Below are positions 1 through 10,789 of a stretch of DNA of 10,789 nt, piece after piece (positions within the stretch are counted from its first letter, which is position 1; every line of letters starts with the position of its first letter). Origin of the DNA: a virus. Taxonomy: Duplodnaviria > Heunggongvirae > Uroviricota > Caudoviricetes. The notes beneath the pieces were generated by a model. That model had not been told where the DNA came from. It did not search any database and worked only from the letters and a program-made list of their open reading frames with translations. The DNA is taken from the IMG/VR virus record IMGVR_UViG_2917849834_000008, positions 1 through 10,789 of that record. The stretch is one strand, 5' to 3'. The position numbers and the translations under genes are program-made.

Positions 1-1056
1 TCCAACACCGCACAGAGCCATAACGGCGACCTGTACGTCGATGAGATTTTCTGGATCCCGAATTTTCAGGTACTGCGTAAAGTGGCATCAGGTATGGCCT
101 CACAGAGTCACCTGCGCTCGACCTATTTCTCCACCCCGTCCACGCTGGCGCACGACGCCTACCCGTTCTGGTCGGGTGAACTGTTTAACCGGGGACGCGC
201 CAGCGCCGCCGAACGCGTGGAAATCGACGTCAGTCATAACGCCCTTGCCGGTGGGCTTCTCTGTGCGGACGGCCAGTGGCGGCAGATTGTCACCATTGAG
301 GACGCCCTGAAAGGTGGCTGCACACTGTTCGACATTGAGCAGCTCAAACGCGAAAACAGCGCCGACGATTTTAAAAACCTGTTCATGTGTGAATTTGTTG
401 ACGACAAGGCGTCGGTGTTCCCGTTCGAGGAGCTGCAACGCTGCATGGTCGACACGCTGGAAGAATGGGAAGACTATGCGCCGTTTGCCGCGAATCCGTT
501 CGGCTCCCGTCCGGTATGGATTGGTTACGACCCGTCACACCGTGGCGACAGTGCCGGATGCGTGGTGCTGGCACCGCCGGTGGTGGCCGGTGGCAAATTC
601 AGAATACTTGAGCGTCACCAGTGGAAAGGCATGGACTTTGCCACCCAGGCGGAATCCATCCGCAAACTCACCGAAAAATATAACGTCGAATACATCGGTA
701 TTGATGCCACCGGCCTCGGTGTCGGCGTGTTCCAGCTCGTGCGCTCGTTCTATCCCGCCGCGCGCGATATCCGCTACACGCCGGAAATGAAAACCGCAAT
801 GGTGCTCAAGGCAAAAGACGTTATCCGTCGTGGCTGTCTGGAATATGACGTCAGCGCCACCGACATCACCAGCTCGTTCATGGCTATCCGCAAGACCATG
901 ACCAGCAGCGGACGCAGCGCCACCTATGAAGCCAGCCGCAGCGAGGAAGCCAGCCACGCCGACCTCGCCTGGGCGACCATGCACGCCCTGTTAAATGAGC
1001 CACTCACCGCCGGTATCAGCACTCCGCTGACATCCACCATTCTGGAGTTTTACTGA
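1..1056 (+). CDS. P: Terminase large (ATPase) subunit, P2 gpP-like; 3' portion only, 5' end lies upstream of the window
   Basis: Frame 1 is open from position 1 with no stop and runs into ORF 82..1056 (the GTG at 82 is not the real start). Stop TGA 1054-1056 overlaps the Q start (TGATG). The order P -> Q -> cos matches the P2 left end. Family assigned from recalled similarity to P2 gpP, not from a search. Confidence 0.8.
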   Translation, partial: SNTAQSHNGDLYVDEIFWIPNFQVLRKVASGMASQSHLRSTYFSTPSTLAHDAYPFWSGELFNRGRASAAERVEIDVSHNALAGGLLCADGQWRQIVTIEDALKGGCTLFDIEQLKRENSADDFKNLFMCEFVDDKASVFPFEELQRCMVDTLEEWEDYAPFAANPFGSRPVWIGYDPSHRGDSAGCVVLAPPVVAGGKFRILERHQWKGMDFATQAESIRKLTEKYNVEYIGIDATGLGVGVFQLVRSFYPAARDIRYTPEMKTAMVLKAKDVIRRGCLEYDVSATDITSSFMAIRKTMTSSGRSATYEASRSEEASHADLAWATMHALLNEPLTAGISTPLTSTILEFY

Positions 1057-2090
1057 TGAGCAAGAAAAAAGGGAAAACACCGCAACCTGCGACAAAAACA
1101 ATGACCGCCAGCGCCCCGAAAATGGAGGCATTCACCTTTGGTGAGCCGGTGCCGGTACTCGACCGCCGTGACATTCTGGATTACGTCGAGTGCATCAGTA
1201 ACGGCAGATGGTATGAGCCACCGGTCAGCTTTACCGGTCTGGCAAAAAGCCTGCGTGCTGCCGTGCATCACAGCTCACCGATTTACGTCAAACGCAATAT
1301 TCTGGCTTCAACGTTTATCCCGCACCCGTGGCTTTCCCAGCAGGATTTCAGCCGCTTTGTGCTGGATTTTCTGGTGTTCGGTAATGCGTTTCTGGAAAAG
1401 CGTTACAGCACCACCGGTAAGGTCATCAGACTGGAAACCTCACCGGCAAAATATACCCGCCGTGGTGTGGAAGAGGATGTTTACTGGTGGGTGCCGTCCT
1501 TCAACGAGCCGACAGCCTTCGCGCCCGGCTCCGTGTTTCACCTGCTGGAGCCGGATATTAATCAGGAGCTGTACGGCCTGCCGGAATATCTCAGCGCCCT
1601 TAACTCTGCCTGGCTGAATGAGTCGGCCACGTTGTTCCGCCGAAAGTATTACGAAAACGGCGCTCATGCCGGATATATCATGTATATCACCGACGCATTG
1701 CAGGATCGCGATTACATTGATTCACTTCGCGAAAACATGGCCAGGTCGAAAGGCCGCAATAACTTTAATAATCTGTTTCTCTATGCCCCACAGGGAAAGC
1801 CAGACGGCATCAAAATTATCCCGCTCAGTGAAGTGGCGACAAAGGACGATTTTTTTAATATCAAAAAATCCAGCGCCGCTGACCTGCTGGACGCGCACCG
1901 CATCCCCTTTCAGTTGATGGGCGGCAAGCCGGAGAACGTCGGGTCGCTGGGTGATATTGAGAAAGTGGCTAAGGTCTTTGTCCGCAATGAGCTTATCCCG
2001 TTACAGGACAGGATTCGCGAGATAAATGGTTGGCTCGGTCAGGAGGTCATCCGCTTTAAAAACTACTCACTGGACACTGACAACGGCTGA
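1056..2090 (+). CDS. Q: Portal (capsid vertex) protein, P2 gpQ-like
   Basis: 344 aa ORF, the size I recall for P2 gpQ. Start ATG overlaps the P stop by 1 nt. Followed by a strong terminator and, about 170 bp downstream, the cos site, as in P2. Typical high-GC enterobacterial coding composition. Confidence 0.85.
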   Translation: MSKKKGKTPQPATKTMTASAPKMEAFTFGEPVPVLDRRDILDYVECISNGRWYEPPVSFTGLAKSLRAAVHHSSPIYVKRNILASTFIPHPWLSQQDFSRFVLDFLVFGNAFLEKRYSTTGKVIRLETSPAKYTRRGVEEDVYWWVPSFNEPTAFAPGSVFHLLEPDINQELYGLPEYLSALNSAWLNESATLFRRKYYENGAHAGYIMYITDALQDRDYIDSLRENMARSKGRNNFNNLFLYAPQGKPDGIKIIPLSEVATKDDFFNIKKSSAADLLDAHRIPFQLMGGKPENVGSLGDIEKVAKVFVRNELIPLQDRIREINGWLGQEVIRFKNYSLDTDNG

Positions 2091-2095
2091 ACATC

Positions 2096-2117
2096 GCCGC
2101 CTGCGGGCGGCTTTTTT
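2096..2117 (+). terminator. Rho-independent terminator downstream of Q
   Basis: Perfect 6-bp GC stem gccgcc (2096-2101) / ggcggc (2106-2111) with 4-nt loop tgcg, followed immediately by TTTTTT (2112-2117), 6 nt after the Q stop codon. Confidence 0.7.
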
Positions 2118-2259
2118 ACACCCCGCCATCACGCCCTCACACGCTCACCACAGCACAAAACAGCCCGCAGACACACCAACGCCCCGGCGAACAATCTAAA
2201 CGCCATCACGACGTGCTCAGACGCTGAAAAAATAAAATCAGCACCACCGCCAGCGCGCA

Positions 2260-2278
2260 GTGCTTTCCCCGCCTCGCC
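2260..2278. other. cos: Phage cohesive-end site (cos), P2-type 19-nt sequence, present in joined form
   Basis: gtgctttccccgcctcgcc at 2260-2278 is the exact reverse complement of GGCGAGGCGGGGAAAGCAC, which I recall as the 19-nt P2 cohesive end. It sits between the Q 3' end and the old/tin-equivalent region, as expected for a prophage or circular form. Confidence 0.6.
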
Positions 2279-2565
2279 CGCCCGCTTCGTGAGGCGGTTT
2301 TAATGCACTTGCATGAATGGCCTAAAGTACGCCAGTTCTGACACTGCAAAGTTAGAAAATGCCTGACAGGCACATGCAAAATGATGCATCAAATGAATTC
2401 ATACTGAAATAACCCCCCAACCACATAGCTAAGCATCCACATCTTTACATCTAACTCACTAAATTCTCTTGAATAAATCAAAAAGTTAGGTTAGATCTCT
2501 GTCGTTGAGGAAGGCAACCTCGAACACTTAAGGCTAAATATAAAAAGAATAAAAAGAGGGATAAA

Positions 2566-2853
2566 ATGAAATTAAAACTCAAAAACGTAACAAGCTATCA
2601 TAAAGAATATTTTACTGAGTTAGATTTATCCAAAAAAATAAACATATTGTATGGACAAAATGGTTGTGGAAAATCTACCATATCAAATTATTTTTACAAT
2701 CCTAAAGACACCGCCTATAAGGAATGTGTATGCGAACCCATCGATAATTATCGAACTCTAGTCTACAACTCAAAATATATAGAAGATAATTTTTATAATG
2801 CAAAAGAGCAAAAAGGTATATTTACCCTCAGTCAAAAAAAATGCAGAAATTGA
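2566..2853 (+). CDS. N-terminal fragment (Walker A / P-loop) of an AAA_13-like ABC/SMC-type ATPase, RloC-like; frame broken at an A8 tract
   Basis: Good SD (aagaggg, 2554-2560) 5 nt before ATG 2566. Translation contains the P-loop GQNGCGKST. Only 95 aa, then stop at 2851-2853; the downstream ORF in the -1 frame carries the rest of the ATPase motifs. Very AT-rich, unlike the flanking phage genes. Confidence 0.6.
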   Translation: MKLKLKNVTSYHKEYFTELDLSKKINILYGQNGCGKSTISNYFYNPKDTAYKECVCEPIDNYRTLVYNSKYIEDNFYNAKEQKGIFTLSQKKCRN

Positions 2854-4775
2854 AAAAAATACTATCTGAAAAAGAAGAGCTAAACAAATCACTAGCACAT
2901 CAGCATAAAGAAAAAAAAGAATTTATCGAAAAACTTCATGAAGCGAAAAACAAAAAAGAGCAAGAGTGCATAAATTCCATATGGAATAAGACCAAAGACA
3001 TAAGAAGTTCAGAATTAAAACAATTAATGAAAGGTCAAATAGGAAGCAAAGCCACTTTCTATTACCATCTAAAAAAGTATACTCCACAAACTGATATTGA
3101 TATAAAATCATTAATACAATCTTATAGCAAACTTCTCGAGTTTAAAGGAAAAGAAATACCTCTGATAACTCCTTATAAAGGATATGTTTTATCTGAAGAA
3201 ACTCAAAAAACATTATCCACACCAATTATTGACTCTAGCAACAGCTATTTATCTGAAGCAATAAAAGAGCTACAAAATATTGATTGGATTAAACAAGGCA
3301 AAGAGCAATATTTAAATGGAGAAATTTGTCCATTTTGCCAAAGGGACACAATAGATGATAATTTTATTAAAGCCATTGAATCTATCTTTGATGAAACATA
3401 CTCAAGAAAAGTAGATCAAATACAACAAATAAAACTATCTTATGATAATGCCATTAAAAATCATCATGAAGAAATAAAGAGTAACATTTTATCATGTGAG
3501 GTGATAAACCAAGACGAAAAAGATAAAAGTCTTTCATATGTTAAGGCGTTAGAAACTATTGCAGAAAAAAACATTAAATTATTGGATAATAAAATAGAAA
3601 ATCCATCTATAAGCATTGTGCTGGAGTTTGAAAAGTCGATAGAGGAAAAACTATTAGAAGATATAGAACAATACAACAATAAAATTAACGAGTTCAATGA
3701 CAAAGTAAAAAGATTTAATAATAGCGAAATAGATATTCGCGAAAAGATGTGGGCAGCAATCAGAGACTTATGTAGCGCGGAATTTGAAATACTATCAGAC
3801 TGCGAAAGAAACTTTCAAGAAAAATATGAAAACGCTGCATCCTTCATGCAGGAAATAAAAAGAAAAGAAGAGATCAACACAAATGAAATCAATGAACTAA
3901 GAAATAAAACATCAAGTGTAGATGCAACAATAGATGCAATAAACTCACGACTTAAATTTCTTGGCATCTCTGGTTTTAGCATTGATAAACACGCCGAACT
4001 CAAAGATAAGTATATAATATCCCGCGATGGAAACAATAGAAAACAAGATGTATATCGGTCATTAAGCGAAGGTGAAAAAACATTAATAACGTTTCTATAT
4101 TTTTTAGAATGTTGCAAGGGTAAAACAAATGAAAATGATAATGATATGCGTGATAAACTCATAGTTATAGATGATCCTATATCAAGTCTATCTCAAAACT
4201 ATGTTTTCGACATAGCATCCATGATCCATCATGACATAATTGAAAAAGGCATTTCATCAAAAATAATAATCCTCACCCATAATCTTTATTTCTTCCATGA
4301 GTTAATAAAACTCGCCTCTAAAAAAGGAATAAACTTTAAACGGGACTACTTTCTTGGCAGAATAAACAAAAATGAATTTAGCACCATTAGTGCTATAGAT
4401 AAAAAAAGTGTGCAAAATGAATACCAATCCCTTTGGCAAGTATTAAAAGATGCAAAAGAGAAAAAAATCAACAAAATAATAATCCCAAATATTATGAGAA
4501 ATATACTTGAGTATTACTTTGCATTTGTTCATAGAACTGACGCATTAGAGGAAAAGCTTACTGAATTAACAAATGATGAAAATAACAGCCATTTCCGTGC
4601 CTTTTACAGATATATAAACAGAGGCTCTCACTCCGACGCAATAAATATAACAGACATGGGCGATATTGAACCTGAGAAATACTTAGAACTCTTGCACAAA
4701 ATATTCAGAATGACTGGTGATGAGAAACATTACTTAACAATGATGGGTGAAGAAGAGGTAAATGTTACCGCTTAG
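2841..4775 (+). CDS. Main part of RloC-like AAA_13 ATPase: coiled coil with CxxC zinc hook, ABC signature-like and Walker B motifs, C-terminal putative anticodon-nuclease-like domain
   Basis: 644 aa ORF. Lys/Glu-rich predicted coiled-coil region (aa ~1-400) with CPFC at aa 163-166 (nt 3327-3338). LSEGEK (aa 408-413), DKLIVIDDP (aa 438-446) and ILTHN (aa 477-481) match ABC-type signature / Walker B / H-loop. C-terminal ~150 aa contain MRNILEYYFAFVHR...SHFRAFYRY. This frame is open from 2799 and overlaps the upstream ORF across the A8 tract 2834-2841. Confidence 0.7.
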   Translation: MQKLKKILSEKEELNKSLAHQHKEKKEFIEKLHEAKNKKEQECINSIWNKTKDIRSSELKQLMKGQIGSKATFYYHLKKYTPQTDIDIKSLIQSYSKLLEFKGKEIPLITPYKGYVLSEETQKTLSTPIIDSSNSYLSEAIKELQNIDWIKQGKEQYLNGEICPFCQRDTIDDNFIKAIESIFDETYSRKVDQIQQIKLSYDNAIKNHHEEIKSNILSCEVINQDEKDKSLSYVKALETIAEKNIKLLDNKIENPSISIVLEFEKSIEEKLLEDIEQYNNKINEFNDKVKRFNNSEIDIREKMWAAIRDLCSAEFEILSDCERNFQEKYENAASFMQEIKRKEEINTNEINELRNKTSSVDATIDAINSRLKFLGISGFSIDKHAELKDKYIISRDGNNRKQDVYRSLSEGEKTLITFLYFLECCKGKTNENDNDMRDKLIVIDDPISSLSQNYVFDIASMIHHDIIEKGISSKIIILTHNLYFFHELIKLASKKGINFKRDYFLGRINKNEFSTISAIDKKSVQNEYQSLWQVLKDAKEKKINKIIIPNIMRNILEYYFAFVHRTDALEEKLTELTNDENNSHFRAFYRYINRGSHSDAINITDMGDIEPEKYLELLHKIFRMTGDEKHYLTMMGEEEVNVTA

Positions 4776-5002
4776 GCCGCATATTACCGATTCGGGTAAG
4801 AACGACGGTGCTTACGCACCGTCTCCCAGCGCCCAAAGCGGTAGCGGTTGTACTGTCGTACATTCACTAACCTTAACATGAGATTATCTCCATGCCGGCA
4901 CCATTGTTGCCAATGGCAGCCTTTATACCCTTTGTATAAAGCTAATACTAAGAGCATTGCTAGGTAGATTTCCCAAGCGGTAACGTGGGTATTCTAAGAC
5001 AA

Positions 5003-7291
5003 TTACTTAAAAAGATCAAAGCCACTAAAAAACTGCTTCCACTCACCACTTATTGGATATATAAACTTTCGTCCGTCAAACTTTACCGTCGCGCCACGCG
5101 CCAGCGCCTCAAGCTCCCATCGCTGCGGCCTGATACCGTTCTGAGCAAGGTCAACGCGGATACGGGTAATTTGCATTCTTTCCGACCGGGTCAGTCTGGC
5201 CGATGGTGCAATTTCATGTGGTTTTAACGGGCTTCCGTTTCTTTGCTGACGGTTTGGCGTTCTCAGGTCGTGTTTTAATGCGCCCCTGAGCGCCCTCACG
5301 ACCTCCGGTTCACTCCATTCAATAACACCGTCATCAACCAGATTAAGCACTGCTGCGGCGTGCTCAGAAGGTGTGGGAGCCGATAACGAAGTATTACCGC
5401 CGGTGAGCTTTCCACAGTTATTGACAGGACTCCGAGGCGCGGCGATGCCGCTTTTTAAAGTCAAAGGCTCAACGACCGGAACTTTCGGCACAATGCGCCA
5501 GTCCGTCGTTCTGGTGATATGAATATGACGCGCGCCGAGATGCGGCGCGTAAATGCCGACCACTCTCTCGACTTCTTCCTCGTACTCGTTAACGTCATCC
5601 GACGTGCTACGGGCAACCCTGACAGTCTGACAATCGCGCGGGACATTTGCCCCGCCCTGCGCGCTGATATACAACGCAAAATCACCACTGTCTGCGGCGG
5701 CGCGTGCAGCCTCGACGCGTTCGTCAAACTCATCAGCAATGCTGACGCCGCGAGGCAATTTGCGTAGTTCACGGTAAGCCCCCATTGTCGGCAGACCAAC
5801 CGTTTTAAATTGCGGAATGCGCCACGTTGACGCCCATGCGGTAACAGCCGCAGCAGTATCTTTCAGCGGCCTGCCGGTATCGTTATCGAGCTGACCATCC
5901 AGTGCATAGCCATCGATGTTTTTTGAGATGTATTTCGCGATATATCCCGCAGCACCGCCCCGGTTAAGGTGTTTTGCCTGAAAACGGTTTCGCGCGGCTC
6001 CTCTTTCGTCGCCATCCTCTTTGAGCGCATAGCGACGCATGATTTCGATAATCTGGTTACGCTGGCGTGGATTACAAAAAAGCATCATATGCCAGTGCGG
6101 CGTTCCGTCGTGGTGTGGCTCGACGACACGCAAACCGTAGACCTGTAAATCATTATCCTTGAATGCCGTGCGCATCAGGCTCCAGATATGGCAGAGATAA
6201 CGCTGCGCATCCTTTGGATTAAATGCCTCATCGTTCCAGCCGTGATTTAGCTGGACGGTTTTACTTTCGCCTTTTCCGACCTGACGTGTCGGGTGATACT
6301 TTGACGGCGTGGTCAGCGTGATAAACATCCCCACATCACCCTCTGCGGCGGCGTAACGCTCAATACCGGCAATGGTGTTCATCAGCTCCATCCGGCGAAT
6401 TTCAGGATTAGAAATACTGCCCATCACCTTACTGATAAGGTCGATGCGCTCGCCGGTTTCCCTGTTTTCAAGGTCACACGATTTAAGAAATTCCAGATTT
6501 GCCTGGCGGCGCGCACGCACATCACGAATGGCGTGTTTACTGGCATAAGGAGAACGGTCTTTATTGACCTCCCCGACAGCTATCAGTAACGCTTCATGCC
6601 AGCGCATACGCTGGCCTTTAAGCTGATGAGTCCACCACTCATCGTTAAACAGACGGGCAATTGCAGAATATGCCTGCCTCGTGGTCATCTGTCCTTTACG
6701 GTATTTTTTCCAGTAGAGAGGGGAAATATTGAAAGCACGTGCAGCGCCAGCAACATGACCATAGAGGTGAGCCTGCGCCTCATCCGTAAACAGCGATTCT
6801 TTTTCGCCATGCGCATCCCCCCAGGCATCGCTGAGTTCCTCATACATCATGAAAAGCTGCGATGAGATACGGGCAGCAAACTTTTTCAGCTCCTTGTCAT
6901 TCATTCCCGGCAGGCGCGCATAGTGGTCACGCTCTGCCAGAAACAGTAACGACGCGTCGGTGTTCATTTCATGGCGCTGATTCACACGCTCAATGCGCGG
7001 CCATAAACGACGCTGAAAAGTGGATGTGAGGAAATAAAACCCGTGCACCGGGCTTTTATTGCGCCGGATGTAGTCATAGCGTGAAGTAAACAGCGAACGC
7101 AAAAAGTAAGGCAGGCGGTTAATCGTGGATAAAACACCTTGCACCTGACGCATCTCGTCACGTGTAAGGGGTCTTTCGCGCCCGACGGCCTCGCGTGGCG
7201 CGTTCCATGCATAAGCACCGGTAAACGTCTTACCGGTGCCTGCGGCAAATGCTGACGGAGGGACAAAACGCCCGGAGGCTTTAACGGCCAT
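5003..7291 (-). CDS. A: Replication initiation protein, P2 gpA-like rolling-circle initiator
   Basis: Large minus-strand ORF (track 5003..7333, 776 aa with a TTG start at 7333). The first ATG at 7289-7291 starts MAVKASGRF, which I recall as the P2 gpA N-terminus, and gives ~762 aa. Contains the HxH-like segment PHHDGTPHWHMMLF. Located between the cargo and the B/cox region as in P2. Confidence 0.85.
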   Translation of the reverse strand: MAVKASGRFVPPSAFAAGTGKTFTGAYAWNAPREAVGRERPLTRDEMRQVQGVLSTINRLPYFLRSLFTSRYDYIRRNKSPVHGFYFLTSTFQRRLWPRIERVNQRHEMNTDASLLFLAERDHYARLPGMNDKELKKFAARISSQLFMMYEELSDAWGDAHGEKESLFTDEAQAHLYGHVAGAARAFNISPLYWKKYRKGQMTTRQAYSAIARLFNDEWWTHQLKGQRMRWHEALLIAVGEVNKDRSPYASKHAIRDVRARRQANLEFLKSCDLENRETGERIDLISKVMGSISNPEIRRMELMNTIAGIERYAAAEGDVGMFITLTTPSKYHPTRQVGKGESKTVQLNHGWNDEAFNPKDAQRYLCHIWSLMRTAFKDNDLQVYGLRVVEPHHDGTPHWHMMLFCNPRQRNQIIEIMRRYALKEDGDERGAARNRFQAKHLNRGGAAGYIAKYISKNIDGYALDGQLDNDTGRPLKDTAAAVTAWASTWRIPQFKTVGLPTMGAYRELRKLPRGVSIADEFDERVEAARAAADSGDFALYISAQGGANVPRDCQTVRVARSTSDDVNEYEEEVERVVGIYAPHLGARHIHITRTTDWRIVPKVPVVEPLTLKSGIAAPRSPVNNCGKLTGGNTSLSAPTPSEHAAAVLNLVDDGVIEWSEPEVVRALRGALKHDLRTPNRQQRNGSPLKPHEIAPSARLTRSERMQITRIRVDLAQNGIRPQRWELEALARGATVKFDGRKFIYPISGEWKQFFSGFDLFK
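5421..5440 (-). other. ori: Putative origin of replication (gpA nick site) inside the A coding region
   Basis: ttgacaggactccgaggcgc on the + strand is the reverse complement of GCGCCTCGGAGTCCTGTCAA, which I recall as the P2 ori nick region. The P2 ori is known to lie within gene A. The match is exact but the reference sequence is from memory. Confidence 0.45.
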
Positions 7292-7556
7292 GTGAGCCAA
7301 AAGCCTCTGAACAACGCTTGCTGAGTTGCTCAACCTGCGCGTTTAAATCAGCAAAAGATTTTGCGCTTCCGGTCAGAATATCGTGATGCATCATGCCGGA
7401 AACGAGCTGGCTTAATTTCGGGTAATAACCAACCACCGCCAGCCATTCCTGACCGGCGTTTTTACCGCTTTCCGCTCTCTTTTTCTCGTGGAGAATAAAC
7501 TGAAAGCTGTCACTGGTAACGACATAACGTTCGCCAATGTCAATACGAATACTCAT
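7281..7556 (-). CDS. Hypothetical protein; by position corresponds to the small ORFs between B and A in P2 (orf83-like)
   Basis: 91 aa ORF with ATG start; its stop overlaps the A start region and its start overlaps the upstream ORF stop by 4 nt (ATGA). Composition matches neighbouring phage genes. Confidence 0.55.
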   Translation of the reverse strand: MSIRIDIGERYVVTSDSFQFILHEKKRAESGKNAGQEWLAVVGYYPKLSQLVSGMMHHDILTGSAKSFADLNAQVEQLSKRCSEAFGSHGR

Positions 7557-7783
7557 GCCGTTCTCCGGTAATGTTTGTTTTTTGCTTCAAAGACTGACTG
7601 ACAGGAAACACAACGCGTGGCTGACGGATAAGCCGCACGACGGGCAGCAGGTATTGGCGCGTCACACTCTTCGCAAACCAGCGCAGAAGCACCGCAATGT
7701 TTTACCCTTGCCGCGTTAATCTGGCGCTCCAGTAATTCAGCCTGTTGTTCCTGAATAAAATCTACGTTGTCCGGCATTATCAA
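7553..7783 (-). CDS. TraR/DksA-family C4 zinc-finger protein (P2 orf82-like)
   Basis: 76 aa ORF with CEEC-x17-CVSC (CxxC-x17-CxxC), the TraR/DksA zinc-finger spacing. 4-nt overlaps with both neighbours. TTG start at 7783 per ORF track. Confidence 0.7.
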   Translation of the reverse strand: MIMPDNVDFIQEQQAELLERQINAARVKHCGASALVCEECDAPIPAARRAAYPSATRCVSCQSVFEAKNKHYRRTA

Positions 7784-8082
7784 CTCCTTTTATCGTTAAG
7801 TTTCCTGGATACATCAGCGCAATAACTGGCGAGTTCTGTCGTTAATTTTGTCAGTTCATCCACTGAGGAAATTTGCTTGTGGAATACAGCGCGTTTAACA
7901 AGTAAATTGACCACATCAGACAGGAGATTTAATTCATTCTGATAAATCGCGATAACAGATTCAGTTATGTCGCGTTTTTCTTTATCAAGACAAAGTTGAA
8001 TAAGAGATAAATCACCATTTTCCATAACGGCGATTTTTAAGGCGTTATTCAGTAATACAACTGAATGAGAGCAGGACATCAA
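7780..8082 (-). CDS. Hypothetical protein (P2 orf81-like by position)
   Basis: 100 aa ORF, translationally coupled by 4-nt overlaps to the upstream (8079..8303) and downstream (7553..7783) ORFs. Confidence 0.5.
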
Positions 8083-8303
8083 AGCACCTCCCCGCGAGAC
8101 AATCCGATATTGTGAAATTTTTCCGACTCCTGACTGAGCAGCTCGACTATCTCCACGCGGGATAACTCCGCCTTTGTGATGTGGCGAATCATGGCGTCAA
8201 GATGAGAAGAAAAGCGCGTCGCAGCGTCGGCCTGTGCTTCGGTTCTGGCCTGTTGCAGCAGTAATGCGTATTTACCGCACTGATTTTCAGAAACTGTATG
8301 CAT
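8079..8303 (-). CDS. Hypothetical protein (P2 orf80-like by position)
   Basis: 74 aa ORF, first of the four-ORF coupled chain downstream of B; start ATG at 8301-8303. Confidence 0.5.
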
Positions 8304-8366
8304 GACTTTCTCCAGGCAAAAAGAAGCCCCGCACGATTAAGTGCGTTAAAAACTCTGGTTAATTAT

Positions 8367-8873
8367 TTAATGCAGATATTGCTCTGGTTTTACCGACGTC
8401 AGAATTGTCGGTGCATACTCAAACAGGCTGAATAATTCACGTAATGCACGGAATAAAGCATCACGCCAGTAACATGACTCTTCATTAATTCGCCAGTATG
8501 GCTGGTTGAATTCTTTTTCAGTCAATCCGGCATGCATAAATAAAGTACGGCGCTGACTGACAGTTAAAAAGCTAATATATGCATACTCACTTGCACCGAC
8601 CTGACGGCGTTTTGAGAATGCCCCACGCAATTCATCAATTGCACAAACCAGCCGTTCACGTTCGACGTCGTTCATTTCTTCAAAACGCATCGTTGCGTGA
8701 CGTTGTTTTAACTGCGCATGAAAGCAAACTGTTAGCCGTTCGCGCTCCATCATCTGATTATAATAATCACATGTATCCTGCCAGCGAGGGACGGCCAGAT
8801 GCTTACCAATTATCCGGCGCATAGCTGCTGGCTGTTTTTCAACGAGATTGAGCGTCATCACTGTCATTTCCAA
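8367..8873 (-). CDS. B: Replication protein B, P2 gpB-like (helicase-loader-type)
   Basis: 168 aa ORF (P2 gpB is about 166 aa as I recall) in the expected position between the cox/orf78 and orf80-83/A equivalents, same strand as A. Confidence 0.65.
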   Translation of the reverse strand: MEMTVMTLNLVEKQPAAMRRIIGKHLAVPRWQDTCDYYNQMMERERLTVCFHAQLKQRHATMRFEEMNDVERERLVCAIDELRGAFSKRRQVGASEYAYISFLTVSQRRTLFMHAGLTEKEFNQPYWRINEESCYWRDALFRALRELFSLFEYAPTILTSVKPEQYLH

Positions 8874-9061
8874 ACCCTCCGGCTTTTCAGAAAGGTCAGA
8901 GCCTTTTTTAAGGGACTCTGTTTTTTGGTACGGATAATGATTCCCTTGCGTCCCTTCCCGTGGGTGATGGTGAAGTCAATCGCCCTGGGGCTTTCGTTAC
9001 GCAATAACTGAGCAATACAACGCGGCTCATTCATAATCACAACCCCATCCACAAAAGCCAT
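8864..9061 (-). CDS. Hypothetical small protein (P2 orf78-like by position)
   Basis: 65 aa basic ORF between cox and B; overlaps the B start by 10 nt. Confidence 0.45.
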   Translation of the reverse strand: MAFVDGVVIMNEPRCIAQLLRNESPRAIDFTITHGKGRKGIIIRTKKQSPLKKALTFLKSRRVWK

Positions 9062-9324
9062 GCATCACGCTGTTCAACCGGTCGGTTATAAAACGCCTCA
9101 CGTACAGCGCGATTAAACTCAGGAATGAAAACCCATTTTTCACCGGCACGAGCCTTCGGTTTGCAAGGATCACGCAATTCAATAATTGGTAATTTATTTG
9201 CCTTCACCATTTCACTGACGGCTGTCTTTGGCTTCCCTAATAAATCAGCAAATTTATCCATATGAACCGCATCAAGCGGATACTGAATCACATAATTTTC
9301 AGCGTCCATATATGGTACCCTCAT
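9037..9324 (-). CDS. cox: Cox-like protein (excisionase / early-promoter transcriptional regulator)
   Basis: 95 aa ORF, first gene of the leftward early operon and divergent from C. The translation (...KLPIIELRDP...RAGEKWVFIPEFN...RDAWLLWMGL) follows the pattern I recall for P2 Cox (...KLPVID..DP...RAGEYWVYLP...RDGWLMWLGL). True start may be the internal Met (MDAENY). Confidence 0.65.
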   Translation of the reverse strand: MRVPYMDAENYVIQYPLDAVHMDKFADLLGKPKTAVSEMVKANKLPIIELRDPCKPKARAGEKWVFIPEFNRAVREAFYNRPVEQRDAWLLWMGL

Positions 9325-9386
9325 AGGATCCAGCCCTTTCTAAACCACTCAAAACCGTTTAGACGCTGGTTTATTCTCAAATCAAT

Positions 9387-9434
9387 GGAACCTATATAGG
9401 TTCCAGTTTTGAGGGAATTTAGTCCCTATATAGG
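9387..9434. promoter_or_regulatory. Immunity switch region: candidate C-repressor/Cox operators (repeated cctatatagg) overlapping the divergent early and repressor promoters
   Basis: Perfect 18-bp palindrome ggaacctatataggttcc at 9387-9404 and a second copy of the 10-mer cctatatagg at 9425-9434 (34 bp centre to centre), in the 121-bp gap between cox (start 9324) and C (start 9446). TATATA cores could double as -10 elements. Confidence 0.45.
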
Positions 9435-9445
9435 CACCATGTCAA

Positions 9446-9739
9446 ATGAAATTAAGCGAAAAGATTAAGGCCTTGCGTGAGGCGGAAGGGCTAAGCCAAT
9501 CAAAATTCTGTGAAATCATAGAGTTACCGCTAAGCACACTTAAAAAATATGAAGGAGGAAACTTTGAACCCGGTGGCACAGCTTTGCTAAAAATCACTAT
9601 GCATCCCACATTCCAAAAATATGCTCTATGGCTTATGACAGATAAAACCGCGCCGGACGCAGGACAAATCGCACCGGCTCTCGCGCACATTGGGCCAGAG
9701 TCAACAGAGTCCAACCACTCCGCGAAAAGGATTGGCTAA
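9446..9739 (+). CDS. C: Immunity repressor, P2 C-like
   Basis: 97 aa ORF (P2 C is about 99 aa), divergent from cox and directly upstream of int. N-terminal HTH-like segment (LSQSKFCEIIELPLSTLKKYE) and C-terminal GQIAPALAHIGPE, which I recall as conserved in P2-family C repressors. Confidence 0.75.
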   Translation: MKLSEKIKALREAEGLSQSKFCEIIELPLSTLKKYEGGNFEPGGTALLKITMHPTFQKYALWLMTDKTAPDAGQIAPALAHIGPESTESNHSAKRIG

Positions 9740-9808
9740 CTCTATATAAAGATTACATTTTCACCATTTGCTACCAAGATGGTGAATACAGCGCCGGAGG
9801 GCTTTCTT

Positions 9809-10789
9809 ATGGCAATTAAGAAGCTCGATGATGGTCGCTATGAAGTGGACATTAGACCTCGCGGTCGCGACGGAAAACGCATCCGCAGGAAATTCGAAAG
9901 AAAAGCTGAAGCACTAGCATTTGAGCGATACACAATCGCCAATGCCAGTCAGAAAGAATGGGGAGGCCAGCGAGCAGACCGCCGAACTTTGAGTGAGTTG
10001 CTGGACATCTGGTGGAAATATCACGGGCAAAACCACGAGCATGGAACAAAAGAGTTTAATCATCTACTCAAAACCATCAGCGGCATAGGTGATATACCAG
10101 TGAGCCGGATGAGCAAAAGGGCTTTGATGGATTATCGTTCCATGCGACTACGTGATGGTATCAGTGCCGCAACGATAAACCGTGACATGTACCGATTATC
10201 CGGCATGTTCACAAAATTAATTCAATTGGATGAATTTTCCGGGCAACACCCAATTCACGGACTGCCGCCACTGGCGGAGGCCAACCCTGAAATGACGTTC
10301 CTGGAAAAAGCAGAAATCGAAAAACTGTTAAATGTTTTGGCTGGTGATGACTTACTTGTCGCGCTTTTATGTCTGAGCACTGGAGGAAGATGGACGGAAG
10401 TTGCCACGCTAAAACCAGCACAGATTACAAATTGCAGGGTTACCTTCCTGAAAACCAAAAACGGTAAAAAGCGAACCGTGCCGATTTCTGAGGAACTGGA
10501 GAAAAAAGTTAAAGAGGAGGCCAGCGCCAAATTATTCAAAGTTGATTATGAGAAATTTTGCGGGATTTTACGCAGAGTGAAACCTGATATACCACCCAAT
10601 CAGGCAACCCACATCCTGCGGCATACATTCGCAAGCCATTTCATGATGAATGGGGGCAATATAATCGCACTGCAACAGATTCTGGGACATGCGAGCATTC
10701 AGCAGACGATGGCCTATGCGCACCTTGCGCCTGACTACCTGCAAAATGCCGTCGCTCTGAATCCACTAAAAGGCGGAGTGACGTTATAA
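9809..10789 (+). CDS. int: Tyrosine site-specific integrase, P2 Int-like
   Basis: ORF track gives 9779..10789 (336 aa). The ATG at 9809 (MAIKKLDDGRYEV...) is preceded by a strong SD ggaggg (9796-9801) and is the more likely start. C-terminal catalytic region has the tyrosine-recombinase pattern ...ATHILRHTFASHF...LGHASIQQTMAYAH. The stop coincides with the last base of the window, so attL/attR core should lie just beyond. Confidence 0.85.
   Translation: MAIKKLDDGRYEVDIRPRGRDGKRIRRKFERKAEALAFERYTIANASQKEWGGQRADRRTLSELLDIWWKYHGQNHEHGTKEFNHLLKTISGIGDIPVSRMSKRALMDYRSMRLRDGISAATINRDMYRLSGMFTKLIQLDEFSGQHPIHGLPPLAEANPEMTFLEKAEIEKLLNVLAGDDLLVALLCLSTGGRWTEVATLKPAQITNCRVTFLKTKNGKKRTVPISEELEKKVKEEASAKLFKVDYEKFCGILRRVKPDIPPNQATHILRHTFASHFMMNGGNIIALQQILGHASIQQTMAYAHLAPDYLQNAVALNPLKGGVTL

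Follow-up and report, generated by a model that had tools for sequence, protein, structure and literature searches.

An RloC-family gene with two frameshifts in the cos-proximal hotspot of a P2-like prophage

Introduction

The closest described systems to the locus reported here are the RloC proteins of Geobacillus kaustophilus (GkaRloC, 804 aa) and Acinetobacter baylyi (AbaRloC) (Davidov & Kaufmann 2008; Klaiman et al. 2012 and 2013). RloC was originally defined by ABC motifs, a CX2C zinc hook within a helical insert, and a nuclease triad of the form Arg-X3-Glu-X36-52-His, in which a Ser often precedes the His (Davidov & Kaufmann 2008; PMC2610378). Mutation of the triad abolished both nuclease activity and toxicity; a mutant in the zinc hook was hyperactive (PMC2610378). 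The GkaRloC nuclease is activated by ATP hydrolysis and DNA, its Walker A mutant K44A is nuclease-null, and RloC is switched on in vivo by DNA-break inducers.

Several other systems share part of this architecture. PrrC, the tRNA-Lys anticodon nuclease of E. coli, joins an ABC-type NTPase to the same C-terminal triad (R320/E324/H356), but it is ~400 aa long, lacks a coiled-coil/zinc-hook insert and is kept silent by the type I restriction-modification locus (hsd/prr) in which it lies. Rad50, SbcC and SMC proteins have an ABC head split by a coiled-coil insert, with a CX2C hook, but no C-terminal RNase domain. P2 Old, the canonical occupant of the hotspot considered here, is a single-gene exclusion factor that combines an ABC-type ATPase with a TOPRIM nuclease.

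RloC genes at the P2 site have also been catalogued. In the 2008 RloC table, no. 51 is an orthologue from E. coli APEC O1 flanked by 'phage replication initiation, capsid' (Davidov & Kaufmann 2008), and a 2013 survey of HEPN domains mentions 'PrrC/RloC/APECO1_4465 ... also found in prophages' (Anantharaman et al. 2013). In Table S5B of Rousset et al. 2022, 'AAA_13, RloC-like' (no. 5) ranks fifth by frequency among the systems of the P2 hotspot, having been counted 420 times; their Table S5A contains WP_023146974, an allele 99% identical to the one described below.

Results

We analyzed a 10,789-nt stretch of a Caudoviricetes sequence (IMG/VR record IMGVR_UViG_2917849834_000008), hereafter called the window, whose features are listed in Table 1. 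The P2 cos 19-mer lies at the left edge of a variable module that extends to gpA. The same 19-mer string is present in cloned P4/P2 cos-region sequences (Rousset et al. 2022, Table S2A). Homology to the APEC O1 prophage backbone stops near position 2316, and the GC content falls from about 54% to about 30% at the start of the module, which has 27-33% GC compared with 50-59% in its flanks. The first-pass annotation had described an RloC-like gene as the sole cargo of a P2 hotspot, and we indeed found no other gene between cos and gpA. Its borders are formed by gpQ and cos at one end and by gpA at the other. Phage P2 carries old and tin at the same hotspot. The 10.8-kb window contains no hsd genes. 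Annotated E. coli genomes served to establish the context of the gene. A consensus promoter scan between cos and the ATG (upstream of 2566) returned no site, and a consensus scan of the plus strand past the gene returned no terminator-like site.

Table 1. Features of the window, in order of position
Feature	Position (nt)	Strand	Remark
P2 cos 19-mer (minus-strand sequence GGCGAGGCGGGGAAAGCAC)	2260-2278	-	Exact match; left edge of hotspot
AT-rich upstream part of variable module	2317-2565	+	Shine-Dalgarno-like GAGGG before ATG
rloC-family gene (AAA_13 / PADLOC PDC-S06)	2566-4775	+	735 aa once repaired; two +1 frameshifts here
Walker A / P-loop GQNGCGKST (G30-T38)	2653-2679	+	In 95-aa fragment only
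Helical (coiled-coil-type) insert, predicted, residues 88-465	2827-3962	+	Between Walker A and ABC signature
Frameshift 1: A8 run, A7 in intact relatives	2834-2841	+	Frame ends at TGA 2851-2853
Frameshift 2: A7 run, A6 in relatives	2853-2859	+	Only this assembly among those examined
CX2C zinc-hook motif CPFC (C254-C257)	3327-3338	+	Loop near middle of insert
ABC signature LSEGEK (L499-K504)	4062-4079	+	L499 to E503 invariant in 28 homologues
Walker B DKLIVIDDP	4152-4178	+	D-loop (ISSL) directly downstream
H-loop / switch histidine IILTHN (H571)	4266-4283	+	H571 invariant in 28 homologues
C-terminal anticodon-nuclease (HEPN-type) domain, predicted	4290-4772	+	
Putative triad residues R644 and E648	4497-4511	+	
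Putative triad residues S687-H688	4626-4631	+	
gpA	5003-7333		Right of variable module

As annotated in the first pass, the gene appears in the window as two ORFs, 2566-2853 (95 aa) and 2841-4775 (644 aa). These had been read as one protein across a single frame break; the single protein stood, with a length of 735 aa, whereas the break proved to be two +1 insertions of an A. All six aligned close E. coli relatives have A7 and A6 at the two runs, with neither insertion, and this alignment ruled out a repair at one junction, which would mistranslate about six residues. Over both repaired tracts the correct reading is GIFTLSQKNAEIEKILSEKEEL. Intact homologues are 2208 nt long and 99% identical in nucleotide sequence to the window gene, and the repaired protein and WP_028132552.1 are identical but for 4 residues. 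We also rejected a split-protein or two-gene system, as the point where the two ORFs meet interrupts a domain that runs unbroken through all homologues.

Profile searches placed the protein in the AAA_13 family from end to end. The 95-aa ORF matched Pfam AAA_13 (PF13166) at model positions 7-91 (E = 6e-15, 55.3 bits) and the 644-aa ORF at positions 94-712 of 713 (E = 2e-82, 278.6 bits), and an intact homologue scored 349.5 bits over positions 9-712 of 713, the gathering threshold being 36 bits. Because the model covers both ORFs at these E values, the motifs named below are not chance matches. The PADLOC PDC-S06 model PDLC04886 aligned residues 2-728 to its positions 4-724 of 727 (844.6 bits, E = 2.3e-254), and the PADLOC PrrC model aligned to residues 434-716 (5.7e-16). 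NCBIfam offered no specific model, its sole match being a sub-threshold ABC-transporter model; more distant homologues carry the JGI and NCBI name 'wobble nucleotide-excising tRNase'. A PDB sequence search with the protein gave no match at E <= 0.01, and one with a profile of 28 homologues gave only P-loop regions and coiled coils of SMC, Rad50 and AriA, with no PrrC or RloC structure. A search from a Bacillaceae homologue (P0065) toward GkaRloC found no Geobacillus protein among the best 120 matches. The window protein is linked to GkaRloC by way of the APEC O1 orthologue and of the motifs that define RloC in the literature, rather than by a direct alignment.

We then assessed conservation in 28 homologues with identities down to 19%. 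GQNGCGKST, LSEGEK, DKLIVIDDP and ILTHN, the ATPase motifs singled out in the first pass, were all located, the first exactly at the nucleotides where it had been placed. In Walker A, residues G30, N32, G35, K36 and T38 are invariant, as are I534, D535, D536, P537, S539 and S540 of Walker B and the D-loop. The proposed Lys/Glu-rich insertion corresponds to 378 residues, 26% of them Lys or Glu, and is predicted to form long helices of the coiled-coil type (residues 91-141, 276-309, 315-344, 356-401 and 403-447 in the AlphaFold2 model). Between long helices, the model places a loop (residues 251-263) containing CPFC, a putative zinc hook in which C254 and C257 are invariant, likewise the upstream W240 and G244. 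This motif had been missed earlier. The full-length model has a mean pLDDT of 78.7, and in Foldseek it matches best, among PDB entries, the coiled-coil-bearing heads of Rad50 and SMC proteins (E = 1e-7).

The C-terminal extension, previously estimated at ~150 aa, comprises 163 residues after the H-loop. Its putative triad has the spacing R644-X3-E648-X39-H688, with S687 just before the His, and N641, R644, E648, S687 and H688 are invariant in the 28 homologues. The loop bearing the putative catalytic His (residues 686-696) was modelled at pLDDT < 50, and a check for the all-alpha HEPN fold and its Arg...His motif gave weak evidence for the fold. The extension had been suggested to make the protein an uncharacterised variant with its own C-terminal domain; the predicted nuclease domain is instead of the standard PrrC/RloC type and not a distinct variant. 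Judged by its sequence, the repaired protein is an RloC-family AAA_13 ATPase with a C-terminal effector, as first proposed, and has every sequence feature of the original RloC definition.

Residue by residue, K44, C291 and D572 of GkaRloC correspond to K36, C254/C257 and D535/D536 of the window protein, and the GkaRloC triad R692/E696/H737 to R644/E648/H688. Like RloC, the window gene stands alone, and no silencer is linked to it; it differs from GkaRloC in encoding a shorter protein (735 aa), in being prophage-borne and in being frameshifted. The APEC O1 orthologue WP_000423308.1 (738 aa) is 58% identical over its full length (E = 0), has all motifs in common and occupies the same P2-like prophage site, from the portal gene gpQ to the replication gene gpA. 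It belongs, however, to a separate allele group (~70% nucleotide identity) and is intact. WP_000423308.1 agrees in strain, length and flanking genes with RloC no. 51 (YP_852004), which we infer to be the same protein, and it probably corresponds to the prophage subgroup that the 2013 survey calls 'APECO1_4465'. Rousset system no. 5 is the PADLOC candidate PDC-S06, which shares family and hotspot with the window gene; both are catalogue entries only, whereas the window copy is most likely a pseudogene. Membership in PrrC was ruled out by the CPFC-bearing insert and by the absence of restriction-modification linkage, and the PrrC model aligns only from residue 434 on. In contrast to Rad50, SbcC and SMC proteins, the window protein has a C-terminal domain of predicted RNase type and a much shorter coiled coil, and its locus has no Mre11/SbcD partner. 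It also differs from Old, which occupies the same locus, in having a predicted HEPN-type anticodon nuclease and a zinc-hook coiled coil.

The window copy lacks the intact reading frame expected of a functional RloC, and it is most likely a non-functional pseudogene. The first insertion (A8) was found alone in an independent assembly (L007) with a diverged, 97%-identical P2 backbone, where cargo allele and phage backbone both differ from those of the window. Among 13 complete genomes carrying the allele, 10 copies are intact and 3 are broken by other lesions. Independent damage close to these sites in relatives comprises a nonsense mutation, a slip in a further poly-A run and the insertion of IS5 with a deletion. 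Three independent frameshifts (in A7, A6 and A8 runs) and one nonsense mutation fall within ~85 nt (window positions 2834-2918). The gene, at ~30% GC, has 13 homopolymer runs of at least six bases. Both window lesions lie in homopolymers, where sequencing errors also cluster.

Discussion

We consider it likely, with a probability of about 0.8, that an RloC-family abortive-infection system made up of one gene has decayed in the cos-proximal hotspot (gpQ-gpA) of a P2-like prophage, and that this copy is non-functional. The mechanism that we infer, with its fold, trigger, tRNA target and anti-phage role, follows published work on Geobacillus and Acinetobacter RloC. In an intact protein, a Rad50-like ABC-ATPase head, its halves held apart by a coiled coil with a CX2C zinc hook at the tip, would keep the C-terminal HEPN-type ribonuclease silent. 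DNA ends or breaks arising during phage attack or genotoxic stress would increase ATP hydrolysis and thereby switch on the nuclease, which would cleave tRNA anticodon loops with excision of the wobble nucleotide; the ensuing halt in translation may abort the infection. In the window copy, the +1 insertion in the A7 run would halt translation after 95 residues, P-loop included, and the second, 19 nt downstream, would leave the 644-aa ORF without Walker A or a ribosome-binding site.

The two lesions are probably genuine. If the extra A's were sequencing or assembly errors, the strain would have an intact, functional 735-aa rloC-type gene. This is unlikely, even though both differences are one-base changes in homopolymers (A8 and A7), a classic site of error, the second was found only in the window assembly, and most complete-genome copies are intact. 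Against it, records of this contig exist for 4 samples, A8 recurs in another assembly on another cargo allele and phage backbone, the other long homopolymers in coding regions of the window agree with relatives, no other window gene is frameshifted, and the independent lesions in relatives show that the gene does decay. We give very little credence to the idea that expression is switched at the poly-A runs, where slippage during transcription or translation, or a reversible change in tract length, would let a toxic defence gene occasionally yield full-length protein at a low level or in a phase-variable manner. The clustering of lesions and the change from A7 to A8 on two backgrounds would suit such a switch, as would the fact that one further A in the first tract joins both ORFs with about six residues altered. 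Runs of 6-8 A's, however, are short for efficient slippage; given ~30% GC and 13 runs in the gene, lesions in runs are expected by chance; the lesions of other relatives, a nonsense codon in one case and IS5 plus a deletion in another, are irreversible; and most copies are in frame, the sample numbers being tiny.

It is equally improbable that we are dealing with a defence ATPase of the SMC/ABC type that has some effector other than a tRNA nuclease, perhaps a DNA-directed or partner-dependent one, as in Lamassu LmuB, PARIS AriA or Septu PtuA. The LmuB, AriA and PtuA models do match weakly in the N-terminal 40 residues, the structural neighbors include Lamassu, AriA and retron ATPases, and the nuclease fold is weakly evidenced; yet these model matches are confined to the P-loop region or lie far below the PDC-S06 and PrrC scores, the module has no partner gene, and the invariant R-X3-E...S-H triad agrees, also in its spacing, with the active site validated by experiment in RloC/PrrC. 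Also very doubtful, if a little less so, is a further proposal that the poly-A cluster at codons 90-118 is a hypermutable, mutational on/off switch by which a P2-like prophage could turn a self-toxic RloC-type nuclease off, and perhaps on again, and, separately, that the trigger or tRNA target of this clade is unlike that of GkaRloC. If the switch were real, hypermutability and not coincidence would explain why the change from A7 to A8 recurs on two phage backgrounds.

Taken as a decayed RloC-family gene, the locus carries little weight as a discovery. The first-pass annotation identified the family correctly, but its claim of a novel arrangement was wrong: RloC at the P2 cos-proximal hotspot was on record in 2008, recurs in the 2013 survey and was counted in 2022, and this copy is broken. 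The finding is thus correct yet ordinary, because the family has been catalogued at the P2-like prophage site since 2008. The sequence of the RloC-like system is absent from the table of cloned and tested systems of Rousset et al. 2022, and our literature searches on PDC-S06 and on RloC (2021 onward) returned catalogue mentions only, with no functional test. They found no tRNA-cleavage or phage-defence test for the enterobacterial prophage RloC clade and no report of any RloC blocking a phage. Intact alleles such as WP_023146974.1 would therefore offer a convenient native E. coli test system.

That the gene has been inactivated several times independently agrees with a fitness cost of carrying it. 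The intact alleles would suit a test of Kaufmann's model, in which a Rad50-like, DNA-break-sensing switch drives wobble-nucleotide excision.

A frameshifted RloC-family gene in a P2-like prophage

The window encodes two ORFs on the same strand, of 95 and 644 aa, between the gpQ and gpA genes of a P2-like prophage (see table). Pfam AAA_13 was matched by the 95-aa ORF over model positions 7-91 (E = 6e-15) and by the 644-aa ORF over positions 94-712 of 713 (E = 2e-82). Because these matches are collinear, the ORFs are two pieces of one gene, as the first-pass annotation had proposed from consecutive ATPase motifs; a sequence check found every motif that it named where it had been placed, and these are not chance matches.

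Features of the prophage segment and lesions of the cargo gene (window positions)
Feature	Position	Strand or remark
gpP terminase gene, C-terminal part	82-1056	
gpQ portal gene	1056-2090	
Terminator-like hairpin	2094-2120	directly 3' of gpQ stop codon
19-nt P2 cos sequence	2260-2278	minus strand
AT-rich module	between gpQ and gpA	
Short ORF, 95 aa	2566-2853	same strand as long ORF
Long ORF, 644 aa	2841-4775	same strand as short ORF
Walker A GQNGCGKST	2653-2679	
LSEGEK	4062-4079	
DKLIVIDDP	4152-4178	
IILTHN	4266-4283	
57-aa ORF	4784-4957	minus strand
gpA replication gene	5003-7333	minus strand; early genes come after
Integrase	9779-10789	
Single-A insertion, window	2834-2841	A8 run
Single-A insertion, window	2853-2859	A7 run
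EcPF15 lesion	2874	nonsense, GAA to TAA
JNE21-009 lesion	2911-2918	one A lost from A8 run
MS 198-1 lesion		IS5 insertion and deletion

The cargo gene was found at 99% nucleotide identity and at the same gpQ/gpA site in 12 complete E. coli genomes, and the intact copies of these relatives are 2208-nt ORFs encoding 735 aa. Aligned to relatives, the window carries two single-A insertions, in tracts that are A7 and A6 in 6/6 relatives aligned; the first-pass annotation was right that the reading frame is broken but had counted one break. Across the repaired tracts, the native reading is ...GIFTLSQKNAEIEKILSEKEEL..., and the repaired protein differs from WP_028132552.1 at four residues only, all nonconserved.

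Contig PDIA01000039.1 of draft assembly GCA_004745155.1 begins with the window sequence and is on record in four samples. The first insertion, without the second, is also found in GCA_036613095.1 (L007), where it leaves ORFs of 95 and 658 aa. That assembly and the window share only 97% identity in the P2 backbone, and the cargo allele of that assembly is closer to the intact reference of STW0522-31 than to the window allele. No other window gene was frameshifted relative to relatives. The four-sample record, the recurrence of the first insertion in a second assembly and the intact neighboring frames argue that both lesions are real, to which we assign a probability of about 80%.

The 95-aa product contains the P-loop and little else, and the 644-aa ORF lacks Walker A and has no Shine-Dalgarno sequence ahead of its ATG. 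As the Walker A mutant K44A of Geobacillus RloC is nuclease-null in vivo, these defects predict that the window copy is dead, and it is most likely a pseudogene.

Of the 13 complete genomes with this allele group, 10 have an intact copy; in the other three (EcPF15, JNE21-009 and MS 198-1) the copy is broken (see table). The additional A in the A7 run is present on two phage backgrounds (the window and L007). Counting these two, four different small, independent lesions (a gain of one A in each of the A7 and A6 runs, the nonsense mutation at 2874 and the loss of one A from the A8 run) fall within 2834-2918, in the first part of the coiled-coil region. Because the cargo gene has 13 homopolymers at least six bases long, this clustering is no more than suggestive.

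Family identity of the intact gene

An intact homologue matched Pfam AAA_13 at 349.5 bits (cutoff, 36), the PADLOC phage defense candidate family PDC-S06 over its full length at 844.6 bits and, over residues 434-716, the PADLOC PrrC model (E = 5.7e-16); the first-pass annotation had expected models of the AAA_13 and PrrC types. An exhaustive HMMER scan yielded 3272 representative clusters at E ≤ 1e-3, 876 of which passed the stricter cutoff of E ≤ 1e-30, and nearly all of the best 150 matches listed were collinear proteins of 710-790 aa, which establishes a large family. Its distant members (28-31% identity) carry the JGI and NCBI name "wobble nucleotide-excising tRNase." In an alignment of 28 homologues with identity down to 19%, the invariant columns were G30, N32, G35, K36 and T38 in the P-loop; W240, G244, C254 and C257 in the insert; LSEGE (499-503); IDDPxSS (534-540); H571; N641, R644 and E648; and S687 and H688.

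RloC is characterized by ABC-ATPase motifs like those of PrrC, a CX2C zinc hook within a coiled-coil insert and a C-proximal Arg-X3-Glu-X36-52-His, the His often preceded by Ser (Davidov and Kaufmann, 2008). All three features can be recognized in the sequence of the repaired protein, whose C-proximal motif is R644-X3-E648-X39-S687-H688. Together with the AAA_13 and PDC-S06 matches, they bear out the earlier identification of an RloC-like AAA_13 protein. Moreover, the experimentally validated residues K44, C291, D572, R692, E696 and H737 of Geobacillus RloC are collinear with K36, C254/C257, D535/D536, R644, E648 and H688. Membership in PrrC was rejected, since the protein has a 378-residue insert and its gene is not near a restriction-modification locus.

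The full-length AlphaFold2 model (mean pLDDT, 78.7) shows a long helical insert with beta-rich head segments at either end and the CPFC motif in a loop close to the insert middle. The top Foldseek matches of the model in the PDB were heads of Rad50 and SMC proteins (E = 1e-7 to 1e-4; probability, 1.0), with low TM-scores, as expected for an elongated molecule.

Location and prior record

An exact copy of the 19-nt P2 cohesive-end (cos) sequence, GGCGAGGCGGGGAAAGCAC, lies between gpQ and the cargo gene, and the window therefore covers the cos site of the integrated prophage. Backbone homology to the APEC O1 prophage is 92-96% until ~2316 and resumes from ~4752-4775, and only the cargo gene and its 250-nt AT-rich leader lie between. 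The edges of the variable module are 2317 and 4752-4775, identity falling from ~92% to ~30-60% past ~2316 and reaching ~94% again near the cargo stop codon. GC content is 27-33% in the module versus 50-59% in the flanks. The cos-proximal hotspot, which separates gpQ from gpA, thus has no cargo other than this gene; in P2 itself the hotspot is occupied by old and tin.

The hairpin after gpQ (GCCGCCTGCGGGCGGC and then T6) is strong, so the late operon probably does not read through into the cargo gene. In gpQ, a compensated indel pair 7 nt apart (1795-1802) gives QGKPDG in the window and QGKADG in two relatives, and the portal ORF remains intact at 344 aa. The putative 57-aa ORF, in conserved backbone between the cargo gene and the gpA 3' end, is unannotated in RefSeq relatives, and L007 has a 14-bp tandem duplication (CTAGGTAGATTTCC) in the backbone downstream of the cargo gene, at the equivalent of 4959. 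Mechanical ORF calling starts gpA at a TTG and gives 776 aa; the gene is called as 762 aa on the same contig and in relatives, and the true start is probably 14 codons downstream.

The first-pass annotation suggested an uncharacterised variant, but the family is already recorded at this site. In the 2008 RloC paper, Table S1 includes the entry [quoted passage not shown] and the APEC O1 genome has a 738-aa AAA-family ATPase between the portal gene and gpA, 58% identical to the cargo protein over its full length. A 2013 HEPN survey has the family entry "PrrC/RloC/APECO1_4465 ... also found in prophages." Rousset et al. (2022) analyzed the same hotspot, where "AAA_13," annotated "RloC-like," is system no. 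5 with 420 occurrences; their Table S5A includes WP_023146974.1, an allele encoded in four of the complete genomes matching the window at 99%. An RloC-like gene at the P2 hotspot is therefore known. The sequence of this system was not found in their table of cloned systems, and our literature search found no functional test of this prophage clade, or of RloC generally as a phage defense system. Some E. coli genomes match the cargo family at two separate places at ~64% identity (matches H53 and H54), and thus one strain can hold more than one RloC-like gene.

By analogy with the RloC family literature, the Rad50-like head and zinc hook of an intact protein would form an internal switch; in published RloC work, mutating the zinc hook short-circuits the switch, and DNA-break inducers activate RloC in vivo. 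The nuclease would be activated when ATP is hydrolyzed with DNA present, and would then excise the wobble nucleotide from the tRNAs that it targets. An intact copy carried by a P2 lysogen could plausibly serve in abortive infection against superinfecting phages.

Follow-up and report, generated by a model that had tools for sequence, protein, structure and literature searches.

A P2-like prophage with an RloC-type gene in its cos-proximal hotspot

The stretch of DNA analysed here (10,789 nucleotides; hereinafter the window) corresponds to positions 1-10789 of contig PDIA01000039.1 (GCA_004745155.1) from the Escherichia cryptic clade II strain E4702. Its gene content is that of a P2-like prophage, with genes for the large terminase (to 1056), the portal protein gpQ, a cargo protein, gpA, small early proteins, Cox, the C repressor and an integrase (9809-10789). 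The contig begins within the large terminase gene (window 1-81), and the prophage is split across contigs in the draft. The P2-type portal gene gpQ (1056-2090, plus strand) and the P2-type replication endonuclease gene gpA (5003-7291, minus strand) form the left and right borders of the interval described as the cos-proximal defence hotspot of P2-like phages, which in P2 itself contains old and tin (PMC9122126). The cargo gene (2566-4775, plus strand), which is AT-rich (30% G+C), occupies precisely this setting between the portal gene and gpA, near cos. Across 2090-5010, a promoter scan returned matches at chance level (13 sites versus 12.2 in shuffles), while terminator-like matches numbered 8 versus 2.0 in shuffles. 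Two G+C-rich hairpins followed by T runs (2094-2111 and 2282-2297), which resemble terminators, lie just 3′ of the portal gene in the cos-proximal spacer. The integrase of the window is widespread (29170 blocks). Prophages with an identical integrase inserted next to cpxP-cpxRA (L017-L022) carry unrelated cargo between gpQ and gpA, including GmrSD plus HEPN proteins, a cytosine methylase with two unknown ORFs, and an M78 peptidase, thus illustrating the turnover of the hotspot; one of these, L022, itself has split genes for the terminase and gpA.

As deposited, the cargo gene is read as two overlapping ORFs, both on the plus strand, instead of one uninterrupted chain. The N-terminal ORF (2566-2853; 95 aa; MKLK...GQNGCGKST...TLSQKKCRN) runs in frame 1 to the TGA at 2851-2853, and encompasses a Walker A motif (GQNGCGKST, 2653-2679), Q82 (2809-2811) and the strand FTL (2821-2829). 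Frame 3 is open from 2799, and from the ATG at 2841 to its end at 4775 it codes for a C-terminal product of 644 aa. This second ORF contains a coiled coil, a CPFCQ zinc hook (3327-3341), the ABC signature LSEGE (4062-4076), Walker B IVIDD (4161-4175), the H-loop TH (4275-4280) and the nuclease motifs RNILE (4497-4511) and RYINRGSH (4608-4631). The two ORFs overlap at a run of eight A (A8, 2834-2841), the start of the second and the stop of the first overlapping by 13 nt; two further A runs follow within the gene, namely A7 at 2853-2859 and A8 at 2911-2918. An earlier note on this DNA had given the same ORF boundaries, stop, start and run positions, and all of these are correct. When the two parts are joined, the resulting protein matches the Pfam AAA_13 profile end to end (E=7e-103; residues 16-714 against positions 9-712 of 713), indicating that the ORFs are the halves of one gene.

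Further profile searches recovered the PADLOC model PDC-S06 (E=3e-254) and, over residues 434-716, the PrrC model (E=5e-16); RefSeq relatives have the gene as one 2208-nt CDS, and in one public source the identical intact 735-aa protein is named 'wobble nucleotide-excising tRNase', that is, RloC. Searches of PDB sequences and NCBIfam yielded no match. Among 42 homologues with identities down to 25%, the ABC motifs GQNGCGKST (30-38), LSEGE (499-503), IVIDD (532-536) and TH (570-571) are retained, with invariant Walker A residues G30, N32, G33, G35, K36 and T38; D535, D536, T570, H571 and the CPFCQ motif (254-258) are equally invariant, as are R644, E648 and H688, which by analogy with PrrC (PMC3458546) are predicted to form a catalytic Arg/Glu/His triad. 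An AlphaFold2 model (mean pLDDT 81.5) displays an ABC head, long helices spanning 90-141 and 276-447, and a helical C-terminal domain; its best PDB matches in Foldseek are Rad50, SMC heads, retron-associated ATPase complexes, AriA and Lamassu complexes. In its published definition, RloC joins a PrrC-like anticodon nuclease to an ABC ATPase into which a Rad50-like coiled coil and zinc hook are inserted (PMC3458546). Judging from its motifs and layout, the cargo is a predicted single-chain RloC-type anticodon nuclease that combines a Rad50-like ABC ATPase, a putative CPFC zinc hook and a PrrC-like C-terminal nuclease. In the intact protein, the ABC ATPase head and the coiled-coil/zinc-hook insert would control the C-terminal tRNA anticodon nuclease which, once triggered, would shut down translation by way of abortive infection, as described for RloC.

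Homologues of the cargo gene are single chains

Homologues encoded as two conserved genes with the same boundary, which would have spoken for a natural division of the protein, were looked for, and single chains were found instead. Thus, homologues that share 25-64% identity consist of one chain of 725-775 aa, and the 71 protein clusters that match the repaired protein are essentially all in this size range with 99-100% query coverage, the shorter members being truncated on contigs of 1.6-3 kb. Likewise, of 23 distant genomic loci (in Pseudomonas, Paenibacillus, Bacteroidota and others), most align without interruption over nearly the whole query; six match only part of it, in some cases because the contig ends. 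Homologues from the same hotspot (58-64% identity) are single genes for 738-739 aa, with AGTAAGGAAAATGC...GAAAAAGAA at the positions equivalent to the break. As homologues are not split at this boundary, the cargo is really one gene.

Two adjacent A runs are each one base longer than in relatives

We compared the locus with its relatives at the DNA level. The segment 2400-4900 is about 99% identical in 12 complete E. coli genomes, 10 of which have the gene annotated as one intact 2208-nt CDS (735 aa); in the remaining two it is a broken pseudogene (H9/L003 and H12/L004). The window version is 2210 nt long. When the window is aligned to four relatives over 7291 nt (7.3 kb), just two indels prove unique to it, each a single additional A; they fall in the runs at 2834-2841 and 2853-2859, 19 nt apart. 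In intact relatives the junction reads AGTC-A7-TGCAGAAATTG-A6-TACT. Extending the comparison of tract lengths in related loci, which the earlier note had proposed, to 21 independent relatives (13 complete genomes, one draft, three metagenome contigs and four IMG/VR contigs), we found A7 followed by A6 in 20. The remaining one, L006 (GCA_036613095.1), has A8 followed by A6 on a different haplotype, so that the first run is A7 in 20/21 and the second A6 in 21/21; A8 followed by A7 is seen only in the window. Hence, the earlier picture of a single lesion at 2834-2841, with the A7 run at 2853-2859 taken as an in-frame bystander, gives way to a double lesion of which the A7 run is itself a part. 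Since both runs gained a base (net +2), the reading frame shifts from 1 to 2 in the first and on to 3 in the second, and removal of one A from each run restores a continuous 735-aa protein. The third run (A8, 2911-2918) has the same length in the window as in most relatives.

This comparison also revises the protein sequence across the break. The relatives give SQKNAEIEKILS as the junction peptide of the intact gene, in place of the SQKKMQKLKKILS formerly proposed; the ancestral peptide can be written ...SQKNAEIEKILSEKEEL... or ...FTLSQKNAEIEKILSEKEEL... in its context. Lengthening the first run to A9, the repair suggested in the earlier note, does close the frame, giving a continuous product of 736 aa (...SQKKMQKLKKILSEKEEL...), and fails as a restoration of the original protein. 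In an alignment of four proteins (the intact allele and three homologues at 58-64% identity), N92, A93, I95, E96 and K97 are invariant, and the A9 product replaces these five residues, with KMQKLK in their stead. The A9 repair is arithmetically valid and is not the ancestral state.

Across a collection of about 15 billion proteins, the exact 644-aa product occurs on one contig, and intact 735-aa alleles on more than 600 (185 + 252 + 147 + 31 + ...). The exact portal and gpA proteins of the window were found on the source contig only, with no independent assembly of the allele, and the repaired 735-aa window allele is absent from the collection. We also searched for the N-terminal products of eight other run-length combinations (first run A6, A7 or A9; second run A5-A8), of which only that of the A7/A7 type (100 aa, ...NAEIEKNTI) was found, once, on an ENA metagenome contig.

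Elsewhere in the window no error is visible. Among its 29 runs of at least six bases, 27 agree with relatives and two differ; those in agreement include the A8 at 2911 and five runs of seven bases, with the A7 runs at 2632, 3565, 4401 and 4461 among the concordant ones. Only about 4 of the 406 pairs of window runs are as close together as 19 nt. None of the other genes in the window is broken. A run of C at 2412-2418, in the non-coding cos-proximal region and outside any gene, varies in length among near-identical relatives. Relative to four close relatives the window has 61 private substitutions, about half of them clustered at 1632-1869 (240 nt) in the portal gene, a clustering suggestive of a patch acquired by recombination from a more distant P2-like phage. 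In L006, the spacer that separates the cargo gene from gpA contains a 14-nt insertion, CTAGGTAGATTTCC, which follows the position equivalent to window 4959.

Inactivated copies of the same gene were recovered in several relatives. These comprise a GAA-to-TAA nonsense codon in L003 (equivalent of window 2874), a loss of one A in the third run in L004 (A7; annotated 'frameshifted'), with a -1 frame change at the same run in P0026, and IS5 insertions after residues 105 and 109, the two sites being distributed among P0017, P0021 and L034/H29. P0030 is a further relative in which the same RloC-type gene is independently broken.

Sequencing background of the E4702 draft

The assembly PDIA00000000 of strain E4702 was produced by Ion Torrent only, from single-end reads of 35-400 nt at about 50x, with MIRA and SPAdes (PMC6639607); the reads of the strain have the accession SRX3260360. 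On this platform homopolymer indels lead to frameshifted assemblies, and runs of adenine suffer most (PMC12046094); run-specific high-frequency indel errors arise at about 1 per kb of reference, again giving assembly frameshifts (PMC3623719). Pseudogene counts are clearly elevated in Ion Torrent assemblies, which make up 1-3% of submissions but more than 50% of the RefSeq exclusions for 'many frameshifted proteins' (PMC7604302). As to the direction of error, flow-call errors tend to under-call long homopolymers (PMC3623719), and in one benchmark the consensus discrepancies were 77% deletions versus 11.7% insertions (PMC12046094). A literature search returned no usable number for the indel rate per 100 kb in Ion Torrent E. 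coli assemblies, and no paper for the L006 assembly (JAZJFP01).

Origin of the frame break

Of the four explanations that the earlier note had left side by side, namely a sequencing artefact, genuine inactivation, a phase switch and decoding by slippage, the former two are viable and the latter two are unsupported. We favour the artefact, with a probability of roughly 0.55 (the degrees of confidence expressed here are judgements rather than computed values): the split would have arisen in sequencing or assembly, and the organism most likely carries an intact RloC-type gene for 735 aa. The Ion Torrent draft would have called A7 as A8 at 2834-2841 and A6 as A7 at 2853-2859, and we infer that the extra bases are miscalls rather than mutations, because the platform is prone to exactly such homopolymer errors; because the changed runs are adjacent (19 nt), as fits a local base-calling problem and only rarely two independent neutral slips; because the net change of +2 restores nothing and thereby leaves a second real mutation without a selective reason; because the allele is a singleton, on one contig against more than 600 intact ones and with 20 of 21 relatives at A7/A6; and because P2 hotspots seldom contain defence genes that have become pseudogenes (PMC13586616). 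Against this stand the error direction, two over-calls in runs of 7 and 6 being less typical; the correctness of the other long runs and the wholeness of the other genes, by which the assembly is not riddled with errors locally; and the fact that the RloC-type gene is genuinely lost in other strains. These points speak for the reading that comes next in our estimate, a tentative one that we nevertheless take seriously, in which the split is a strain-private pseudogene: slippage from A7 to A8 truncated the protein after 95 aa, a later neutral slip took A6 to A7, and the nuclease is dead in the lysogen. Loss is expected for a costly or toxic abortive-infection gene, and 3 of the 13 complete-genome copies are broken (H9/L003 by the nonsense codon, H12/L004 by the frameshift in the third A run, and H29 by IS5), with the second IS5 site in P0021; this hints at a cost of carrying the RloC-type gene. 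The A8/A6 state of L006 on its different haplotype and the A7/A7-type product in the ENA contig count on the side of this reading as well, but they may be sequencing errors too. A real pseudogene also requires two independent slips to strike runs 19 nt apart while the longer A8 and five A7 runs of the same gene stayed unchanged, in a singleton allele from an Ion Torrent-only genome and in a hotspot where, as noted, such pseudogenes are rare. Were the change real, we would expect a null allele, because the RloC nuclease requires its ATPase, a Walker A lysine mutant being inactive in vivo (PMC3458546), and the 644-aa fragment has neither the Walker A motif nor a ribosome-binding site; truncation after residue 95 would then be a true null. 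We rejected the notion that selection favoured the second +1 for providing the C-terminal ORF with an ATG start, as L006 with its single insertion already has an ATG-initiated ORF of 658 aa (equivalent of 2798).

Programmed, phase-variable and functional-split readings of the break are improbable even when taken together. One of them, which we consider highly unlikely, sees the A8 as a contingency tract or recoding site, where transcriptional slippage or a -1 ribosomal frameshift on A_AAA_AAA would yield a little 736-aa nuclease and so tune a toxic effector. Formally, A_AAA_AAA in frame 1 is a slippery heptamer; an uninterrupted 736 aa does result from a -1 shift or from one more A in the mRNA, and the three A runs in the first 350 nt have length variants somewhere in the public data. 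Yet, A8/A7 is not a conserved state, as 20 of 21 relatives have A7/A6 and are in frame at the runs; diverged homologues from the same hotspot lack the A7/A6 runs altogether (AAGGAAAATG... and GAAAAAGAA); and the slippage product replaces the invariant N92, A93, I95 and E96 and inserts a residue. Stimulators are equally wanting: the 79 nt downstream of the run show no RNA structure beyond shuffles (MFE -3.9 kcal/mol, z = +0.48), and the only upstream candidate for a Shine-Dalgarno-like element is a GG about 17 nt away, in a weak AAGGT, where a spacing of about 10-14 nt is expected. For phase variation in an enterobacterium proficient in mismatch repair, tracts of 7-8 A would generally be short. 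Nor did we find tract polymorphism of a phase-variable kind among strains, the variants being singletons (one A8/A6, one A7/A7-type and the window) against more than 600 intact contigs. With the frame break and slippery run not conserved and the homologues single ORFs, a recoding site or phase switch is thus unsupported. Gene fission, to which we give the least credence, would have the 95-aa Walker A lobe and the 644-aa remainder made separately, by termination-reinitiation at ATG 2841/TGA 2851, and reassembled into a two-chain RloC in the manner of split Rad50 heads. The break does lie exactly where head strand 86-88 passes into the first coiled-coil helix (90-141), which is where the AlphaFold model is least confident within the head, and the 13-nt stop/start overlap would suit such coupling, but no split homologue is present across the 71 protein clusters and 23 distant genomic loci, and the NAEIEK junction motif, conserved in the four-protein alignment, is lost from both fragments of this singleton allele. 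Moreover, ATG 2841 has no Shine-Dalgarno sequence in TTTACCCTCAGTCAAAAAAA, whereas ATG 2566 is preceded by the Shine-Dalgarno-like AAGAGGGA. About as unlikely as tuning by slippage is a hybrid in which A8/A7 is real in E4702 and constitutes a leaky OFF allele, with occasional RNA-polymerase or ribosome slippage on the A8 run, or reassembly of the two ORF products, yielding a trickle of active nuclease; if true, the cluster of homopolymers where head meets coiled coil would serve as a rheostat, mutational or translational, for a toxic effector of abortive infection.

Discussion

We would class the frame break as not a real feature and, failing that, as an ordinary pseudogene. Each of the ingredients, from RloC-type nucleases and the P2 hotspot to homopolymer frameshifts and Ion Torrent artefacts, was already known, and what this locus adds is mainly a caution: homopolymer frame breaks in single-platform Ion Torrent drafts need read support before recoding or phase variation is claimed. 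The useful positive outcome is the annotation of this P2-hotspot cargo as an RloC-type anticodon nuclease that is intact in hundreds of Escherichia genomes. In some relatives the gene has repeatedly been knocked out, through IS5, nonsense and homopolymer changes, which is nothing unusual for genes of abortive infection.

With respect to known systems, programmed -1 frameshift and slippage sites such as those of dnaX (A_AAA_AAG) and insertion sequences (A6G/A7) share with the window a slippery A run at an ORF overlap; unlike them, the window site is not conserved and is without a stimulatory Shine-Dalgarno element or hairpin, and its in-frame ancestral allele is overwhelmingly common. Ion Torrent homopolymer artefacts resemble it in that single-base changes in A-run length give rise to false pseudogenes (PMC12046094, PMC7604302, PMC3623719); the difference is that both changes here are insertions, whereas under-calls dominate for long runs in benchmarks. 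PrrC, the T4-excluding nuclease linked to EcoprrI, is matched by the C-terminal region (434-716) and shares the ATPase-plus-nuclease logic, but it has no coiled-coil/zinc-hook insert and resides inside a type Ic R-M locus, while the window gene stands alone between gpQ and gpA. Its ABC motifs, coiled-coil insert with Cys-x-x-Cys (CPFC, 254-257) and PrrC-like C-terminus are those of RloC (Davidov and Kaufmann, 2008; Klaiman et al., 2012, PMC3458546), a likeness in layout and motifs; the window copy differs in being prophage cargo in the P2 hotspot and frame-broken in this record. PADLOC lists the gene only as the candidate PDC-S06. Its location is identical to that of old and tin in the P2 hotspot (Rousset et al., 2022, PMC9122126), and the cargo varies among prophages with the same integrase. 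In its wording, that study contains neither 'RloC' nor 'AAA_13', and brings in PrrC solely as a conceptual comparison for PARIS.

What the first reader, a model, noticed from the sequence alone, without database searches (positions are those of the whole stretch)
3300..3350. Rad50/RloC-style CxxC zinc hook inside the predicted coiled coil
The motif EICPFCQRD (Cys codons at 3327-3329 and 3336-3338) sits roughly mid-way through the long Lys/Glu-rich, heptad-like region separating the Walker A and Walker B halves. A single CxxC at the apex of an antiparallel coiled coil is the zinc-hook arrangement of Rad50 and has been described for RloC. It implies dimerisation through Zn and possibly DNA-damage or DNA-end sensing coupled to the effector domain.
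Basis: inference. Interest (0 to 1): 0.5.

Follow-up and report, generated by a model that had tools for sequence, protein, structure and literature searches.

The report
RloC tRNase "zinc hook" Cys pair
The CPFC motif is real and is the invariant "zinc hook" signature of RloC, a known anti-phage tRNA-cutting enzyme carried here by a P2-like prophage, so the finding is correct in kind but already described, and the gene copy in this window is broken by two frameshifts.

Summary
One CxxC in one sequence is not remarkable: 14% of shuffles have one. Its conservation is: both Cys are present in 237 of 237 homologues down to about 23% identity, as invariant as the catalytic residues.

The gene (2566-4775) is an RloC-type anticodon nuclease. 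It has a Rad50/SMC-like ABC ATPase head, a roughly 355-residue helical insert, and a C-terminal HEPN tRNase with the R-x3-E-x39-SH triad. It occupies the cargo slot of a P2-like E. coli prophage. The 2008 RloC paper already lists such an E. coli prophage copy.

The geometry is only partly Rad50-like:
- Covariation shows that the two arms pair antiparallel.
- The roughly 110 residues before the Cys pair are not heptad-like.
- The AlphaFold model puts the Cys pair in a lower-confidence 15-residue loop.
- By inference, not from coordinates, that loop sits in a conserved cap at the far end of a helical-bundle stalk.

No solved structure exists, and zinc binding and hook-mediated dimerisation remain unproven even for the studied RloC. 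In this window two single-A insertions split the gene. Verdict: a known feature of low to moderate interest.

The parts
2566..2853 (+). N-terminal fragment of rloC (95-aa ORF) carrying Walker A (GQNGCGKST, 2653-2679). It ends at a premature TGA caused by a frameshift.
   Evidence: (AAA_13 profile positions 7-91; AAA_23; SMC_N)
2834..2860 (+). Frameshift site. Two homopolymer runs each carry one extra A compared with intact alleles: A8 at 2834-2841 (A7 in intact copies) and A7 at 2854-2860 (A6 in intact copies).
   Evidence: The split gene is on record in NCBI GCA_004745155.1, and the contig was seen in 4 samples.
2841..4775 (+). Main rloC ORF (644 aa): the helical insert, the ABC signature, Walker B, the H-loop and the C-terminal HEPN-type anticodon nuclease domain.
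   Evidence: AAA_13 profile positions 94-712, E 1.8e-82; PDC-S06 E 1e-251; PrrC on residues 435-717
2859..2990 (+). Outgoing arm helix (residues 98-141 of a helix that spans 93-141).
   Evidence: AlphaFold secondary structure; heptad score above the 99th percentile of shuffles; antiparallel covariation with 403-448, i+j about 543, 7.3 sd
3096..3200 (+). Second, non-heptad segment of the N-arm (residues 177-211). It runs alongside helix 356-394.
   Evidence: Covariation pairs 196-381 (z 15.8), 199-374 and 185-379; smoothed antiparallel peaks at i+j of about 567-576
3228..3407 (+). Conserved apical island (residues 221-280): N-x-D-W-x3-G ... CPFCQ ... F-D-x2-Y. It is the only strongly conserved stretch of the insert apart from the N-P-S loop.
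3312..3356 (+). Cys loop (residues 249-263, LNGEICPFCQRDTID). It is non-helical in both models. L249 and I262 covary, which closes the loop.
   Evidence: pLDDT about 65-77; pair 249-262, z 7.9
3327..3338 (+). CPFC, the two invariant cysteines C254 and C257.
   Evidence: 237 of 237; 8 of 8 distant genomic relatives: CPFC, CPYC, CEFC, CAFC
3393..3599 (+). Helical hairpin 276-309 / 315-344 that follows the Cys module. It is part of the four-helix-bundle-like distal stalk.
3588..3617 (+). Conserved K-x3-P-S loop (K342, P346 invariant among 80 homologues; S347 in 90% or more). It covaries with residues 202-239 next to the Cys module.
   Evidence: pairs 239-347, 219-349, 202-349, 214-349
3633..3911 (+). 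Returning arm: helices 356-401 and 403-448, with single-residue breaks at 382 and 402.
4062..4178 (+). ABC signature LSEGE (4062-4076) and Walker B LIVIDDP (4158-4178). The H-loop His571 is further downstream, at 4278-4280.
4497..4631 (+). Anticodon-nuclease catalytic triad: R644 (4497-4499), E648 (4509-4511), S687-H688 (H at 4629-4631). The pattern is R-x3-E-x39-H.
   Evidence: R in 237 of 237, E in 229 of 237, H in 235 of 237; the motif is defined in PMC2610378

Best explanation
The window holds an rloC gene, a single-protein abortive-infection and stress tRNase, sitting in the variable cargo slot of a P2-like E. coli prophage. 

The protein has three parts. The first is a Rad50/SMC-like ABC ATPase head. 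The second is a helical protrusion of about 355 residues inserted between Walker A and the signature motif. The third is a C-terminal HEPN-type anticodon nuclease. 

The CPFC pair lies in a conserved cap, made of residues about 221-280 together with the N-P-S loop at 341-350. I infer that this cap sits at the far end of the protrusion. 

The most likely mechanism follows the Geobacillus RloC studied in the laboratory. The Cys module holds the nuclease silent, probably by binding a metal ion shared between two chains. DNA ends bound at the ATPase heads trigger ATP hydrolysis and release the tRNase. The tRNase then cuts tRNA anticodon loops and stops translation. 

Shown here: the motif, its invariance, family membership, the antiparallel arm pairing and the prophage context. 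Taken from the literature on a homologue: Cys-to-Gly changes hyperactivate and uncouple the nuclease, and the ATPase depends on DNA. Inferred only: the distal position of the cap, zinc binding, dimerisation through the Cys pair, and that this allele behaves like the Geobacillus enzyme. The copy in this window is probably inactive or very weakly expressed, because two 1-base insertions split it. 

The confidence of 0.6 is for this whole account. That the motif is the RloC family's 'zinc hook' Cys pair is near certain (about 0.95). That it works as a metal bridge between chains is about 0.5.
For: - Family hits: Pfam AAA_13 across both ORFs; PADLOC PDC-S06 at E 1e-251, and PrrC on the C-terminal half.
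- Intact allele: a 735-aa E. coli protein is 99% identical.
- Conservation: the Cys pair and the R-x3-E-x39-SH triad are invariant or nearly so in 237 homologues and in 8 distant genomic relatives.
- Metal ligands: the only other Cys or His conserved at 60% or more are C54 (217 of 237, Ser in 16), C516 (148 of 237, replaced by Ile, Val or Leu) and H571, H688 and H721. None lies in the insert. That leaves two strict ligands per chain.
- Fold: the full-length AlphaFold model matches Rad50, SMC, AriA, LmuB and PtuA heads.
- Arm pairing: covariation pairs 93-141 with 403-448 and 177-211 with 356-394, both antiparallel.
- Conservation profile: a conserved island at 221-280 and 341-350 sits in otherwise poorly conserved arms.
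- Literature on the family: RloC is defined by ABC motifs, a CXXC and the triad. Table S1 lists E. coli APEC O1 YP_852004 (738 aa), flanked by phage replication and capsid genes. A CPFCQ-type hook appears in the Fig. S1 alignment.
- Literature on the Cys pair: C288G and C291G hyperactivate GkaRloC and uncouple it from its DNA-dependent ATPase.
- Literature on the trigger: double-strand-break inducers activate RloC in vivo.
- Literature on prophage copies: the HEPN survey names a PrrC/RloC/APECO1_4465 family 'also found in prophages'.
- Context: the same slot holds cdtABC in a syntenic P2-like phage. Enterobacter phage ENT4 carries a 60%-identical homologue.
Against: - No coordinates were available, so neither the distance of the Cys loop from the head nor its exposure at the tip could be measured.
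- The Cys loop has the lowest model confidence within the insert (pLDDT about 65-77).
- The N-terminal flank is not coiled coil.
- The hook module has no significant sequence match to any solved Rad50 hook. The best match is a sub-threshold hit to a RecR zinc-finger knuckle, E 0.065.
- Arm lengths do not co-vary positively (r = -0.25), although their range is too narrow for a fair test.
- The authors of the RloC work state that zinc coordination by the hook remains uncertain, and they withdrew their earlier zinc result.
- This allele is only distantly related to GkaRloC, and no anti-phage test of it was found in the papers searched.
Confidence: 0.6

Rival explanations
1. The Cys pair is a regulatory latch within one assembly, not a Rad50-type bridge between assemblies. 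The conserved cap (Cys loop plus N-P-S loop) would dock, directly or through a metal ion, onto the head or the HEPN nuclease domain. Docking could occur after the stalk bends, or onto the partner chain of the same ATPase dimer. This would hold the nuclease off until DNA binding and ATP hydrolysis straighten the arms.
For: - Cys-to-Gly changes switch the nuclease on and make it independent of ATP and DNA. That is what loss of a latch predicts.
- Zinc also inhibits the hook mutant and PrrC, which points to a metal-sensitive site in the nuclease half.
- His721 is conserved in 235 of 237 sequences and Cys54 in 217 of 237. Both lie outside the insert and have no assigned role.
- The cap is a conserved surface of about 70 residues, far more than two Cys at a hairpin tip.
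- The authors' own model already includes an intramolecular hook state that silences the nuclease.
Against: - Covariation gives no reliable contact between the cap and the head or nuclease. Such pairs have z below about 6 and no consistent register.
- The returning arm is predicted as a nearly continuous 93-residue helix with only single-residue breaks. This would put the cap about 13 nm from the head unless the stalk bends.
- Cys54 is replaced by Ser in 16 sequences.
Confidence: 0.2
2. The CPFC is a purely structural zinc knuckle, or a non-metal turn, that stabilises the fold of the apical module within one chain. It would have no role in joining chains. The mutant phenotypes would then reflect local unfolding of the module.
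For: - CPxC followed by a polar residue is a generic zinc-knuckle signature. The closest solved sequence match is a RecR zinc-finger knuckle, not Rad50, and it is sub-threshold (E 0.065).
- The motif is embedded among invariant aromatic and hydrophobic residues (W240, F256, F274, Y278) typical of a small folded unit.
- L249 and I262 covary across the loop.
- The mutant GkaRloC protein was obtained in poorer yield and purity.
Against: - A one-chain zinc knuckle normally needs four ligands. No third or fourth conserved Cys or His exists anywhere in the insert.
- The residue six positions before the first Cys is His in the Geobacillus-type hooks but Tyr or Phe here.
- The mutants gain regulated activity instead of losing function.
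Confidence: 0.15
3. In this particular window the motif has no function at all, because the gene is a pseudogene. This concerns the state of this copy and is compatible with any of the mechanisms above for intact alleles.
For: - Two 1-base insertions in adjacent A-runs put a stop after codon 95 and shift the rest into another frame.
- The same split is on record in an NCBI assembly, and the contig was seen in 4 samples.
- RloC is toxic when active, so inactivating mutations are expected.
Against: - The downstream 644-codon frame is fully open and 99% identical to intact alleles, so any inactivation is recent.
- The first run reads A-AAA-AAA in the upstream frame. A -1 slip there, or one extra A added during transcription, would give a full-length protein that differs from the intact allele only over residues 92-97.
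- Homopolymer miscalls in the assembly cannot be excluded.
Confidence: 0.55

Closest known systems
RloC anticodon nuclease (Geobacillus kaustophilus GkaRloC, Acinetobacter RloC; COG4694; Davidov & Kaufmann 2008, Klaiman et al. 2012 and 2013)
   Same: The domain order is the same: ABC ATPase head, long helical insert with one conserved C-x-F-C, then a C-terminal nuclease with R-x3-E-x36-52-(S)H. The size class is the same (735 aa here against 804 aa). The gene stands alone, with no linked restriction system. A CPFCQ-type hook is already in the 2008 supplementary alignment, and an E. coli prophage copy of 738 aa is in its Table S1.
   Different: This is a different subfamily. The hook reads Y-x5-CPFCQ here, whereas Geobacillus-type hooks read H-x5-6-C-x-F-C-G/N. 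This allele has not been tested for tRNase or anti-phage activity. It sits in the P2 cargo slot. The copy in the window is frameshifted.
Rad50 / SbcC / T4 gp46 zinc hook
   Same: An ABC ATPase head split by a long antiparallel helical insert. The only conserved island in that insert holds a single C-P-x-C. The full-length model matches Rad50 structures best (7zr1, 9q9h, 5da9).
PrrC anticodon nuclease
   Same: Same ABC ATPase class and same nuclease triad. The PADLOC PrrC model matches residues 435-717.
   Different: PrrC lacks the helical insert and the CxxC, is about half the size, and is always embedded in a type I restriction locus that silences it.
Other SMC-like ABC ATPase defence proteins (Lamassu LmuB, PARIS AriA, Septu/retron PtuA, P2 Old)
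   Same: ABC ATPase sensor coupled to a nuclease effector, carried in defence hotspots. P2 Old occupies this same prophage slot. Structural matches to the head are weak (Foldseek E 6e-4 to 1e-2).
   Different: They use different effectors (Cap4, Toprim or HNH DNases or tRNases on separate domains or chains). None has a conserved CxxC in the insert.

Membership tests
RloC (as defined by Davidov & Kaufmann 2008: ABC ATPase motifs + CXXC + ACNase triad) | ABC ATPase motifs: Walker A, signature, Walker B/D-loop and the linchpin His | tested here: met
   GQNGCGKST, LSEGE, LIVIDDP and H571 are all invariant or nearly invariant in 237 homologues. In this window, Walker A lies in a separate ORF because of the frameshifts.
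RloC (as defined by Davidov & Kaufmann 2008: ABC ATPase motifs + CXXC + ACNase triad) | A single conserved CXXC inside a largely helical insert that splits the ATPase domain | tested here: met
   C254-P-F-C257 is present in 237 of 237 sequences. The insert spans residues 93-448 and is largely helical in the AlphaFold model.
RloC (as defined by Davidov & Kaufmann 2008: ABC ATPase motifs + CXXC + ACNase triad) | C-terminal triad Arg-X3-Glu-X36-52-His, with Ser often preceding His | tested here: met
   R644-x3-E648-x39-S687-H688, with R in 237 of 237, E in 229 of 237 and H in 235 of 237.
RloC (as defined by Davidov & Kaufmann 2008: ABC ATPase motifs + CXXC + ACNase triad) | [quoted passage not shown] | not testable with these tools
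   This is a biochemical property, known only for GkaRloC and Acinetobacter RloC.
Rad50-type zinc hook | CxxC located at the apex of a two-stranded antiparallel coiled coil | tested here: inconclusive
   The arms pair antiparallel, and the Cys loop follows the point where the paired arms end. However, the N-flank is not heptad-like. The loop lies in a conserved cap next to a four-helix-bundle-like stalk. No coordinates were available to measure its position.
Rad50-type zinc hook | Two chains share one Zn2+ through four Cys, giving hook-mediated dimerisation | not testable with these tools
   Only two strictly conserved ligands exist per chain, which is compatible with such a site. Zinc coordination is unproven even for GkaRloC.
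Rad50-type zinc hook | Sequence or fold similarity to solved hook structures | tested here: not met
HEPN RNase superfamily (PrrC/RloC/APECO1_4465 family of Anantharaman et al. 2013) | R-x4-6-H motif in an all-helical C-terminal domain fused to an ABC ATPase; this family is also found in prophages | tested here: met
   The protein has R681-x6-H688, with R in 154 of 237 and H in 235 of 237. The C-terminal domain is helical. The prophage context is shown.

The most novel reading that the evidence does not exclude
RloC's so-called zinc hook is not a Rad50-like bridge. Instead, the Cys loop and the N-P-S loop form a conserved cap of about 70 residues on a four-helix-bundle stalk. This cap acts as an autoinhibitory latch or ligand sensor that contacts the head or the HEPN nuclease of the same assembly, possibly through a metal shared with His721 or the catalytic His688. 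Under this reading the accepted Rad50 analogy for a family with more than 9,000 cluster representatives would be structurally wrong.
Probability: 0.15. Interest if true: 0.6.

Novelty: already known. Interest (0 to 1): 0.25.

Why it matters
RloC is a widespread single-protein defence. The profile search found 9,268 cluster representatives at E of 0.001 or better. It links sensing of DNA damage or DNA ends to shutting down tRNA, and no structure of it has been solved. The Cys pair is the only genetically validated regulatory element in its sensor half.

For this window, the practical value is annotation. An 'AAA family ATPase' in the P2 cargo slot is in fact an RloC-type anticodon nuclease, and this copy is disrupted.

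The modest new point is that the hook region looks like a conserved cap on a helical-bundle stalk, not like a Rad50-style hairpin. This is worth keeping in mind when the family is studied structurally.

Tried and rejected
- **Intramolecular four-Cys site with C54/C56.** Rejected. C56 is conserved only in the closest clade, and C54 is Ser in 16 of 237 sequences.
- **Compensating arm lengths as a test for an apex.** Uninformative. Both arms vary by only 3-5 residues, and r = -0.25.
- **First covariation runs.** The next was dominated by gap-gap signals. Only the run without gap-rich columns gave sensible head contacts and arm pairing. Pairs with z below about 6 were treated as noise, so contacts of the 276-344 hairpin with the head or with helix 403-448 are not claimed.
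- **Sequence search of the whole protein against solved structures.** No hit.
- **Search with the hook module alone.** Only a sub-threshold RecR knuckle.
- **Fold searches of the distal half.** Generic helical bundles only.
- **AlphaFold-database fold library.** Not available.
- **Literature searches.** Searches for a solved RloC structure, for tests of PDC-S06, and for RloC in the P2-hotspot paper found nothing relevant.
- **Model coordinates.** These are not exposed by the tools, so the position of the Cys loop could not be measured directly.
Full report
**1. The observation**

The + strand at 3320-3347 reads agaaatttgtccattttgccaaagggac. In the frame of the long ORF 2841-4775, positions 3318-3347 give G-E-I-C-P-F-C-Q-R-D, with TGT at 3327-3329 and TGC at 3336-3338. 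The coordinates and the motif are therefore correct. No ORF of 60 aa or more on the opposite strand covers the site. It is the only CxxC in the protein.

Taken alone this is weak evidence. In 20,000 shuffles of the 735-residue protein, which has 11 Cys, 14% contained at least one CxxC. The motif becomes meaningful through conservation, described in section 3.

**2. The gene and its setting**

The window is part of a P2-like E. coli prophage. It contains:
- the terminase large subunit (82-1056);
- the portal (1056-2090);
- replication protein A (5003-7333, minus strand);
- an integrase (from 9779).

The gene that holds the motif lies between the portal and gene A. Syntenic P2-like phages share the flanks at 96-98% identity but differ in this slot. 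One carries cdtABC there. Others carry DUF4209, paraMORC3 with Dcm, a Fic-type VbhT, or DUF4238 proteins. This is the variable cargo slot, where P2 itself carries old and tin (my own knowledge of P2). P2-like phages are known to hold hotspots of anti-phage systems (PMC9122126).

The gene is a single cargo gene. Pfam AAA_13 covers it from end to end. The PADLOC candidate family PDC-S06 matches at E 1e-251. The PrrC model matches residues 435-717.

**3. Conservation of the Cys pair**

A first search returned 86 homologues, including an intact 735-aa E. coli protein (P0001) that is 99% identical. In an alignment of 80 full-length homologues spanning 25-93% identity, the following are invariant:
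- around the motif: W240, G244, C254, P255, C257, Q258 and F274;
- the ATPase motifs;
- R644 and E648.

A profile search of 1.84 billion cluster representatives found 9,268 relatives at E of 0.001 or better. I merged the best 150 of these, the first set and eight proteins from distant genomes into a 237-sequence alignment. The distant genomes were Flavobacteriaceae, Sphingomonas, Collinsella, Arthrobacter, Saccharibacteria and others. Conservation in that alignment is shown below.

| Residue | Present in (of 237) |
|---|---|
| C254 | 237 |
| C257 | 237 |
| W240 | 236 |
| P255 | 235 |
| F256 | 233 |
| Q258 | 227 |

This equals the conservation of the Walker A Lys, the signature Ser and the catalytic Arg and His.

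The other Cys or His conserved at 60% or more are:
- C54 (217 of 237, Ser in 16);
- C516 (148 of 237, replaced by Ile, Val or Leu);
- the H-loop H571;
- the catalytic H688;
- H721.

None of these lies in the insert. Each chain therefore offers two strict metal ligands in this region. This fits a site completed by another chain and argues against an ordinary four-ligand zinc finger.

**4. Family membership**

Davidov and Kaufmann (2008, PMC2610378) defined RloC by three features: the ABC ATPase motifs, a CXXC in a helical insert, and the triad Arg-X3-Glu-X36-52-His with Ser often before the His. The protein here has all three. Its triad is R644-x3-E648-x39-S687-H688.

Their Table S1 already lists an E. 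coli APEC O1 protein (YP_852004, 738 aa) whose neighbours are phage replication-initiation and capsid genes. Their supplementary alignment includes a hook reading SRCPFCQNTLDDEF...YFDDTF, the same type as here. The HEPN survey of Anantharaman et al. (2013) names a 'PrrC/RloC/APECO1_4465' family fused to ABC ATPases and notes that APECO1_4465 is 'also found in prophages'. Streptococcus prophages annotate distant homologues as 'translation-disabling ACNase'.

The finding is therefore the known RloC 'zinc hook' in a known prophage-borne subfamily.

**5. Is the Cys pair at a coiled-coil apex?**

*Full-length model.* The AlphaFold model of P0001 has mean pLDDT 82 and pTM 0.49. Its elements in the insert, in order, are:
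- a long helix, 93-141;
- a run of short helices and loops, 143-248;
- a non-helical stretch, 249-263, that holds the Cys pair (pLDDT about 64-77);
- helices 264-273, 276-309, 315-344, 356-381, 383-401 and 403-448.

The whole model matches Rad50, SMC, AriA, LmuB and PtuA, with Rad50 best. No solved structure of an RloC or AAA_13 protein was found by sequence.

*Heptad score.* Coordinates are not exposed by the tools, so I used indirect tests. A crude heptad score gave the following:

| Residues | Heptad score relative to shuffles |
|---|---|
| 85-135 | above the 99th percentile |
| 155-270 | below the mean |
| 275-345 | near the 95th percentile |
| 355-395 | above the 99th percentile |
| 410-450 | near the 95th percentile |

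The composition agrees. K+E is 45% in 93-141 but 21% in 142-253, and the latter stretch has 9% Pro+Gly and 10% aromatic residues.

*Covariation.* Mean-field covariation on the 237 sequences used a reduced alphabet and dropped gap-rich columns. It recovered expected contacts in the ATPase head, which serves as a control. It also gave these signals:
- 93-141 pairs antiparallel with 403-448 (i+j about 543; smoothed score 7.3 sd);
- 177-211 pairs antiparallel with 356-394 (i+j of about 567-576; pair 196-381 has z 15.8);
- the hairpin 276-309 / 315-344 is supported (pairs 292-335 and 283-333);
- residue 218 couples very strongly with 281 (z 17);
- residue 249 couples with 262 across the Cys loop (z 7.9);
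- residues 202-239 couple with the loop at 347-349.

*My reading of these results.* This is inference:
1. The two arms run antiparallel from the head out to about residues 211 and 356.
2. The returning arm is nearly continuous helix, with single-residue breaks at 382 and 402. Residue 356 and its partners are therefore the far end.
3. Residues 212-355 form the distal part.
4. In it, a conserved cap holds the short helices 212-248, the Cys loop, helix 264-273 and the N-P-S loop at 345-355.
5. The 276-344 hairpin folds back along the stalk to make the bundle.

The conservation profile supports a functional cap. Residues 221-280 and 341-350 are the only conserved islands in otherwise poorly conserved arms.

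It is not the tip of a simple two-helix hairpin, and the Rad50 picture should not be taken literally. The arm-length test was uninformative.

**6. Mechanism, and what is actually established**

For the Geobacillus enzyme:
- C288G and C291G strongly increase tRNase activity and toxicity.
- The C291G protein is active regardless of ATP and DNA. The wild type needs its DNA-dependent ATPase.
- Double-strand-break inducers activate RloC in a natural host.

However, the authors withdrew their earlier claim that zinc inhibits only the wild type. They state that it 'remained uncertain' whether zinc coordination by the hook accounts for silencing. Zinc binding and hook-mediated dimerisation are therefore still hypotheses for the whole family.

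My best explanation keeps the literature model: the Cys module silences the nuclease, and DNA ends plus ATP hydrolysis release it. I give the intermolecular metal-bridge version the largest share of probability, because there are only two strict ligands per chain. A latch within one assembly and a purely structural knuckle remain open.

**7. State of the gene in this window**

Compared with intact alleles in 12 complete E. coli genomes (99% identity, annotated 'AAA family ATPase'), the window has one extra A in each of two runs. These are A8 at 2834-2841 and A7 at 2854-2860. The first insertion brings a TGA into frame at 2851-2853. The rest of the gene continues in the frame of the ATG at 2841.

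The split is on record in NCBI assembly GCA_004745155.1, contig PDIA01000039.1, and that contig was seen in 4 samples. Only seven indels separate 9 kb of the window from a related prophage, so this is not a generally error-ridden sequence. Homopolymer miscalls still cannot be excluded.

The first run reads A-AAA-AAA in the upstream frame. A -1 slip there, or one added A in the transcript, would yield a full-length protein that differs from the intact allele only at residues 92-97. This is noted as a possibility and was not tested.

**8. Verdict**

The functional implications rest on a homologue and on an unproven metal site. The feature is already described in the literature, including for E. 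coli prophage copies, so novelty is low. The residual interest has two sources. One is the indication that the hook is part of a larger conserved cap on a helical-bundle stalk in a family with no solved structure. The other is the frameshifted state of this copy.

Noticed in passing
window 2834-2860: Two single-A insertions in adjacent homopolymer runs (A8 against A7, A7 against A6) split rloC into a 95-aa ORF and a 644-aa ORF. The first run forms an A-AAA-AAA heptamer in the upstream frame, so a -1 slip or transcriptional slippage could restore a near-normal full-length protein. The split is present in NCBI assembly GCA_004745155.1, and the contig was seen in 4 samples.
   Followed up: partly
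window 2091-5002: This is the variable cargo slot of P2-like prophages, between portal gene Q and replication gene A. Syntenic phages carry cdtABC, DUF4209, paraMORC3 with Dcm, a Fic-type VbhT or DUF4238 genes at the same place. At least two rloC alleles occur in E. coli genomes: 12 genomes at 99% identity or more, one at 95-99%, and 62 with a roughly 71%-identical allele.
   Followed up: partly
window 3588-3617 (residues 341-350): A K-x3-P-S loop (K342 and P346 invariant among 80 homologues, S347 in 90% or more) is the only other conserved island in the insert. It covaries with residues 202-239 next to the Cys module, which suggests that the two together form one conserved apical surface.
   Followed up: partly
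window 4728-4730 (His721) and 2725-2727 (Cys54): His721, in the C-terminal tail of the nuclease domain, is conserved in 235 of 237 sequences. Cys54, in the N-terminal ATPase lobe, is conserved in 217 of 237. Neither has an assigned role in the RloC literature I read.
   Followed up: no
window 1795-1802 (portal gene): Relative to a related prophage (L001) there is a deletion and then an insertion of one base each, 7 bases apart. They compensate each other, so the portal ORF stays open with a short recoded stretch.
   Followed up: no
Literature: PMC3458546, section 13: [quoted passage not shown] They traced it to residual imidazole in the protein fraction. Zinc also inhibits the mutant and PrrC, which points to another metal-sensitive site in the nuclease half.
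   Followed up: yes
PMC2610378 supplementary Fig. S1, compared with residue 248 (window 3309-3311): Geobacillus-type RloC hooks have a conserved His 6-7 residues before the first Cys (H-x5-6-C-x-F-C). In the subfamily found here that position is Tyr (187 of 237) or Phe (28), and His in only 7. The two subfamilies may therefore build the site differently.
   Followed up: partly

What the first reader, a model, noticed from the sequence alone, without database searches (positions are those of the whole stretch)
4308..4775. C-terminal effector-like domain with a PrrC-like R-x3-E ... H pattern
After the H-loop, the last ~150 aa contain MRNILEYYFAFVHR (Arg codon 4497-4499, Glu 4509-4511), followed 27 residues after the Glu by SHFRAFYRY. 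The PrrC anticodon-nuclease catalytic triad, as I recall it, is Arg-x3-Glu followed by a His about 30 residues later, in a domain of similar size C-terminal to the NTPase. The similarity in spacing and aromatic context is suggestive but is pattern matching from memory, not an alignment.
Basis: inference. Interest (0 to 1): 0.5.

Follow-up and report, generated by a model that had tools for sequence, protein, structure and literature searches.

The report
RloC-type anticodon nuclease domain, frameshifted gene

Summary
The sequence is there as described. The bare pattern R-x3-E…H is not informative: it appears in 36% of shuffles of the domain.

The gene (2566-4775) is AT-rich cargo between the portal and gpA genes of a P2-like prophage, which is the old/tin defence hotspot. 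It encodes a Rad50-like ABC ATPase with a coiled-coil insert, an invariant CPFCQ hook motif and a C-terminal all-helical domain.

- **Family.** It is 58% identical to E. coli APEC O1 YP_852004, which Davidov & Kaufmann (2008) list as an RloC orthologue and Anantharaman et al. (2013) use as the prophage ABC-HEPN prototype APECO1_4465. It matches PADLOC PDC-S06 at E = 1e-251.
- **Alignment to PrrC.** A full-length profile-profile alignment to 29 PrrC sequences gives 93% probability (E = 3e-7). It pairs R645/E649 with PrrC R320/E324.
- **The histidine.** The conserved histidine is H689 in RYINRGSHSD (codon 4629-4631, 40 residues after the Glu), which pairs with PrrC H356. Across 259 homologues R is kept in 259, E in 256 and H689 in 259; the H676 column varies.

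This copy carries two +1 A-run insertions that split the ORF. Verdict: a known kind, low novelty, interpretation partly right.

The parts
2566..2853 (+). ORF1: N-terminal 95-aa fragment of the ABC ATPase head (Walker A YGQNGCGKST at 2650-2679). It ends at TGA 2851-2853 because of the first frameshift.
   Evidence: (AAA_13 profile positions 7-91)
2834..2859 (+). Two +1 adenine insertions relative to the intact allele: A8 at 2834-2841 (A7 in the intact allele) and A7 at 2853-2859 (A6 in the intact allele). Together they shift the frame by +2 and split the gene.
   Evidence: alignment to L001 5166-7373, WP_028132552.1, 735 aa
2841..4775 (+). ORF2: 644 aa covering the rest of the RloC-like protein (coiled coil, hook, ABC signature, Walker B, H-loop, C-terminal nuclease domain).
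   Evidence: AAA_13 E = 1.8e-82, profile 94-712/713; for the joined 736-aa protein (PDC-S06 E = 1.3e-251)
3327..3341 (+). CPFCQ: CxxC zinc-hook-like motif in the middle of the helical insert.
   Evidence: Invariant in 30 homologues. It lies in a low-confidence loop between long helices in the AF2 model. A CXXC motif is an RloC screening criterion (PMC2610378 supplement).
4062..4193 (+). ABC signature LSEGEK (4062-4079) and Walker B/D-loop LIVIDDPISSLS (4158-4193).
   Evidence: aligned to PrrC KISKGEES / FIDDPVSSLD
4272..4283 (+). H-loop / linchpin His (LTHN).
   Evidence: aligns to PrrC TTHS (H251)
4308..4775 (+). C-terminal all-alpha domain: the RloC/PrrC-type (HEPN-like) anticodon-nuclease domain. 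This is the finding's region.
4497..4511 (+). R-N-I-L-E. Arg (4497-4499) and Glu (4509-4511) are the equivalents of PrrC R320/E324 and GkaRloC R692/E696.
   Evidence: R in 259/259 and E in 256/259 homologues; aligned to PrrC LLRNLYE
4590..4592 (+). It is not conserved and is not the catalytic-His equivalent.
   Evidence: Column holds D/G/N/K/E/S in 259 homologues; Asp in the APEC O1 and CFSAN051542 homologues
4608..4637 (+). RYINRGSHSD, an R-x6-H (HEPN-type) motif. Arg 4608-4610 aligns with PrrC R349; Ser-His (His codon 4629-4631) aligns with PrrC S355-H356 and corresponds to GkaRloC H737.
   Evidence: R in 257/259, S in 254/259 and H in 259/259 homologues; aligned to PrrC SRIINFTSHS

Best explanation
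The region encodes the effector domain of an RloC-family anticodon nuclease. This is a single-gene abortive-infection / phage-exclusion module carried as cargo in the cos-proximal defence hotspot (between gpA and portal gpQ) of a P2-like prophage.

**Shown here**
- The protein has a Rad50/SMC-like ABC ATPase head split by a long helical insert that carries an invariant CPFCQ motif.
- It ends in an all-helical domain whose invariant residues R645, E649, R682 and S688-H689 (736 numbering) align with PrrC R320, E324, R349 and S355-H356.
- These residues fit the published RloC motif R-x3-E-x36-52-(S)H.

**Inferred from work on G. kaustophilus and A. baylyi RloC**
- The nuclease is held silent by an internal switch made of the hook and the DNA-dependent ATPase.
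- DNA ends or breaks that appear during phage attack, together with ATP hydrolysis, switch it on.
- It then cuts tRNA anticodon loops in a metal-independent reaction, possibly excising the wobble nucleotide. Glu would act as general base, His as general acid and Arg would stabilise the transition state.
- Translation stops and the infection aborts.

**In this assembly** the gene is interrupted by two +1 A-run insertions. As written it cannot make the full-length protein. This is either a strain-specific pseudogene or a pair of homopolymer sequencing errors.
For: **Context**
- The gene lies between the portal gene and the gpA replication endonuclease, at 28-30% GC against 50-58% GC in the flanks.
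- The same position holds the gene in three other E. coli prophages.
- This locus is the P2 old/tin defence hotspot (PMC9122126).

**Family assignment**
- Pfam AAA_13 matches over the full length.
- PADLOC PDC-S06 matches at E = 1.3e-251 and the PrrC model at E = 3.4e-15.
- PDC-S06 and DefenseFinder 'RloC' call the same proteins in another data set (PMC11811056 supplement).
- The protein is 58% identical over its full length to APEC O1 WP_000423308.1, 738 aa. I take this to be YP_852004 because it has the same size and the same flanking genes; I did not check the accession directly.
- YP_852004 is RloC orthologue no. 51 in Davidov & Kaufmann 2008, noted as flanked by 'Phage replication initiation, Capsid'. 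It is also the APECO1_4465 prophage ABC-HEPN prototype of Anantharaman 2013.

**Alignment to PrrC**
- hhalign of the family against 29 PrrC sequences gives 93% probability, E = 3.4e-7. The alignment is colinear and the R/E/R/H columns are in register.
- The PrrC set includes a 396-aa Enterobacter PrrC with EcoPrrC numbering.
- The C-domain-only comparison gives P = 0.009 in the same register.

**Conservation**
- R 259/259, E 256/259, H 259/259, and the preceding Ser 254/259.
- CPFCQ and all ABC motifs are invariant.

**Structure**
- The C-domain model is all-alpha, pLDDT 82.

**Gene neighbourhood of distant members**
- They are stand-alone genes in ICE and defence-island contexts with no hsd genes adjacent.
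Against: - No member of this P2-hotspot clade has been tested biochemically or in phage assays in the literature I could search. Nuclease activity, tRNA substrate and trigger are all extrapolated from RloC proteins whose sequences I could not obtain for a direct alignment.
- The C-domain alone does not reach any PrrC HMM. Its profile-profile score against the PrrC C-domain is only marginal (E = 0.29 and 0.009).
[quoted passage not shown] Membership of RloC in the strict sense therefore depends on whose definition is used.
- The gene is frameshifted in this window.
Confidence: 0.8

Rival explanations
1. It is a canonical PrrC: a restriction-linked tRNA-Lys anticodon nuclease silenced by a type Ic R-M enzyme and triggered by an anti-restriction peptide. 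This is what the reader's title implies.
For: The PADLOC PrrC HMM hits residues 435-717 at E = 3.4e-15. The triad columns align.
Against: - The protein has about 735 aa against 396 aa for PrrC, and carries a ~380-aa coiled-coil/CxxC insert that PrrC lacks.
- No hsd genes flank it; it sits between P2 gpA and portal.
- It has no KYGDSNKSFSY/LARP motif.
- The C-domain alone does not hit the PrrC HMM.
- The Glu-to-His spacing is x39 against x31 in PrrC.
Confidence: 0.02
2. The domain is a PrrC/RloC-related HEPN-like RNase whose target is not the tRNA anticodon loop (for example mRNA, rRNA or another tRNA site), or it is activated by a trigger other than DNA breaks.
For: - The clade is small and distinct: only 520 cluster representatives at E <= 1e-3 among 1.84 billion.
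- Anantharaman 2013 lists it apart from the RloC-like and PrrC-like families.
- It has extra invariant residues with no PrrC counterpart: R686, D691, N694 and a C-terminal His in the EKHY segment.
- Substrate-recognition residues of PrrC are absent.
Against: The catalytic residues, domain order, hook motif and Glu-to-His spacing all match RloC, whose characterised members are anticodon nucleases (PMC2610378, PMC3458546, PMC3874168). Nothing positive points to another substrate.
Confidence: 0.13
3. One reading: R645, E649 and H676 (SHFRAF) form the active site.
For: H676 lies 27 residues after the Glu, close to the PrrC spacing of 32.
Against: - The H676 column is variable (D 44, G 42, N 32, K 26, E 25, S 24 of 259), and it is Asp in the E. 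coli homologues at 58-62% identity.
- All alignments place PrrC H356 on H689.
Confidence: 0.02
4. In this strain the feature is a dead gene. The two frameshifts are real, and the nuclease domain is made only, if at all, as part of a 644-aa fragment that lacks Walker A. That fragment would be inactive or deregulated.
For: - The two +1 insertions are in the deposited assembly.
- The exact 644-aa product is on record from a single contig, while intact 735-aa alleles occur on hundreds of contigs.
Against: Both changes are single-base expansions of A7 and A6 runs only 19 nt apart, which is the typical signature of homopolymer sequencing or assembly error. The other 17 differences from the intact allele are substitutions, and the rest of the ORF is intact. 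No other gene in the window is frameshifted.
Confidence: 0.45

Closest known systems
RloC (Geobacillus kaustophilus GkaRloC, Acinetobacter baylyi AbaRloC; Davidov & Kaufmann 2008, Klaiman et al. 2012, 2013)
   Same: - Single polypeptide with a Rad50-like ABC ATPase head split by a coiled-coil insert that carries a CxxC hook.
- C-terminal domain with R-x3-E-x36-52-(S)H. Here the spacing is x39; in GkaRloC (R692/E696/H737) it is x40.
- Not linked to hsd genes and laterally mobile.
- A 58% identical E. coli prophage protein is in the original list of RloC orthologues.
   Different: - It is somewhat shorter than the characterised enzymes (735 aa against 804 for GkaRloC and 826 for AbaRloC).
- It belongs to a compact enterobacterial/vibrio clade found in P2 hotspots and other mobile islands.
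- No biochemical data exist for this clade.
- I could not align it directly to GkaRloC because the sequence was not obtainable with these tools.
APECO1_4465 group of prophage ABC-HEPN proteins (Anantharaman et al. 2013, Biol Direct 8:15)
   Same: The same protein family and the same locus: a P2-like prophage, between gpA and portal. The window's protein is 58% identical to the prototype.
   Different: None in kind. This is a different allele, and it is frameshifted in this assembly.
PrrC (E. coli EcoPrrC anticodon nuclease)
   Same: ABC ATPase followed by a C-terminal ACNase domain. R320/E324/R349/S355-H356 align with R645/E649/R682/S688-H689. Both act in phage exclusion.
   Different: - PrrC has 396 aa and no coiled-coil/hook insert.
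- It is always embedded in a type Ic hsd locus that silences it, and is activated by T4 Stp.
- It has the LARP tRNA-Lys recognition motif.
- Its Glu-to-His spacing is x31.
- The C-domains are too diverged for an HMM hit on their own.
P2 Old (and PARIS AriA/AriB, Gabija GajA): ABC-ATPase-coupled nucleases
   Same: Old occupies the same P2 hotspot. All are ABC ATPase sensors coupled to a nuclease effector and act in abortive or exclusion defence.
   Different: The effector in these systems is a Toprim nuclease, not a PrrC/RloC-type HEPN-like RNase, and they have no zinc-hook motif.

Membership tests
RloC (criteria of Davidov & Kaufmann 2008: ABC ATPase + CXXC + ACNase triad motifs) | [quoted passage not shown] | tested here: met
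   GQNGCGKST, LSEGEK, LIVIDDPISSLS and LTHN are present and invariant in 30 homologues. They align to the PrrC motifs. In this window Walker A lies on a separate ORF because of the frameshifts.
RloC | Coiled-coil insert with a central CxxC (zinc-hook) motif splitting the ATPase head (Rad50-like) | tested here: met
RloC | C-proximal Arg-X3-Glu-X36-52-His, with Ser often preceding His | tested here: met
   R645-x3-E649-x39-S688-H689. R is kept in 259/259, E in 256/259, S in 254/259 and H in 259/259 homologues. The motif definition comes from PMC2610378.
RloC | Homology to a listed RloC orthologue or recognition by RloC-type HMMs | tested here: met
   58% identity over the full length to the APEC O1 738-aa protein, which I take to be YP_852004, Table S1 no. 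51. PADLOC PDC-S06 hits at E = 1.3e-251, and PDC-S06 and DefenseFinder RloC call the same proteins.
RloC | Direct sequence alignment to a biochemically characterised RloC (GkaRloC YP_146738 or AbaRloC YP_044948) | not tested
   The sequences could not be retrieved.
RloC | Anticodon nuclease activity with wobble-nucleotide excision; activation by DNA ends plus ATP hydrolysis; hyperactivation by hook mutations | not testable with these tools
   These are biochemical properties of GkaRloC and AbaRloC (PMC2610378, PMC3458546, PMC3874168).
PrrC | ~400-aa protein: ABC NTPase without a coiled-coil insert, plus a C-terminal ACNase domain | tested here: not met
   735 aa with a ~380-aa helical insert, against 396 aa for PrrC.
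PrrC | Embedded in a type Ic hsd (EcoprrI-like) R-M locus | tested here: not met
   The flanking genes are P2 portal and gpA. There are no hsd genes in the window or in three related E. coli loci.
PrrC | Catalytic triad R320-E324-H356 | tested here: met
   The columns align in hhalign (93% probability, E = 3.4e-7). HMMER aligns R and E in register.
PrrC | tRNA-Lys recognition stretch 284-294 (KYGDSNKSFSY) | tested here: not met
   The motif is absent. The segment aligned to it is unrelated (STISAIDKKSVQNEYQ).
PrrC | C-domain recognised by a PrrC profile on its own | tested here: not met
   None of the 18 C-domains hits the PADLOC PrrC model at E <= 10.
HEPN superfamily (Anantharaman et al. 2013) | R-x4-6-H motif | tested here: met
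   R682-YINRGS-H689 is R-x6-H, with both residues (near-)invariant. It aligns with PrrC R349-x6-H356.
HEPN superfamily | All-alpha helical-bundle HEPN fold | tested here: inconclusive

The most novel reading that the evidence does not exclude
The P2-hotspot (APECO1_4465) clade may not be a plain RloC. It could be a distinct ABC-HEPN lineage with its own trigger, for example the linear or cos DNA ends of superinfecting phages sensed by the Rad50-like head. It could also have its own RNA target, given its extra invariant residues (R686, D691, N694 and a C-terminal His). The two expanded A-runs near the 5' end might then reflect slippage-prone tracts that switch expression of a toxic gene on and off, and not sequencing error.
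Probability: 0.08. Interest if true: 0.5.

Novelty: already known. Interest (0 to 1): 0.15.

Why it matters
The result mainly serves annotation. A gene that RefSeq calls only 'AAA family ATPase' in the P2 old/tin hotspot can be named an RloC-family anticodon nuclease, and its active-site residues (R, E, S-H) can be placed correctly for mutagenesis. Nobody appears to have tested this prophage-borne clade, so the intact allele would be a convenient E. coli-native model for RloC-type defence. The concept, the family and even this locus type were already described in 2008 and 2013.

Tried and rejected
- **PDB sequence searches.** phmmer with the protein found nothing. A family profile found only weak hits to Rad50/SMC N-termini. 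No PrrC or RloC structure turned up.
- **NCBIfam.** No meaningful hit.
- **C-domain against the PADLOC PrrC model.** No hit.
- **C-domain-only hhalign against PrrC.** Not significant with the shallow alignment (E = 0.29) and marginal with 259 sequences (P = 0.009). Only the full-length comparison is convincing.
- **Supplement of the HEPN paper.** It holds no alignments.
- **P0233, a 396-aa hit from the representative search.** I considered it a possible PrrC, but it is a short PDC-S06 form lacking the coiled coil.
- **Streptococcus phage Javan 'translation-disabling ACNase RloC'.** It aligns over the full length (27% identity), but it lacks the His and has Asp in place of the Glu, so it cannot serve as a reference.
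- **Truncated cluster members such as P0003.** These are fragments at contig ends, not recurrent frameshift variants.
- **Rfam.** No RNA family in the window.

Full report
**What is in the window.** The window is the left end of contig PDIA01000039.1 of assembly GCA_004745155.1. It is a P2-like prophage. The gene order is terminase (82-1056), portal gpQ (1056-2090), an AT-rich cargo gene (2566-4775, + strand), and then, on the minus strand, the gpA replication endonuclease (5003-7333) and the early genes. The repressor (9446-9739) and integrase (9779 to the end) follow. The cargo gene has 28-30% GC against 50-58% GC in the flanks. The interval between gpA and gpQ is the cos-proximal defence hotspot of P2-like phages, where P2 itself carries old and tin (PMC9122126).

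**Checking the observation.** The residues are at the stated coordinates: Arg at 4497-4499, Glu at 4509-4511, and His at 4590-4592, 27 residues after the Glu. As a pattern this means little. R-x3-E followed by a His 20-55 residues downstream appears in 36% of shuffles of the domain.

Compared with the intact 735-aa E. coli allele (WP_028132552.1; L001 5166-7373), the window has one extra A in each of two A-runs: A8 at 2834-2841 and A7 at 2853-2859. The other 17 differences are substitutions. The result is a 95-aa ORF carrying Walker A and a 644-aa ORF carrying everything else. The exact 644-aa product is on record from one contig only, while intact alleles are on hundreds of contigs. I cannot tell a real pseudogene from homopolymer sequencing error.

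**What the protein is.**
- Pfam AAA_13 covers the whole length, including the C-terminal domain.
- PADLOC gives PDC-S06 at E = 1.3e-251 over the full length and PrrC at E = 3.4e-15.
- In an independent data set the proteins PADLOC calls PDC-S06 are the ones DefenseFinder calls RloC (PMC11811056 supplement).
- In 30 homologues at 36-64% identity the ABC motifs, a CPFCQ motif in the middle of the helical insert, and a set of C-terminal residues are invariant.

**Link to the literature.** Davidov & Kaufmann (2008) defined RloC by three features: ABC ATPase motifs, a CXXC hook, and Arg-X3-Glu-X36-52-His with Ser often preceding the His (PMC2610378). Their Table S1 lists, as orthologue 51, E. coli APEC O1 YP_852004, 738 aa, flanked by 'Phage replication initiation, Capsid'.

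I located a matching gene in APEC O1: L043 45933-48149, WP_000423308.1, 738 aa, lying between gpA and portal. The identification with YP_852004 rests on size and flanking genes, not on a direct accession check. It is 58% identical to the window's protein end to end. Anantharaman et al. (2013) use the same protein, APECO1_4465, as the prototype of prophage-borne ABC-HEPN proteins in the PrrC/RloC/APECO1_4465 group (PMC3710099). The family, its nuclease-domain assignment and its prophage location are therefore already published.

- I recovered PrrC genes by scanning genomes for the published LARP peptide KYGDSNKSFSY (PMC1950546; scan).
- The Enterobacter sp. Bisph1 PrrC is 396 aa and has EcoPrrC numbering exactly: H251, D287, Y294, R320, E324, R349, S355-H356.
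- A PrrC HMM aligns the window's family colinearly from Walker B through the H-loop into the C-domain, placing IMRNILE on LLRNLYE.
- Full-length hhalign of the family against 29 PrrC sequences gives 93% probability, E = 3.4e-7. In 735 numbering it pairs R644/E648/R681/H688 with PrrC R320/E324/R349/H356.
- The C-domains alone are weakly similar: E = 0.29 with 18 sequences and P = 0.009 with 259, always in the same register. They do not hit the PADLOC PrrC model. This matches the original report that the triad had to be found by manual adjustment.

**Which histidine.** I aligned 259 C-domains, taken from a search of 1.84 billion cluster representatives that yielded 520 hits at E <= 1e-3, nearly all 715-800 aa long. 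In that alignment:
- R is conserved in 259/259 and E in 256/259.
- The His of GSHSD is conserved in 259/259 and the Ser before it in 254/259.
- The Arg seven residues before the His is conserved in 257/259.

The x39 spacing fits RloC (x36-52; GkaRloC x40) and not PrrC (x31). R682-x6-H689 also fits the HEPN R-x4-6-H motif.

**Mechanism.**
- Shown here: the architecture, the conserved residues and the genomic context.
- Inferred from GkaRloC and AbaRloC (PMC2610378, PMC3458546, PMC3874168): an internal switch, made of the hook and the DNA-dependent ATPase, keeps the nuclease silent. DNA breaks or ends together with ATP hydrolysis activate it. It then cleaves tRNA anticodon loops, excising the wobble nucleotide, which blocks translation.

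In a P2 prophage this would exclude competing phages, as old and tin do. More distant family members are stand-alone genes in ICE and defence-island neighbourhoods without hsd genes. That is consistent with a self-contained switch.

**Verdict.** The right family is RloC, the right histidine lies 13 residues further on, and the gene is interrupted in this assembly. Nothing here falls outside what was published in 2008 and 2013, so novelty and interest are low.

Noticed in passing
window 2834-2859: Two single-A expansions (A7 to A8 and A6 to A7) 19 nt apart split the gene into 95-aa and 644-aa ORFs. The first run, C-AAA-AAA-A, is also a -1 slippery heptamer in frame. This could be a pseudogene, a sequencing error or slippage; I could not decide which.
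   Followed up: partly
P0233 (396 aa; sequence): A natural PrrC-sized member of the same clade. It has Walker A, the ABC motifs and the same C-domain (AMRNIIEYFF ... RYIDRESHSD), but almost the whole coiled-coil/hook insert is missing. It scores as PDC-S06, not PrrC. It bears on the proposed evolution of RloC from a PrrC-like ancestor.
   Followed up: partly
L045 2417-4678 (Streptococcus phage Javan105, MK448667.1): A prophage protein annotated 'translation-disabling ACNase RloC' aligns over the full length (27% identity, CPYCQ hook). It has Asp in place of the Glu (RQILD) and no Ser-His at the catalytic position. It may be an inactive or differently wired relative.
   Followed up: partly
window 4719-4730 (DEKH) and 4620-4646: Residues invariant across the clade with no evident PrrC counterpart: a C-terminal His (258/259), R686, D691 and N694 (RGSHSDxxN). 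Their role is unknown.
   Followed up: no
window 2090-2565: The intergenic stretch between portal and the cargo gene holds two strong terminator-like hairpins (2096-2111, 2282-2297) and presumably the cos region. GC drops sharply from about 54% to 30% near 2400, marking the cargo boundary.
   Followed up: no
L047/L048 (Pectobacterium) and L049/L050 (Vibrio): Homologues at 38% identity sit as single genes in mobile islands. Neighbouring genes include a relaxase and genes with TIR_2, RelA_SpoT, GmrSD_C and DUF4365 domains, which are typical defence-island neighbours.
   Followed up: partly
E. coli complete genomes: At least three diverged alleles of this gene (about 58-62% protein identity to one another, about 71% at the DNA level where measured) occupy the same gpA-portal slot in P2-like prophages. 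75 of 5,426 complete E. coli genomes match at the DNA level. One strain (EC31) has the L002-type allele annotated as two CDSs.
   Followed up: partly
window 5003-7333 (-): The longest gpA ORF starts at a TTG and gives 776 aa. The called gene in the source assembly, and in relatives, is 762 aa (5003-7291). This is only a difference in start-codon choice.
   Followed up: no

Follow-up and report, generated by a model that had tools for sequence, protein, structure and literature searches.

The cox–C spacer of the window (the whole 10,789-nucleotide stretch of DNA analysed here) lies between two genes that had been assumed in a sequence-only reading of this DNA and that are now identified by their products. 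The product of cox matches the Pfam family Phage_Cox (E = 8e-24), and a phmmer search against PDB aligned residues 3–97 of C with the P2 C structures 2XCJ and 2L49 (E = 1.9e-21). C and then int form a lysogenic operon that faces the early operon beginning with cox. The C protein is 100% identical to gpC of L-413C, 56% identical to C of WPhi and 43% identical to C of P2. At the DNA level, the 9000–9800 stretch is 99% identical to Yersinia phage L-413C, Bacteriophage R18C, Peduovirus P24B2, FSL SP-004 and others, and 72% identical to WPhi. The genes and the predicted control elements of this region are the following:

9037–9309, minus strand: cox, lytic repressor and excisionase, first gene of the early operon (PGAP start at 9309, taken from identical prophages; the reading frame is open to 9324)
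9339–9375: short inverted repeats containing TAAAC (TCTAAAC/GTTTAGA and TAAACCA/TGGTTTA), a candidate Cox-binding and Pc region
9375–9414: extended dyad or hairpin, TCTCAAA ... TGGAACCTATATAGGTTCCA ... TTTGAGG; O2 forms the apex, and transcripts from both Pe and Pc run through the element
9386–9405: O2, predicted promoter-distal C operator site (core 9391–9400), just downstream of the likely Pe start and homologous by position to WPhi O2
9421–9416, minus strand: -10 hexamer of Pe, TAAATT, separated from the -35 hexamer by an 18-nt spacer
9420–9439: O1, predicted promoter-proximal C operator site (core 9425–9434), in the spacer between the Pe -35 and -10 hexamers and homologous by position to WPhi O1
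9445–9440, minus strand: -35 hexamer of Pe, TTGACA, found by consensus scan and homologous to the annotated Pe of WPhi
9446–9739, plus strand: C, immunity repressor of 97 aa (WP_000777029.1) with a helix-turn-helix (HTH) domain (Pfam HTH_3)
from 9779, plus strand: int, 3' of C

Phages of the P2 type hold convergent promoters in the cox–C region (PMC1904263). Within 9200–9600 there is a single match to the sigma-70 consensus (10 of 12 positions, minus strand), which we assign to Pe; transcription from it would start near 9409 and read towards cox. The assignment agrees with the WPhi record (AJ245959), in which an experimentally mapped Pe is annotated at the homologous place. WPhi has the same -35 hexamer, TTGACA, abutting the C start, and the WPhi counterpart of TAAATT is TATATT (primer sequences in PMC1904263). 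The -35 hexamer is also seen, as tgtcaa abutting the C start, in 31 diverged lineages. P2 has convergent Pe and Pc promoters; in the window, a consensus scan of the plus strand returned no match for Pc. In the alignment with WPhi, a 19-nt indel takes out the window region homologous to the WPhi Pc -35 hexamer.

Palindromic repeats and the layout of the predicted operator

The sequence-only reading had described an 18-bp palindrome, GGAACCTATATAGGTTCC, at 9387–9404 and a second copy of its core at 9425–9434 close to the start of C. The coordinates proved exact, and the palindrome extends one base further on each side, so that the perfectly symmetric element is the 20-bp sequence TGGAACCTATATAGGTTCCA at 9386–9405. 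No other perfect palindrome in the window reaches a half-length of 8; in first-order Markov simulations of the window, a palindrome with a half-length of at least 10 appeared anywhere in 1.25% of the runs. The 10-bp core, CCTATATAGG, is present at 9391–9400, inside the palindrome, and at 9425–9434, where it ends 11 nt 5' of the C ATG (9446), and each core is itself a perfect palindrome. When up to one mismatch is allowed, CCTATATAGG is found at two places in the 10.8 kb, both of them in the cox–C spacer, against an expectation of 0.17.

The 20-bp stretch around the second core, TAGTCCCTATATAGGCACCA (9420–9439), here called O1, matches the O2 palindrome at 15 of 20 positions (counted by eye). 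The best 12-mer match between O1 and O2 is 10 of 12, direct and inverted alike, and the chance of a match of at least 10 of 12 is ~0.014 per orientation. With the flanks included, a direct repeat of the form CCTATATAGG(T/C)(T/A)CCA can also be read in O1 and O2 (13 of 15 positions). O1 further contains the trinucleotide AGG (9432–9434), which is the sole Shine–Dalgarno-like element upstream of C.

The centres of the two cores are 34 bp apart and lie on either side of the Pe -10 hexamer TAAATT. The same layout is known from WPhi (immunity class III), which shares with the window the order cox – Pe/Pc – C – int and a homologous C protein (the 56% noted above). The half-sites of WPhi are 10 bp long, have their centres 34 bp apart and lie on both sides of the Pe -10 hexamer (PMC1904268, PMC1904263). 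In our alignment of the window with AJ245959, the two WPhi half-sites, GTCACCAATA, occupy the same positions as O1 and O2, one between the -35 and -10 hexamers and the other shortly after the start, and are likewise 34 bp apart. P2, too, has a repressor of this family (43%), two repeated sites flanking the Pe -10 hexamer and Cox as counter-repressor. The P2 sites, however, are 8 bp long (ATCTAAAC in the orientation of the window), 22 bp apart and non-palindromic (PMC2995052), whereas those of the window are 10 bp long, 34 bp apart and palindromic. The start of P2 C is an ATG homologous to window position 9439, where the window has just a 9-codon reading frame. The earlier suggestion of a different operator geometry thus holds against P2 and fails against WPhi: the window has the WPhi layout (10 bp, 34 bp, same positions), and its geometry is therefore not new. 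The real peculiarity is the dyad symmetry.

We consider it very likely that the two CCTATATAGG elements constitute a bipartite operator for the C repressor, through which C would shut off Pe, the driver of cox and the replication genes. As of 2007, operators had been located for P2, P2 Hy dis and WPhi only (PMC1904268). We found no description of an operator for the L-413C-type switch in the accessible papers, although the repeats may have been mentioned earlier, and a full-text literature search for CCTATATAGG returned unrelated papers only.

By analogy with WPhi and P2, repression could work as follows. O1 would fill the spacer between the Pe -35 and -10 hexamers, and O2 would lie just past the transcription start. 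As their centres are about three helical turns apart, the two sites should face roughly the same side of the DNA. One C dimer would occupy each site, and the two dimers would cooperate and bend the DNA, shutting out RNA polymerase; C binding, its cooperativity and its stoichiometry at O1 and O2 are all proposed here from the better-known phages. Both sites would be required, so the phage should escape repression only when both are damaged. This is the behaviour of WPhi in vivo, where single-site mutants are still repressed and double mutants are not (PMC1904268, PMC1904263).

The two sites in lytic derivatives, prophages and diverged relatives

Alignment of 14 near-identical relatives over 9000–9800 included lytic isolates. 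L-413C arose from the temperate phage L-413 and is described as a clear-plaque or lytic mutant (PMC3448106, PMC2893161). Its spacer differs from that of the window at 3 of 121 positions: G9388T falls in the O2 palindrome, G9434T at the last base of the O1 core, and the third change, A9417G, is also present in an E. coli prophage. The C protein of L-413C is unchanged. R18C, a plaque-forming isolate that is 'virulent' in its authors' own word (PMC6823313), carries G9400A, at the last base of the O2 core, and C9426A, at the second base of the O1 core. L-413C and R18C accordingly have one substitution in each site, whereas the window carries the wild-type prophage version. A further lytic isolate, HQ103, has both sites intact and a 7-bp deletion that truncates C.

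Of 5426 complete E. coli genomes, 420 carry the 121-bp spacer at no less than 95% identity, and its location is chromosomal in every case. The O2 region (9381–9412) is identical in 415 of these 420 prophages and the O1 region (9418–9449) in 407 of 420 (about 97%). The variants that were fetched, from 3 of the 18 variant prophages, are G9406T, C9438T and A9439G, all outside the 10-bp cores. Elsewhere in the prophage spacer, C9364T is a common polymorphism, and the Pe -10 hexamer varies by A9416G or A9417G. For each site we also used as a query a synthetic 32-mer that contains its two substitutions from the lytic isolates; the one for O2 hit all 420 prophages, the one for O1 hit 416. None of them came nearer to the mutant sequence than the wild type does, which means that none of the four lytic-isolate substitutions is present in the E. 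coli prophages so detected (420 for O2, 416 for O1).

Two independent lytic lineages, each hit once per site, match the double-site requirement established in WPhi and, as far as sequence comparison goes, support binding of C to O1 and O2. In L-413C, G9434T also destroys the AGG that is the only Shine–Dalgarno-like element for C, and this phage has a private substitution in Cox, P51L, so its phenotype need not be purely operator-based.

A wider comparison came from a scan of IMG/VR with an alignment of C, which yielded 80 loci, each taken with 700 nt upstream. Lineages with a recognition helix like that of the window (L-S-T-L-K-K-Y-E and variants) have a related motif at both positions, 32–34 bp apart:

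L042, C identity 85%: O2 ACATATAGGTTCCAT, O1 ACATATAGGTTCCAT
L047, C identity 72%: O2 CATATAGGTTCCAT, O1 CATATAGGTTCCAT
L044, C identity 75%: O2 GCCTATATAGGC, O1 CCTAAATAGG
L046, C identity 72%: O2 CCCATATAGGAACAA, O1 CCTAAATAGGAACAA
L058, C identity 69%: O2 TCCTATATAGGA, O1 TCCTAAATAGGA

The O2 core of both L044 and L058 is perfectly palindromic over 12 bp. The presence of a related motif at both positions in all five lineages indicates that the predicted operator element co-varies with the repressor and keeps its place. The sequence-only reading had named lack of conservation of the repeats alongside C as grounds for giving up the operator interpretation; a related motif is in fact retained at both positions where the helix is similar.

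The symmetry of O2 and other readings of the palindrome

The repeats of the seven known P2-type classes are stated to be non-palindromic direct repeats (PMC2995052), and the sites of WPhi are described in the same terms. This is the one family-defining statement from which the window departs, with its palindromic cores and the 20-bp perfect palindrome of O2. The crystal structure of P2 C is that of a symmetric dimer resembling proteins that bind palindromes, and how such a dimer reads asymmetric repeats was left open (PMC2995052). Small HTH dimers structurally similar to P2 C, namely the controller proteins of the C.Esp1396I type and the lambdoid 434 and P22 c2 repressors, bind dyad-symmetric sites (PMC2995052). 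C.Esp1396I places one dimer on each repeated palindrome (PMC2995052), an arrangement that the palindromic sites of the window may suggest for C as well. All these systems, however, differ from the window in the spacing of their sites (15 bp for C.Esp1396I) and in promoter architecture, and sequence kinship of their proteins with C is not detectable beyond the HTH fold.

A tentative reading, which we put at rather less than an even chance, is that what has been called a half-site is in each case a complete site with dyad symmetry, bound by a single symmetric C dimer; the true half-site would be approximately TGGAACCTAT, read from both arms. O2 would then consist of the arms TGGAACCTAT and ATAGGTTCCA, and O1, with its 15 of 20 matches to O2, of TAGTCCCTAT and ATAGGCACCA. 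In this numbering, the four substitutions of the two lytic isolates affect positions G3, C6, C7 and C6 of the half-site. These positions, one of which is in the left arm of O2 outside the direct-repeat consensus, would fit one dimer per 20-bp site. Among 51 sampled P2-type spacers, O1 and O2 match best as inverted 12-mers in 29 cases and as direct 12-mers in 15; the remaining 7, the window among them, are ties. The excess of inverted matches means that the 'direct repeat' description may not hold across the family and may be an artefact of the three phages studied. Dyad symmetry of O1 across the family (at least 4 of 5 pairs) is seen in 32% versus 11%, a modest enrichment that comes mostly from the CCTATATAGG clade and is confounded by the Shine–Dalgarno sequence of C.

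The symmetry of O2 has a second context. The palindrome sits at the apex of the extended dyad at 9375–9414, which as RNA has a minimum free energy (MFE) of -18.4 kcal/mol on the plus strand (z = -4.59) and -13.1 kcal/mol on the minus strand (z = -3.75). A dyad recurs at this position in about 35 diverged P2-type switch regions. In 35 diverged spacers, 81% of the cells of a named 10-bp helix are paired compared with 69% in shuffles, none of 500 shuffles reaching the observed value. In this same-place family helix, 9 of the 10 pairs have changes on both sides, and slid controls reach at most 61%. Examples of covarying arm pairs are CTGAAAAGG/CCTTTTCAG, CCGAAAAGG/CCTTTTCGG and CTCAAAAGG/CCTTTTGAG. 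In WPhi, most of the experimentally defined O2 is loop sequence flanked by the arms AAAAGGT and ACCTTTT, and Pe transcription has been mapped to start 1–2 nt before the stem. Since the O2 palindrome coincides with a dyad that is present family-wide regardless of the operator sequence, its symmetry by itself is no evidence of protein binding.

The palindrome might owe its existence to a hairpin, in RNA or DNA, rather than to a need of C. Such a hairpin, where the Pe transcript begins or within the Pc/C leader, would affect mRNA stability, pausing or interference between the convergent transcripts, and C would read only the asymmetric direct repeat CCTATATAGG(T/C)(T/A)CCA; we regard this as possible, though less likely than not. 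Besides the family-wide dyad and its folding, L042 and L047 speak for it: these two have the same recognition helix as the window and plainly direct repeats, perfect in each case, while their O2 is only partly symmetric and the outer stem is retained. On the other side, wobble pairs in the family helix number 14 G.T and 19 A.C without strand bias, so an RNA on a particular strand is not indicated, and a DNA dyad for a dimeric protein would look alike. The MFE comparison of the strands favours plus only weakly, with 35 lineages against 16, and the lineages are not independent. The hairpin matched no Rfam family, a chance miRNA match at E = 0.5 apart, and RNAalifold found no structure on an automatic MAFFT alignment of the 35 spacers. 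The L-413C substitution G9388T lies in the left arm of O2, outside the plus-strand direct-repeat consensus, where it would fit either reading of that arm by C or disruption of the stem.

A hairpin is compatible with O1 and O2 being C operators and competes only over the reason for the symmetry of O2. Within the C-operator interpretation, two constraints probably overlap in the full symmetry of O2: a symmetric C dimer that reads both arms, and the hairpin or dyad maintained across the family at the Pe start.

The sequence-only reading had offered the repeats as operators for C, for Cox or for both. The part concerning C gains support from the position homologous to WPhi, the flanking of the Pe -10 hexamer, the conservation in prophages and the mutation of both sites in two lytic derivatives; the part concerning Cox found no support. 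Cox does act in the cox–C intergenic region, and P2 Cox, when abundant, extends from Pc in the direction of Pe (PMC3936717). Yet P2 Cox recognizes boxes of ~9 bp with the consensus TTAAA(G/C)NC(A/C), arrayed in six or more copies at 10–11 bp intervals over ~70 bp (PMC3936717), and not two 10-bp palindromes 34 bp apart. The repeats of the window that resemble the core of the P2 cox box are the TAAAC-type repeats further left, at 9339–9375. Loss of a Cox site would, moreover, favour lysogeny, the opposite of the lytic phenotype of L-413C and R18C. Given the type of motif and the direction of the mutant phenotype, we consider it highly improbable that O1 and O2 are Cox rather than C operators, and dropped this reading.

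It is also highly improbable that the palindrome serves as an intrinsic terminator or attenuator for either of the convergent transcripts. On the minus strand, a simple scan does flag an 8-bp stem with a 4-nt loop, followed by the tail TTGATTTGAG, and the plus-strand stem is followed by GTTTTG; however, the shuffled expectation of such scan hits is already 0.3 per region, and there is no conservation of a U-tract behind the stem in WPhi, P37 or the other lineages. On the Pe transcript, such an element would lie a few nucleotides after the start and would halt the essential early operon. It was discarded for its place at the 5' end of that operon and for the lack of conservation of the U-tract.

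The proposal that the TATATA cores are -10 hexamers of face-to-face Pe and Pc promoters, which draws on their similarity to TATAAT and on the convergent promoters known from this region of P2-like phages, can be dismissed with near certainty: neither TATATA has a -35 partner at 16–18 nt on either strand, the Pe that uses TAAATT puts one of them in its -35/-10 spacer and the other downstream of its start, and in WPhi the homologous promoter was mapped by experiment at the same place as Pe, with Pc over 60 bp further left, close to the start of cox.

Immunity type and significance of the switch

Within one immunity class of P2-like phages, C proteins are at least 95% identical and the spacers can be aligned with the same half-site sequence (PMC3448106). 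By this standard the window, a P2-like prophage, is of the L-413C immunity type: its C protein is 100% identical to that of L-413C, and the spacer is the same. The shared C protein places R18C and the other carriers of this switch in the same type. Compared with the WPhi class, C is 56% identical and the half-site is CCTATATAGG rather than GTCACCAATA. The recognition helix and its neighbourhood also differ between the window and WPhi, at S30/G, L32/V, K34/N and N39/H. Because C falls below the 95% identity of a class against both phages (56% and 43%) and the site sequence differs, the prophage is, by sequence criteria, heteroimmune to WPhi and P2. The distinct immunity specificity anticipated in the sequence-only reading is thereby supported against both.

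The L-413C-type switch is a common and already sequenced P2-like immunity type, as follows from the phages that are 99% identical and from the 420 of 5426 E. coli genomes that carry the spacer. The kind of system is likewise known: it is a P2-type C/Pe operator with the layout of WPhi and another recognition sequence, and its unusual part is the dyad symmetry of O2.

About 8% of complete E. coli genomes carry this switch, and so does L-413C, a phage used in plague diagnostics. The predicted operator would account, at the sequence level, for the lytic character of L-413C and R18C by one hit per site, and knowledge of it would help when P2-like phages are engineered or vetted for diagnostic and therapeutic use. 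With its palindromic sites, the switch is also a clean test case for the way in which symmetric C dimers of the P2 family read DNA. If each half-site is indeed a full dyad-symmetric site, the sequence of the window would indicate where the second monomer of a P2-family C dimer sits and would thus address the puzzle of a symmetric dimer on direct repeats.

The dyad at the Pe start and the TAAAC repeats

The region between cox and C carries two sets of inverted repeats:
9375-9414: dyad or hairpin directly at the start site of the early promoter Pe (about 625-665 in the relatives' switch regions L042-L100 and 399-426 in that of L001, each in its own coordinates)
9339-9375: nested short inverted repeats with TAAAC (TCTAAAC/GTTTAGA and TAAACCA/TGGTTTA)

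The dyad is kept, with compensatory changes, in some 35 diverged P2-type switch regions, and its conservation there is independent of the operator sequence. Its wobble pairs show no preference for either strand, and we found no account of it in the accessible literature. In P2 the cox-box reads TTAAA(G/C)NC(A/C), and the TAAAC repeats resemble its core; judging from the sequence, 9339-9375 may be where Cox binds and where Pc lies. One polymorphism that is common among the prophages, C9364T, falls inside this cluster.

Changes in C and in Pe

The window ATG homologous to the C start of P2 (9439) opens an ORF of just nine codons (9439-9468), which runs across position 9446, where C itself begins. 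Private to the window are T at 9261, which gives M17 in Cox vs V17 in all 17 of the relatives compared, and G at 9484, which is synonymous.

Yersinia phage HQ103 (L016) has a 7-bp deletion inside C, equivalent to window positions 9602-9608, that truncates the repressor (annotated CDS of 186 nt); the putative operator sites O1 and O2 are both intact. Truncation of C with the operators unharmed offers a simple explanation of the lytic behaviour of this phage. The C protein of Yersinia phage P37 (L008, 446-736) has the look of a chimera: over the N-terminal half, with the HTH, it comes close to WPhi C (GIALGTLKNYEGGH), and over the C-terminal half it almost matches the C of the window. The putative operator of P37 is unlike those of both WPhi and the window. 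This combination suggests recombination inside C.

In some Escherichia coli prophages (L006, L007 and L026), A9416G, with or without A9417G, converts the Pe -10 hexamer from TAAATT into TAAATC or TAAACC. Both changes probably weaken the promoter, which could lock the prophage in.

A split candidate anti-phage ATPase in the moron hotspot

In the moron hotspot, which has the portal gene Q (1056-2090) on one side and gpA (5003-7333) on the other, lies a putative anti-phage ATPase (PADLOC PDC-S06, E = 5e-209; Pfam AAA_13), divided between two ORFs:
2566-2853, plus strand: N-terminal 95 aa (profile positions 4-93)
2841-4775, plus strand: the following 644 aa (profile positions 97-724)

There looks to be a frameshift near 2841-2853, which would mean that the gene is a pseudogene or that the sequence contains an error.

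Orientation of the operator sites across lineages

O1 and O2 were compared in the spacer upstream of C in the switch regions L021-L100 (about positions 600-700). In 29 of the 51 lineages sampled their best match is inverted, not direct, as in the P37 group (TTAATGAC ... GTCATTAA) and in L068 and L099 (GGTTTCCCTATGG and its reverse complement). Such an inverted majority, as read from these spacers, conflicts with the rule, stated for P2-type C proteins in general, that their recognition sites are direct repeats.
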